Shown: one piece after another, positions 1 to 56,189 of the stretch
Layout: the number at the start of each line of letters is the position of its first letter
Position numbering within the stretch: the stretch's first letter is position 1
From: a virus
Taxonomy: Duplodnaviria > Caudoviricetes
Virus record (IMG/VR): IMGVR_UViG_3300025018_000180
Span: 1-56,189 of that record
Reading direction: 5' to 3' (one strand)
DNA: 56,189 nucleotides
Made by a program: the position numbers and the translations under genes
Notes under the pieces: model-generated
Seen by the model: only the letters and a program-made list of their open reading frames with translations
What the model was told of the DNA's origin: nothing
Databases searched by the model: none

Positions 1-2097
1 TGTTGTTAATCCATTATTTGCAGTAGATATACCACCTCCACCACCTAATGAACTATTTAATTTTACTTTCTTATCTGCTGCATCCCAAACTAATGCTGAT
101 ACACAAGAAGAAGTTGTAGGTGTGTTAAATATTGCAAGTTTATTTACTGCTGTTGTACCTGAATATAAATTATTTGGTAAAGTTAAATTATAACCTAAAG
201 CTATTGCACAATCAGCACCGTTATTGATATTAGAACCAAATGAAATTGATGTATAACCACTAGAAGCAATACCGAATTTACCAAATGCAAAAGAGGTTTT
301 ACATGCAATGATATCGTTTGAACTAAGTGCACTACCCATTGCAAATGAACCATCACCATATGATGAAATAGTAGCACTACTATTTCCATAACCTGCTGCA
401 ATTGAACCCTTACCATATGAAAGAATATTTCCACCAAAAGTAACATACCCAATTGCTAATGAACCAAAACCACAACTAATAATTTTATTATTGGTTCCAC
501 AGTTAGTTCTTCCAACTGCCAATGATTGTTTACTTGCAGAGATACTATTATTGTTACTTGAAGAACCAACAACCAGCGAACTATTTGTTGAAGTATTACC
601 TGTACCATAACCAATTACTAAACCAAAAATATTTGTATTAATACAAGTATCGCCTGTTAAATCACCACCCAATCTAACATTAGTACCATTTGTTGTTAAT
701 CCATTACTTGCTGTGGTTATTCCACCACCTAATGAACTATTTAATTTTACTTTCTTATCAGTATTATCCCAAACTAAAGCAGATGTACAGGTAGATGTTG
801 TAGGTGTATTAAATATCGCTAATTTGTTAACAGCAGTTGTACCACTATATATGTTATTAGGTAGTGTGATATTATAACCTAATGCAATACCACAGTTAGC
901 ACGGTTAATTATGTTAGAACCCATTGCCATTGAAGTGATACCAGTAGATATAACATTATTACGACCCATTGCAAATGATGTGTTATCTGCAATAATGTTG
1001 TTATCACAACATCCATAACCAGCAGCAAATGAACCAAAACCATTTGTACAAATAGTCGAACCCGAAAATGCAACACCCATTGCTTGTGAACCAGTACCAG
1101 TTGAATAAATAATTGATGAACAACAAGCGTAACCCATTGCTATTGAACCACCACCAGTTGAATAAACACATGATGAATAACACGCAGCACCCATTGCTTG
1201 CGAACCAGTACCATTTGCATATATTGTACTTGAATCACTTGCACCACCCATTGCTATTGAACCACCACCACATGCATGTATCATACCAGAAATATATGCA
1301 TAACCCATTGCTTGTGAACCATAACCATATGCATATATTGTACCATCACCACAAACAAATCCGTTTGCTATATTACCACCACCATAACTACCATATACAC
1401 TATCAATAAAATTATTTGCACATATAACGCCACCATCTCTCATATTACCAAATGCAAGATTACTAGTTCCACTTGATACTACATTACCATAACCAAATGA
1501 TAATGAATTACAATATGCAGTTGTTCCCGAACCAAATGTTAAACCAAAGTTATTGGTATTAACATTAGTATTACCTGTTAAAGTACCACCTAATACTACA
1601 TTAGTACCATTTGTTGTTAATCCATTGTTTGCGGTAGTTATTCCACCACCTCCACCTAATGATGAGTTTAATTTTACTTTCTTATCTGCTGCATCCCAAA
1701 CTAAAGCGGATGTACATGTAGAAGTTGTAGGTGTAGCAGTAATTGCCAAATTATTAAGATTAACAAAATTAGCTATACTTGAACCCGAACCAATTACTAA
1801 CCCAAATGTACTTGTACTTACAGTTGTATTACCTGTTAATGTACCACCAAGTACTGTAACATTATCACTTCTAAGAGTTAATCCGTTAGTTGCTCCTGTT
1901 ACTCCATTTAGATTCACATTATCATCAACATATTTTTTGTTAATTATTTGTAAATCATCTACAAAAGTAGGTTGACTTGTATATCTTAATTGACCTGTTA
2001 CTCCATTAATTTGGGTAATACCCGATAATGTTAGAGTTGAACCTGATGGTTGCTCTGCCTTTCCATTAAATAACTTATTTATTGTTGAAAATCCCAT
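1..2097 (-). CDS. Repetitive tail-fibre/adhesin-like protein, runs off the window (at least 699 aa; not in ORF track)
   Basis: ATG at 2097 reads MGFSTINKLFNGKAEQPSGSTLTLSG and is still in frame at base 1. Gly/Ser/Thr/Cys-rich S-x-A-(M/I)-G repeats alternate with a repeated ALVWDxxDKKVKLNSSLGGG-ITTANNGLTT module. Confidence 0.8.
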   Translation of the reverse strand, partial: MGFSTINKLFNGKAEQPSGSTLTLSGITQINGVTGQLRYTSQPTFVDDLQIINKKYVDDNVNLNGVTGATNGLTLRSDNVTVLGGTLTGNTTVSTSTFGLVIGSGSSIANFVNLNNLAITATPTTSTCTSALVWDAADKKVKLNSSLGGGGGITTANNGLTTNGTNVVLGGTLTGNTNVNTNNFGLTFGSGTTAYCNSLSFGYGNVVSSGTSNLAFGNMRDGGVICANNFIDSVYGSYGGGNIANGFVCGDGTIYAYGYGSQAMGYAYISGMIHACGGGSIAMGGASDSSTIYANGTGSQAMGAACYSSCVYSTGGGSIAMGYACCSSIIYSTGTGSQAMGVAFSGSTICTNGFGSFAAGYGCCDNNIIADNTSFAMGRNNVISTGITSMAMGSNIINRANCGIALGYNITLPNNIYSGTTAVNKLAIFNTPTTSTCTSALVWDNTDKKVKLNSSLGGGITTASNGLTTNGTNVRLGGDLTGDTCINTNIFGLVIGYGTGNTSTNSSLVVGSSSNNNSISASKQSLAVGRTNCGTNNKIISCGFGSLAIGYVTFGGNILSYGKGSIAAGYGNSSATISSYGDGSFAMGSALSSNDIIACKTSFAFGKFGIASSGYTSISFGSNINNGADCAIALGYNLTLPNNLYSGTTAVNKLAIFNTPTTSSCVSALVWDAADKKVKLNSSLGGGGGISTANNGLTT

Positions 2098-2177
2098 TCT
2101 TTATAATTTCTTAATTGTTATGTTGTTATTTAGTTATAAATAGTGGTTATGTACAGTAAAACTATTTATAGTATTTT

Positions 2178-3257
2178 TTATGCTACATATCCTGTTACTA
2201 TCCAAATGATTCCGTTCCAAAGTAACGAAACACTACCATAATCACTGTTTATTAATCCAAAAGTATCATCCAAAATAAGATTACCGTTGCCCTCAATAAG
2301 AATGTTATTTGTATATGCATCACCTTTCATATCACTTATTGTTATTTCTTGCCCTAATATTGGTGAAGCTGGTAGATAAATTGTTGTTGCACCTGATGAT
2401 GAAATATATTTATTAAGAGTTGTTGCACTATAAATTCCACTAACAACCGCAACATTATTTGAACCAGTACCACCACTTGAATATATGATTATTATATCAC
2501 CACTATTTTCAACAATAGTATCACCAGAACCAACTAAAGTTCTATATGTCATTGATACTCCGTCTAATCCTGCAAATATTTCTTCACCACCACCTAAATT
2601 TGTACCACCAGTTATAAATGTATTAGTTATACCAGTTACCACAGTAACGCCTAAATATTGAAAAACTAATCCTTCTGCATTATTAATCGTTGTAGAAAAA
2701 ATTGGTTTAATAATAGAACCAACAATTGATGGTTGAAAATTTTGCATTTTACCTTCAACGGTGTCTGATAAAAAATATGTTGTGTTTGCAGATAATGGTT
2801 GTGAATTAACATCTAATACAGAAGTAAGTCCAGTTACATATCCAGCATATGTAAGTGTAAAATCAGTTGTACCTGTTTTAGTAACAATACCATGTATTTC
2901 ACCATCAAAATCTATCGATGATAATGCACTCACATATGTTCCACCACTAAAACCAATAACCTCACCAATACTAAAACTATTTGCTTGATTAATTACTTTT
3001 TCAATTCTTTCACCAGAAGCATTTGAAGTACCCCCACCAGTTGTTTTTAAAACTAAATCAGTGTCGGTAATACCGTCTTTATACCAATATTCAGTACCAA
3101 GAACATTCACTGTTAAACCAGTGTGTCTTATTCCAACAGGTATTAATGAATTTGTTTGACCAGTAGATGCATAAGGTATCCCTTCATTGAGATACTTTGC
3201 ATCTATAGGTACTGGATTTAATACTTTTATTCCAAAAGGGAGTTCTAAATTTGCCAT
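2178..3257 (-). CDS. Virion structural/fibre-associated protein
   Basis: 359 aa, Gly/Thr-rich. N-terminal TGLTVN..EYWYKDG.TD.DL domain is shared with the neighbouring 949 aa gene. Confidence 0.65.
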   Translation of the reverse strand: MANLELPFGIKVLNPVPIDAKYLNEGIPYASTGQTNSLIPVGIRHTGLTVNVLGTEYWYKDGITDTDLVLKTTGGGTSNASGERIEKVINQANSFSIGEVIGFSGGTYVSALSSIDFDGEIHGIVTKTGTTDFTLTYAGYVTGLTSVLDVNSQPLSANTTYFLSDTVEGKMQNFQPSIVGSIIKPIFSTTINNAEGLVFQYLGVTVVTGITNTFITGGTNLGGGEEIFAGLDGVSMTYRTLVGSGDTIVENSGDIIIIYSSGGTGSNNVAVVSGIYSATTLNKYISSSGATTIYLPASPILGQEITISDMKGDAYTNNILIEGNGNLILDDTFGLINSDYGSVSLLWNGIIWIVTGYVA

Positions 3258-3261
3258 ATCG

Positions 3262-6111
3262 TTATGCTGTTGTTATTTGATGTTGATGATTTGATGCGTA
3301 AGGTGCTCCAAGAGTCAAACCATATAAGTTATATGTTCTGGAAGTTCCACCAGCATCCAATACTGATACAGTTCCAAGTGATAAATATGGCATTGGTGCA
3401 TTAAAAGCATCCAAATCTATTGCACTACTAATTGTTATACTTGGTGGTAAAGCAACATAAAAGTTAACTTCCACTGTGCCAGTATTCAAAATAAATGTGT
3501 TTGCATTCGATGTTTGAAAAGCACTACTTGGTAATGCTCTCACTTGTGCACTATTTGTTGGTTGACTAGAATCAGGACCATAAAATCTATAATATCTACC
3601 AGTTGTTACAACATTACTTGAATTAAATCCAACTAAATTTGTATTAACACCTTCTGCTCTCCATGATTGTGTTTCACCGTTATTATTCAACTGAATTGTT
3701 GTTATACCTGTTAATAGTACACCACTAGAAGTAAGTCCAGTTGCTAAATATGAAGTAGCAGTATTATCTCTTATTTTTACCGAACTTGGTTGTACATTAC
3801 CTGAATTACTCGTTGCCCATGTAAATGTTCTATTACCACTTAATGTTGTTCCAACCTCAACAATTGAAACATAACCACTAAGAGAAAAACTACTAAATGC
3901 AGGAGAAAGATATGTAATAACCATTTCTTCTATTATTGAAGATAGACTTCTACCTGATAAATCACTACCTGCTGGTAAACCACCAACGGTAATATTTGAT
4001 GGTGTTGCACCAGTATATTCTTGTCCACCAGTTTCACCACTCAATGAAGATAAATCAACACTAACATTAGGTAAACCCTTTGTTCTTTGTAAATTTAATG
4101 TTGCACCAACTAATGTAGCACCAGATACTACACCATCATCTAATGATGATTTACTTACATATTCAACTAAGCCTGTGCTTGTATTTCTAACCAATACTTG
4201 GTCGGATGAACCACTATTAGGTGCTGTCATTAAGGCTAATTTGCTAACAGCAGTTGTATCAATATATGTTGTACCAGTAAGTTTAATTAAACTTCCACCA
4301 ATGATTGTTGCACTAGTATTACCAACTTCAATGTTATGATTTAAACCACCTAATATAGCTGAATATGGTGCTAAAGCACCATGACCAACAGTTTGTGAAG
4401 CATTATTTGTTGAATGATTAAAAGAAGTTAAACCAGAAGATAATACTTCTTTTGTTGGTATACCGAATCCAGAAGAAATAGATGCACAACCACTCGCTGT
4501 AGTATTATTGCCAAATGCTGTTGAATTATTACCGCTTGCTGTTGCTCCATAGCCTATTGCTAAACCAAAACTACCAGTATCAATACAAGTATTACCAGTT
4601 AATGTTCCACCAAGTCTAACATTAGTTCCATTCACAGTTAGGCCATTATTGGCTGTTTGTAATGCTGTTTCAGTTAATCCTGATAATGTACCTAAAAATG
4701 TTATATTTGCTGTGTTTCCAGATATATTGATTACATTTGTTGTAATCTCTGATTGTAAACCAGAAGTTAATCCAGTAACATATCCCACATCTGGAATACT
4801 TCTATTTACATAAGTACCTGAATAATCATCATTATATAATGCAGATTTACCATTTATTACTAAATCAAAAGATGAATTATCTATTGTTGTTACTTGTGTT
4901 AATACACCACCTAATCTAACAATATTACCTGATTTATTTAAACCATTTAATGCTGTTATTATTGGTGTACCTAATGCCGTTGCAATAGGTATTGAATCAA
5001 CAATTAAATTATTTGACCCATTAAATTTAATAGGAATTTCAGTACCATTAATAGCAGCATTGGATGCATTAACATTAATAACACCACTATTCCATGTTAA
5101 ACCACTACCAGCAATATTCGAGTCAATAGTTAATTGACCTAATGAAAATGCAAGTCCAGAATTTGTTGCTAAATCAACAGAAATATTTTGATTTAATCCA
5201 ACTAAATTTGTTTCAATACCATTTCCACCTGAAATGTTTAATAGTTGTGAAAATTTTGCAAAAGATAAATCAGTTACCCCAACTGTGATAGGGTCGGCAG
5301 TTATTAATATCCAAGATGTACTTATGTTAGTATTACCAGTTAATACTGGTATTAATGCACCTTGACTTACTTCTCCTGATGGTGCACCATCGAAATCAGC
5401 AGAACGTGACCATGTTGAACCACTAGAAATGTAAACACCATTTTCTTCTGCGTTTGTTTGGTTTTTTACTAATACTCTATCTCCATTACTAATTAATATT
5501 CCGTCAATTGTTGTTAATCCTGATAATATAGTATTACCAGTTGTTGCAACCAACACAGCTTCTTTTGGAAAAATACCTGTTGCAACTGCGTCTACATATG
5601 CCTTATCAACCAATGAACGACTAACAAACGTAGCCGTATAATCTGCACCATATTTTATACCTTCACCATTACCAGAGTTATCTGTAAAAATAGCATCAAC
5701 AGAACCTAAACTAAATTCATATCCATTAGATATATTATTTATTGTTGTTGCAGATAAATTAATAATACCAACACCATTAAAATTAAGATTGTTACCATTA
5801 CCTAAAATAGTAGTATCTCCTGTTAAACTACCACCCAACTTAACATCACTACCAATAAGTGTTAATCCATTGCTGGCAGTCCCAACACCACCAGATTTTT
5901 CAATTAAATCAGGGTCTGTAACACCATCTTTATACCAATATTCAACACCACCAATATTAACAGTTAAACCAGTATATCTCAATGCTTCAATTATTGTTGA
6001 ATTAACTTCACCAACACCAGTATATGGTCTATTTAATGTAGGTTGATAATATTTATTATCAACAGGTTTTCCAAGATTAACTTGTACGTTATCATTTAAT
6101 ATTATTGCCAT
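3262..6111 (-). CDS. Tail fibre-like structural protein
   Basis: 949 aa. Contains GDRVLVKNQTNAEENGVY...WSRSAD, typical of phage fibre/decoration proteins, and NGL..G.NVRLGG.LTG repeats. Confidence 0.7.
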   Translation of the reverse strand: MAIILNDNVQVNLGKPVDNKYYQPTLNRPYTGVGEVNSTIIEALRYTGLTVNIGGVEYWYKDGVTDPDLIEKSGGVGTASNGLTLIGSDVKLGGSLTGDTTILGNGNNLNFNGVGIINLSATTINNISNGYEFSLGSVDAIFTDNSGNGEGIKYGADYTATFVSRSLVDKAYVDAVATGIFPKEAVLVATTGNTILSGLTTIDGILISNGDRVLVKNQTNAEENGVYISSGSTWSRSADFDGAPSGEVSQGALIPVLTGNTNISTSWILITADPITVGVTDLSFAKFSQLLNISGGNGIETNLVGLNQNISVDLATNSGLAFSLGQLTIDSNIAGSGLTWNSGVINVNASNAAINGTEIPIKFNGSNNLIVDSIPIATALGTPIITALNGLNKSGNIVRLGGVLTQVTTIDNSSFDLVINGKSALYNDDYSGTYVNRSIPDVGYVTGLTSGLQSEITTNVINISGNTANITFLGTLSGLTETALQTANNGLTVNGTNVRLGGTLTGNTCIDTGSFGLAIGYGATASGNNSTAFGNNTTASGCASISSGFGIPTKEVLSSGLTSFNHSTNNASQTVGHGALAPYSAILGGLNHNIEVGNTSATIIGGSLIKLTGTTYIDTTAVSKLALMTAPNSGSSDQVLVRNTSTGLVEYVSKSSLDDGVVSGATLVGATLNLQRTKGLPNVSVDLSSLSGETGGQEYTGATPSNITVGGLPAGSDLSGRSLSSIIEEMVITYLSPAFSSFSLSGYVSIVEVGTTLSGNRTFTWATSNSGNVQPSSVKIRDNTATSYLATGLTSSGVLLTGITTIQLNNNGETQSWRAEGVNTNLVGFNSSNVVTTGRYYRFYGPDSSQPTNSAQVRALPSSAFQTSNANTFILNTGTVEVNFYVALPPSITISSAIDLDAFNAPMPYLSLGTVSVLDAGGTSRTYNLYGLTLGAPYASNHQHQITTA

Positions 6112-6113
6112 TT

Positions 6114-7205
6114 TTAACTATTTCTAAATTCAATATTAGTTTCAACACCAGCAATTTCAGATATATAAAATCTATAATTAATGCCAGACCATAAAGCAGA
6201 TGGTGAATTTACAGATACTACATCTGGATTTGGGAATTTATTACCACTTGGATATACACCACCGATTGTGCCATTACTTAATGCTGTTACGTACCATTTT
6301 GTTTTAAGCGTAGATGTTGATGGAATTGCTACCCAAACATATTCAGCACCTGTTGTATTATATGTTACATTTACTGTTCCTGTACTTGAATTTACTACTT
6401 TTGTGCCTGCGTTAATTAACGCCTGACCTGCTGTTGGTCTTGGGCTTGCACTAGGAACTTTACCATAAAAATATGGGTATATTCCCGTAAATGAATCATT
6501 AATAGTATTGCTTGTTCCTGCTGGTAGTGGTGAATTAAAATTGTTTCCATCACTGTCTTTTGGTTGTACACCAGCATCATAATCAACAGAAGCACCCCAA
6601 CTATTACTTCCTACAGTAACTACATGATTTGTTGTTTGTAAAACAACACTTGTTGCTGTTGTTGCTGTTGTTGCTGGTAACCCTACTCCTGTAAAATTCC
6701 ATTCATTAGGTAATCCGCTTCTAAATGGAGAAGAAGCTGTGTATTGTGGGTTTATTGAACCTCTACTAAAACTACCATTAAATGTCAATGTTGATGCAGT
6801 TGTGCCCACTTCTACCAAACCACTTACACTTACCGTAAATGAAGATAATGATGGTGCTGTTAAAGTAGGATAGAAAGTTGTAATTAATATTTGTTGAAAC
6901 AATTCAGTATAACTTCTACCCGTTAGTGTTGTACCAGCAGCCATACCACCAACAGTTATATTTGAAGGTGTTGCACCTGTGTATATACCAGTAGTTCCAC
7001 CAGAAGAATTTTCTTTAAGAACAATTTTTAAACCGTCCCATGTTAAAACATCACCAATTGAAGCACTAGTTATAGAAGCATCAATTTCAACTCCTTTAGA
7101 TTTTAAAATACCAGCAAAATTGGTTTCACCAGATAAAGTCAGAATATCGCCAGAAGACTGTTTTGTTTGAAGGTCAGATAAAGGTAATCTCGTAAAAAAA
7201 CCCAT
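6114..7205 (-). CDS. Virion structural protein
   Basis: 363 aa, Ser/Thr/Gly-rich. Shares YTGATPSNITVGG...L.GRS with the 949 aa gene, and its MGF...LTLSG start resembles the 1-2097 gene. Confidence 0.6.
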   Translation of the reverse strand: MGFFTRLPLSDLQTKQSSGDILTLSGETNFAGILKSKGVEIDASITSASIGDVLTWDGLKIVLKENSSGGTTGIYTGATPSNITVGGMAAGTTLTGRSYTELFQQILITTFYPTLTAPSLSSFTVSVSGLVEVGTTASTLTFNGSFSRGSINPQYTASSPFRSGLPNEWNFTGVGLPATTATTATSVVLQTTNHVVTVGSNSWGASVDYDAGVQPKDSDGNNFNSPLPAGTSNTINDSFTGIYPYFYGKVPSASPRPTAGQALINAGTKVVNSSTGTVNVTYNTTGAEYVWVAIPSTSTLKTKWYVTALSNGTIGGVYPSGNKFPNPDVVSVNSPSALWSGINYRFYISEIAGVETNIEFRNS

Positions 7206-8041
7206 TATATTACATTATTTAATATATTCTCAATGTTATTAAATTCAAAAAAGGGTATTCTAATTAATTTAAAACCGTTATTTTTTGCAAAAGAATTTTT
7301 TATTTTATCGTGTTTTTGAATTAACAAAAACGATTTCATACCCCCAAAAAAATCTATAGGTTTATAATGTTGTTCCCCATCAAATTCAATTAATATATTT
7401 TTATCTATTAAATAAAAATCAAAAGTTAATTTGTTTTTACTTTTACATTTCTTAAATGACTTTTGATGTTTAAAATTTATTTTGTTTTCTATTAAAAAAC
7501 TATATATTTTATTCTCACCAAGATATCCTTTATTACATAGTGGACAGCCCCTATTTAAATGAGTTAATGGATATTGTTTTATTTTACCATGTACAGCACA
7601 AACAAATTCAATTTCAACTGAATTTTTAATAAATATGGTATTTGAATAATCATAACTATTGTTGTGTACAACATCACATTTTTTTATAAATTCATTATTA
7701 GTTAAAATTATTTTTTTTCCATAACATTTATTACAACCACAATTATTATATAAATGATTAGTTGGGTATACTTCAAAAATTTCACCACAATTATTACAAA
7801 TTAATTTTATTTTTTCTTTATACCCACGTACATCTAACAAATCATATGAATATTTTTCATCATATATTTTTTTTGATTTTTTAATTAATGTACTATTTGT
7901 TAGTTTTTTTTTATGATTTTTTTTATTATTAATATCATCTTCTCCAACCATAGGAAAAACTTTATATCCTTTAGTTGGGGCATCTGCAATGGCTATTGAA
8001 AACCAAGGATTTTTTATTATTTTTTCGTCTATTGATATCAT
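7205..8041 (-). CDS. Putative free-standing homing endonuclease (Zn-binding repeats plus Vsr/DUF559-like nuclease)
   Basis: CxxC/CxxH repeats (YDYS...C.VHG...HL..GCP.C) and a C-terminal FDFYL...LIEFDGEQHY...D..KN..A...LIRIP. Confidence 0.75.
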   Translation of the reverse strand: MISIDEKIIKNPWFSIAIADAPTKGYKVFPMVGEDDINNKKNHKKKLTNSTLIKKSKKIYDEKYSYDLLDVRGYKEKIKLICNNCGEIFEVYPTNHLYNNCGCNKCYGKKIILTNNEFIKKCDVVHNNSYDYSNTIFIKNSVEIEFVCAVHGKIKQYPLTHLNRGCPLCNKGYLGENKIYSFLIENKINFKHQKSFKKCKSKNKLTFDFYLIDKNILIEFDGEQHYKPIDFFGGMKSFLLIQKHDKIKNSFAKNNGFKLIRIPFFEFNNIENILNNVI

Positions 8042-8139
8042 AACTTAATAACCGCCCAAGTATTAACAAAAAAGTGATTTTTATATCACATTTCTTTTAT
8101 ATAAATACAAAAAAATAATATAGAATTTAAATCTAAACA

Positions 8140-8169
8140 AAAAAACCCATAACTTTTGAGTTATGGGTT
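8140..8169 (-). terminator. Intrinsic terminator at the end of the tRNA array
   Basis: Minus strand AACCCATAACT-CAAA-AGTTATGGGTT followed by a T run. Confidence 0.75.
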
Positions 8170-8279
8170 AGAATTAATTGTTTATTATAGAACTGTTAAA
8201 ATTTCACAGAACCCATACTGTAGTTTTTACATGTGAAGTCTTTCTCACAATAACCAAATTAATGGTGGGTGTTTTATTG

Positions 8280-8364
8280 TTGCGGGGAAAGGATTCGAAC
8301 CTCTACAATGCACGTATGTCTCTGGCTTATGAGGCCAGCGTGTTGCCAATTACACCACCCCGCG
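8280..8364 (-). tRNA. tRNA-Met(CAT), initiator-like, with a long variable region
   Basis: Acceptor CGCGGGG/CCCCGCA (C1xA72), anticodon arm CTGGC-CTCATAA-GCCAG, 17-nt variable region, T arm AGAGG-TTCGAAT-CCTTT. Confidence 0.8.
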
Positions 8365-8381
8365 ATATGTTATAAATACAC

Positions 8382-8921
8382 TTAAAAATCTAAATTTAAC
8401 TGTAAATCAATTTCATTAAAAACGTTAGAATTATTTATTGCTTCTATTATTTTATGTTTATCAACCTCCAAATAAATTAAATCTTTTAAATGTTTTCCTA
8501 CACTAATAATAGAATTGTCATTTTGAATATATAACAATTTTGCTTTTATTGCTGATTCAGGAGTTTCAACATTAATTTTTGTTTCAAAAAAATCAAATAT
8601 TTTAAACTCTGGTTTAACATTTTTATTATATAAAACATCAATACCAATTTTTTTATCTAATATGGGAAATTCTAATTTAAAACATAAAACTTCATCTTTA
8701 CCAACCATAAATTTATGTGAGGTTGAATTTCCAATTCTAAACGAATTATAAAAACCACCCTCTAAATGATAATTCACAGTAACTAAAACATCAATATCTT
8801 TAACTTCTCTATGCAATTTATCATTCAATACTAAACCTAAACTACCACAAAAAACAACATCAGGATAATCTGTTGCAATTTTCTTAATAACTAGTTTAAT
8901 TTCTTCACTTATATATTCCAT
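8382..8921 (-). CDS. Pol-beta-superfamily nucleotidyltransferase-like protein
   Basis: hG[GS]...D-x-D signature VFCGSLGL...KDIDVLV. Confidence 0.6.
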   Translation of the reverse strand: MEYISEEIKLVIKKIATDYPDVVFCGSLGLVLNDKLHREVKDIDVLVTVNYHLEGGFYNSFRIGNSTSHKFMVGKDEVLCFKLEFPILDKKIGIDVLYNKNVKPEFKIFDFFETKINVETPESAIKAKLLYIQNDNSIISVGKHLKDLIYLEVDKHKIIEAINNSNVFNEIDLQLNLDF

Positions 8922-8992
8922 ATTATTGATTATTTAGTCTACAAAAATAATAAATTAAAATCATGTTGTCAAGTAATTACTGATAATTGTTG

Positions 8993-9064
8993 TACTCGAT
9001 AAGGGAATCGGACCCTTGTCTGCCGATAGAAAGTCGGCAGCACTAACCACTATGCTAATGGAGC
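8993..9064 (-). tRNA. tRNA-Glu(TTC), slightly degenerate
   Basis: GCCGA-CTTTCTA-TCGGC anticodon arm, C5xC68 mismatch, T loop TCCGATT. Confidence 0.7.
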
Positions 9065-9065
9065 A

Positions 9066-9749
9066 TTATTTGTTTTCATATTTTTCATAGAATTTCTTCC
9101 ACTTTCTTATTGCATTATCACTTACACCATACTTTTCACCAGTTCCAGTATAACCAAACATCTTAATATCAAGTAATAAAACCTCATAACATGGTCTTTC
9201 AACTTTTCTATCATTTATAGATTTCTTAATCTGATTTTCAAATTTCTCTTGTTTTGTTTTTTTTATGTATCTTCCGTATTTTGGTTTAATCGTACTTTTT
9301 AATTTAATATTTTTTCCACCATGTGTAGATAATGTTGCATTACAATTGGGGCAAACAATTCTTAGATTCTTCAATCTGTTATCATTATTTATACCATTAA
9401 TGTGGTCAAGAATCAATGACATTTTTTTACCCTTCCATTCCTCACCTTGTCCACATAATTCACATTCTCTTAATTTTAAACCTTCTTTATATAATCTTCC
9501 TTTTAGTTTAGTTGTGTCAAAAGTAGAATCTTTAATTAAAATATCTTCTGTTTTTGTTTTTTTAAAGTTTCTACTAAAAGATTCACTTCTCGATGTAAAT
9601 GTAAAATGTTTGATATTAATATCAAATAATTCAATATATTTTTTTATGGTTATTCTATTACCATAGTTATTATTACCATATAATAATTTACATACTTCCG
9701 AATAATTTACAGATTCTTTTACTGCTATACTTAATTTTTCTTTTTCCAT
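9066..9749 (-). CDS. HNH homing endonuclease inside the tRNA array (probable start 9749, MEKEK)
   Basis: CELCG...LDHINGINNDNRLKNLRIVCPNCN and a C-terminal HTH (KYGVSDNAIRKW). The longer ORF-track start overlaps a tRNA. Confidence 0.85.
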   Translation of the reverse strand: MEKEKLSIAVKESVNYSEVCKLLYGNNNYGNRITIKKYIELFDINIKHFTFTSRSESFSRNFKKTKTEDILIKDSTFDTTKLKGRLYKEGLKLRECELCGQGEEWKGKKMSLILDHINGINNDNRLKNLRIVCPNCNATLSTHGGKNIKLKSTIKPKYGRYIKKTKQEKFENQIKKSINDRKVERPCYEVLLLDIKMFGYTGTGEKYGVSDNAIRKWKKFYEKYENK

Positions 9750-9801
9750 AATACTGTCATTTAATATAAATACAACAGTGTTCGAAAAAAGTTTAATTTT
9801 G

Positions 9802-9873
9802 CAGTGCGTGGGGGAGTCGAACCCCGACCTTGTTGGTGACAACAACATATGCAACCCTTACACCACACGCACT
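9802..9873 (-). tRNA. tRNA-Asp(GTC) with apparent 8/4 fold
   Basis: AGTGCGTG/CACGCACT-G73, TGTTG-TTGTCAC-CAACA, GGGG-TTCGACT-CCCC. Confidence 0.7.
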
Positions 9874-9877
9874 ATAT

Positions 9878-9952
9878 TGGCAGAGATAGCGGGAATTGAA
9901 CCCGCAGCAGGGCATAGACAGTGCCCGATGTTAACCATTACACCATACCTCT
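9878..9952 (-). tRNA. tRNA-Asp(GTC), CCA encoded
   Basis: AGAGGTA/TATCTCT-G-CCA, GGGCA-CTGTCTA-TGCCC, GCGGG-TTCAATT-CCCGC. Confidence 0.9.
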
Positions 9953-9977
9953 AAATTACTGATAATCAATCAGTTAG

Positions 9978-10051
9978 CACTCCCCGTAAGATTCGAACTC
10001 ACATTTCTAAGGTTGGAACTTAGCGTGTTAAACCATTGTCACTAGAGAAGT
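9978..10051 (-). tRNA. tRNA-Trp(CCA)
   Basis: ACTTCTC/GGGGAGT-G, CTAAG-TTCCAAC-CTTAG, GTGAG-TTCGAAT-CTTAC. Confidence 0.85.
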
Positions 10052-10121
10052 GTATATAACGTTGATTACTCGGTTCAACGTTAAAAACCTTTTTAAAATA
10101 CTTACCAAAGGTAAATATCAG

Positions 10122-10192
10122 TAGGGGATAAAGGAATCGAACCTTTGCTCTTGATATGTAACACCAGTGCGCTACCATTACACCAATCCCCC
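10122..10192 (-). tRNA. tRNA-Val(TAC)
   Basis: GGGGGAT/ATCCCCT-A, anticodon loop GTTACAT on a weak stem, AAAGG-TTCGATT-CCTTT. Confidence 0.8.
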
Positions 10193-10252
10193 ATATTTGG
10201 TGAAGGATTTTACCTTCGTTACTGAATATCTACTACAGATTTTCACCTAAAG

Positions 10253-10324
10253 TAGGGGCGATGGGAGTTGAACCCACGATACACATCTTATGAGAATGCT
10301 GCCTTACCACTTGGCTACGCCCCG
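10253..10324 (-). tRNA. tRNA with CAT anticodon (Met or Ile2)
   Basis: CGGGGCG/CGCCCCT-A (C1xU72), GCATT-CTCATAA-GATGT, GTGGG-TTCAACT-CCCAT. Confidence 0.8.
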
Positions 10325-10338
10325 ATATAATATTTTAG

Positions 10339-10416
10339 CACAGGGTGGTAGATTCGAACTACCTTGCAATTGGGGGCGAACCCAATCACGTCCAATGTGT
10401 ACACTTCAAACCCTGT
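10339..10416 (-). tRNA. Atypical tRNA-like gene (anticodon CGC or TCG, ambiguous)
   Basis: Perfect acceptor ACAGGGT/ACCCTGT and T arm GGTAG-TTCGAAT-CTACC. Aberrant D region. ATTGG-GTTCGCCC-CCAAT gives a 6- or 8-nt loop. Confidence 0.55.
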
Positions 10417-10421
10417 ATATG

Positions 10422-10495
10422 TGGAGTAGGTGAGTCTTGAACTCACAACCAAAAAGGTGCAAACCTTCTGTACGAGCCACTTGTTTATCTACCCC
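10422..10495 (-). tRNA. Atypical tRNA-Ala(TGC)
   Basis: GGGGTAG/CTACTCC-A with the G3:U70 Ala determinant, GAAGG-TTTGCA-CCTTT (6-nt loop), T loop TTCAAGA. Confidence 0.65.
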
Positions 10496-10524
10496 ATTTT
10501 TAATAAAAATATTTCAAATAACTT

Positions 10525-10598
10525 TGTTAAACTCTTAGTTAACCTTCGTTAAGGTTATGCAACGGTTACCACGTGCAGGTGGTTTAACATTAACCGTC
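10525..10598 (-). ncRNA. HDV-like self-cleaving (theta-type) ribozyme fused to the tRNA-Glu 3' end
   Basis: P1 GACGGTT/AACCGTT (G1:U), P2 TGTTAAAC/GTTTAACA, P3 ACC-TGCACGT-GGT, P1.1 GC/GC, P4 TAACCTT-AACG-AAGGTTA, J4/2 ACTAA. Confidence 0.85.
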
Positions 10599-10673
10599 TA
10601 CTCCCGATGGGATTCGAACCCACAATGACCGCAGTGAAAGTGCGGTGGCTTATTCCAATTTGCCAACAGGAGC
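10599..10673 (-). tRNA. tRNA-Glu(TTC)
   Basis: GCTCCTG/CGGGAGT-A, CCGCA-CTTTCAC-TGCGG, GTGGG-TTCGAAT-CCCAT. Confidence 0.9.
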
Positions 10674-10768
10674 GTGTAGTACTTTTTCTATCACTGCTAC
10701 CTGTTCATAAAATCTATTTCTTACTAAATTCTTCATTTTTTATTTTATTTAAATTTTCATTTTTTTAG

Positions 10769-10853
10769 TACCTCTGGCGAGACTCGAACTCGCAATCCTC
10801 AAAGGGCAACAAGGTTTAAACTTGTTATGTATCTCCAATTCCACCACAGAGGC
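10769..10853 (-). tRNA. tRNA-Leu(TAA)
   Basis: GCCTCTG/CAGAGGT-A, ACAAG-TTTAAAC-CTTGT, long variable arm, GCGAG-TTCGAGT-CTCGC. Confidence 0.9.
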
Positions 10854-10897
10854 ATATTAAATCACTCTCTGTGTCTTGTAATCGTTCACTATTAATA

Positions 10898-11035
10898 TTA
10901 TTTCTTTTCATTTTTCAATTTATTTTTTATTTCAAATCTAACCGCTTTCTTTCTTGCTTTATCATTACCTCTTATTTCAGAGTATAAACATTTACGGTCA
11001 TCAATTCTATCTGTTCTATTAGTATATGCTTTCAT
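10898..11035 (-). CDS. Small basic hypothetical protein (45 aa)
   Basis: MKAYTNRTDRIDDRKCLYSEIRGNDKARKKAVRFEIKNKLKNEKK with an A-rich start context. First ORF after the attenuator. Confidence 0.45.
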   Translation of the reverse strand: MKAYTNRTDRIDDRKCLYSEIRGNDKARKKAVRFEIKNKLKNEKK

Positions 11036-11052
11036 TTTATTAATTTTTAACC

Positions 11053-11083
11053 AAAAAAAAACCCGACTGTTTAGGTCGGGTTT
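11053..11083 (-). terminator. Intrinsic terminator (attenuator) upstream of the tRNA array
   Basis: AAACCCGAC-CTAAACA-GTCGGG followed by nine T on the minus strand. Confidence 0.85.
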
Positions 11084-11133
11084 AAATATTTTTTAGTTAT
11101 TTGTTTAACTAATTATAATATCTTTTACCCGAC
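11075..11133 (-). promoter_or_regulatory. Antiterminator hairpin
   Basis: A second GTCGGGT (11133-11127) can pair with the terminator 5' arm ACCCGAC (11081-11075). Inner helices are GATATT/AATATT and TAGTTA/TAACTA. Confidence 0.75.
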
Positions 11134-11212
11134 AAGGAATCCATTCCACATCCATATCCAACCATAACATGGCTGCTGCTTCTACTGCTAATATGTCGAT
11201 TAAATTTCTCAT
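11105..11212 (-). CDS. Putative attenuator leader peptide (35 aa)
   Basis: MRNLIDILAVEAAAMLWLDMDVEWIPCRVKDIIIS*. AAAAAATG start, and the stop lies inside the antiterminator. Confidence 0.7.
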   Translation of the reverse strand: MRNLIDILAVEAAAMLWLDMDVEWIPCRVKDIIIS

Positions 11213-11249
11213 TTTTTAATATTATATTTTTGTTTTTCTTAATTCTTTA

Positions 11250-11281
11250 CAAAACTAATATAAGTTTTTCATAAATACAAG
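11250..11281 (-). promoter_or_regulatory. Candidate promoter for the leader/tRNA operon
   Basis: Bacteroidota-type -7 box TAGTTTTG (11257-11250), with the phage motif GTATTTATG (11278-11270) upstream. Confidence 0.5.
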
Positions 11282-11304
11282 TGTTTTTAAAAAAAACCTT
11301 TAAA

Positions 11305-11742
11305 TTAGATAAATAATTTTCTTTTTTCATTATCTATATTATTATACGTAGATTTATTGTTAAGGTTACGTTGGTTATTCTTTTTATTTTCTACATTAAT
11401 CAAACCACCTAATTGAAACAATCCAATTGTATAATATGGGACACTAACACAGTACACTGTTTTAGTGTCTAAGGTTAAGATTCCAACATCATAATATTCA
11501 TATCTACTTACTGAATCAGCATGAATAAATGCTTTATATGTTTCAGGTACACCATGTTTCCAAATTACCATACCTGCTGGTACACGATATAAATCAAATT
11601 TCTCTTTATATATATACGTGTTTTTTTCTTGAACTTTATTTTTAACGGGGTTATAAATAGTTACAAATATTACCACTAAACTGAATAGCGTTATTGCTAT
11701 TGTATGTTTATTTCTCTTAAACCACTCTATCGTTTTTTCCAT
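11305..11742 (-). CDS. Hypothetical protein with N-terminal membrane anchor
   Basis: 145 aa with hydrophobic IAITLFSLVVIFVTIY. Confidence 0.6.
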   Translation of the reverse strand: MEKTIEWFKRNKHTIAITLFSLVVIFVTIYNPVKNKVQEKNTYIYKEKFDLYRVPAGMVIWKHGVPETYKAFIHADSVSRYEYYDVGILTLDTKTVYCVSVPYYTIGLFQLGGLINVENKKNNQRNLNNKSTYNNIDNEKRKLFI

Positions 11743-11907
11743 ATTAATTTAATACTTATTTTAAATCAATTATATATTTAAACCCACTAAAAACACCATA
11801 TCCTATCCAAAAAATGACTGATTGATTAATTTCACCAAGATAAAATAATTCACATAAAGTAATTATAGTTAATCCTACTATTGTTATATTTATATTTTTT
11901 ATATTAA

Positions 11908-12285
11908 TTAGAATTTAAATGGGCAATCACTACCATTATAATATAATAATGTAAAACTTTTTAATTCATTTTCAAAATAAAGATTACATAAATATTTTAT
12001 ATTTGAATATGCGTTTTTCATATCCAACAATGATATATAAATTTCTATATCATGTGCATCATATTCATAATGAGTTAAAAATATCAATCCATAATCACCA
12101 TTAACATCCATATGTGGTTTCCATGTATTTAAATATTTTTCATTATCATATAAAATTTCTTCCCATTCATACATATCGTTCCAAGAATATCCTATTTTTT
12201 CAGATATTTTCATTAACGATTTCTCGTTCTGTTGATTATCATTTAATTTAATTGAAAATCCTGCTATTCCTACAGTTGTGCTCAT
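11908..12285 (-). CDS. Hypothetical protein
   Basis: 125 aa, coupled to the upstream ORF. Confidence 0.6.
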   Translation of the reverse strand: MSTTVGIAGFSIKLNDNQQNEKSLMKISEKIGYSWNDMYEWEEILYDNEKYLNTWKPHMDVNGDYGLIFLTHYEYDAHDIEIYISLLDMKNAYSNIKYLCNLYFENELKSFTLLYYNGSDCPFKF

Positions 12286-12572
12286 TATTCAATTATTAAA
12301 GTTTTGGCTATATTTAAACCGTCTTTGGTTATTTCATAAAAAACATCGAAGGATTCTTCATCTTCTTTCAATAAACCCATTACAACAAGTTCATCACAGA
12401 CTTTCCATGAAAGTGAATTACCATCTACATCTTCATATATGTTTGGGTCACGGTTTTCGAATTCAGCACAACCATCATTAAGTACTATTTGTTGTAATAC
12501 TTGTTTGTGTTCATCAGTAAATTTGTATGTGACACAAAGATTATTATTAATAATGTCTACAGTTTTTTTCAT
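12285..12572 (-). CDS. Hypothetical protein, winged-helix-like C-terminus
   Basis: ELVVMGLL...YEITKDG pattern. Confidence 0.55.
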   Translation of the reverse strand: MKKTVDIINNNLCVTYKFTDEHKQVLQQIVLNDGCAEFENRDPNIYEDVDGNSLSWKVCDELVVMGLLKEDEESFDVFYEITKDGLNIAKTLIIE

Positions 12573-12604
12573 TTATTTATGTTTTTTATATTATATTTAA
12601 TTAA

Positions 12605-12760
12605 CTAAAAATGTGTTGAACATGCATCGTCAAACCAAAATATAGTATTTTTTGGTTTTGGTGTGTCATAAACACGATACCTATATTTATGTTCTCTTCC
12701 GCAAAGAACACATGCATAAATATCAGTTCTATACCAATATTTTTGTTTCTTACTATTCAT
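12605..12760 (-). CDS. Small Zn-binding-like protein (51 aa; not in ORF track)
   Basis: MNSKKQKYWYRTDIYACVLCGREHKYRYRVY...DACSTHF. The start overlaps the upstream stop. Confidence 0.45.
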   Translation of the reverse strand: MNSKKQKYWYRTDIYACVLCGREHKYRYRVYDTPKPKNTIFWFDDACSTHF

Positions 12761-13187
12761 TTTCTTTATGTTTTTTAAAATTTTCTAATAAAAAATTAAT
12801 ATTATCTCTACCAACAGGATTCATTGAATGACAAACCCAATCAGGCAAATCTAAATCATTTTCAACACAGAAATTAACTAACCATTTTGCACATTCATAA
12901 CCATTTTTTTCTTTAAAATCTTGGGTTTTCTCCCATTCGACATAATTATCCCAATTACTATTTGGAAAATAATGACTATCACTTAAATCATGGTCGAATG
13001 CTATTAATTCTGGGAAATATTGATGTTTCTCCCAATTTGATTTAATATATTTAACAAACTGATTATAATTACGAGCTATTTTCCAATCACTAACAAGAAA
13101 CGGAGTATACCTAGTATACTCATAGGCACTGTAAGGTGTTCTTAAATCATCTAAGAATAATTTATATGTTTTTTTGACGTTCTGCAT
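12753..13187 (-). CDS. Cyclic-phosphate-processing receiver-domain protein
   Basis: LFLDDLRTP, FDHDL, GYECAKWL and HSMNPVG motifs. Confidence 0.8.
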   Translation of the reverse strand: MQNVKKTYKLFLDDLRTPYSAYEYTRYTPFLVSDWKIARNYNQFVKYIKSNWEKHQYFPELIAFDHDLSDSHYFPNSNWDNYVEWEKTQDFKEKNGYECAKWLVNFCVENDLDLPDWVCHSMNPVGRDNINFLLENFKKHKENE

Positions 13188-13665
13188 AATCTGAATATTT
13201 TTTTATAAAATTTTCTATCTCTGTTGCATTATGATAGATGATGATTCTTCTTAGTACCGAATACATATACGTATTTTCAGCTTTAAGGTTACATTCCTGC
13301 CATTCTGGTTTTACAACTACAGTGCATCTACCCTTTTCAGACACGTAAATCAATCCCCACTTATTTGGTAATTCATTTTCTTTAATTAAACCAGTTGGGC
13401 AGGCATAGAATCTCCAATTACCCATGCCCAATTCAGGGCATTTTCTAAAATGTTTTTTTTTATCACATAAAAAATCACTTCTACTTGCTTTAGCCTCTAT
13501 TAATGCTGAACCACCTGATTGAAAACCCAATACGTCAGGTGTTTCTACGTTTGCTGTCCTTAAATCACCAAATGTAACACCACATTTCCATCTTGTGCCT
13601 GCTCTCTTTAAGACCTTTCTACTGTATTCAATTATTTTGCTGTGTGTTAGTCCATTTACAGCCAC
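13162..13665 (-). CDS. MmcB-like PD-(D/E)XK nuclease-fold protein
   Basis: ETPDVLGF...LIEAKASRSDFLCDKKK...ELPNKWGLI. Confidence 0.65.
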   Translation of the reverse strand: MAVNGLTHSKIIEYSRKVLKRAGTRWKCGVTFGDLRTANVETPDVLGFQSGGSALIEAKASRSDFLCDKKKHFRKCPELGMGNWRFYACPTGLIKENELPNKWGLIYVSEKGRCTVVVKPEWQECNLKAENTYMYSVLRRIIIYHNATEIENFIKKYSDYAERQKNI

Positions 13666-13692
13666 ATGTTCCTTCTTACCGTTCGAAAAAAT

Positions 13693-15024
13693 CTAAGAAA
13701 ATCTATGACTCTCTTTAATTCCTTCTTCTTGTTTCGTCCTATCACTACTTTTTAGTCCCTCATTTCTGAGTCTGTCATCCATAGGAGGATAGTCCACAAG
13801 CGTAAATTCGGGATAACGTGTCCCTATTTGTTTATTTAATATTCTTCGTCCTTCATTCTCTATGTTAGTGGCTGCATTGAAATCTCGGTTATGTACTGTG
13901 CCACATACGAGACAAGTCCATTCTCTTTCTTTCAATGATAAGTTTTTATACTTATAACCACAACAGTTACACAGTTTGCTTGAAGGAAACCATCTGTCTA
14001 TTATAATCAAATTTCTACCATACCATTCAGATTTATATTTTAATTGTCTAAATGTTTCATTAATACTTAGGTCTTGAATTGACTTCGATAGTTTATGGTT
14101 TTTCAACATACCGTTAATATTTAAATCCTCAATAACTATCGTTTGGTTCTCACGAACTAATTGAGTCGTAATATTATGTATGTAATTAATCTTTATATTA
14201 TTTAATTTTTCTTGAAATTTCGCAAGTTTAATTCTCGATTTCTCCCCATTATTTGATAATTTAGTTACTTCAACATCCTTATTCCATTTTTTACTAAAAA
14301 CAAATTCACCCGTCTTAACTCTTTGTTTTTTACTTAATTGTCGATTTAACTTAACTAACGTTTTTTCATTTTTACCTCTAAGTTTTAAGTTGTCAAATAC
14401 TTGACCATTGGAACAAACCATAAAATCTTTAATTCCAATGTCAACACCCAATATATCATTAATGGGAGCGGGTTGTTCATTAATAAAATTTTCAATTAAA
14501 ATTGCCAAAAAATATTTATCGGATTTCGTTCTACTTATTGTTGCTGATTTGATTTTATCCTTATGATTTGCAAGATAGTTTTTATCTCTTTCAGAGCATT
14601 CAAATCTAATATTTTTTAATGGCTTGCCTAATGTAATTTTGTTGTTTGAGTATGTGTTTTGTTTTGAAATTGCTTCTAATGGAAATCTTGCTGATTGATT
14701 AGTGTCATGTTTTGATTTATATTTAGGAAAACCGTTACCATTAACAAAGAATCGTTTATATGCCTCGGTTAAATTTATAATTGTTTGTTTTAAAACTTTG
14801 GTGTTGTGTTCGTTAAGATATTTAAACTCCTCTTTTTTTGTTAAATCGTTGTGGAAATAATTACCAAGTTCTTTCAGTCCGAGACTTGTTTTATCTAAGT
14901 TATATGCGTTTATTTTCTTTTCCAGACACATATTATAAACTTTACGATAAGAACCACAAAGTCGATTGATATAATTACTTTGGGTTTTATCTGGGTAAAG
15001 TCTTATTTTAACTGCTTTTAACAT
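13693..15024 (-). mobile_element. tnpB: IS200/IS605-family RNA-guided endonuclease TnpB, no transposase nearby
   Basis: N-terminal KIRLYP HTH, RuvC motifs GVDIGIK / IEDL / NRDFNAA, Zn finger SKLCNCCG...WTCLVCG. Confidence 0.92.
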
Positions 15025-15132
15025 TGATTAAATTTAGGGTGTATATTTCACCCAATTATAAATACGTTTAATATCTCGAAAAGATATGTGTTTTTAAATA
15101 TTTTTTTAAAACATAATATTATGTATATTTTC

Positions 15133-15786
15133 TTAGTTTTTCTCAGAATTTAATGAACTATCATATACCCCCAATACATCTACAACATCAAATCCTAATT
15201 GTTGTGCAATAATTCCCAACGTTTCAGAACTCATTTCACCTTTTCTAATATAATTAGTGAACATATTAAAATATTTATCAACAGTCTCTTCTGGAATACC
15301 TGCTTTCATTAATGAATTTTTCACTACATCTGCTTTAATACCTCTAAATCTTTCACCGTATGCTAGTATTTTCAATACCTTTCCACTATCATCAATAGTT
15401 GTTTGAATGATAGAAGGGTCTGCATTTTGATAGTCAAATGCTCTACTATCGTCAGCATATGTATTTGCAACAGAACGTTTATCAGTAAAAAATATTGGTT
15501 TTTTGTATTTTACTTTCTTATTTAAATCACCTACTTGATTAAGTGCTGACATATAAAGATTATCATCGCCATTTTCTCTGGCTTGTTTCATTTGTTTTTG
15601 AAGTTCAAAATATTTTTGTGGGTTGGAGACATAATCGGCTATACCTGTTTTTTCTGTAAACGAACCTATTTTCATTAATTCTCTATTATCTGGTGTACCA
15701 TGATACCAATAATCATTTGATTCATCTATATTATTATATACCTCTTCTTTTATAATATTAAACAATTCACCCATTTCAATTTTCAT
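15133..15786 (-). CDS. ADP-ribosyltransferase-fold-like protein, possibly 3' truncated
   Basis: WYHGT...IFFTD...VANTYA motifs. Confidence 0.5.
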   Translation of the reverse strand: MKIEMGELFNIIKEEVYNNIDESNDYWYHGTPDNRELMKIGSFTEKTGIADYVSNPQKYFELQKQMKQARENGDDNLYMSALNQVGDLNKKVKYKKPIFFTDKRSVANTYADDSRAFDYQNADPSIIQTTIDDSGKVLKILAYGERFRGIKADVVKNSLMKAGIPEETVDKYFNMFTNYIRKGEMSSETLGIIAQQLGFDVVDVLGVYDSSLNSEKN

Positions 15787-15797
15787 TATAAATACTG

Positions 15798-15977
15798 TTA
15801 TTCTTTTGTTAATTTATATGTTTTACCACATTTAGTGCAAGTAACTTCTTTTGTTATAGTATTTAAACTATGGACAGTTGTAACAGTATCACAAATATCA
15901 GATAGTTGTTCTTTATAATTTTTCCTACATTCTCTACTGTCACAAGATTGTGTAAATTGATTAAATTTTTCTTTCAT
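15798..15977 (-). CDS. Small Cys-rich protein (59 aa; not in ORF track)
   Basis: MKEKFNQFTQSCDSREC...VTCTKCGKTYKLTKE. Confidence 0.45.
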   Translation of the reverse strand: MKEKFNQFTQSCDSRECRKNYKEQLSDICDTVTTVHSLNTITKEVTCTKCGKTYKLTKE

Positions 15978-16059
15978 ATTTTTTTATTAAAATAATTATA
16001 TATACTAAAATAGTATTTATTATATATAATTAAATAGTATTTATTATAAAGTCTTCATT

Positions 16060-16494
16060 ATGATTGAGAAGTTACAAATATTAGACGAAATTAATAAAAA
16101 AATAATTGATATCCAAAATAAATATTTTATTAAAATTTATTTAGATGGTGGATTATCATTTGATTTTGATATTCCAAATGATGAATTTAAATGGATTGAG
16201 AATAATAATTTAGGTGAGGGTACTTTATACAAAAAGATTAAATTAGAAAATGTTGAGGATGATTCATTAAATAACATACTTTTATTTTATGGTAAAAAGG
16301 GAGGTAATATAAAAAACCATAACCACGAAGAATCACAATTAATAATTTGTGTAGAAGGGTATGTAAAATTTATTGTTGACGATACTGAATATAATATTAG
16401 AAAAGGAGAGTCTTTAAATATCAATTCATATCAATGGCATAGTATTGATTTTATTGAAGCGTCCAAACTTATCATTATTTATAAATCTAAGTGA
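16060..16494 (+). CDS. Cupin-domain protein
   Basis: HNHEESQLIICVEG...GESLNINSYQWHSI cupin metal-binding motifs. Confidence 0.8.
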   Translation: MIEKLQILDEINKKIIDIQNKYFIKIYLDGGLSFDFDIPNDEFKWIENNNLGEGTLYKKIKLENVEDDSLNNILLFYGKKGGNIKNHNHEESQLIICVEGYVKFIVDDTEYNIRKGESLNINSYQWHSIDFIEASKLIIIYKSK

Positions 16495-16497
16495 TGA

Positions 16498-16728
16498 TTA
16501 TATCCAGAAATTTTTTAGGCAGCTTGATTTAGGACTTCTTACTTTTGCTGGCATATAACAATGACAAACATTACAAAAAAATCTATCAGACAATAGTTTA
16601 CAATTCAAACAAACTTTCAATCTATTCTTCGCTTGTTCCTCAACTTCTTTATTTGGGAAAATATAATTCTTCCATCCAATTATTATTTCTTCTAATTTAC
16701 CCGCAGTAACCATCTTTTCTTCCACCAT
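16498..16728 (-). CDS. Small Cys-rich protein
   Basis: RLKVCLNC...CNVCHCYMPAK...C....W. Confidence 0.65.
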   Translation of the reverse strand: MVEEKMVTAGKLEEIIIGWKNYIFPNKEVEEQAKNRLKVCLNCKLLSDRFFCNVCHCYMPAKVRSPKSSCLKNFWI

Positions 16729-16907
16729 TTAATCTTCCAAAAGCAGATTCCAATACAAATGCAGCATCTTCAATACATATGTTATATGTTTTTGATATTT
16801 TTTCTAGAATTTGATTTATAATTTCTTTATTATCAAGTAAAACTTTATCTGGGGAAATAATTCTATGTCCCATATTTGTTTCATGTACTCTTTTTTTTGT
16901 TATCATA
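16697..16907 (-). CDS. Hypothetical protein (probable start MITKK)
   Basis: Fills the gap between co-oriented genes. The ATG abuts the upstream stop. Confidence 0.45.
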
Positions 16908-19022
16908 TTAACTATATATAATTCTTCCACCCTTTGTAATAATATATCCATATTCAGGAGTGTTTTTTAATTCAATCTTAGCATTATGTAATACTTGTTG
17001 TGCAGATAGCGAAGTATCATATATTCTAAGTTTTTGTATTCCACCAATAAATGATGAATTAAAATTTTGTTCTATTAATAAATTGTCTTTTGTTGAATCC
17101 TGTGATAAATTGTCAGGTGCTGTATAAATAAAATCGTCAACATATAACATAAAATTATCAACCAAAGGTAATGTAGATTCTATTAATAAACCAACTTTTA
17201 TGAATTGTTGTCCTGTATTTTTTTTCATGTTGAATTTAGCATATAGGTTAATCCATTTATTATCACCAGTATATACTGCTTGTTTATATTCAGGGTGACC
17301 AGCAAGTATTTCTAAATTTTCTTGTGAAATTACAGGAAACCCTGTTGGTCCTGAAATTGATAATGCTGTTTCACCATCAATATATTCATACTCTTGTGGA
17401 ACTATTGGAAATGGTGTTGGTTGTGCATAATCAGCAGAAGTTATTGGTTGTTTATATATTTGTTCTTGTTGAATTTCAATGTCTTCTGTACCTATAGGTA
17501 TTAGAGATATTGAACTTACAACAGGAAATTGATTAGCATCTAATTCTTGAAATATACCAGTATTATAAATTTTAGCCGAAATAACTATGTCTCTGTTTGA
17601 TAACACTTCTATTGGTTGTGCAAATTCAATGTAGTATTGTGTTCTTGTAGTATCTGTTGCACCAGTATGTTTTACACTCATAACCGTTTCAGGTATGATA
17701 ATACTTGGGTTACAATCGTCAGTACTGTAGAATGTTGTATTATCTGCACTTAATACAACACCGTATGAGTTATACGAACCACCAGTAGCACCTGTGAAAC
17801 ATGGGTCTGTTATTAATGGGTCATTAGTAATACTAAAATTATCTTCTATATATGTTTGTGATTCACCAGTGTAAATAGGAAGAGTTCTTTTATCATAATG
17901 CCAAGAATGTTTTAATCCAAATGAACCACCACCCCAACTTATTGTATAAGGTACACCTTCTACCTTTTCTCTATCATTACTAAAATCTCTGAAATAATAT
18001 TCATCAAAATCGTTTAATGTCCAAAATAATTTACCATTAACATACATTTTAAAAGTGCCTTTTCTTCTTGGTTCACATTTTAATTTGTTAATGTCTTCAA
18101 TTACTACATCAGGAGTAAATGTATGTGTTATTATAGTCCAACCAGTAGTTACTGAACTACTAGAAGTTTTTGTAATAACACTACCACTACCATTGATGTA
18201 TTTTAATCCTATTTTACCGTTAGGATTTAAAAAAAATGCCATAATATTATCCTTAATATTATCTATTTGTGGTGTATTAGTCCAAACTTCTTTATTTCTG
18301 GTTGCCCAATCACCAAAAGCAATTTTAGAAATTTCTTCTGGTTGATACGATATTAAATGGTCACCTTCACTTGTAGTTACACCCGACCAACCAGTTGTTG
18401 TCGTTATTATAGCTTGTTGCTGACCAATAATACCAGTAGTTGCATTAGTGATGAAAGTTTTTATTATTTTTTTGGTTTCACCTGAATAATATAGATTATA
18501 TTTATCTTCTGCACGACTACCCATTAAATAAAAAATACCACCATCGAACGATTCTGGTGTTATTAAAACAATATTCTCTATTGTAATTCCTGCTGCATAA
18601 CGTGCAGGAAATAGTTCATAATTGTAGTTTTGTAACTTAAAAAATCCTTGTAAATACCCACCATCAAGCATAAAATAATTACCAGTATTACCAGTGGTAA
18701 CGCTATTAATATTTAAATCTGTATATACTGTTTGACTATCATATGCAGTATTACCAGTGTTATAACCTACTCTATATAGAGTTACTTTTGTATCATTAGG
18801 TGTTAATATTTCACCAGAATACATATGGTCGATTCTACCATTATCATATGCAGTAAGACCAAAATCATATAGGTCTAAATTATCCGATACTGCATTTGTC
18901 CATTCAGATAGACTAATAGAGGTGAATCCAGTATTTAAATTCCAAGAATTTATATCAGTCAAATCTATTTGAATTGCAAGACCATCGGTAATAATACTAT
19001 TTTTTAAACAATTTAAATTCAT
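16908..19022 (-). CDS. Virion protein with LamG/concanavalin-like features
   Basis: 704 aa. GWTIITHTF...MYVNG and FIGGIQKLRIYDTSLS motifs. Phage motif upstream. Confidence 0.6.
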   Translation of the reverse strand: MNLNCLKNSIITDGLAIQIDLTDINSWNLNTGFTSISLSEWTNAVSDNLDLYDFGLTAYDNGRIDHMYSGEILTPNDTKVTLYRVGYNTGNTAYDSQTVYTDLNINSVTTGNTGNYFMLDGGYLQGFFKLQNYNYELFPARYAAGITIENIVLITPESFDGGIFYLMGSRAEDKYNLYYSGETKKIIKTFITNATTGIIGQQQAIITTTTGWSGVTTSEGDHLISYQPEEISKIAFGDWATRNKEVWTNTPQIDNIKDNIMAFFLNPNGKIGLKYINGSGSVITKTSSSSVTTGWTIITHTFTPDVVIEDINKLKCEPRRKGTFKMYVNGKLFWTLNDFDEYYFRDFSNDREKVEGVPYTISWGGGSFGLKHSWHYDKRTLPIYTGESQTYIEDNFSITNDPLITDPCFTGATGGSYNSYGVVLSADNTTFYSTDDCNPSIIIPETVMSVKHTGATDTTRTQYYIEFAQPIEVLSNRDIVISAKIYNTGIFQELDANQFPVVSSISLIPIGTEDIEIQQEQIYKQPITSADYAQPTPFPIVPQEYEYIDGETALSISGPTGFPVISQENLEILAGHPEYKQAVYTGDNKWINLYAKFNMKKNTGQQFIKVGLLIESTLPLVDNFMLYVDDFIYTAPDNLSQDSTKDNLLIEQNFNSSFIGGIQKLRIYDTSLSAQQVLHNAKIELKNTPEYGYIITKGGRIIYS

Positions 19023-19037
19023 TATAAACCAATTTTA

Positions 19038-19078
19038 TATAAATACGATACATTTATAGTATTGCACAAGTATTTATA
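19038..19078. promoter_or_regulatory. Divergent pair of GTATTTATA motifs (putative late promoters)
   Basis: TATAAATAC at 19038-19046 and GTATTTATA at 19070-19078 lie between divergent genes. The same motif precedes most transcription units. Confidence 0.65.
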
Positions 19079-19093
19079 AAAAACTGTAATAGT

Positions 19094-19360
19094 ATGAGTA
19101 AATCAAGTAAAGAATTAATTTTCGAAAGAATGGGATTATCAAGTCCTAAGTTAGAAATAACTGAACCTGTTATGGAAAATAGTGTTCCTAAAAGTGATTC
19201 AATTAATAAGGTGTTTGACTTTTTTGAGCAAGAAAATTATTTTCCAATATTTAATGGTAATAATTTTCAATTTATTAAAGTAAGTGAACATCCACAAGAA
19301 TTCGAAGAATTTAAAAGAACAATGAATAGTAGTTGGAGTGAAATTAGTCTACCGTTTTAA
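19094..19360 (+). CDS. Hypothetical protein
   Basis: 88 aa ORF just after the motif. Confidence 0.6.
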   Translation: MSKSSKELIFERMGLSSPKLEITEPVMENSVPKSDSINKVFDFFEQENYFPIFNGNNFQFIKVSEHPQEFEEFKRTMNSSWSEISLPF

Positions 19361-19370
19361 TTAAAACATA

Positions 19371-20510
19371 ATGGCAAAGAAATTTAAGATATATATCAAA
19401 AAACCTAATGTAGTTGAAGAACCACAAGAACCACAAAAACCAAAAATAGCTGGTTATATGGTAGGACAACCAGTAGAACCTGAATATTGGAAACCAGATA
19501 ATCTTTTAGGTGAGATTATTGACCCAGAAAATATCGATGTGGAGGCTTTAAAGAAAAAAGATACTTTATGTCCTAAGATTTGGAATGAAAACGAACAAAT
19601 CCATCCAGAAGTAAGAGAGTATCTGTTAAAGAATGTTCTTGAATTCATAAAATTTGCCAAATTAGAAGACGCTACATTTAAAGATGTTATTTTAACTGGT
19701 TCATTAGCCAATTATAATTGGCATGAGGGTTCAGATTTAGATACACACATAATAATGGATTTTGACCAAATTTCTGATGATAGTGAATTTGTAGACGATT
19801 ATTTTAGAACAAAAAAAGCACTTTGGGGAGAAAAAATGCCTGTACAAGTACGTGGTCATGATGTAGAATTATATATTCAAAACGAGAAAGAACCACACAC
19901 ATCTACTGGTGTTTATTCAATTTGGAATGATAAATGGTTAACTAAACCCATAAAAGAAATGATTGGTATTGATACCAATAATGTACAAAAAAAGGCAGTT
20001 GAGTTTATGAAAACAATTGATGATTTAGAAGATTCCGCAAATGATAAATATATTGCCGAAATGTCTGATAAATTAATGGAAAAATTGAAAAATTATAGAA
20101 AATCTGGTTTAGAAGAAGGTGGTGAGTTTTCAACAGAAAATCTGGTTTTTAAGGTGTTACGTAATACGGGTTATCTTGAAAAATTGTCAGAATTAAAATA
20201 TAATGGTTTAAGAAAAGAATTGACTTTAGAGGGTATGGTTAGTGAGGGTGGTATGAAAGAAAACCTACAGAAATTATTAAGAAACACCACAGTAGCATTT
20301 GGTTTTGCAGTTGCGGGTTTAGCTTTAAATTCGTTAGATGCACCCACACTACAACAAATTGGAATTGGTAATGATATAATAAAAAAAGCGACAAACTATA
20401 TAGATAGTCTAAATTCAGAACAATTAGAAGACGTTATAAATAGAGCAAAAGTATATCCCGAATACTTAAATAAAAAATTAAAACAAATTGACAATGAAAT
20501 ACTTAATTAA
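19371..20510 (+). CDS. Nucleotidyltransferase-domain protein
   Basis: LTGSLANYNW...SDLDTH...HDVELY Pol-beta-type signature. Confidence 0.75.
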   Translation: MAKKFKIYIKKPNVVEEPQEPQKPKIAGYMVGQPVEPEYWKPDNLLGEIIDPENIDVEALKKKDTLCPKIWNENEQIHPEVREYLLKNVLEFIKFAKLEDATFKDVILTGSLANYNWHEGSDLDTHIIMDFDQISDDSEFVDDYFRTKKALWGEKMPVQVRGHDVELYIQNEKEPHTSTGVYSIWNDKWLTKPIKEMIGIDTNNVQKKAVEFMKTIDDLEDSANDKYIAEMSDKLMEKLKNYRKSGLEEGGEFSTENLVFKVLRNTGYLEKLSELKYNGLRKELTLEGMVSEGGMKENLQKLLRNTTVAFGFAVAGLALNSLDAPTLQQIGIGNDIIKKATNYIDSLNSEQLEDVINRAKVYPEYLNKKLKQIDNEILN

Positions 20511-20739
20511 GGAAGAACAATTTAGACAATTAATAGAAAAAAAGAAGGTAGATAAGATTGTATCTAAAATATATGAAGATTTTAATAAAATAAAAAAATC
20601 TTTGAAATCTCAGCATTTAATTGAAGAATCAATTAAGGATAGAATTAATTTGTACCAAAAAAGGGGATTATTAACAAGTAATGTAATAAAGAGATTAAAC
20701 GAGGAAAATTTCTTCGAGGAAAATTCAATTATTCTGTAA
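20488..20739 (+). CDS. Hypothetical protein
   Basis: MKYLIKEEQF..LIE start, overlapping the upstream stop. Confidence 0.55.
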   Translation: MTMKYLIKEEQFRQLIEKKKVDKIVSKIYEDFNKIKKSLKSQHLIEESIKDRINLYQKRGLLTSNVIKRLNEENFFEENSIIL

Positions 20740-20841
20740 TAACTAAAAAAAAATGTTATTATGTTTTTTTTACCATTATTTTAGTATTTATAAAAAAATG
20801 TAATTAACATATAATTAAATTTATACAAAATTTTAAATAAA

Positions 20842-23800
20842 ATGGCAAAACCATCACAAGAAAACTTTTATAAAAAATTAAGATACTTCGCTGGCATCAA
20901 CGAAAGTTCAACAAAAGAAACTAATCAAGGTGCTCAAGGTACTTTAATAGACGTGGCTAAATCAAATGACGGTACTTCATACGGTATTGTTAAGGAAAAC
21001 CACCATTATTATATTAAGAAGTCTACTTTAAATGAAGGTCATAAGGTATCAGATTTTATTTATATAAGTGGGTTGCAAAACAAAATGGATTACCAATATA
21101 ATTCTTTGGCAGAAGCCGAAAAACAAAGAAATTTCTATCTACAAGGATTGAATGAAGCGTTTTCGTTAAAACCAAAACAATTTGTTGGTTCAGAAAAAAA
21201 AACACAAAAAGTAGATAATCCTTTTCAGTATATAAAAGAAACTGTTAATAATGGTAAGTCTGCTAATAAGGTAATTCTTGAAAACCGTTTTAAAAAAAAC
21301 ATTGTTGAGAATACCAATAATGTGTCAAAAAAAAGCTTAATGAATGAAACTGCTACCCAAGCTATTAGAAAAGCAATGGGTCTTGTAACAGAGGATAAGG
21401 CAATTTCAACAGAAGATTCAGAGGTAAAAGATGCTGATGTGTTGTCAAATAAAACAGGTAAAGAAAAACCACAAGCACCAATCAACGATAGTAATGCACA
21501 AAAAATTGCTGATAAAGCAACGGGAAAGGGTTCTTTCCAAGGTAAATTAGCAACAGGTAAATCTATTGCTGTTAATCAAGCAGGTAGTAAATTAAAAGAA
21601 GAAGCAAGTCCATTGGTTACAGATGATTCAGAACTTATCGTTAATCAATCATTGGCTAATATGGATAATGCTACAAAAGAAAATCCACAAGCACCCATTA
21701 ATGATGGAAATGCTAAAGCAATGGCAGATAAAGCAGTTGGTAAATCTGCTGCTGGTAATACATCATTACCTAATGATGCACCTGAATCAGAAGAAAGTGA
21801 ACCATTCGATAATGAAGAAGATTCTGGTGATGAAAAAGATGATATTGTTAGTGAAGCAAAAGCACTTTCAACTGACGATTCGGAACAAAAAAAAGCTGAC
21901 GAAATAGCTAATAGTAAGAGTAAAATTGGTACACCAGAAGCACCTTACAATAATTATAATCAACCAAACAAAGGTCAAACAGAAAAGAAAGGTACACCTT
22001 TAGCACCTAAAGCATCTAAAAAGGATATTGTTGCGGAAACAAAAGTTTTAAGTACTGCTGATTCAAATGTGAATACAAAGGATTCTCCTGCAAACCAAGA
22101 AAATGGTGATATGACATATGATGGTGGTAAATTACAAAAAGGTACATCATATAGTATGAATGATAATTCAATTGCAGAATCGGAAGAAGAAGCCTTAGAT
22201 GCAGCTAGTCAACAATTAGGTGATTTAGATGTTCAAATAGATGCTGAAAAAGAAGCTGCTGTTGCACCAGAAGCTCCTGTAGAAGACCCAATGGCAGGTG
22301 GAGAAGAAATGCCAGCAGAAGACCCAATGGGTATACCAGATGGAGTAGCACCAGAAGAATTAGATGCTGCTGCTGATGGAGTAGAAGATTTAGGTTTAGA
22401 TGGTACAGAAGAAATGCCAGCAGAATACCCAATGGCTATGGGTGGAGAACAAGCACCAGAAGGTGAAGGTGGAAATCCAGAAGAAATTAAAAGAGAATTG
22501 AAAAGTTTAGCTGGTCAAATGCAACAATTAGTAGGTGAAAATCCTAATATTGCAGATGATGAACAAACAGCATTAGAAGTTATTAACCAAACAGTTGAAC
22601 CATTTAATACTGAAAAAATGGGTCACGGTACTCAACAAAAAATAATGAATAAAGTAAAGGGTGAGGAAGACGATATGGGTGGAGAACCTGCACCAGAAGG
22701 TGGTGAGGAAGTAACCAATACAGAAGAGCTACCTGTTCCAGAAATTGATGTTCCACCTTTAGGTGAAGAAGAATGTTCTGAATGTGGTACATTTGAGCAA
22801 TATGCTGAGTCAAGAGGATATCCTTCATTTGTAGGTGCAACATTAAACGAAGTTGCAAACGTACTTAGTGGATATATTAATGCATTCAACGAAGGTATGA
22901 ATGATGGTGATTTTAAAGTAACTTCAAAATATATGACAAAAGCTGTACTAAAAGAACTTAAAGAGTATGGACACGATGGTTATATAAAAGAAGCAATCAC
23001 AAAGAAAAAAGTATTAAGTGAAGCAGGTATGCCAGTTGGCAGTTTCGAACCACAACCACCTATAGATGGTAGTGTAGAACTAACCGAAGAAGATATTAAC
23101 GAACTTGGTTGGAGAGACATTAAAAACGCAGCTTCTGGTATTAGTAAAGCAGGTAGTTATGTTGGTAACAAAGTAGGTCAAAAAGTTAGTGGTGCTCAAG
23201 ATGCAATGATGAACAAAGTTCAACAAGCAGGTCAATTCGTAGGTGACAAAGCCAAACAAGCTGGTCAATTCGTAGCAGATAAGACACAAGATGTTAAACA
23301 GCAATATCACCAAGGTAATGCTAAAAGTATGATTCAAAATATACAACAAGATGCTGCTAAATTAGGTAAAACTATTGCTGCTTATAACGCACAAGCTCAA
23401 AAAGCAGGTGGGCAACCAGTTACTATTCGTTCAATTGCAGCAACAATTTCAAATCAACTACAAAAAAATGGTGGTAATGTAGACTTATCTGCACATAAAG
23501 GATTAAATCAATTTGGAGAAGGTGATATGAATGAAGATGGAGAAGATTTTCCAAATACATTAGGTCTTGACAAGGGTAATGAGAAATTTTTACCATCTAA
23601 TGATTTAGAACAAGCAATAAATGCACCAGATAAAGAAAGAAATCCTGATATTGTGGTAGCACAAGATGACGAATTTGGATATACACAACAAAAACCAAAT
23701 AGTTTTGCACAACCACCACAAAATATGGGTATTGTAATGCCTAAATTAGGTGAATCTGAAATAAAATTAAGAAAATATGTTCAACAAAGACTCGCAGAAA

Positions 23801-23910
23801 AGAAAGGTACTAAAAAACCTTTATTAAAAGAAAGTCAAAAATCTGAAAAGCTAAAGCAGTTAGATAAGATGATTGACGAGCAATGGGAGTTGGCTAATAA
23901 GTTGAAATAA
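20842..23910 (+). CDS. Large acidic low-complexity protein, probable internal head/core protein
   Basis: 1022 aa with internal repeats, Glu/Pro/Gly-rich tracts and many hydrophobic-x-E sites. Lies upstream of the terminase. Confidence 0.6.
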   Translation: MAKPSQENFYKKLRYFAGINESSTKETNQGAQGTLIDVAKSNDGTSYGIVKENHHYYIKKSTLNEGHKVSDFIYISGLQNKMDYQYNSLAEAEKQRNFYLQGLNEAFSLKPKQFVGSEKKTQKVDNPFQYIKETVNNGKSANKVILENRFKKNIVENTNNVSKKSLMNETATQAIRKAMGLVTEDKAISTEDSEVKDADVLSNKTGKEKPQAPINDSNAQKIADKATGKGSFQGKLATGKSIAVNQAGSKLKEEASPLVTDDSELIVNQSLANMDNATKENPQAPINDGNAKAMADKAVGKSAAGNTSLPNDAPESEESEPFDNEEDSGDEKDDIVSEAKALSTDDSEQKKADEIANSKSKIGTPEAPYNNYNQPNKGQTEKKGTPLAPKASKKDIVAETKVLSTADSNVNTKDSPANQENGDMTYDGGKLQKGTSYSMNDNSIAESEEEALDAASQQLGDLDVQIDAEKEAAVAPEAPVEDPMAGGEEMPAEDPMGIPDGVAPEELDAAADGVEDLGLDGTEEMPAEYPMAMGGEQAPEGEGGNPEEIKRELKSLAGQMQQLVGENPNIADDEQTALEVINQTVEPFNTEKMGHGTQQKIMNKVKGEEDDMGGEPAPEGGEEVTNTEELPVPEIDVPPLGEEECSECGTFEQYAESRGYPSFVGATLNEVANVLSGYINAFNEGMNDGDFKVTSKYMTKAVLKELKEYGHDGYIKEAITKKKVLSEAGMPVGSFEPQPPIDGSVELTEEDINELGWRDIKNAASGISKAGSYVGNKVGQKVSGAQDAMMNKVQQAGQFVGDKAKQAGQFVADKTQDVKQQYHQGNAKSMIQNIQQDAAKLGKTIAAYNAQAQKAGGQPVTIRSIAATISNQLQKNGGNVDLSAHKGLNQFGEGDMNEDGEDFPNTLGLDKGNEKFLPSNDLEQAINAPDKERNPDIVVAQDDEFGYTQQKPNSFAQPPQNMGIVMPKLGESEIKLRKYVQQRLAEKKGTKKPLLKESQKSEKLKQLDKMIDEQWELANKLK

Positions 23911-24422
23911 TGAAACATAATCCAGAAGAATTAAAACTCATATATGTTCTTAAAATAGGATATAATTCTAAAAATGAAGGACTATATGAGTTTGTCTTTT
24001 CTAAAGACCCAGAAAACATTGATTATGAGAAATGGTGTTGGAATGCTACACCTGCTTGTGATAATGCGTTACCTCCTACGGAAGATTTCTATGACGAAAT
24101 TTACTCACTAAAAACACAAAAATTCGATTTATTCTGTCTTCATGAGGCCGTTGATAGACCATATATGCATGGGTATTATAATATCCATTGTTTAGCATAT
24201 GAAGACCCTGATAGTGAAAACGCACAAGAAGAAGAACAATACGATAATTATGATAATATGTTTAGTAGTGGTTTTCAAGAATCAACTAAAAATCATGAGG
24301 AAAAAATTATGGTTTTTCATTATAGAATGACGTTACAAGATGTGGAAGATATTTTATATGAAAAAGATATAATTTTGAAGGGGAAAGAATTTACTACAAC
24401 AAAAAACATTTCAATTATATAG
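23910..24422 (+). CDS. Hypothetical protein upstream of terminase
   Basis: 170 aa, coupled to the previous gene. Confidence 0.65.
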   Translation: MKHNPEELKLIYVLKIGYNSKNEGLYEFVFSKDPENIDYEKWCWNATPACDNALPPTEDFYDEIYSLKTQKFDLFCLHEAVDRPYMHGYYNIHCLAYEDPDSENAQEEEQYDNYDNMFSSGFQESTKNHEEKIMVFHYRMTLQDVEDILYEKDIILKGKEFTTTKNISII

Positions 24423-24464
24423 AATTTTAATTCAAGGTATTTATAATTATAAAATATTATAAAT

Positions 24465-25706
24465 ATGGGTAAGAAAATATTAGACGACTCTGAGGTTAGA
24501 ATTGGAATTAACGACCATAATTCGGTAGTTCCACCAAACTTAGAGTTAGAAAGAAAAAAGGAAGAGGCAAGAAAAAGAAAAGAAGAGTTAATTGAACAAA
24601 TGGGTATATACATACCCAAAATTACAACACTTTCAGGGGAAGAAAAACTAATAACCAATCTAAATTTAGAAGAACAAGAAGTTGAAATAATTCGTTGTAC
24701 TAAAAGCCCAATATATTTTATTTGTACATACCTAACAATTTTTGACCAGACACAAGGAGAGGGTGGTCAGATAGTTCCATTCGAATTATTCCCTTTTCAA
24801 AAGGAGTTAATAGAGACATATAAGGAAGAAAGATTTGTAGTTGCTAATAAGTATCGTCAGGCTGGTGTATCAACCTGTACATCAGCTTATATTGCGTGGT
24901 ACATGGGTTTTAATAAGAATAGGAACGTTGCAATTGTTGCGGATAAGTTAGAAACAGCAATGTCTGAAATGATGAAGGATGTAGTGGACTTCCTAGAGTC
25001 GTGCCCTACTTGGTTAACTCCAAGACCAACCATAAAAGATACACAGAAACATAAGATATATGATAATGGGAATGAACTAAGAGCGTTTGCTTCAAACTCA
25101 TTACGTGGTTTTACCCCTACTTTATTGTTTTGGGATGAAACAGCATGGGCAGAAAAAGGAGAAAAATTCTGGACAGCAGCTAAACCTACGCTTCAAACTG
25201 GTGGACGTGCAATTTTTGTTTCAACACCGAACGGTTTAGAACCAGTATTTTATAAAACATTCACTGGTGCTAAAAACAAGAAAAACGATAATAACTTTTT
25301 TGCTTTTGAATTATGGTGGTATAATGACCCACGCTACACAAGGAATAAAGAAGGTAAATTCGATTTAGAGTGGATTAAAAATAAAGGCAAAGAACACGAA
25401 ATAAGACTTAAAGATGAACATTGGAGTCATGAAAAACGTGCACAATTGGTTGAAGATGGTTGGGAAGCTAGTTCTTCATGGTTTGAGTTCCAAGTAAAGG
25501 ATTATAACGGAGATATGAAGAAATTAGCACAAGAACTTTTGTGTGTTTTTGGAGATTCTATAATTACTGTTAGAAATAAATTATCAGGATTAATTGAAAA
25601 AATTAATGTTGATATGTTTTACAAAAAACTCGAAGAGGAAAATAATAGAAATAAAAAACAAACGTCTACAATAAATAAATGTATAAATTTTCTACAATGC
25701 AATTAA
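24465..25706 (+). CDS. terL: Terminase large subunit, N-terminal ATPase part plus N-intein
   Basis: FELFPFQ, KYRQAGVST (Walker A), LLFWDE (Walker B), VSTPNG. Ends QELL|CVFGDS... Confidence 0.9.
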   Translation: MGKKILDDSEVRIGINDHNSVVPPNLELERKKEEARKRKEELIEQMGIYIPKITTLSGEEKLITNLNLEEQEVEIIRCTKSPIYFICTYLTIFDQTQGEGGQIVPFELFPFQKELIETYKEERFVVANKYRQAGVSTCTSAYIAWYMGFNKNRNVAIVADKLETAMSEMMKDVVDFLESCPTWLTPRPTIKDTQKHKIYDNGNELRAFASNSLRGFTPTLLFWDETAWAEKGEKFWTAAKPTLQTGGRAIFVSTPNGLEPVFYKTFTGAKNKKNDNNFFAFELWWYNDPRYTRNKEGKFDLEWIKNKGKEHEIRLKDEHWSHEKRAQLVEDGWEASSSWFEFQVKDYNGDMKKLAQELLCVFGDSIITVRNKLSGLIEKINVDMFYKKLEEENNRNKKQTSTINKCINFLQCN

Positions 25707-26026
25707 ATACTAATTATGAAATATTAAATTCAGAGAATAAATTTGTTGATTTTTTGGGTATTGATAAAGCAGTAAAAGATACTATGTTAGAAATAACATT
25801 GGAAAATGGGATGTCTATTAAATGTTCTGAAAATCATATCTTTTTGGTTAATGAGATGAATACTTTTGCAAATTCATTAGCACCAGATATTTCATATTTA
25901 ACAACAATATCTGGTGATTCTTTTGTTAAATCAATAAAAACAATTAAAGGTGAATTTGAATTATATGATATTGTTGACGCTGTAAGTGGATATTCATATA
26001 TTACAAATGGTATAATATCTCACAAC
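25542..26026 (+). mobile_element. Naturally split mini-intein (IntN 25542-25703, IntC 25697-26026)
   Basis: Block A CVFGDSII is in gene 1. Blocks B (CSENH), F (LYDI) and G (NGIISHN|C) are in gene 2, in another frame. Confidence 0.88.
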
Positions 26027-26998
26027 TGTTCGTTTCTTGGTTCTGGTGATAACTTTATTGCAGAAGAATTTATAAAACGTATTGAAGAATTTGAAAAGAG
26101 AGTTCCTATTCGTCAGGAATATGAAGATTTATGTATGTGGATTTGGGAAGACCCACTACCAGACGAAGAATATATTATGTCTATAGATGCATCTGCTGGT
26201 CATGGTGATGATAATTCAACAATAAACATTTTTAAGATTAAAGAAGTTATTGAAGATAGGGTAATCAAGAAAAATGGAAAGTTAAAAAAGGTTAAAACTA
26301 GAACACACAAATTGGAACAAGTTGCTGAATATTACAGCAAAATCAGACCACAAACACTTGGAGAAATTGGATATATCTATGGTAAAAAATATAATGAGGC
26401 ATATTGTGTGGTGGATGTTACTGGTGGTTACGGTGGACAAGCTATTGAAAGATTATTAGAAATGGGGTATCCCAATATCCATTATTCCGAAATAACACAC
26501 AAACCAACCAGAGACAAACTTTCAGGATTTGTTAAAGTAGGTCAAAAAATACTACCTGACGGTAAAATGGTTACTGTTGATTTAATCCCAGGATTCTTTA
26601 TTGGACAAAATAGAGGTTCTGTGTTAACAGAAATGCAAAGAGCTATTAACTTAGAAGATATTATTATTCGTTCGATTAGACTTATTGATGAATTAAAAAC
26701 ATTTGTCACAATACAAGGTAGTAGAGTTGCTGACCATAAACGCTCATTCCATGATGATTCTATTATGGGAATGGCATGTGCTGTTTATGTGGTCAATTAC
26801 CAAATGAGAAACTTTAGAAATTCAATATCTAAAACAAAAAAAATGTTAGATGCATTTATAAAATTGGAAGGTGACCAAGTAATGATAAAAACAGATAAAA
26901 AACAAAATAATAATAGCAACACAAGAACACCAGATTATACGGTAAGTAGAAGAAATCCATATGGTGCTAATGATTGGTTGTTCAAAGGTTTAAAATAA
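25697..26998 (+). CDS. terL: C-intein plus terminase large subunit nuclease part (start 25697 or 25679)
   Basis: HN|CSFLGSG, then IDASAGHGDDNS and HDDSIM RNase H-like motifs. Confidence 0.88.
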   Translation: MQLNTNYEILNSENKFVDFLGIDKAVKDTMLEITLENGMSIKCSENHIFLVNEMNTFANSLAPDISYLTTISGDSFVKSIKTIKGEFELYDIVDAVSGYSYITNGIISHNCSFLGSGDNFIAEEFIKRIEEFEKRVPIRQEYEDLCMWIWEDPLPDEEYIMSIDASAGHGDDNSTINIFKIKEVIEDRVIKKNGKLKKVKTRTHKLEQVAEYYSKIRPQTLGEIGYIYGKKYNEAYCVVDVTGGYGGQAIERLLEMGYPNIHYSEITHKPTRDKLSGFVKVGQKILPDGKMVTVDLIPGFFIGQNRGSVLTEMQRAINLEDIIIRSIRLIDELKTFVTIQGSRVADHKRSFHDDSIMGMACAVYVVNYQMRNFRNSISKTKKMLDAFIKLEGDQVMIKTDKKQNNNSNTRTPDYTVSRRNPYGANDWLFKGLK

Positions 26999-27065
26999 AG
27001 TATTTAAAATAAAGACTTTTGAGTTAATTATTAGTATTTATAAAAAACTATAAAAATTTATAAAA

Positions 27066-30000
27066 ATGGCAAACGAAAATAAAGGTACGATTTATCAAAA
27101 TTTAAATAAAATGTTAAATCTTGATGGTTTTGGTTTTGAATCTGAACAAGGTACGTCAATCCCACAGTCAGGTGCAGGAAAACCTAAGATTATTATTAAA
27201 GGTGATAGTCCACAAGACATTCAAAGAAAAGGTCTTGAATTACAGCAAAAAGAAGAAATAAGAAGTAAATTTTTTAAAACAACCGACCACGGATTTCAAA
27301 AGGCAATGCAATATGAAGCAGCAAGGTTACCTGCTTATTTGGATTACGAAGGTATGGAATATTATCCAATTATTGCATCTGCCCTTGATTTATTTATGGA
27401 AGAGGCAACTACAATTGGTAGCAATGGTCAAATGTTAAATATATATTCTGATAAAGATAGAATTAAAACTCATCTTGAAGAACTTTTTTACGATGTTATT
27501 AATGTTAATGTTAATCTTCCCTTTTGGACTAGAAACTTACCAATAAAAGAAGATTCAATAATACCGTTATTGGATGGTACTGAATTAACAATTAAAGATA
27601 TTTCGAAAAGATTAAAAAATAATCCAAATGAAGAAATTTGGACATATTCAATTCAAGATAAAACAAAAAATGTTGTTGGTGGTAAAATTGTATGGTGTGA
27701 TTTAACAAGAAAAAAATCTCAAATAGTAAAAGTTCATCTTGATGATGGTAGCTATGTTGAAACAACAGCAGACCATGAATTTATGTTACGCAATGGTACA
27801 TATATCCAAGCACAAAATTTAAAGAAAAACGATAGTTTAATGCCTTTCTATACTAGAGAAAGTGTAACACCTAAAGATAATATTAATGGTTATGAAAAAA
27901 CATATAATCCATCTTCAAACCATTATAAATATACACATAATGTTGTTGCACATGAATTACATAGAAATTTATTAGAAGAAAATTCTTTTGGAGGTATTTT
28001 TCATACGCATCATATTGACTTTAATAAGAAAAATAATCATCCAAATAACTTGAAAAGATTATCACGTGAAAACCATCTTAAATTACACCAAGAAATTGTA
28101 ATTAAAAATTTGCATTCACCAGAAATAATTGAAAAGAGATTAAAAGGAATTGATAAATATTTGCGTTCAGAAAAAAGAAAAAATAGATTATCTAATGAAA
28201 TGTCTGGTATTTATCCAAAATATTTTAAGGAATATAATAATTCTGAGCTACACAATGAACATAATATTATTCGTAGTGAAAGTATGTTAAAACATTGGAG
28301 CAATCAAGATTATAATAAATCTACCAGAAAATTAATAAAATTTAATGTTTCAGACGAAACATTTTCCATATTAAAAGATGAAATAATTAATTTAACGGTG
28401 TTTAAATCTAAGAGTGATTTTTGTGATATTCTAAAAAACAATTCTAAATTTGTTAAAAATTTAAAGGAATCTAATAATCATATTAAAAGAGATGTAATCA
28501 AATCACTTAATCCTACTACACTTGAAAGGTTTATTACCAGAAAAATTGATTTGAATTATTTAGATTTGATTAAATCACTTAATCCTAAAATTGCCAACAC
28601 AAAACAATATATTAAGGCATATAACATAAGCAATGCTAAAAAGCAGAACAATAAGATTCTTAACCATAAAGTTGTTGCTATTGAGTTTTTACATGAAAAA
28701 TCTGATGTTTATTGTATGGAAGTTGTTGGTAAAAACGGAGAGCATGATAGACACAATTTTCCAATTTGTTCAAAAGATTCTAATGGAAACTACAATAGAA
28801 ATGGGGTTTTTGTTTCAAATTGTAAATTTGGTGATAATTTTGTTTATTTATTGGGTGAAAAGAATAAAGGTATTACTCATGTAAAACAATTAGTTAATTA
28901 TGAAATTGAGCGTATAGAACGTATAAATAATGGTAAACAGATAGTTAAATTTAAACAACGTGAAACTGGTGATGAATTTAATATTTTTGAAATTGCTCAC
29001 TTTAGATTATTAGGACAAGATAAATATCTTCCTTATGGGTCTTCAATGTTAAATAAAATTAGACGTGTTTTCCGTCAATGTTTAGTTGGTGATTCTAAAA
29101 TATGGACACCTAATGGATATGTTGTGATTAAAGATATAAATATTGGTGACGATATTTATTCATACGATTACATTGATAATAAAGTAATTAAAACTAAAGT
29201 TAGTAATAAAAGTAACAACGGTAATAGGGATGTTTATAAAGTAAGAACAAGACATAGAGAGATTACATTAACTAATGACCACTTATTATTAACATATAAT
29301 AAAAATAATGATTCTTTTGAATATAAAGATATTACTAAATTTAATAAAAAATTTGATAGATTGGTGTTACCACCAATTAATGATAATTTTAATGATGAAT
29401 ACACAATCAAAACATCTGCTGAAAATTATTACGTTAAATTAAACGAAAGTGGGATAAAAAAATCTAAAGGGATTGAATCATTGGGTATTATGTCAAAAAT
29501 AGATTCGTTACATGCAGAAACAACAAGAAAAAATTTACATACTTTCATAAAGGGTGGTGATAGAAAAATCAAATATTTGGATTTTATTAAACTATGTAAA
29601 ACATTTAATTTTGATATTAATGATGTTGAATTATTTTCTTATGGTAGAAAACATAAATCAATTGTTAACAATAAATTAGAATATACAATAAATAAGAAAT
29701 TAGTAAGATTTTTTGGATTTATGTTAGGTGATGGTTGGATAAAAAAACACGAAGTTGGATTTGCGTTGGGTGAGTATAACAATCAAAATGATTATTACAT
29801 TAATTTGGCAGAAGAATTGTCTGGTTCAAAATCAAGAACATATAAGAAAATTGGTACTAAATCTGCACAAACTGTTGTTGGTAACACTGAATTTTCTGAA
29901 ATATTATTAGCATTAGATTTTACAACTGGTTTTAATAATAAAAAAATCCCAGATTGGGTTTTTGGTTTATCTTTTGAATATAAATTAGAATTTATAAAAG

Positions 30001-32915
30001 GTATTTTTGATGCAGATGGTTGTGATAATAATAAAATGTATTCTTCTTCAAATAGAAAGTTAATTGAAAAACTTAGATTATTATGTCAAACATGTAATAT
30101 TCAGGTTGGAAAAATAATAACCGAAAACGAAAATAGAAGTGGTTTTGTTTTTGATAAACACTTTAATAAAATTATAAATAGATTACCATCATATAAACTA
30201 TATATTAATATTGCATCAGCAAATAATAATGTTGATTTTCAAAAAATTATTGATATAGAATATGTTGGTAATGATGTTGTTTGGGATATTGAGGTTAATG
30301 ATAAACTACATAATTTTATTTCTGATGGATTAGTTGTACATAATTGTGTTATGGCAGAAGATGCTATGCTTACCTATCGTATTATACGTGCGGGTGAAAA
30401 AAGAGTGTTTAAAATTGACGTAGGTAATATTGATGAAGATGATATTGAAGAATATATCCAAAAAGTAGCTACAAGATTTAAAAAACAACAACAGGTTAAT
30501 GGTCATGATGGTCAGATTGACTATCGATTCAATATAATGGGGAATGATGAAGATTTCTTTATACCTGTTCGTAATGCAAATGTACAAACAGGTATTGATA
30601 CATTAGCAGGTGCATGTCTTGCGTTAGATACTAAAATAGATTTGCTTGATGGTAGAAGTCTTGAACTTAAACATATTATTAAAGAATATGATGAAGGTAA
30701 AAATTTATGGTCATATTCAATTAATCCGAATACAGGATTAATTGTGCCAGCACCGATTACTTGGGCAGGTGTAACAAGAAAAAATACTGAGGTACTAAAA
30801 CTTACTTTAGATAATGGTGAAACGATTACTTGTACCCCTGACCATAAATTTCCCACAAAATATAATGGCACTAAAGAAGCAAAAGATTTATCTGTTGGTG
30901 AATCTATGTGGGCATTTAATAAAAAAGAAGAAAAAATAAAAGGTGGTGGTAAAAGAAATACTTATGAAATGATATATGACCATTCAAAACAAGAATGGGT
31001 TTATACACACCGTATGATTGGTAATTATATGAGAGATAATAATCTACATGAGGATTTCAAATATAAACTAGAAGGTGAAAAAGAAACCATACACCATAAA
31101 GATTTTAATAGATATAATAACAATCCCGATAATTTATCTTGGATGAATAGTAAAGACCATCTTTTATACCATAGAGATAGTCAAAAATTAATGTGGGAGT
31201 CTTTAAGTGATGAAAAGAAAGAAAACCATAAAAAAGCAAGAAAAATTGGTTTGAATTATTATTGGGAAAATATTAGTCTTGATGATTTAAAATTAAAAAT
31301 AGATGTTGCCCAACAAAATTCATTAAAATCAAGAAATAAAGCAATTGATACATTTAACTCAAACTCAAATAAAGATAAAATTATTGAATTAAGGGGTAAA
31401 TCTATTTCAAAAACAAAATCTTTAGAAAATAATAGATTAAAACAATCAACAATTGCTAAATCACAATGGGAAAATAGTAATTTAAGAGAAATTCTTAAAG
31501 AAAAACAATCTATTAAATATTCCCATAAACTACTTGATTTATTAATTGAATATACTAATGAATATAGTAGAATTGATTTAATTCTTGAAAAGAAAATTAA
31601 TATTGATGATTCTGAATGGTTAGAGGAATTTAATTTATTAAATAATGATAATAAACAGTTAAAGAAAATGTCTTCAATAACCAGAAACAACATTAATAAA
31701 ATGCTAAAATATTTTGGTTATACTAATTGGAGAGATTTTAAGTCTAAAATACCTTGTTATAATCATAAAATTGTTGATATTGAATGGTTAGAGGAAAAAC
31801 AAGATACGGGTACGATAACTATTGATGGAAAAGAAGAATTGCACGATTATCATAACTTTGCATTGAGTTGTGGTATATTTACTAAAAATTCTAACTTAGA
31901 CCAAATCCAAGATATTGAATATCTTAGAGATAATTTATTTACTGGTCTTAGTGTACCAAAACCATTTTTAGGTTTTCAAGAAGCAGCGGGTGATGGGAAG
32001 AACCTTGCACAAATGGATGTTAGATTCTTAAAGAAAATTAATAGAATTCAACAAGCAATGATTCAGGAATTAAATAAAATGGCTGTTATTCACCTATTTT
32101 TACTTGGTTTTGATAAGGAAGATTTGGGTTCATTTACGTTATCATTATCTAACCCTTCAACACAACAACAATTATTGAATACCGAATTAATGCAACAACA
32201 AGCTGCTGTTTATGGTGAAATGACCCGTAACGAAGGTGGTATTGCAGCTATGTCCCATACCAGAGCTAAAAGAATCATACTTAATATGTCAGATAAAGAT
32301 ATTATTGATGATTTAAAAATGCAACGTATGGAAAGAGCTATTGCACAAGAACTTCAAGATTCACCATTGGTTATTAGGAAAACAGGTATTTTTGATGATG
32401 TTGACGAGAAGTATGGTGACCCCGAAGCTGCTGCAATGATGTCTGGTCATACGGGATTAGAAAGTGGTGGTATGGATGGTGGACTTGGTGGTATGGAAGG
32501 GATGCCTGAACCTGCTGGTGGTGGTATCGGTGGTGAGTTTGGTTCTGCTGGTGCATTACCACCAGTAATTGGACAAGGTAAAGGTTTCAAAGAAAATGGT
32601 AATGTTATTGGTGAAACTGAGGATGCTTATTTTGTTAAAAGAAATAAAATGTCAGACGATACATTCAACAGTATTGCGGAGAAAATTGTTTATGGTGATA
32701 ATAAAATGAAAAAGAAAAAGGACGAAAAAATTAAAGTTCTTAGAGAAAATAATGATAGAAACCGTAAATTAAACGATACTGCAATAGATATGGTCAATGA
32801 AATAAATGATTTGTTGAAGCATTCTACAACTATGAATGAAAACAAAAAATTAGATTCAAAAGTATTTGATAATATAGACTTAGATATAGATTTTGAAGAT
32901 AAGGGGGTTGAATAA
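27066..32915 (+). CDS. gp20: Portal protein (T4 gp20-like) with three inteins
   Basis: Extein motifs YPIIASALD, EDAMLTYRIIRAGEKRVFKIDVGN, EDFFIP, DIEYL...L.VP. About 675 aa after removing the inteins. Confidence 0.92.
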   Translation: MANENKGTIYQNLNKMLNLDGFGFESEQGTSIPQSGAGKPKIIIKGDSPQDIQRKGLELQQKEEIRSKFFKTTDHGFQKAMQYEAARLPAYLDYEGMEYYPIIASALDLFMEEATTIGSNGQMLNIYSDKDRIKTHLEELFYDVINVNVNLPFWTRNLPIKEDSIIPLLDGTELTIKDISKRLKNNPNEEIWTYSIQDKTKNVVGGKIVWCDLTRKKSQIVKVHLDDGSYVETTADHEFMLRNGTYIQAQNLKKNDSLMPFYTRESVTPKDNINGYEKTYNPSSNHYKYTHNVVAHELHRNLLEENSFGGIFHTHHIDFNKKNNHPNNLKRLSRENHLKLHQEIVIKNLHSPEIIEKRLKGIDKYLRSEKRKNRLSNEMSGIYPKYFKEYNNSELHNEHNIIRSESMLKHWSNQDYNKSTRKLIKFNVSDETFSILKDEIINLTVFKSKSDFCDILKNNSKFVKNLKESNNHIKRDVIKSLNPTTLERFITRKIDLNYLDLIKSLNPKIANTKQYIKAYNISNAKKQNNKILNHKVVAIEFLHEKSDVYCMEVVGKNGEHDRHNFPICSKDSNGNYNRNGVFVSNCKFGDNFVYLLGEKNKGITHVKQLVNYEIERIERINNGKQIVKFKQRETGDEFNIFEIAHFRLLGQDKYLPYGSSMLNKIRRVFRQCLVGDSKIWTPNGYVVIKDINIGDDIYSYDYIDNKVIKTKVSNKSNNGNRDVYKVRTRHREITLTNDHLLLTYNKNNDSFEYKDITKFNKKFDRLVLPPINDNFNDEYTIKTSAENYYVKLNESGIKKSKGIESLGIMSKIDSLHAETTRKNLHTFIKGGDRKIKYLDFIKLCKTFNFDINDVELFSYGRKHKSIVNNKLEYTINKKLVRFFGFMLGDGWIKKHEVGFALGEYNNQNDYYINLAEELSGSKSRTYKKIGTKSAQTVVGNTEFSEILLALDFTTGFNNKKIPDWVFGLSFEYKLEFIKGIFDADGCDNNKMYSSSNRKLIEKLRLLCQTCNIQVGKIITENENRSGFVFDKHFNKIINRLPSYKLYINIASANNNVDFQKIIDIEYVGNDVVWDIEVNDKLHNFISDGLVVHNCVMAEDAMLTYRIIRAGEKRVFKIDVGNIDEDDIEEYIQKVATRFKKQQQVNGHDGQIDYRFNIMGNDEDFFIPVRNANVQTGIDTLAGACLALDTKIDLLDGRSLELKHIIKEYDEGKNLWSYSINPNTGLIVPAPITWAGVTRKNTEVLKLTLDNGETITCTPDHKFPTKYNGTKEAKDLSVGESMWAFNKKEEKIKGGGKRNTYEMIYDHSKQEWVYTHRMIGNYMRDNNLHEDFKYKLEGEKETIHHKDFNRYNNNPDNLSWMNSKDHLLYHRDSQKLMWESLSDEKKENHKKARKIGLNYYWENISLDDLKLKIDVAQQNSLKSRNKAIDTFNSNSNKDKIIELRGKSISKTKSLENNRLKQSTIAKSQWENSNLREILKEKQSIKYSHKLLDLLIEYTNEYSRIDLILEKKINIDDSEWLEEFNLLNNDNKQLKKMSSITRNNINKMLKYFGYTNWRDFKSKIPCYNHKIVDIEWLEEKQDTGTITIDGKEELHDYHNFALSCGIFTKNSNLDQIQDIEYLRDNLFTGLSVPKPFLGFQEAAGDGKNLAQMDVRFLKKINRIQQAMIQELNKMAVIHLFLLGFDKEDLGSFTLSLSNPSTQQQLLNTELMQQQAAVYGEMTRNEGGIAAMSHTRAKRIILNMSDKDIIDDLKMQRMERAIAQELQDSPLVIRKTGIFDDVDEKYGDPEAAAMMSGHTGLESGGMDGGLGGMEGMPEPAGGGIGGEFGSAGALPPVIGQGKGFKENGNVIGETEDAYFVKRNKMSDDTFNSIAEKIVYGDNKMKKKKDEKIKVLRENNDRNRKLNDTAIDMVNEINDLLKHSTTMNENKKLDSKVFDNIDLDIDFEDKGVE
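27540..28820 (+). mobile_element. Portal intein 1 (427 aa, Pro1, HNH-type endonuclease)
   Basis: WTRNL|PIKEDS...TTADH...HHIDFNKKNNHPNNL...VYCMEV...VFVSN|CKFGD. Confidence 0.8.
29079..30344 (+). mobile_element. Portal intein 2 (422 aa, LAGLIDADG)
   Basis: RQ|CLVGDS...TNDH...FGFMLGDG...KGIFDADG...VVHN|CVMAED. Confidence 0.9.
30615..31889 (+). mobile_element. Portal intein 3 (425 aa, HNH-type)
   Basis: AGA|CLALDT...TPDH...HHKDFNRYNNNPDNL...HNFAL..GIFTKN|SNL. Confidence 0.88.
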
Positions 32916-32923
32916 CCCCCTTT
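32901..32923. terminator. Hairpin between convergent genes
   Basis: AAGGGGGTT-GAAT-AACCCCCTT overlapping the portal stop. Confidence 0.6.
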
Positions 32924-33303
32924 CACTTTACATCTTTTAATAAAGTATATTCAGTTCTTTTGTCTTTTATATTATTTCTATATGCATATTCTGTTTTTAA
33001 TATATATTCGAACCTGTAAATCAAAGAACCTATTTGTGTGTTCGTTAAAGACATAACATTTTCTTCCAAATCCAATTCAATCATAAAAAATCTTATTAAT
33101 AAAGTAATTACTTTACATGCTTGTTCGAAATATCTATAATTGTCAGTCTTTACATATTCAGTAGCTTGTATCCAAATTAATATTTCAGACATACCCATAC
33201 CTTTAACCCAAGTTTCTATACTATTATTATTTCCTATTTCTTTTTCTATTTTAGAAAGGTAATATATATAGTGACTGTTTTTATATTTTCTTATTATTTC
33301 CAT
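32923..33303 (-). CDS. Hypothetical protein
   Basis: 126 aa ORF. Confidence 0.6.
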   Translation of the reverse strand: MEIIRKYKNSHYIYYLSKIEKEIGNNNSIETWVKGMGMSEILIWIQATEYVKTDNYRYFEQACKVITLLIRFFMIELDLEENVMSLTNTQIGSLIYRFEYILKTEYAYRNNIKDKRTEYTLLKDVK

Positions 33304-33369
33304 ACCGTAAATAAATACTAAAACAAAAATAGTATTTTTTTATAAAAAAACGAGTATTTATATTAAATT

Positions 33370-34182
33370 ATGCTTGATATGAAAACAAACGTTGGTATTG
33401 TTAAATCTATTGTTTCAGAAAGACTAATCAATTCGTTCATGAGAACTGGTCAATTGAACGAGTCAAAAACTATTTCATCTAAATTTTTCGATGTGATGAA
33501 AAATTCCCCATATCTTCAATTGGAGTTTAAGATAATAAATAATCTTGAAAATAAATATATTAAAAATGATGTTGCTGCTACTCGATATATAGATAAAAAT
33601 ATAGAGTTAACGTCCACATTTACTACAGGTAAAATTCTTGAAGAATATAAAAAATTAGAAAAATTTACTAATGAAACAATCAAAAAGGGTTCTATTAAAG
33701 ATGCTAATCTTTTAGAAAAAACTAAGTTGTATGAAAGTATAAGTAATTTAATTGTTGAGAGTAAAAAACAATATCCTGATGTTGATTTACTTCATGAGTC
33801 ATTTGAACATGTGTTAAATCATATTACCACCAATAAACCAGAAGAGATAGTTGAAAGTGAATCAATAGAAATACCTGAAAACATTGATGGCGATATGTTA
33901 ATTGAGGTTGCTCTTAATAAATTTACAGAAAAATATTCTTCAATAAATGAAGATGAATATAAACTAATTAACAAATTAGCATCGTTAGAATCAAAAGAAA
34001 AAAATAATTATCTTGAAGAATGGAAAAACGATATTATTAAAATACTTGAACATTCAGATATGAATGGTATTGAAGATAAAATTAACGAAAGTATTCAAAA
34101 AGTTAAAGATATTTCTTATGATGAAAATACTTTTATAGAAAAGATTTCTAAGCTATATGAATTCAAAAAGAGTCTAAGCTAA
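33370..34182 (+). CDS. Hypothetical helical protein of the head module
   Basis: 270 aa, motif upstream, repeated LNES/IVES/INES. Confidence 0.65.
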   Translation: MLDMKTNVGIVKSIVSERLINSFMRTGQLNESKTISSKFFDVMKNSPYLQLEFKIINNLENKYIKNDVAATRYIDKNIELTSTFTTGKILEEYKKLEKFTNETIKKGSIKDANLLEKTKLYESISNLIVESKKQYPDVDLLHESFEHVLNHITTNKPEEIVESESIEIPENIDGDMLIEVALNKFTEKYSSINEDEYKLINKLASLESKEKNNYLEEWKNDIIKILEHSDMNGIEDKINESIQKVKDISYDENTFIEKISKLYEFKKSLS

Positions 34183-35034
34183 GTTAGCATTAAAATCATC
34201 ATTAGCATAATCCACCTCATATCCAAACCAAATACCTTTGGTAATACTACCTTGAGGTACGTTTGTATTGTTTTTATCCCCTAAATATCCAAAAATACTA
34301 GTAACATAATTACAACCCTCTTTAATGTAGTCGTTTCCAAATCTTTTTGCAGTATAATTTACAATTTGTATATAATTATCACCTTTTAAACCAGAACCTC
34401 TATTGTATGCAAATAATGTGCTTGATGCTAAGTCTTTATTTCTTCCTGCAATCCAATTCATTAAAGCGCATTGTGCTTTAATCATAACATCTGGATTATT
34501 ACAAATATTTTGATGTAATATTGCACGATTTCTATATTGTCTTTCTCTATCTGCTGCTGTGTATTTACCCTTTCCAACAACACCAATCCAAGAAGTATCT
34601 AGTTCTGGTTGTTCCATACCACTAATTAATTTGGCTTTATCATCACCAGTAATAAATCTTCTATTATATATCACATCATAAACAGTAAGCATTATAAATT
34701 GACTTATTCCAGAAGCCGTACTGGTTTTAGCATAATTCCATGCTTTATAACCGCTTTCTTGAAATGCTTGTGCTGCAATAATATTTGCATCTAACCCATA
34801 TATAGCTGCGTTATTGTTAAACTCGTTTATTAAATATAATGCAAATTGAGCATTGGTTGTTACGTTTGGTATGTTACACACCCAAGTAATAACCTCATTA
34901 GATTTATCACTAAAAGGTAGATTATATGAGTTTTTACCCTTAATCATAGATGTAGAGCCTTGAGTAGAAGTAAGTCTTTTAGCTATTTCTTTAATAAAAT
35001 TTTCGCCTGTTTCGGTTAGTTTTTTATATGCCAT
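34174..35034 (-). CDS. Lytic transglycosylase (SLT-like)
   Basis: IAAQAFQESG, ASGISQF and FAYNRG motifs. Confidence 0.8.
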   Translation of the reverse strand: MAYKKLTETGENFIKEIAKRLTSTQGSTSMIKGKNSYNLPFSDKSNEVITWVCNIPNVTTNAQFALYLINEFNNNAAIYGLDANIIAAQAFQESGYKAWNYAKTSTASGISQFIMLTVYDVIYNRRFITGDDKAKLISGMEQPELDTSWIGVVGKGKYTAADRERQYRNRAILHQNICNNPDVMIKAQCALMNWIAGRNKDLASSTLFAYNRGSGLKGDNYIQIVNYTAKRFGNDYIKEGCNYVTSIFGYLGDKNNTNVPQGSITKGIWFGYEVDYANDDFNANLA

Positions 35035-38000
35035 TTATTTTATTTTTTGTGTATATTGGGTGTTATTTGGAAGGTATTTGGAAGGTATTGTACCATCATT
35101 TCCATATGCATCTGTTATTGCTGGTGCTTCACCAAGATATTCATTACCAGTACCACCTATTAGTGCAATGGAAGAAGCAAAATCGGTTACAAACGGATTT
35201 GGGTATTTTAGTATTTTAGTACCACTAAAATTAGTTGTAGCATGATTAGCAGTAAAATTATGATTAACCTCTAATATCATATATACCCCATTAAAAATGG
35301 GTATATTTTCTAATTGAAAATACTGTGTAGGTTGAATCATCATATCACCTAACATTTCAACGTTTGCTGAATATGCACGACTTTCATATATGTTGAATAA
35401 GTTTTGACCCTTTGAAACAGGTGAACTAGTACTTTCATCACCTGCTAATTTAGAAAGTATTGCTAATGATTCGTTTGTTTCAGGAAATTCCCTTGTGTCA
35501 ATTTTAATATTTTTAAAAAATGATTGGTTCTGTTCTGAATATTTAACTTTAAATGCAGATACTCTACCAAAAGGATTATTTTTCCCAAATCTATTTGTAA
35601 TGTTTGTAACCTCTGGTAGTGTTGTATCTAAGTCGGCATTCTGTCTAATATCATCAATACCGTTTTCACTATCTAAATCAGTAATTCCATCATTATCAAA
35701 AGCATTATCATCACCATTTAGTGTTGTTGATGTACCACCGAGATACATACACACAAACGCTGGTGGTGCTTTTTGGTCTACTATTTCAGAAATTTTAAAA
35801 CTCTCAGCCCAATTAGTATCGGTAAACGCCATGAAGTTTGCAATTGGAAAAAACTCAAAATTATTAACTGATAATAATCTTGCCATTACATTAAAAACTG
35901 AAATATCATAATTGTTATGTGCATCAATTAATGGTTCTATATTAATAATACACTCACTACCAATTGGATTCATACCTCTATCCACAAAAATAAACTTATC
36001 AATAAGTGTATCACCACCATCACCACCAGTATTGAATGGATATCCAGTAACATTACCATTATCAGGCATCCATTTATCCGCTATTGATTTAAATGAATAA
36101 TATGTTTGTGTGCGTATATCATCATCACTAACCATATTTTGTGTTTCTACTTCTTCCTTTTGAATCTTATCTAAGTTTAAAGAAATGTTGTTTGATAATG
36201 TTCTAAAGAATGCTTTAAAATAGCTATCAATTGTAGATTTCACATTCAACGCTGAAACAGCTTTACCTAATATTGTAGTGCCACCAGTTAGTGTTGTTAA
36301 TGGTAGGAATTGATTAGTTTCATTATCATCATTAAAGGTTAGTTGTGATAGATTAAGTATTCCTTGTCTTTTATTTAATAAATTAGATAGTGCTTCTTTA
36401 CTATATTTATTATTACCTCTTAATGATGCATAATAAAAATCTTCTCTATCATCCTCTACATCAGTTTGAGTATAATAATCATCAATCATATTAATAAAAT
36501 ATTTTTCTACTTGTCCATAGAAGCTACTTGTTAATTTTCTATCGAAATAATCCTCTAAAATAGATTTATCTATTTCACCAAGATTCTCAACTTTAGGTGC
36601 TTCATATGTTATTGGTGATAAACCATAACTAACATTATTATATAAAACACCGATATCTTCTGTAAAAAATTTATCAACCTCTGCTTTAAATCCACTATCC
36701 GTATTGTATTTTACTAAACCACCCATGTATATTAATTCAAATACTGGTGTTTCAACATATGCTGGAAATTTAAATTTACTCGTTACTATTTTTACATTTA
36801 AAAATTTATTATATAAAAAACCAAGTGTATGTGTCATGTTAGAAGCAATAATAAATAATTTTGTTTGAGCGGAATATTCACCATTATTTAATATTTCTTT
36901 AAATCTTGTATCATATTGCACTCCATTGTTTTTTTTGCTTAAAAATTTAGACCATACATCAGGAAATGACCCTTTTAAAATAAAATCACTATCAAAATTA
37001 TCATCCAAAGCTGCATCAGCAAAGTAAGGTAGATTTTGTTTAATAAATGCTGTTATTTTACTAATATCATCACCACCACCAGTAAAAAAATTAGAAAACA
37101 ATTCTATCCAACTTTCTTGGTTTATACCGTCCATGAATTTATCCACAGCATCTTTACTTTTATATGATGTAATTTCATTACCAGTTGGTGTTTCTGTAGT
37201 AGTGGTTCGTTCTGTAATGTCATTTAATGTGCTATCATTCTCAATTATTTTTATCCCAATAAAATTACTGTTTTCTCTTTGTCTAAATATTTGTGTACCA
37301 TTAGTTAAACTAAGTGAGGTTGTAGTTGGGTCACCGTCAAATGAAGAATATCCAATAACATTTCTTTTATTAAGGACATCATAAAACCCATCCACTTGTG
37401 TTTTCCAAATATCAGAAGCCGTTTTTAACGAGTTTAATACAGATAAATTATTTACGGAAGCAACTATATTATTTGCTTCTGCTGCTGCAACATATTCAAC
37501 TAACGCCTTTGCTCTTGGGTCTTGCTGAAAGAATTTTTCTTCGTATGTAAATTGAGAACCAATATAAAATCTATTTAAAGCAATTTTATATATATTCATA
37601 ATCATACTTTCGGGACTATTAAAATATATATTATAATATGGTGAATCTTTATTAATTTCATCATATAAAATACTATCAGCAGGTGTAATTGGTATCCATT
37701 TTGTATTACCATCTGCATCTGTTTGCGATTTCATATCAGCAACTTCTTCATTTTTTTTGACAGTAACAAAAGTATCTATAAATTTATCAACCAACAACAC
37801 TTCTGGAAATATTTCAATATTAGGATATTCTTTTTTATCTGGTATATGTCTTGCTTGTCTACTAGATTTTCCTGTTGGATTTATTTTTACGTATCTTGGA
37901 TAACCGCCAATCTTTTTATCAGGAAAATTATTTTTAATAATAATTTCGTTTTTATATTGTTCATGGTGTCTTTCACCATCCTTAGTAGATATTCTTATTT

Positions 38001-39498
38001 TTTCAAAAAACGTATCAATATCATCACACAAGATTTTAAATATGTTATATATACTTGGTTTTAGACCTAATTTAGACACAGCTAAATTATTTATTTCATC
38101 GATAAATTCTTCTCTTTTATCAGTAGAACTTAATTTTCTTTCATTCCATTTTTTATATACTTTTTGATATATAACAGTAACATCCAAACCAAAGTATTCC
38201 ACTACGTTATTAGGATTTTCCAAATCTACTTTTGATATTAGTATTGGTGTATACTGATTATTTGGGGTTTTTACGTTTAAAATGTCTTTACTATTATCGT
38301 TTTTTGATATGTTTTGGTCTATATTATTACCATCATTAAGTAACTCTTTTCTAAGTTTTTCTAATGCAGTTGAAATATCACTATCCCTTTTAGGTGTTTC
38401 AACCAATAAATTACCTTCTTTAATTGTTCTTCTTAACACCAATAAAAATAATCTTTTAGGAAATGTGGGTTTTACGCCATCTTCTTCGGCAGAGGTAATA
38501 GTAGTATTATATTCAATAAGACTATTAATTGTTCTGAAATATTGTGTACTACCAGTATCTAAACTATTATCAACAATAGCCATAATTGCACCGTTTTCAA
38601 TATCAATATTTCCTAAATATCTACTAAAATTTGCCATTTTAATAGCAAACATATTTGCAGCATTAATAGCCTCAAGAGATTCATCATATTGTCTTGATAC
38701 TTCCGAAGTTTCTTTTAATTCACTTAAAGAATCATATAGTTTTTGTGTATTTTTTACTAATTCATATGTATTCTTTGGTGGTTGTTTTATATCATTAGCA
38801 ATAGTATCAGGTATATTACTTACATCTTTAGTACCATCTGGATTTAATGTAGTCTCTGCTGGTCTTGCTGTACCATAGTCAGTCAACGGAAACATTTCAA
38901 TATATTTGAAAGGTACATCCGATAATGGTGCATACGTGCTTGCAATAAATTCGCTGGTAATGTTATAATTACCATTATTTGAATCAAAAGTAAAACTATT
39001 TTTTGTTAAATGTAAATTATATGTTAATGAACGACCATAATAGCCTTTTAATGTCAAAGTAAATATTGCTGGTGGAAAATCTATTAATATTGAATATGGT
39101 GATTCTGTTCCTTGGTTAGCAAATGCCATACCACGAACATCAACAAAATCAATAATTACTTGTGGAACATAAGAAGCATTTATTTTAACATCAATATTAG
39201 TAATACCAAAACCCTCATACACAGACTTGGACATTGAAGTATTTCTACTATATCTTGTTGTATATTCTTTGGTTTCTTGGTCAAAACCCATCATATTAAT
39301 ACTAATATCATTTTCTAAACCTTCAAATTGTTGTGAAGTTCCGAAACCAGACCTTACTAATGTGGTTCTACCTCTTCTTCTTCCAATAAGCTCTGCAAAA
39401 ATAAACATTTTTTCATATTCGGGTGTACCATTAACATAATTAGGTAACGGTGATGCTGCTTCGTTTGGGTCTAATACAGTAGTATTTACTATAGCCAT
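35035..39498 (-). CDS. Large tail/baseplate-hub-like structural protein
   Basis: 1487 aa. C-terminal VEMLGDMMIQP.QYFQL...FNGVYMILEVNH resembles hub proteins. Adjacent to the transglycosylase. Confidence 0.55.
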   Translation of the reverse strand: MAIVNTTVLDPNEAASPLPNYVNGTPEYEKMFIFAELIGRRRGRTTLVRSGFGTSQQFEGLENDISINMMGFDQETKEYTTRYSRNTSMSKSVYEGFGITNIDVKINASYVPQVIIDFVDVRGMAFANQGTESPYSILIDFPPAIFTLTLKGYYGRSLTYNLHLTKNSFTFDSNNGNYNITSEFIASTYAPLSDVPFKYIEMFPLTDYGTARPAETTLNPDGTKDVSNIPDTIANDIKQPPKNTYELVKNTQKLYDSLSELKETSEVSRQYDESLEAINAANMFAIKMANFSRYLGNIDIENGAIMAIVDNSLDTGSTQYFRTINSLIEYNTTITSAEEDGVKPTFPKRLFLLVLRRTIKEGNLLVETPKRDSDISTALEKLRKELLNDGNNIDQNISKNDNSKDILNVKTPNNQYTPILISKVDLENPNNVVEYFGLDVTVIYQKVYKKWNERKLSSTDKREEFIDEINNLAVSKLGLKPSIYNIFKILCDDIDTFFEKIRISTKDGERHHEQYKNEIIIKNNFPDKKIGGYPRYVKINPTGKSSRQARHIPDKKEYPNIEIFPEVLLVDKFIDTFVTVKKNEEVADMKSQTDADGNTKWIPITPADSILYDEINKDSPYYNIYFNSPESMIMNIYKIALNRFYIGSQFTYEEKFFQQDPRAKALVEYVAAAEANNIVASVNNLSVLNSLKTASDIWKTQVDGFYDVLNKRNVIGYSSFDGDPTTTSLSLTNGTQIFRQRENSNFIGIKIIENDSTLNDITERTTTTETPTGNEITSYKSKDAVDKFMDGINQESWIELFSNFFTGGGDDISKITAFIKQNLPYFADAALDDNFDSDFILKGSFPDVWSKFLSKKNNGVQYDTRFKEILNNGEYSAQTKLFIIASNMTHTLGFLYNKFLNVKIVTSKFKFPAYVETPVFELIYMGGLVKYNTDSGFKAEVDKFFTEDIGVLYNNVSYGLSPITYEAPKVENLGEIDKSILEDYFDRKLTSSFYGQVEKYFINMIDDYYTQTDVEDDREDFYYASLRGNNKYSKEALSNLLNKRQGILNLSQLTFNDDNETNQFLPLTTLTGGTTILGKAVSALNVKSTIDSYFKAFFRTLSNNISLNLDKIQKEEVETQNMVSDDDIRTQTYYSFKSIADKWMPDNGNVTGYPFNTGGDGGDTLIDKFIFVDRGMNPIGSECIINIEPLIDAHNNYDISVFNVMARLLSVNNFEFFPIANFMAFTDTNWAESFKISEIVDQKAPPAFVCMYLGGTSTTLNGDDNAFDNDGITDLDSENGIDDIRQNADLDTTLPEVTNITNRFGKNNPFGRVSAFKVKYSEQNQSFFKNIKIDTREFPETNESLAILSKLAGDESTSSPVSKGQNLFNIYESRAYSANVEMLGDMMIQPTQYFQLENIPIFNGVYMILEVNHNFTANHATTNFSGTKILKYPNPFVTDFASSIALIGGTGNEYLGEAPAITDAYGNDGTIPSKYLPNNTQYTQKIK

Positions 39499-39594
39499 AA
39501 AAATTATACTTTTCTATAAATACTTTACTTTAGAAACTGATATATGTTTTTGTTTTTGTACTAATAAAAACTATTTATATTTAAATAGAAAATT

Positions 39595-40029
39595 ATGATA
39601 ACTTATTTTTCAAGTATAGCTACACTATTACTAGGACAAGTACAATTAGAAGGTTTGAATAAGGCTGCGGAAACAAGCCCATTAAATGGGGCACTGGTTG
39701 GATTTATAATTATCCTTTTATCTGGAATAGTTTTTCTATTTAAAGAGTATAAGGATGTCCAAAAAGACTTAAAAACAGCACAGGCTGAAAATATTAAAAG
39801 TTTGGACGACATAAGAAAGGAAATGGGGTTTAAAGATGATGCACGTAACTTACAATGGTTACAATCTGAAAAAGAAACTCTAAAGGTTCTTAATGGAGTA
39901 TCTTCAATTTTATCTTTAAGTGAAAAAATGGGTCAAAATGATACTCAAAAAATTATAGATAAGATTAAAGATGCAGAAGAAAAAATAATCCAATCAAATA
40001 AAATAAACAAATATAAAGATGATAAATAA
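39595..40029 (+). CDS. Membrane protein with coiled coil (holin-like)
   Basis: TM segment GALVGFIIILLSGIVFLF followed by a charged coiled coil. Confidence 0.5.
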   Translation: MITYFSSIATLLLGQVQLEGLNKAAETSPLNGALVGFIIILLSGIVFLFKEYKDVQKDLKTAQAENIKSLDDIRKEMGFKDDARNLQWLQSEKETLKVLNGVSSILSLSEKMGQNDTQKIIDKIKDAEEKIIQSNKINKYKDDK

Positions 40030-40435
40030 AATATCAGCATTAAAAGACACTAACCTGAAAATTGAAAATGCAATAAAAGGGTATAAAACACTCCTTTATT
40101 CTGAATCTCGATTAGAAATGGCTAATGTTGAAGAAGATATTATTAATAGACATTCTAATGAAGAAACATCTTGTTTAATGTTAAAACTAAAAGGAGGACA
40201 AAAAACACCTATACTAATAGAGGATGAATTTAAAAGAATTATATGTCTTAAAGGTATTGTTAGAATTATTATTCCTTCGTATGAAGAAAGTGAAGATATT
40301 ATTTTAGAGTCAATTAATACTATATTAATTCCACCGAAAACTGAATATTTTTTAGAAATTATTAAAGATTGTGAAATAATTACAGTTTATAAACCTAAAA
40401 AGGATTTCTTCACCAACGTATTAAAAGTTGAATAA
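40019..40435 (+). CDS. Cupin-fold-like protein lacking metal histidines
   Basis: IICLKG...ILIPPKTEY...CEIITVYKP parallels the 16060 cupin. Confidence 0.5.
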   Translation: MINKISALKDTNLKIENAIKGYKTLLYSESRLEMANVEEDIINRHSNEETSCLMLKLKGGQKTPILIEDEFKRIICLKGIVRIIIPSYEESEDIILESINTILIPPKTEYFLEIIKDCEIITVYKPKKDFFTNVLKVE

Positions 40436-40460
40436 AAAGTATTTATATAAAAATTTAATT

Positions 40461-42347
40461 ATGAGTAAGATATTAGAAAGAGGTGAATATGGGTTCGGAA
40501 TTTTAATTGAAAGGGATGCTGGATATGTATCTAAGGAACTAAATCCTAAGTTGATAACAGAAGGTGTTTTCACAATTAATCCAAATGAACCAGTATATGT
40601 AAATTGTATTTTACAAAAGTGGGGTACAGAAAATAAAAACGGTAGAATATATCCAGAAAATGTGTTAGTACCACAAGTAGATGCTTACCAAGAGTTAGTA
40701 GCCACTAATTCTGCGGTATCAGAAGCAGACCATCCAGACTGCCAATTATCTAATTCTCAGATACTTACAAAAGAGGGTTGGAAGGAGTGGAAAGATATTT
40801 CTAATAATGAAGAAATTGAAACATTAAATACTGCTACAAATAAAATTGAAATTCAAAAAATTGAAAAGAAAATTTATCAAGATTACAAAGGTAATATGTA
40901 TGAGTTTAAATCAAGAAATTTTGAAAATACAGTAACACCAAATCATAGATTTTTATTAGAAGATGATAATGGTATTAGATTTTATATGACAGCAGAAGAA
41001 ATTTATGAAGATGTTGGTGGAATTTTATCGTCAGGTAAAAATAAAATTTTAAAGAAGGGAGATTGGGTTGGTGAACACATTGAAAATTTTATATTAAAAG
41101 GTGTTGATGATAATTATCTTGGTTTAAGAATTAAAAAAGAATTAAAAAAGAAATACACAACAGATATAAATGTTAATGTAGAAGATTTCTTTGCATTCTT
41201 AGGAATATATCTTGCAGATGGTCATTGTACTGGAACAAAATCAAATGAAAAATTAAAGGGATTTGATGTTTGTATAACTCAGAAAAAAGAAAAGTCTAAA
41301 AAACAAATAAAAGAATTATTAAATAAATTACCGTTTGAATATTGGATAGATTCAAAATCTGATGGTAAAGAACAATATCATATTCATGATGCGAGATTGT
41401 ATACATATTTGTTTCCATTAGGGGACTCACATAATAAATATGTTCCACATGATATTAAACAAGCCACACCCGAATTATTATCAATATTTTTTAAATGGTT
41501 TAAATTAGGTGATGGTAGAAGCATTAAAACTAAAAACAACACAACAAAAAATTCAGTATTTTCTACATCAAAACAATTAATTGATGATTTGCAAGAAATC
41601 TTATTAAAGATAGGAGGTTCAGGAAACATATCCACTTATCAACCAACAGATAGGATTATTATTGATAAAAAAGAAATGATTCTTGAAGATGGAACTGTTG
41701 AAATAGTTGAAACAGAAAGAAAAATATTATCAGAAAATTCTAAAATTCAATATAATTTAAACATATCTAATTCAAAACATATCTGGTTGGATAAAAGAAG
41801 TATTAAAATTAATAAAATTGATTACAACGATAAGATTGCTTGTGTAAGAGTCCCAAATTCTAATTTTATGACAAGAGTTAACGGAAAACCACATTGGACT
41901 GGTAATTCATCAGTAGTATCATTACATAATATATCACATTTAATCAAAAAGATGTGGTGGGGTAATGGTGAAGATAAAAATGTATTATATGGTCAGTTAG
42001 AAATAATAACTTCACCAGCATACATGCGTGAAGGTGTTGTATCTATGATTGGTGATAAAGTGGTTGAATATCTAAAAAGAGGAATTAGATTAGGTATATC
42101 ATCAAGAGGTGTAGGAACATTAAAAGAAGTTAATGGTAAAAATATTGTTCAATCGGATTTTGAATTAATTTGTTTTGACTTGGTTGCTTCACCATCAACA
42201 CCGGGTGCATATCTATTTCCAGAAAAGACTGAAATGGATTTTGGTAAAGGAATTGGTGAAGAAACCTTAAAATATCACATAAAAGGTAAAGGTTTGAATG
42301 AAGAACAGAAAAAATTAGTGGATGCGGTAAACAAATTCATCCTATAA
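40461..42347 (+). CDS. gp21: Prohead protease (T4 gp21-like) with intein (probable start MSKIL)
   Basis: NKNGRIYP, EADHP, LGISSRGVG and FDLVASPSTPGA. Confidence 0.92.
   Translation: MSKILERGEYGFGILIERDAGYVSKELNPKLITEGVFTINPNEPVYVNCILQKWGTENKNGRIYPENVLVPQVDAYQELVATNSAVSEADHPDCQLSNSQILTKEGWKEWKDISNNEEIETLNTATNKIEIQKIEKKIYQDYKGNMYEFKSRNFENTVTPNHRFLLEDDNGIRFYMTAEEIYEDVGGILSSGKNKILKKGDWVGEHIENFILKGVDDNYLGLRIKKELKKKYTTDINVNVEDFFAFLGIYLADGHCTGTKSNEKLKGFDVCITQKKEKSKKQIKELLNKLPFEYWIDSKSDGKEQYHIHDARLYTYLFPLGDSHNKYVPHDIKQATPELLSIFFKWFKLGDGRSIKTKNNTTKNSVFSTSKQLIDDLQEILLKIGGSGNISTYQPTDRIIIDKKEMILEDGTVEIVETERKILSENSKIQYNLNISNSKHIWLDKRSIKINKIDYNDKIACVRVPNSNFMTRVNGKPHWTGNSSVVSLHNISHLIKKMWWGNGEDKNVLYGQLEIITSPAYMREGVVSMIGDKVVEYLKRGIRLGISSRGVGTLKEVNGKNIVQSDFELICFDLVASPSTPGAYLFPEKTEMDFGKGIGEETLKYHIKGKGLNEEQKKLVDAVNKFIL
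40740..41906 (+). mobile_element. Prohead protease intein (389 aa, LAGLIDADG)
   Basis: DHPD|CQLSNS...TPNH...LGIYLADG...WTGN|SSVV. Confidence 0.88.
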
Positions 42348-42490
42348 AAATTAAAAAATTTACAAAATTAAATAAATTTATAATCTAAAACAAGAAATAC
42401 GAACCATATTTTATAATATTTTGTACTTTTTAATTTTTTAAATGTATTTATAATAAAATTAATAAGGAATTATTTCATAAAAATAATACT

Positions 42491-44089
42491 ATGACTAACG
42501 AAAACAAAAAGTCAATAATAGAAGAAGCAGTCAGCGACTTGAAAAGAATAAGAGAAGCTGCTGATAAGAATGCGATGGAAAAATTAGTAAAAGCTTTTCC
42601 AAAGAAATTCGAATTGCTTTTAAAAGAAGAATTAGAAAAGGTTTCCAATAAAGAGTCAGGGCGTAAAGAGCCAGTTAATGGTAAAAACAAAGAATCTATA
42701 AAAGATAAGAAAACTGACAAAATTAATGAATCCATAATGGATATTAGAGAAATGTCTCTTGGTGAAATTGAAGGTGAGTATGATGGAGCACCCGAAGATG
42801 CTGAATTTCAGGTAGAACCTGATAATAGCAGTGAGGTAGGAATCGAACTTACTATGAATGACATTGAAGAAGAACTTGCAAAGATGGAAGGTTTAGCTAA
42901 CAACATGGAAATGAATAACCCAAAAATGGGTGGACAAGAAATGGGTGAGGCAAACAACAATGCAGAAAACGATGGTGACCCGTTTTCAAAAATAAAAAAT
43001 ATTTTTAATCAATTAGGTGAAATGGTAAAAGAAATGGAAGACCAAAAAATGCACGAACAATATAATTCTATGTTCGAAGAACAAATGAAAGGAATGTGGG
43101 GTGAATCTTTTAGGGAATCACTTGGTGATGAAAAGTGTGACGACCTTTACGAAACGTTTATTGCACATAAAAAAGGTGAACCGTTTGGAGATAATAGCCA
43201 CAAATCACCAAATGTAAATGAATCAGACAACCAACCATACGATGATAAGTCTAAACCAAGCGAAAAGCAAGGTAAGTCTATTGACGAAGAAAAAGAGGTT
43301 GATATTGATGAAATGCATAATAAAGTCCCACATGGTGCTACTGCGCCTGCTAAAACAGGACATAACACAAATCCCGCTGGAATTACTGAATGGAATTTCG
43401 ATAAGAAAGAAAATAAAGAAAAAGATGAAGTGGAGATTGAAGTTGGTGACAAAAAAATAGAGATTGAAGATAAAGAGGAAGAGGAAAAAGAAGATGATGT
43501 GGATGAAGCAATGGGTATATCTATATCCGCAGGTACAACTACCCCCGGTAAATTAGGTGACCACGAAGGTACACATGGTAGATTCCGTCAACAAAATGAA
43601 TCTTTCAAAAAGAAAATGAATGGGTTAATTGGTGAAAACAAAAGGATTACAAAAGAGTTGAACGAAAATAAGAAGTCTATAATTAACGCAACAAAACTTG
43701 TTGAATCTTATAGAAGTGCACTCGAAAAATACAGAAACCAATTAAGTGAAATGGCTGTTTTTAATACTAATCTTGCGAACGTAAACAATTTACTTGTAAA
43801 CGAACAATTAGCATTAACTACAGAAGATAAAGTTAAGATAATTAACAAATTTAAATCTATTAACTCAATCACTGAATCTGAGAAAGGTTATAAAGAGATA
43901 CTTTCAGAAATGAAAAGTGCTAAGAAAACCATGATAGAGAATGTAGAAGAAAAAATGAGTAATAGTCTTGGTGAATCTGCTTCTAAGAAGATAGATGAAG
44001 CAATTGAAAGAACTGCCTATTCTACAAATGAACAAGTCCAAAAAATAAAAAGAGTAATGGACTACGTAGAAAAAGGTAAAAGAATATAA
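42491..44089 (+). CDS. Prohead scaffolding/core protein
   Basis: Acidic coiled-coil 532 aa protein between the protease and the capsid. Confidence 0.75.
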   Translation: MTNENKKSIIEEAVSDLKRIREAADKNAMEKLVKAFPKKFELLLKEELEKVSNKESGRKEPVNGKNKESIKDKKTDKINESIMDIREMSLGEIEGEYDGAPEDAEFQVEPDNSSEVGIELTMNDIEEELAKMEGLANNMEMNNPKMGGQEMGEANNNAENDGDPFSKIKNIFNQLGEMVKEMEDQKMHEQYNSMFEEQMKGMWGESFRESLGDEKCDDLYETFIAHKKGEPFGDNSHKSPNVNESDNQPYDDKSKPSEKQGKSIDEEKEVDIDEMHNKVPHGATAPAKTGHNTNPAGITEWNFDKKENKEKDEVEIEVGDKKIEIEDKEEEEKEDDVDEAMGISISAGTTTPGKLGDHEGTHGRFRQQNESFKKKMNGLIGENKRITKELNENKKSIINATKLVESYRSALEKYRNQLSEMAVFNTNLANVNNLLVNEQLALTTEDKVKIINKFKSINSITESEKGYKEILSEMKSAKKTMIENVEEKMSNSLGESASKKIDEAIERTAYSTNEQVQKIKRVMDYVEKGKRI

Positions 44090-44121
44090 TAATAACAATA
44101 AAGAAATAAATTTTATAAACA

Positions 44122-45792
44122 ATGGGTTTTTTAACAGAATCAGCAGAAGTTGGAAACATAGGTCTAAAACAACTTAGAGAGCAAAGAGAAATTACCACTA
44201 ATAGATGGGATAGTATCGGTTTATTGGAAGGTCTTGATGGAAACGTTAAAGAAAACTGTGCGCAGTTATTCGAAAACGAACTTTCATGGATGATTAACGA
44301 ATCTACGGATTCAGCATCATCAGGACAATTCGAAACAGTAGCTTTTCCAGTAATTAGAAGAGTATTCGCTAAATTATTAGCAAACGATTTGGTATCGGTT
44401 CAAGCATTGAACTTACCAATCGGTAAATTATATTACATCAATCCAAAAACTTCGGTTAGAGTTGATGAAGGTGGTGGTGTATTTGGTCATACTTCTCCTG
44501 ATGGAGCATATAGTAATGCTGCAACAACACCAACATCTGGAAGAACACAATTTGAACAACGTTCACTTTATGATTCATTCTACGCTACTCAGTACGGTGA
44601 AGAAGGAACATCTTTATTCGACAGAAGTAAAGGTAGCTTCCAAATCATCAGTGGTGTAACTACTCAAGTACCTGCATGGACTGCTGGTGACAGAGTTGTA
44701 ACTGTAGTAGTTGGTGGTTTCAATACTACTAACGAAGGTAAATTGATTGGACCTGCTGGTGTACCAATGGACACAGAATCATTCTTAGCATCACTAGCAA
44801 TAGTAGCTGATACCGATTTGATTGCTCCTTCACCATTTGCAGATGCAACAATCACTGCTGGACAACCAGTAGGTTATAATGTTAAGGTACAACCTTATGG
44901 ACAAGCTATCGTTGATGCTAGTGGTAACTTAACATTGAACATTGACTTGACTTACGCAGGTGCTGATGGATATCAAGCATTCAGTGCAACCACTAATCCT
45001 ACATTCGAATTTGCATACAGAGTATATACTGATTTGGAAGAAGATAGTGAAATGGCAGAAGTAACCTTCGGCTTAGACGAAGTAACAGTTTCTGTTGAAA
45101 CTAGAAAAATGAGAGCACAGTGGACTCCTGAATTAGCACAAGATGTTAGCGCATTCCACAACATTGATGCAGAAGCTGAATTGACAGCATTGTTGTCAGA
45201 GCAAATGGCTGCTGAAATTGACCGTGAGGTTCTTCGTGACCTTAGAAGAGGTGCTGCATGGACTCTTAGATGGGACTACAATGGTATCCGTAAGCAATCA
45301 CAGCCTTACTACGGTACTCAAAAAGACTGGAATCAAACACTTATCACTAAGGTTAACCAAATCTCTGCACAAATTCACAAAGCTGTGCTTAGAGGTGGTG
45401 CTTCTTGGATAGTAGTTTCTCCTGAAATCTCTGCTGTAATGGATGACTTGGAATATTTTCATGTGTCAAACGCTTCACCAGAACAAGATAAATATAACAT
45501 GGGTATTGAGAAAATTGGTTCACTTAGCGGTAGATACCAAGTATATCGTGACCCTTATTCTCCTGCTAACACAATGTTGATAGGACATAAAGGTACTTCA
45601 ATCCTTGAGTCAGGTTACATATATGCACCATACGTGCCAATGCAATTGACTCCTGTTATGTATAATCCTTTTGATTTTAAACCAATCAGAGGTATCATGA
45701 CACGTTATGCTAAGAAGATGATTATGAACAGATACTACGGTAGAGTGTTCGTAGATGGACTTCAAGTATTCGGAATCGGTGATTTAAGGTAA
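44122..45792 (+). CDS. gp23: Major capsid protein (T4 gp23-like)
   Basis: FPVIRRVF, TRKMRAQWTPELAQD, HNIDAEAEL, AEIDRE, YAPYVP, GIMTRY. Confidence 0.97.
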   Translation: MGFLTESAEVGNIGLKQLREQREITTNRWDSIGLLEGLDGNVKENCAQLFENELSWMINESTDSASSGQFETVAFPVIRRVFAKLLANDLVSVQALNLPIGKLYYINPKTSVRVDEGGGVFGHTSPDGAYSNAATTPTSGRTQFEQRSLYDSFYATQYGEEGTSLFDRSKGSFQIISGVTTQVPAWTAGDRVVTVVVGGFNTTNEGKLIGPAGVPMDTESFLASLAIVADTDLIAPSPFADATITAGQPVGYNVKVQPYGQAIVDASGNLTLNIDLTYAGADGYQAFSATTNPTFEFAYRVYTDLEEDSEMAEVTFGLDEVTVSVETRKMRAQWTPELAQDVSAFHNIDAEAELTALLSEQMAAEIDREVLRDLRRGAAWTLRWDYNGIRKQSQPYYGTQKDWNQTLITKVNQISAQIHKAVLRGGASWIVVSPEISAVMDDLEYFHVSNASPEQDKYNMGIEKIGSLSGRYQVYRDPYSPANTMLIGHKGTSILESGYIYAPYVPMQLTPVMYNPFDFKPIRGIMTRYAKKMIMNRYYGRVFVDGLQVFGIGDLR

Positions 45793-45822
45793 TCTGAAAT
45801 AGATTATAATAAATAATTTTAG

Positions 45823-45851
45823 AAAAGGGTTGACATAGTTCAACCCTTTTT
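45823..45851. terminator. Bidirectional intrinsic terminator after the capsid gene
   Basis: AAAAGGGTTGA-CATAGT-TCAACCCTTTTT. Confidence 0.85.
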
Positions 45852-45864
45852 ATTTTAAATATAA

Positions 45865-46224
45865 TTAAGAATAATTTTCTTCATCTTCATTATAATCTTC
45901 ATCTTTAAATTCAAGATAACCAGTATTTTCTAATTGTGTATTCCAAATATCATTTTCAACTTTTTGTAAAGTAAGATATTCATGATATAAATCAAAAATT
46001 AAATCAACAATTACCACATCATTTTTCTTAATGAAAGTTTTATCAAGTTCTTCATCTAAATTTACATCATCAGCAACCACATAAAAATCTTTTTTTAATT
46101 TTAAATCATTAATAAGTGTCTTTGGGTTTTTACCAAATAATGATACTTCAATTCTATTTAAATCTATTCCAACTACAAAATGTATTGATTGGTCATTTCC
46201 AAATTTTATTTTTTTCATTCTCAT
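45865..46224 (-). CDS. Hypothetical protein
   Basis: 119 aa ORF. Confidence 0.6.
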   Translation of the reverse strand: MRMKKIKFGNDQSIHFVVGIDLNRIEVSLFGKNPKTLINDLKLKKDFYVVADDVNLDEELDKTFIKKNDVVIVDLIFDLYHEYLTLQKVENDIWNTQLENTGYLEFKDEDYNEDEENYS

Positions 46225-46226
46225 GG

Positions 46227-47717
46227 TTAATCTTCTTTTTCGTCATTCCAGTTATAATCATAAATCAATTCTTTACGTGCTCTAGTAATAGCAACATATT
46301 GTAGATTCTTTTCTTGTTGTGCTTGCCAAGTTTTTTTTACTGGCATTGGTAGTATGTCTGGACGAGCAATAAAAACTCTATCCGCTTCCAAACCCTTTAC
46401 TTTGTGAACTGTTGATAACACAATACCCTCCAAGTCATCAGAAAAAATTTGTTCTATTTTTTGTATTAAATCAGACATATCATTTGACAACTTACAAAGG
46501 AATAAAATTACATCCACCTTATCTTTCATAGAAGAATACCCACTATGTTCCTCATAGTTAATAATTCCTTGTTTAATTAGTGATTTTTTAAATTCTTTTA
46601 ATTCTTTTTCCCAAAAATTTATTGCCTCACCAATTGTTTTGTGTTTATTAATCATTTCAATTAAAGATATACCAATATCTCTGCCTTTAATTGTTGCCTT
46701 TTTACCCTCTAATAAATATAAAAAAAATAATGTTACTAATGGAGAAGTTTTCCTACATAAAACAAAATCACCTTCTACGGGGTCATGTACAACATCACCT
46801 TCTTTAACAATTCCTTGATGAGCATTTTCCATTGGTTTAAAATTGGGTACTATCTTTTTTGCTTCATTAACGATTTCCACACCACAACGAAAAGTATGTG
46901 TTAACGGTAATATTATGGTATTAGGGTAGTTTCTAAACCATTCAAAAGCATTTCCATCTGCTCCAGCAAAACCATAAATACTTTGATTTTTGTCACCCAC
47001 ACCAATCAATCTACCTGTTTTTATTTTAGTTTTTCTATCTTTTTTTAACATTTTATCAATCATTCGTTGTTGTGCACGATTAAGGTCTTGAATTTCATCA
47101 ACAATTACATAATCTTGTGGAAACAACCAAATTTTTGGGTCAATTGCTGGTAAAAAAACCATATCAGTAAAATCAATGGTTTTTTTATCGTTCATAGATT
47201 CTTCTAATATAGATAATACTCTTTTAACATCTTTTGGTGTTGAGTATCTTATATCATATTTTTGTGCTATATACGGTATGTATTTTTTATTGGTGGTTAA
47301 TGTCAATCTACATAAATCAACCAATTTACCGATAGTTTTCATATATACTATTTTCTCCACCTCTGAGTTAAACTCATTTTGTAAATTCCAATTTTTTGAT
47401 TTCTTTTTTATTAATTTACTAATTTTAAATTCATCAATTTCAACACTATCACCATATTTCATTTTGATTGCACCTAAGCCCAACCCATGCATTGTTTTAC
47501 ATCGGACACCTTCTGGTAATTTTTCTTGTAGTTCAAGTTGAATGTGTTTATTAAAAGCTAAAAACATTTTATCCGTATTATCAGGTAACAATGTTAAACC
47601 AGCTACAATAGTAGTTGTTTTACCACAACCTGCAAGTGCTTCTATAATAATATTTTCGGTTTTTTTATGAATAGCATGAAAAATAACTTTTTGTTCATCA
47701 GTCGGTTTATTATTCAT
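46227..47717 (-). CDS. UvrD/Rep-like SF1 helicase
   Basis: ALAGCGKTT, VDEIQD, VGDKNQSIYGFAG, STVHKVKGLE and YVAITRA. Confidence 0.92.
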   Translation of the reverse strand: MNNKPTDEQKVIFHAIHKKTENIIIEALAGCGKTTTIVAGLTLLPDNTDKMFLAFNKHIQLELQEKLPEGVRCKTMHGLGLGAIKMKYGDSVEIDEFKISKLIKKKSKNWNLQNEFNSEVEKIVYMKTIGKLVDLCRLTLTTNKKYIPYIAQKYDIRYSTPKDVKRVLSILEESMNDKKTIDFTDMVFLPAIDPKIWLFPQDYVIVDEIQDLNRAQQRMIDKMLKKDRKTKIKTGRLIGVGDKNQSIYGFAGADGNAFEWFRNYPNTIILPLTHTFRCGVEIVNEAKKIVPNFKPMENAHQGIVKEGDVVHDPVEGDFVLCRKTSPLVTLFFLYLLEGKKATIKGRDIGISLIEMINKHKTIGEAINFWEKELKEFKKSLIKQGIINYEEHSGYSSMKDKVDVILFLCKLSNDMSDLIQKIEQIFSDDLEGIVLSTVHKVKGLEADRVFIARPDILPMPVKKTWQAQQEKNLQYVAITRARKELIYDYNWNDEKED

Positions 47718-47719
47718 AA

Positions 47720-48034
47720 TTATTTATCATTATTAGGTAATTCTTTATTTAAGATTTTTTTAATATCATCCATGTTTATATCTACTTCACGTAGTAGTTC
47801 ACCATATGTTTCTGCTATTAGCCCAATAATATGACCTGCTTCTCCAATTTTAATTATATCTTCATTAGTAAAACTATCCACCTTTTCATTTCGTTTAACT
47901 AAATCAAATAATGCATAACGTGCCATTTCATAAATCATAAACCAATGTTCTGGTTTTTGTTCGAAATCTGGTGGTATATTTATATATGGTTTACCCTTTT
48001 CGGTGTATTTAATTTCATATTTAAAGTTATGCAT
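47720..48034 (-). CDS. Hypothetical protein
   Basis: 104 aa ORF. Confidence 0.6.
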   Translation of the reverse strand: MHNFKYEIKYTEKGKPYINIPPDFEQKPEHWFMIYEMARYALFDLVKRNEKVDSFTNEDIIKIGEAGHIIGLIAETYGELLREVDINMDDIKKILNKELPNNDK

Positions 48035-48085
48035 ATCTATAATAATTTAGTATTTATAAATAAATAAACACAAATATAATTAATT

Positions 48086-49204
48086 ATGGCATTAATATCA
48101 ACTGTTGACAGAAATAAATTATATCTTCAAGTAAAACACGAATTAGGGTATCCTATAAGACCAATCGAAATTAAAGATGAAATGATGGATTCTTACCTCG
48201 AAATGGTTATTGAAGATTATTCATCATATGTAAATGAATGGTTAATACAACAACAATGGGTTGGTTTACAGGGTCTTGAAGTAGATTCTCAAATATTCTT
48301 TGATGCGTTTGCTACAAAATCAAATAAATTCATGGAATCCTTTACTTATGCATATTCAAAACAAGTTGGTCTGGGTACTAACGCACCTGCTGCATATGGA
48401 TGGGAGTTAAAAAGAGATTTTATTGTTTGTTCTGCTCACACACAACATTATATAATACCAGCAGGTCGTGAAGTAAACGAAGTATTATGGGATACTCCAC
48501 CAGAAATTGATGGTGGTCTTATTGACCCTTTTGCTATGTCTAATTGGCAATCAAATGGTATGGGATGGAGTTATATGGGTCGTCCAGCAACTTATGTTCA
48601 ACCAACATATTCTTTGCTTTTAGCAGCACAAGACAGACGTACAAAAGAACGTATATTACAATCTGAATTAACATATCGTATTACTGGTATGGCTGATGGT
48701 AGAAAAATATTACATTTATACCCAATACCGGGTGGTAGATATGAAATTAGAAATAAATGGGGTAAACATTATGCAGGAAGAAAAGTATGGTATTTCTATT
48801 ACGATACCGATGGTGGTGATAGAGAAGATTGTTTAAAAACAAATAAAGATATAGTGAAATTACCCTCTGATGTTATAATTGATGTATTAGAATGGAATAG
48901 TTTAAATTCAGTTGCTCGTCAACAAATAAGAGATTTATTAATAGCTAAAACTAAAATAGTTATTGGTGGAATTCGTGGTTTCTATTCTGGTGATTTGGGT
49001 GTTGCACAAAAAGAAGTAACTTTAGATTATCGACATTTACTTGAAGAAGGTAAAGAAATGAAAGATGTTACTGTTCAAAGAATATATGATACACTTAATA
49101 AACTATCTTTGAGGCAATTAACCGAAGATAGAGCAGCAATAGCAGAAGCAGTTAACAGAGAACGTGGTTTTCAACCACCTAAATTTCCAATTGTAGGTAT
49201 ATAA
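48086..49204 (+). CDS. Neck/adaptor protein (T4 gp13-like)
   Basis: ELGYP...IEI..E start and a C-terminal G.IRG.YSG...VTLDY..LL.EG. Follows the capsid. Confidence 0.7.
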   Translation: MALISTVDRNKLYLQVKHELGYPIRPIEIKDEMMDSYLEMVIEDYSSYVNEWLIQQQWVGLQGLEVDSQIFFDAFATKSNKFMESFTYAYSKQVGLGTNAPAAYGWELKRDFIVCSAHTQHYIIPAGREVNEVLWDTPPEIDGGLIDPFAMSNWQSNGMGWSYMGRPATYVQPTYSLLLAAQDRRTKERILQSELTYRITGMADGRKILHLYPIPGGRYEIRNKWGKHYAGRKVWYFYYDTDGGDREDCLKTNKDIVKLPSDVIIDVLEWNSLNSVARQQIRDLLIAKTKIVIGGIRGFYSGDLGVAQKEVTLDYRHLLEEGKEMKDVTVQRIYDTLNKLSLRQLTEDRAAIAEAVNRERGFQPPKFPIVGI

Positions 49205-51010
49205 TTAGTGGTTGTTTGAGTATTTCAAACAACCACAGTCATATATTCTATAATATTCTCTTTCAATCATTATTTGATGTTCTGTTTTTAGTGAATCGTA
49301 ACCTTTTTTAATCAAAATATCTTTTCTAAAACCAAATCTATGATATCTAAAAACATCCCCACTATTTTTAATATAAAAATAATTTGGTTTTGATTCACCA
49401 ATAAGTTTCATACCTAGGTTTTTATATAAATTACCATTACTATACCTTTTATCTGCATATGAAATAACTTCTTTAGGGTTATAATTCTTAATGAAATAAT
49501 TATATAACTTACTTGCTCCACCAATAACCGTTGTGTTTAATTTATTACAAAACCTCAACAATTCATATTCCCCTTCTTTCGATGATGAGTTCATGAACTT
49601 ACGCTTCTTTCCAAACGTCATTAGTGAAACCAATTCATTTTTATGAAACAACCCCAATTTTATTTTCGACCCAACAAAGCCTTGAATATGATTATTTTCT
49701 AAAAATTCTTTAACTAGTTTATTATCATCAATTTGTTTAATTATTGTTTTTCTACCATATATTTTATTATCTGTTAATCCTAATTTGTTTTTAATTATTG
49801 ATTTAACAATTTCAGATTTATATATCCATTCATCTTCAAAAATATGTAATAATTGGATTCCTTGTTTTTCACATTCTTCTGTTTTATTTAAATGATAATT
49901 TTTATCAAGAAATTTATCTGAATGAAAATATAAACCATTAAATTCGATTGCTAAGTTATGCTCAGGAAAATACAAATCTAATTCTTTACCATTAAGAATT
50001 TTTCTATCATTTTCAATAATATTATTAATTCTCAATTCAGTTTTAATAAAATCAACAATTTCTTTTTCTTTGATTGATGATTGTTCCGAAACAGGATTAC
50101 ATTTTGTACATAGTGTTTTAATCCCATAGTTGAGTCTATTTCTAAGTACATCTTTTTTAATTTCAAAATCACAGTGGGTTTTACAAAAATTTTTTACAAT
50201 AAATAAACCATTAGAATACTTAATATTCTCTACTTTAATTTTGAGTTTTTTTGCCCAAATATTGATTGTTTTATTGTTTATTTTATTTTTATATTCTTCT
50301 GTTTTTGTGTAATTATCTTTATTATATTCATTTAAGCATGTCTGTTTTGCTTTTTCTCTATTATTATAGTTTTTATCTTTATATTTTATTAAAGAAGTAT
50401 CATTTGCCTTTTTTCTGTTATTATAGTTTTCATCACCATATCGTTCTAATGTTGTTTTTTTTGCTTTTTTTCTATTGGTAAATGATTTGCTATTATATTT
50501 TTTTATTTTGGTTGTTATTGTTTTTTCTTGAATATCACCATTTAATAATGTACAAGTTGTACCATATTTTTCTAAATTAGTTTTTTGTGTTTTTTCCTGT
50601 ACTATAATTGATTTTGAAGGATTATCAACACCATATTTTAATAAAGAAGTTTTTTTAGCACCATCTCTATTATTATAGTACACATCTCCATATTTATTTA
50701 ATTTTGTTTTTTTAACAGTATTTTTAAAAACATCGTCACTATTTTTACATTGTGTACTGCAATATTTTCCATAACCAAAATTAAAATTTTTAAAATTTAC
50801 ATAGTTATCACAGCATTTATTGAAACACTTTGGTTTTTCTTTTATGTTGTGAACAAATATATATAATTTTTCATACCAATTATTTACTATATTAATTGAT
50901 TGAATTTTTTCATATTCAACAGGGTGATTTTTTTTTAAATGTATTTCCCTTGTTTTATGTCCTGATTTGTTATCTGTTTTTAGATACTCTAATAATTCTA
51001 TTTTATTCAT
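49205..51010 (-). CDS. Putative homing endonuclease with KYG repeats
   Basis: K.T.L.KYG repeats, ELDLYFP...AIEFNGLYFHS nuclease, and C-terminal ELLRFC...GGASKL...SYAD...IYDCG. Confidence 0.8.
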   Translation of the reverse strand: MNKIELLEYLKTDNKSGHKTREIHLKKNHPVEYEKIQSINIVNNWYEKLYIFVHNIKEKPKCFNKCCDNYVNFKNFNFGYGKYCSTQCKNSDDVFKNTVKKTKLNKYGDVYYNNRDGAKKTSLLKYGVDNPSKSIIVQEKTQKTNLEKYGTTCTLLNGDIQEKTITTKIKKYNSKSFTNRKKAKKTTLERYGDENYNNRKKANDTSLIKYKDKNYNNREKAKQTCLNEYNKDNYTKTEEYKNKINNKTINIWAKKLKIKVENIKYSNGLFIVKNFCKTHCDFEIKKDVLRNRLNYGIKTLCTKCNPVSEQSSIKEKEIVDFIKTELRINNIIENDRKILNGKELDLYFPEHNLAIEFNGLYFHSDKFLDKNYHLNKTEECEKQGIQLLHIFEDEWIYKSEIVKSIIKNKLGLTDNKIYGRKTIIKQIDDNKLVKEFLENNHIQGFVGSKIKLGLFHKNELVSLMTFGKKRKFMNSSSKEGEYELLRFCNKLNTTVIGGASKLYNYFIKNYNPKEVISYADKRYSNGNLYKNLGMKLIGESKPNYFYIKNSGDVFRYHRFGFRKDILIKKGYDSLKTEHQIMIEREYYRIYDCGCLKYSNNH

Positions 51011-51416
51011 CCTTAAATTTTAAATTAATTAATGTTTCATTATCATTTTCAGCAAATTCATACAGAGTGTTAATTTCTTCAATATGAAACTTAATTAATT
51101 CTTCATTTAATAATCCGAATAAAACTTTATCTCCTATTTTTATTTTTCTACCGCTTTTATATATATCTCTTCTTTCTACCAACACATTATTATAATATTT
51201 CGGTGTTTTAAGATATGTTAGCATATCTTCATCTATGGGATTTGCTATTTGTAATTGAGTCTGGATTAACTCATTATTTTTTTTATTTAAAAAATTTTGT
51301 ATTTCCATATTTAATGCTTGTGACATTGTTAAATTTTTAGATTTACAAACCATTTTAAATTCTCTTTTTAGTTTTTCAGGAATTCTAATTATTAAATTTT
51401 CTTCTTTTTTCATCAT
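51003..51416 (-). CDS. Ribbon-helix-helix-like DNA-binding protein
   Basis: LIIRIPEKLKREFK..C....TMSQAL. Confidence 0.55.
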   Translation of the reverse strand: MMKKEENLIIRIPEKLKREFKMVCKSKNLTMSQALNMEIQNFLNKKNNELIQTQLQIANPIDEDMLTYLKTPKYYNNVLVERRDIYKSGRKIKIGDKVLFGLLNEELIKFHIEEINTLYEFAENDNETLINLKFKDE

Positions 51417-51640
51417 AAATTTTGTATATACTTTGTATTATTATTTCTTTACATAAATACACAAAAAAACCATAAAAGACAAATAATTTAGTATTTATAT
51501 TAAAACTATGTTAGAAAAAAATATTGAGTATAATAATTTAGTAGAATTCGGTAATAGTAATGAGGTTAATGCTGAAAATGTAGTAAGTATACAAATGCAT
51601 TACGATAAAAATAAAAAGAAATATATGACAACCATTAGTT

Positions 51641-52198
51641 ATGGGAAGAAAACGTAATAAGCAATTTTTTGATAGAGAGGAAAATCGTTATGGTTTATTC
51701 ATGAGCGAGAATTCGTTTAATTTAGACATTATGTACGGTAGAAATTACCTTCAAAACGATGTGGTTCATGAAATAAAAGTTTATAGAATTAATATTCTTG
51801 AATCTAAATCTCATAAACTATACGGTCAAGCTAAATCAAAAGATAAAAAATTTATGACACCAGTTAAAATTAATGCTATGGTTGGAGTAGAAGATAGTGA
51901 ACAAAAATTTTATGGTGAGGGTGAAGGTGGAATTTCACGTGATGATACAGGGGTATTAAATTTCGGTGTTTATATTCAAGAATTAAAAGAAAAAAATTTA
52001 GAAGTAAATAGAGGTGATATTATTGAATATAATATGAGTGGTGAGAATCCAAGATACTATGAAGTGGAGAAAGCAAATAATGTTATTGATACTACCTCAC
52101 AAACAATAGCGGGGTTTGCTCCTTACTGGAAATTAATTGTCGGTGTTCCTGTTAAAGAGGATGTTACACCGTATTTATTACAGGATAAATTAACATAA
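51641..52198 (+). CDS. Head closure/neck protein (gp14-like)
   Basis: VYRIN...LYGQ...GDII...YYEV pattern, located after the neck gene. Confidence 0.55.
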   Translation: MGRKRNKQFFDREENRYGLFMSENSFNLDIMYGRNYLQNDVVHEIKVYRINILESKSHKLYGQAKSKDKKFMTPVKINAMVGVEDSEQKFYGEGEGGISRDDTGVLNFGVYIQELKEKNLEVNRGDIIEYNMSGENPRYYEVEKANNVIDTTSQTIAGFAPYWKLIVGVPVKEDVTPYLLQDKLT

Positions 52199-52215
52199 TA
52201 TAAATTTTTATAATA

Positions 52216-53703
52216 ATGCCAGAACAAGAAAGATTCACACCAAAAGCAATGGGTAATGAGCCAACAAAAGGAGGTTCAATGTATGATACAAGTAAATCAA
52301 AAGAAGATTTAGGTCATTTAAGCGGTAGAGTTCCTATGCCAATAGGAAAATATAAAGGGAAATTCATAAAAGACGTTGTGGATATCGATTTACCTGAATT
52401 CATGAAAATGTTAGGTAATTTAAATAAGATTGCTGCAATGGAAACCCCACCCTCTAATTATCCCACAATACAACCTGCTCATGAAAAAATGAAAGAATTT
52501 GCACAGGAAAATGATTTAGAAAATAAGTTGAAAACATGGCAACCAGAAAAAAAAGCACCTAAGACTGAAATTGAACAACAAGTTGGTGATGAAGCATTTA
52601 TAGTTCCAGATGGTTTTGCTGTGGATATGATTGGACCAGCCGAAAGAGGTGATATTAGAAAAATAGGCACTAATAGAATGAATGTTTTATTATCTAAATT
52701 AAAACCAAGTGATGTTGAGAGATATCCTGATTTCATCAATTTAATTAAAACATATGTTAGTCAAACAGGTAATGAAGATAAAGGTTTAGAAAGTGGTGAT
52801 GCTAACGTAGTTCCAACAAACATATTTATGGGTGATGCTTCTAGATTTGTAAGAGATTTTGGTGGTCAACCACTTAATAATCTTGAAGATAATCAAAAAG
52901 CTAATATACATAGATATTTTACATATAGTCTTTATAAAGAACAACCCAATAAGTTTCAAGCACACAAGGCATTTTATGATAATTTAACAAAACAATTATT
53001 AAATAAAGATATAATTCGTGAAATGGATGGTCAATATTTATATCCCAATGATATAATATTTTATGAGAAATATAAAAATTCACAACCAGTAGGTAGTATT
53101 GGTGATGAAGCATTTCCCATTAATGTTGAAGTTATCCAAAAAGCTAATTCAAGATATCCAAAAAGAGACAATGCTGGTACACCATATTATCAATGGTTAT
53201 TTAAGGAACTAAACACCAATAATGTATTAGAATACAGGGATTATTCACCACCAAGTGCAAAATCAAAAGACCATGAAGGTCTTATATTTGATAATGAAAT
53301 GATGAATTTAAGACAAGCAGATGCTGCTCAAATAGAAGGAGACATTAAATACCACAACAAGTATAAAGGTGTTATGAGAACAAGAATTGATTCACCAACT
53401 TTTGTTGATAAGATTAAAGGTGGTGTAAAACCAGACAAAAATAAAGTAGACCCTGCAATAGCAGCTAGAAAACAAGATGATACAATAAAAAGAGATAAAG
53501 AAATGGGTCAAATGATTCCTAAAGATGTTGAAAAGGGTATTAGAAAAGATGTACAAAGGGATTTTAGAGACAAAGAACAAACAGATAAATTAGGCAATTT
53601 AGTTAATAAATATAAAGGAGAATCTGTAAAAAAAGAATCTCCTAGCCTAAACGAACATGTTCAAAGAATGTTAAATGTGGCTAACTATAAAGTGGTAAAA
53701 TAA
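52216..53703 (+). CDS. Hypothetical protein, possibly capsid-internal
   Basis: 495 aa. MPIGKYKG motif and C-terminal LNEHVQRML. Confidence 0.65.
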   Translation: MPEQERFTPKAMGNEPTKGGSMYDTSKSKEDLGHLSGRVPMPIGKYKGKFIKDVVDIDLPEFMKMLGNLNKIAAMETPPSNYPTIQPAHEKMKEFAQENDLENKLKTWQPEKKAPKTEIEQQVGDEAFIVPDGFAVDMIGPAERGDIRKIGTNRMNVLLSKLKPSDVERYPDFINLIKTYVSQTGNEDKGLESGDANVVPTNIFMGDASRFVRDFGGQPLNNLEDNQKANIHRYFTYSLYKEQPNKFQAHKAFYDNLTKQLLNKDIIREMDGQYLYPNDIIFYEKYKNSQPVGSIGDEAFPINVEVIQKANSRYPKRDNAGTPYYQWLFKELNTNNVLEYRDYSPPSAKSKDHEGLIFDNEMMNLRQADAAQIEGDIKYHNKYKGVMRTRIDSPTFVDKIKGGVKPDKNKVDPAIAARKQDDTIKRDKEMGQMIPKDVEKGIRKDVQRDFRDKEQTDKLGNLVNKYKGESVKKESPSLNEHVQRMLNVANYKVVK

Positions 53704-53731
53704 AAAAAGCTGGTGTTAAGCCAGCTTTTTT
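53702..53731. terminator. Bidirectional intrinsic terminator
   Basis: AAAAAAGCTGG-TGTTAAG-CCAGCTTTTTT between convergent genes. Confidence 0.8.
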
Positions 53732-54231
53732 GTGTTTAAGAGTTCTTTAAGAAAGGCAATATCTTTCCCAACTTCATTTATATATGATTCTTTTAAAATA
53801 TTCCATTGGTATGTATTATCTGCTGACACAAATATTTCTTTTTCTCCTACCCAATCATAAAAATCTGGATAGTCTTTACGATTGAATACTCTTTCATCAA
53901 CAATTAAACAAATTGCTGTTAATGCATCGTTTAAATCAGGTTCTTCGAAGATACTATATTTAATATTATTTGCAGATAATTGGTCAAGACATTGGTTTAG
54001 TGTTCCTTGTGGAATACCTGTACCTAATTCTCTTCTATTGTTAGTTGTTCCACCATTCAGTATAATCCAAGTTTTATGATTTTCAATAAAATCAATAAAT
54101 TCAGGGTCGTCTTTATATTCATGAGCATATTCTAATGCTGCATGTCCTGCTTGTATTCCTTTGGCAATTTCAGATATATTATACGGAACTAAGAAATACA
54201 TCCTTTTTTCTAAATTTTTATTATTTTTCAT
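53716..54231 (-). CDS. Peptidyl-tRNA hydrolase Pth2-like protein
   Basis: IQAGHAALEY, KTWIILNGG and FEEPDLNDALTAI. Confidence 0.65.
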   Translation of the reverse strand: MKNNKNLEKRMYFLVPYNISEIAKGIQAGHAALEYAHEYKDDPEFIDFIENHKTWIILNGGTTNNRRELGTGIPQGTLNQCLDQLSANNIKYSIFEEPDLNDALTAICLIVDERVFNRKDYPDFYDWVGEKEIFVSADNTYQWNILKESYINEVGKDIAFLKELLNTKKLA

Positions 54232-54242
54232 TTTATTCTATT

Positions 54243-55277
54243 TTAAAATATTTTTTTATTAATAATATCTACTGTTGTTTGTATCACCAATTCATTATTA
54301 TTAAAATAATCAATCTCGTTTATTCTAAATAAATTGATATTAAAATTGTTAATTAAAAAATCTTCTTTTATTTTATTTCTTAATTTTGATTTACCATACT
54401 TATGTTCAATTTCATCCCATTCTATACATATATTATATTTTTCAATATATCCATCAACCCAATATTTGATAAATTTTTTCTCTCCATTATTTAGTGCATG
54501 TTGAATAAATATTCCAGTACGTTTTGTAATTTCATCAAAAAAATCTATTGATGTTGGATTATATCTTGGGAAATGATTTTTCCAAATCTCACCATATTTT
54601 TCTATCGTTGTTTGTATTGCTTTTTCTCTAAAATGGTGTAAATTCATAACATTTTCAACACCGTATTTCAACATATTAGTATTTTTTATTTTTTCTCGTA
54701 TTATCTCTGATTTAAGTGGAGAATCAACACCATATTTTTTTAAATATGAAATTTTCTTTTTTTCTTTAATTTCTTTATTTTGATTATGACTTTCAACGCC
54801 ATATTTTTTTAAATTTGTGTTTTTTGTTTTTTGAAGATAGTTTTTTGTTTGGGTGTATGAATCAACACCATATTTTTCATTAAAAATTTTTTTCTTTTTT
54901 AATTTTATTTCATTAATCTGCGAAATATTTTCAACTCCATATTTTTTTAAATTTGTGTTTTTTGCTTTATTTCTATTATTATAATTTTTTTTATTATACT
55001 TAATTTCCATTGTATTATTCCTTTTAATATTTACATCAATATTATTTCTAACACATTTAGTAGAACAAAATTCATTATATTTTTTTTTGTTAATATTAAA
55101 CGAAACTTCGTTATTACAATTTTTACATATTGGAATGTTATTTAGATTATTAATATAATTATAATATTTTTGTGTAAAAATTTTTATGTTTAAATTTAAT
55201 GGATATTTATTTATTTTATCATATAAAACTTTACATTTCATTATTTTTTTTTCGGTTATTCTTGTTTTAATCATCAC
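54243..55277 (-). CDS. Putative homing endonuclease with KYGV repeats
   Basis: About seven TNLKKYGV-type repeats and a C-terminal YWVDGY...CIEWDE..H. Confidence 0.75.
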   Translation of the reverse strand: MMIKTRITEKKIMKCKVLYDKINKYPLNLNIKIFTQKYYNYINNLNNIPICKNCNNEVSFNINKKKYNEFCSTKCVRNNIDVNIKRNNTMEIKYNKKNYNNRNKAKNTNLKKYGVENISQINEIKLKKKKIFNEKYGVDSYTQTKNYLQKTKNTNLKKYGVESHNQNKEIKEKKKISYLKKYGVDSPLKSEIIREKIKNTNMLKYGVENVMNLHHFREKAIQTTIEKYGEIWKNHFPRYNPTSIDFFDEITKRTGIFIQHALNNGEKKFIKYWVDGYIEKYNICIEWDEIEHKYGKSKLRNKIKEDFLINNFNINLFRINEIDYFNNNELVIQTTVDIINKKIF

Positions 55278-55515
55278 AGATTTCGATTTTTAATTTATTT
55301 TTTATTTTTTCTATTTTAGAAATTATAATTGATTTTTCTTTTTCAGAGGGAAATATATTTAATTCCTCTCCGTATGATAAATACATATCAATTACAAAAA
55401 GAATAAATTTTTTATCATCATATGTTATATTTTTCCTTTTTAATATAATAAACATTGTTAGTGACAACAATAAAATAATTATTATTAGTAATATTAGTAA
55501 TGTCCATAGAATCAT
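55267..55515 (-). CDS. Small membrane protein
   Basis: Long N-terminal hydrophobic run. Confidence 0.5.
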   Translation of the reverse strand: MILWTLLILLIIIILLLSLTMFIILKRKNITYDDKKFILFVIDMYLSYGEELNIFPSEKEKSIIISKIEKIKNKLKIEICDD

Positions 55516-55878
55516 TTAAATTGTATTATAATATATTATTTTAACTTCTCTACCCATTTCTCTTGCTTTCTTAATCGAGTCCTCAGTTCCTCTACTCAAA
55601 GAATCCCAAAAAGCGATTATAATGTCGCTATTTTCAACGATATCGGTATTCCTTATAAATCCTGCACTCTTACCATACTTATTCCAATCAGGCTTAATTA
55701 TGAGCGTTTTAACACTATTCTCGTTCGCCCATTTCTCCCCTAATGAGTCAGCCCCAACCGCACCACCTGAGACAATAAGAAATACATCATTAAGATATTC
55801 ATCTAAAGTGTCTTTTAATAATTTATAATCATTGAATCCACGTGACCCGATAACTCCTATTTTAAGCTGTCCGTTCAT
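55516..55878 (-). CDS. SLOG-superfamily (DUF2493/YspA-like) protein
   Basis: IGSRGF, IVSGGAVGAD, YGKSAGFIRN and AFWDS.SRGT. Confidence 0.85.
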   Translation of the reverse strand: MNGQLKIGVIGSRGFNDYKLLKDTLDEYLNDVFLIVSGGAVGADSLGEKWANENSVKTLIIKPDWNKYGKSAGFIRNTDIVENSDIIIAFWDSLSRGTEDSIKKAREMGREVKIIYYNTI

Positions 55879-56189
55879 TGTTTACTTTATTTTCTTTAAG
55901 AACATTTATTAATCCCTCTTCACCACTCCCAATTTTACCGTAAAAATTACTATTAAACATTTTATCTACATATCTACTTTTCAATAGTTTGGTTAATTCT
56001 TCCTCACAACCCTCATAACCAATAATTTCAGGTTCTACATTATTTGATAATCCAAGGAACTAAAATTATACAACCTTTCATTATATTATGATATGTATTT
56101 CTACCCCAAGATTTAATAATCTTCTTTTTAAGTTTTCTATGTAAACGTTTAGGATTAATTATTTTCATTATTTTATTTTTATGTAATTA

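Follow-up and report, generated by a model that had tools for sequence, protein, structure and literature searches.

Analysis of a 56,189-nt uncultured phage contig (IMG/VR record IMGVR_UViG_3300025018_000180; hereafter the window, meaning this whole stretch of DNA) supports a ribosome-mediated (leader-peptide) transcription attenuator gating the phage tRNA operon, a reading to which we assign a probability of about 0.85. The phage probably makes a tRNA set only once the codons matched by the leader decode slowly. Five computed properties carry this reading: the anatomy of the locus, alternative RNA pairings, co-variation between leader codons and array anticodons, the position of the matched codons, and co-variation between the terminator stem and a copy of it in the leader. 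The same architecture occurred in 25 units on other uncultured phage contigs and in 33 further distinct leaders from metagenomes, although many units are homologous and represent about a dozen independent classes rather than 58.

Layout of the tRNA locus

The minus strand carried, in order, a Bacteroidota-type promoter box, a 35-codon ORF, a copy of GTCGGGT, an intrinsic terminator, and ten tRNA genes. The original prediction had proposed this promoter, leader, terminator, and tRNA array layout, and every feature was found where it had been placed, on the minus strand:

11250..11278, minus strand: promoter-like region with a conserved GTATTTA and a -7 box
11105..11212, minus strand: leader ORF of 35 codons and a TAA stop, its ATG preceded by an A-rich run
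11141..11197, minus strand: sensor codons 6-24, encoding Asp, Ile, Leu, Ala, Val, Glu, Met, and Trp only
11075..11133, minus strand: predicted antiterminator, GUCGGGU/ACCCGAC closing a long imperfect hairpin
11053..11083, minus strand: intrinsic terminator with a 9-bp G+C-rich stem, a 7-nt loop, and a T-run to 11053
10898..11035, minus strand: spacer ORF of 45 codons between the terminator and the first tRNA
8279..10853, minus strand: array of 10 tRNA genes with two protein ORFs inside
8144..8169, minus strand: array-closing terminator, an 11-bp stem and then TTTTTGTTTA

Where contigs from three other samples covered 11053-11281 they were identical to the window, except that one low-depth contig lacked a base at 11072, within the loop of the terminator. 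A contig from run X4 had nine differences at 11443-11701, and variation among the sample contigs was too scant to argue selection.

Promoter, spacer, and array. Within the promoter-like region, GTATTTA lies at 11278-11272 and the Bacteroidota-type -7 box TAGTTTTG at 11257-11250, 37 nt 5' of the leader ATG. Among the related units, the 70 nt ahead of the leader ATG contained TAnnTTTG in 19/25 cases, versus 376/7234 background 70-nt windows. PMC6847099 gives the Bacteroidota promoter consensus as TTTG/TANNTTTG and describes G as virtually absent at -10/-9 of this promoter class; the -7 box of the window carries a G at -10, against the pattern described there. The first tRNA begins 205 nt past the terminator, compared to 17-101 nt in other group-A units. 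The intervening 45-codon ORF had no PHROG or Pfam family match and encloses a second TAnnTTTG match, TAGATTTG at 10940-10933 (read by eye), a possible internal promoter that could bypass the switch. In transcription order the tRNAs are Leu-TAA, Glu-TTC, Ala-TGC, Met-CAT, Val-TAC, Trp-CCA, two Asp-GTC, Glu-TTC, and Met-CAT (10853-8279). The protein ORFs inside the array are an HNH endonuclease (about 9749-9066; phrog_10822, E 4.4e-39) and a 179-aa ORF (8921-8382) with a weak, below-cut-off match to a DUF6036 nucleotidyltransferase.

Leader and sensor codons. The leader is a short ATG ORF directly 5' of the tRNA genes (11212-11105) that encodes MRNLIDILAVEAAAMLWLDMDVEWIPCRVKDIIIS, for which no PHROG or Pfam family was found. 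Codons 6-24 (11197-11141) were identical to the sequence quoted in the original prediction. Its claim that they match the array anticodons held under strict wobble for 17/19 codons (counted by hand) and failed for ATA and GCC, which the array leaves uncovered. Strict wobble lets the array read 20/34 codons of the whole leader, where the background is 0.26 (P=5.4e-5), and 18/25 of those preceding the GTCGGGT copy (P=2e-6).

Alternative RNA structures

The terminator separating the leader from the tRNA genes consists of AAACCCGAC (11083-11075), the loop CTAAACA, and GTCGGGTTT (11067-11059), with T's continuing to 11053. An identical 25-nt hairpin was found ahead of the tRNA array of another phage. 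The predicted second GTCGGGT at leader codons 27-29 is present at 11133-11127. This heptamer had four matches in the window versus 0.65 expected, a count reached by 0/100 shuffles, and three of the four belong to the leader/terminator element; the fourth, at 18387-18381, sits inside a long ORF and was set aside as a chance match.

Folding of the nascent transcript bore out the proposed sequestration of the terminator's ACCCGAC arm, pairing GUCGGGU (11133-11127) with ACCCGAC (11081-11075) through 7/7 core pairs in a long hairpin that, again as proposed, encloses the leader stop codon (11107-11105). The predicted antiterminator overlaps the 3' part of the leader and is mutually exclusive with the terminator. 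The duplex had a predicted energy of -12.2 kcal/mol, compared to a mean of -5.3 for 200 shuffles, none of which equaled it. The antiterminator sub-fold scored -17.1 kcal/mol versus -12.1 for the terminator hairpin, and the full transcript was near-isoenergetic at -37.5 with the antiterminator and -36.5 with the terminator enforced. When a ribosome on the stop codon was masked in a simple fold, all seven core antiterminator pairs were still allowed, and termination would therefore have to depend on kinetic and steric effects. The leader folds of the window showed no anti-antiterminator (1:2) hairpin: the nascent fold without a ribosome forms the antiterminator, so an untranslated leader would be predicted to read through. 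In a separate fold, the leader start region paired beside rather than across GUCGGGU.

Recurrence in other phages

The pattern CGGGT..ACCCGAC..GTCGGGT matched 64 IMG/VR loci. A same-strand tRNA array followed 16 of the 17 loci with GC ≤0.39 and a T-rich tail and none of the other 47, and on bacterial genome contigs tRNAs followed only 2/120 matches. Every unit has a terminator, either by construction of the search or through the terminator finder. All 25 units also had an ATG ORF of 19-43 codons, and in 23/25 its stop codon ended 20-30 nt ahead of the terminator stem. Related giant phages had most of their tRNA genes split among several leader-bearing units, with every leader composed in the codons of its own unit.

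Several searches and candidates fell outside this set. A DNA similarity search of isolated phages returned the tRNA-Leu gene as the only match and no leader relative, and the 145-aa ORF upstream of the locus had no relatives in a protein search and no PHROG or Pfam match. The published huge phages LR756511 and LR756508 had no such terminators in three tRNA-rich stretches when scanned with a strict perfect-stem finder, which misses imperfect stems. The terminator pattern alone hit 70 loci, mostly unrelated G+C-rich hairpins, with tRNAs on the downstream side in only six. Locus L003 had the identical 25-nt hairpin but on a 63% G+C contig and was considered unrelated. L097 is an A+T-rich pattern match with no ARAGORN tRNA, where a tRNA 3' end read by eye was unconfirmed. 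L273, L277, and L281 carry a CTTGGG-type pattern that ends a 300-aa ORF and were classified as ordinary terminators.

The leader RNA might instead be a riboswitch-like or protein-bound element, sensing uncharged tRNA as a T-box does or binding a phage antiterminator protein, with the ORF incidental. The regulated genes do concern tRNA, as with T-boxes, and the terminator and antiterminator are the sole strongly conserved RNA parts. However, the ORF is kept in every unit at a fixed spacing of stop to terminator, and Rfam searches of window positions 7000-13000 with E up to 1 returned neither a T-box nor any other riboswitch family. Leader-like Rfam matches were limited to sub-threshold ones to amino-acid attenuators: Trp_leader (RF00513) in the window at 11053-11166, with 23.2 bits against a gathering score of 41, and Thr_leader (RF00506) in a related unit (L012, 6338-6413), with 26.6 bits against 55. 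We consider this alternative extremely unlikely.

Leader-array co-variation

The original prediction proposed testing whether leader codons co-vary with array anticodons among relatives, and they did: none of 200000 array swaps among 12 leader classes reached the observed match. The statistic was enrichment over background, because large arrays match everything and raw matched fractions were dropped for that reason. The enrichment z summed over the 12 classes was 46.0, compared to 5.1 +/- 5.7 for shuffled pairings, and 10/12 leaders scored highest with their own array. Four phage genomes allowed leaders and arrays to be paired within a genome, and the correct pairing ranked first of 6, 24, 2, and 2. 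The weak classes were L026 (z 0.9) and L119, whose 24-tRNA array makes it uninformative.

The correspondence was visible by inspection in individual units. The leader segment QHPQHQPQ preceded an array of Pro, His, Pro, Gln, and Gln tRNAs; PQPKHQLQ preceded Pro, Pro, Gln, His, and Gln; QQQQQQ preceded four Gln tRNAs; IITITQITRIR preceded Thr, Arg, Arg, and Ile; IAMIIRMRIIR preceded Arg-TCT, Ile-GAT, and Met-CAT; and NLNNNPSNLNSNFISGNIFLGTC preceded Phe, Ile, Ser, Gly, Asn, Leu, and Cys.

Enrichment in reporting codons was thus found in the window and across the family, and it extended to the synonymous level. Among informative synonymous choices, 118/171 were readable by the unit's own array versus 97.8 expected (z 3.35), and for Leu, Ser, and Arg the count was 59/70 versus 45.0 (z 3.94). 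Matched codons were also concentrated by position: the readable fraction reached 0.57-0.81 where codons lay 63-98 nt ahead of the terminator, compared to an expected 0.21, and was down to 0.16-0.27 over the last 18-53 nt. The sensor codons of the window lie in agreement with this family-wide peak. In a metagenome hold-out of 18 leaders with at least four called tRNAs, 195 codons were readable versus 102.4 expected; z was positive in 17/18 (the other being -0.2), and P was <0.01 in only 7/18, many of the arrays being cut by short contigs.

Stem-copy co-variation

The terminator 5' arm was paired with the leader copy in the minimum free energy fold of the nascent transcript in 17/23 units and was not in the remaining six. 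Where the stem differed, the copy differed with it. Three units with the stem CCCAAGC/GCTTGGG had GCTTGGG or CTTGGG in the leader, one with AGCTCGA../..TCGAGCT had TCGAGCT, and in L142+ a C-G pair was replaced by U-A with both pairing partners altered. One unit (L145+6791) had no convincing leader copy of its stem. The copy occurs in three reading frames, read as V-G, C-R-V, or K-S-G, and is therefore an RNA element rather than a peptide motif.

These data also bear on the possibility that the 35-codon ORF simply encodes a small protein, with the hairpin a plain terminator or insulator of upstream genes and the array transcribed from its own promoter. Group-A leaders are conserved as peptides (MKNLxNIL..LVALLW.DDAEE), the same hairpin type ends ordinary ORFs at L273, L277, L281, and L097, and the TAnnTTTG match between terminator and first tRNA in the window would suit a separate promoter. 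A small protein gene would nevertheless leave unexplained why leaders from non-homologous classes each reflect the array they precede, why matched codons peak just 5' of the copy, and why the copy tracks the stem over three stem types and three reading frames. In most units, moreover, the first tRNA lies 12-123 nt past the terminator, too close for a promoter to fit between them. This explanation is very unlikely.

Proposed mechanism

From these features we infer that the leader is translated, that its translation is coupled to the polymerase, which way the switch acts, and what triggers it physiologically, as follows. Transcription would begin at the Bacteroidota-type promoter, and a ribosome would translate the 35-codon leader. 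With fast decoding of codons 6-24, the ribosome would cover GUCGGGU (codons 27-29) and be moving to the stop codon as the polymerase makes the terminator; with GUCGGGU covered, ACCCGAC would pair with the adjacent 3' arm and transcription would stop at the T-run. With slow decoding of any sensor codon, as when a charged tRNA is scarce, the ribosome would stall upstream and leave GUCGGGU free to pair with newly made ACCCGAC, which would block the terminator and let the polymerase enter the ten tRNA genes. Because the array encodes tRNAs for the stalled codons, its products would relieve the inducing stall, giving negative feedback on decoding capacity for a defined codon panel.

The data fit such supply-and-demand feedback equally well as a trigger by loss of host tRNAs to tRNA-cleaving defenses. 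A real switch might also report only general translation status or amino-acid starvation, with the array turned down when translation is brisk. A leader-peptide attenuator alone cannot tell whether it is the amino acid or the tRNA that is missing, and if no 1:2 hairpin forms, read-through would be the default state. But leaders tailored to their arrays are needless for sensing overall status, synonymous codon choice that follows the isoacceptors is left unexplained, and extra tRNA is no cure for amino-acid starvation; we regard general sensing as unlikely. The codon-specific attenuator also admits a broader and more tentative extension, possible but doubtful at present, in which giant T4-like Bacteroidota phages run nearly all of their tRNAs as codon-addressed regulons with bar-code leaders. 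Each array would be on only when its codons slow, thereby detecting and replacing exactly the host tRNAs lost through shut-off, codon-usage mismatch, or anticodon-nuclease defenses.

Relation to known systems

Leader-peptide attenuation is well established as a control of amino-acid biosynthesis and of a few synthetase genes. In the enterobacterial trp, his, thr, ilv, leu, and pheA operons, such attenuators control biosynthesis enzymes encoded on cellular chromosomes. The phage units resemble the trp/his/thr type in having a short translated leader rich in regulatory codons, as predicted here, and a terminator 5' arm for which the 3' end of the leader offers an alternative pairing partner. Sensing several amino acids together also has parallels in thr (Thr, Ile) and ilv (Ile, Leu, Val). 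Unlike the enterobacterial systems, which regulate enzymes, the phage units would regulate tRNAs themselves, their leaders carry a panel of up to about eight amino acids set by the array, and folding of the window revealed no 1:2 hairpin. Control of a translation component by the state of the matching tRNA is shared with the pheM leader of pheST, which regulates a synthetase in response to a single amino acid, and with T-boxes, which bind uncharged tRNA without translation; the phage panel differs from the single amino acid and synthetase of pheST, and no T-box was detected in window positions 7000-13000.

Phage tRNA arrays are viewed as compensating for codon usage or as replacing host tRNAs cut by anticodon nucleases. 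Large phages carry clustered tRNA genes, often with homing endonucleases between them, and the window is alike in its clustered tRNA genes and interposed HNH ORF. Our literature search found no description of a cis-acting sensor that matches expression of a phage tRNA array to its own codons. In these viruses, leader-peptide attenuation logic appears to govern the tRNA genes themselves, through combinatorial leaders that track the array anticodons. If correct, this would provide a cis-encoded readout of each phage tRNA cluster's purpose, account for the way tRNA genes are grouped into particular clusters in giant phages, and make constitutive versus on-demand phage tRNA expression testable, including under tRNA-cleaving defenses. 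At about 230 nt the units are compact as well as modular, and could serve as natural decoding-capacity sensors for chosen codons.

A cellular counterpart was found in a host phylum, on the chromosome of the Bacteroidota member Sphingobacterium spiritivorum ATCC 33861 (L160), where a trp leader (MLTIQLNNTWWWPGANCIGC, followed by a stop) lies ahead of an anthranilate synthase gene (Pfam PF00425, PF04715). It is similar to the phage units in its TAnnTTTG box, M-L-T-I-Q-L-N-N start, CGGGT copy, and ACCCGAC/GTCGGGT stem with a T-run. It differs in having three Trp codons only and a stop codon about 49 nt before the terminator, as opposed to 20-30 nt in the phage units.

Anatomy of the probable attenuator element

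The window has 56189 bases, ~29% G+C and an IMG/VR completeness estimate of 18%. It encodes a T4-type major head protein whose closest isolate is Flavobacterium phage vB_FspM_immuto (38% identity), so the window is a fragment of a large T4-like phage, with a host probably belonging to Bacteroidota. The original prediction placed a codon-matched leader-peptide attenuator at 11053-11281, and every feature that it listed was found in the window, on the minus strand.

Features of the element and of the tRNA array that it precedes
11278-11272 (-): GTATTTA, upstream of the leader
11257-11250 (-): promoter-type box TAGTTTTG, upstream of the leader
11212-11105 (-): leader ORF, 35 codons
11133-11127 (-): GTCGGGT copy, inside the leader ORF
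T's to 11053 (-): terminator AAACCCGAC-CTAAACA-GTCGGGTTT
Terminator to first tRNA (-): 205-nt spacer, holding a 45-codon ORF (11035-10898)
10853-8279 (-): ten tRNA genes, interrupted by an HNH endonuclease ORF and a 179-aa ORF
8169-8144 (-): closing terminator of the array

Four copies of the GTCGGGT heptamer lay in the window, where 0.65 would be expected, three of them within the element. The claimed match between leader codons and downstream anticodons was likewise borne out: under strict wobble the array can read 20/34 leader codons, compared with a fraction of 0.26 in long ORFs of these phages (P = 5.4e-5), and 18/25 codons ahead of the GTCGGGT copy (P = 2e-6). Positions 11053-11281 were identical in contigs of three other samples, save one low-depth contig from sequencing run X4 that lacked one base of the terminator loop (11072); one contig had 9 differences at 11443-11701.

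Genes near the array included a 144-aa protein 1.5 kb upstream of the attenuator (12753-13187, minus strand), which matched Pfam cREC_REC, 'Cyclic-phosphate processing Receiver domain' (E 4.4e-19), and phrog_1479. The Pfam description is of RNA-end processing, which is suggestive, no more, of an RNA-damage context or RNA-end repair near the array. Four ORFs around and inside the array (13693-15024, 9749-9066, 8041-7205, and 49205-51010, all minus strand) belong to mobile elements: one is of TnpB/IS605 OrfB type (Pfam Cas12f1-like_TNB, OrfB_IS605), the other three encode HNH/homing endonucleases. The 179-aa ORF between two tRNA genes (8382-8921, minus strand) had a weak, sub-threshold match to a DUF6036 nucleotidyltransferase (20.8 bits vs 23.6). 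A sub-threshold Rfam 'trpB ncRNA motif' match over the array-closing terminator (8133-8231, minus strand; 34.1 bits vs 59) is probably just the terminator hairpin.

Related units in other phages

The exact 25-nt hairpin of the window recurred in virus contig G001, preceded by a 28-codon ORF, MKTMSIHMNSINWRRSSATMVGHAHIFS, and followed by His, Ser, Ser, Asn, Arg, and Arg tRNAs as well as by tRNA-like stretches left uncalled by ARAGORN. Searching IMG/VR for a CGGGT copy 32-62 nt before an ACCCGAC..GTCGGGT hairpin returned 64 loci. A same-strand tRNA array followed 16/17 of the A+T-rich loci with a T-rich tail and 0/47 of the G+C-rich loci. In bacterial genome contigs only 2/120 matches had tRNAs downstream, and these two seem to be pieces of such phages. 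In the tRNA-rich parts of five phage contigs from the IMG/VR search, one of them the complete 366-kb genome G003, a generic terminator finder located more tRNA clusters with a short ORF and a terminator of different stem upstream. Units were defined by a perfect-stem terminator no more than 260 nt from a tRNA on the same strand; the leader was taken as the longest ORF that starts with ATG, has 15-60 codons and ends ≤60 nt upstream of the terminator. This automatic rule gave 24 units, or 23 after removal of one duplicate, and 25 with L110 and L280 added by hand, the latter locus through a sixth stem-variant search. The tRNA callers differ: ARAGORN placed 43 tRNA genes in the three units of G003, while Rfam had 55 tRNA matches genome-wide.

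Leaders mirror their arrays

Leader peptides of distinct classes resembled the specificities of the tRNAs behind them.

Leaders and the tRNAs that follow them, by locus
L140(-): leader MKTLVNIALQHPQHQPQCSC...; Pro, His, Pro, Gln, Gln
L142(-): leader MKMDVFIVPQPKHQLQK...; Pro, Pro, Gln, His, Gln
L145+6791: leader MKLTVNTQQQQQQPSYY...; four Gln
L143+1763: leader MKNIITITQITRIRGTK...; Thr, Arg-TCT, Arg-ACG, Ile
L280: leader MKTIAMIIRMRIIRPKMLG; Arg-TCT, Ile-GAT, Met
L143+4756: leader MKFLNLNNNPSNLNSNFISGNIFLGTC...; Phe, Ile, Ser, Gly, Gly, Ser, Asn, Leu, Leu, Cys
L144+1495: leader MQTIVNILTLNLVLCLSVL...; Cys, Val, Leu, Met, Leu, Leu
Group of the window: leader MKNLMNIL..LVALLW.DDAEE..; Asp, Asp, Glu, Glu, Val, Leu, Ala, Trp, Met

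Every combination of leader and array received an enrichment z, for which 37526 codons from ORFs of ≥200 aa in the same loci supplied the background codon usage. Over 12 leaders, each representing a distinct class, the true pairing had a summed z of 46.0, against 5.1 ± 5.7 (maximum 37.7) for shuffled pairings, and an 11-class run gave the same picture. The leader's own array was the best of 12 for 10 leaders, and for 11 under relaxed wobble. Matches were weak for L026 (z 0.9) and for L119, where the 24 tRNAs of the array can read almost every codon. The predicted covariation of leader codon content with anticodon content among relatives was therefore found, with 0/200000 permutations reaching 46.0 and the true assignment ranking first within four genomes (of 6 in G003, 24 in G005, 2 in G002, and 2 in G004). 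The arrays of L140-L145 (from G002-G005) were partly sorted by codon first letter, with Pro/His/Gln as CNN, Asp/Glu/Val/Ala as GNN (plus Leu-UUR, Trp, and Met), and Thr/Arg-AGR/Ile/Met as ANN.

One metagenome scan yielded 119 loci, 51 of them followed by tRNA arrays, and 33 new distinct leaders. These metagenomes contained near relatives of the window leader (L378, with the leader MKRIIDIIELVVAEAAALLWAVDDMDVEWIHCRV..., and also L282, L366, L381, and L355) and a new leader class, MIMTQLLATYPTTYCLPET..., preceding Cys, Glu, Tyr, Ala, Pro, Thr, and Arg tRNAs. Four or more tRNAs were called in 18 units, and there 195 leader codons were readable vs 102.4 expected; z was positive in 17/18, with P < 0.01 singly in only 7. 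Since many contigs are short and many leaders homologous, this is a replication of the pattern and not 18 independent events.

Codon choice and leader layout

Amino acid composition did not account for the whole match. Among leader codons of array-served amino acids for which not all synonyms are readable, 118/171 were readable (z 3.35), where background synonymous usage predicts 97.8; for Leu, Ser, and Arg the count was 59/70 vs 45.0 (z 3.94). Synonymous choice thus favors readable codons, and the match is to the anticodons themselves.

Between 63 and 98 nt ahead of the terminator stem the readable fraction peaked at 0.57-0.81 (expected 0.21), and it was at background (0.16-0.27) over the last 18-53 nt, which hold the antiterminator copy and ORF tail. 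Leaders ranged from 19 to 43 codons, and the stop codon ended 20-30 nt ahead of the stem in 23/25 units. The position of the peak and the fixed stop-to-stem distance are the layout that an attenuator requires. Leaders of different classes, across all 25 units, had a common N-terminal pattern, M-K/R/Q-N/T-L/I-x-N-I..., and array-cognate codons were rarer than background at codons 2-3 (0.05-0.10 vs 0.21), which points to shared ancestry of the leaders, to conservation of the start region for initiation, or to both.

Alternative RNA folds

The original prediction held that GTCGGGT can sequester the ACCCGAC arm in a hairpin containing the stop codon. The predicted nascent fold of the window RNA, which spans the leader through the terminator 5' arm, agrees: GUCGGGU pairs with ACCCGAC at the base of a long hairpin that contains the stop codon. 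For the transcript from 11243 to 11053 the antiterminator fold (-37.5 kcal/mol) and the enforced terminator (-36.5) were nearly equal, and with a changed 5' end the terminator appeared in the minimum-energy fold. In a simple fold model, a masked ribosome footprint at codons 10, 16, or 20 left the antiterminator intact, and one at codon 24 abolished it. A footprint on the stop codon left the seven core pairs in place, so termination after full leader translation would have to depend on timing and sterics.

In nascent-transcript folds the leader copy paired with the terminator 5' arm in 17/23 units, and for 16/23 the duplex between arm and upstream sequence was equalled in at most 1/200 shuffles (0.005 or less). 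Because many units were found by a pattern requiring the copy, the fair sample is the seven found only through their tRNAs; of these, three had shuffle fractions of ≤0.005, six of ≤0.055, and one (L145+6791) of 0.195. The leader copy co-varies with the terminator stem sequence. Leaders ahead of CCCAAGC/GCTTGGG-type stems carry GCTTGGG or CTTGGG (L140-, L142-, L280), the L144 leader carries TCGAGCT to its AGCTCGA.../...TCGAGCT stem, and in L142+ a C-G pair is U-A, changed on both partners. Depending on the unit, the GTCGGGT copy is translated as V-G, C-R-V (window), or K-S-G, indicating that the RNA is conserved rather than the peptide.

Candidate promoters and a host-type attenuator

In 19/25 units a TAnnTTTG motif lay no more than 70 nt ahead of the leader ATG, vs 5.2% of background windows. 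PMC6847099 assigns it to the Bacteroidetes primary sigma factor as the -7 element, and describes starts in that phylum as lacking Shine-Dalgarno sequences and favoring A-rich contexts, which fits the A-run before the window leader ATG. The window box TAGTTTTG departs from the rule in the same paper that G is virtually absent at -10/-9, a blemish.

Sphingobacterium spiritivorum carries a chromosomal trp-type attenuator (L160, 2028-2217, plus strand) with a TAAATTTG box, a leader containing WWW, MLTIQLNNTWWWPGANCIGC, a CGGGT copy, and an ACCCGAC/GTCGGGT terminator. Its build and terminator stem are the same as those of the phage units, but it lies ahead of an anthranilate synthase gene whereas they precede tRNA genes. 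By this analogy, the phage units look like amino-acid attenuators of the host phylum re-aimed at tRNA genes.

Classification

The units have four of the six defining features of a leader-peptide attenuator, namely a short leader ORF, matched codons, an intrinsic terminator, and an exclusive antiterminator. On the fifth, a 1:2 hairpin, the ribosome-free nascent fold of the window forms the antiterminator, and in another fold the leader start pairs beside GUCGGGU, not across it. The sixth concerns function: by analogy, the units would work like trp/his/thr/ilv-type attenuation, with leader translation, termination in the host, and read-through predicted. The natural trigger may be demand late in infection, host shut-off, or, as the original prediction proposed, tRNA-cleaving defences, and in the window a promoter in the 205-nt spacer may bypass the switch. 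In Rfam searches the element did not belong to the T-boxes, and Trp_leader and Thr_leader gave only sub-threshold scores, so it is a member of neither family. Full-text searches of the openly available literature turned up no account of tRNA genes controlled by leader-peptide attenuation. The mechanism is textbook; we rate as new the tRNA genes as a regulated class and the combinatorial, array-specific leaders.

Unusual clusters and tRNAs

A Lys/Lys/Lys/Tyr/Tyr/Tyr cluster in G003 (L140, about 14850-14942, plus strand) was without a canonical attenuator. Upstream lay MKKMKRKQ*, a mini-ORF in which 4 of 8 codons specify Lys, and a long hairpin that ends in A's instead of T's, and the cluster may be under another kind of control. 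ARAGORN called CTA-anticodon tRNAs (labelled Pyl; amber-suppressor type) in G003, G005, and LR756508 (L141, 12041-12114 and 14087-14160; L143, 10001-10073; L152, 1335-1406), a hint of possible TAG reassignment in some of these phages. The array of L012 included an 87-nt tRNA-His(GTG) with a long extra arm (6245-6331, minus strand), and several of its tRNAs have unusual shapes: their Rfam tRNA scores were close to the threshold or under it, or the tRNA-Sec model scored higher.
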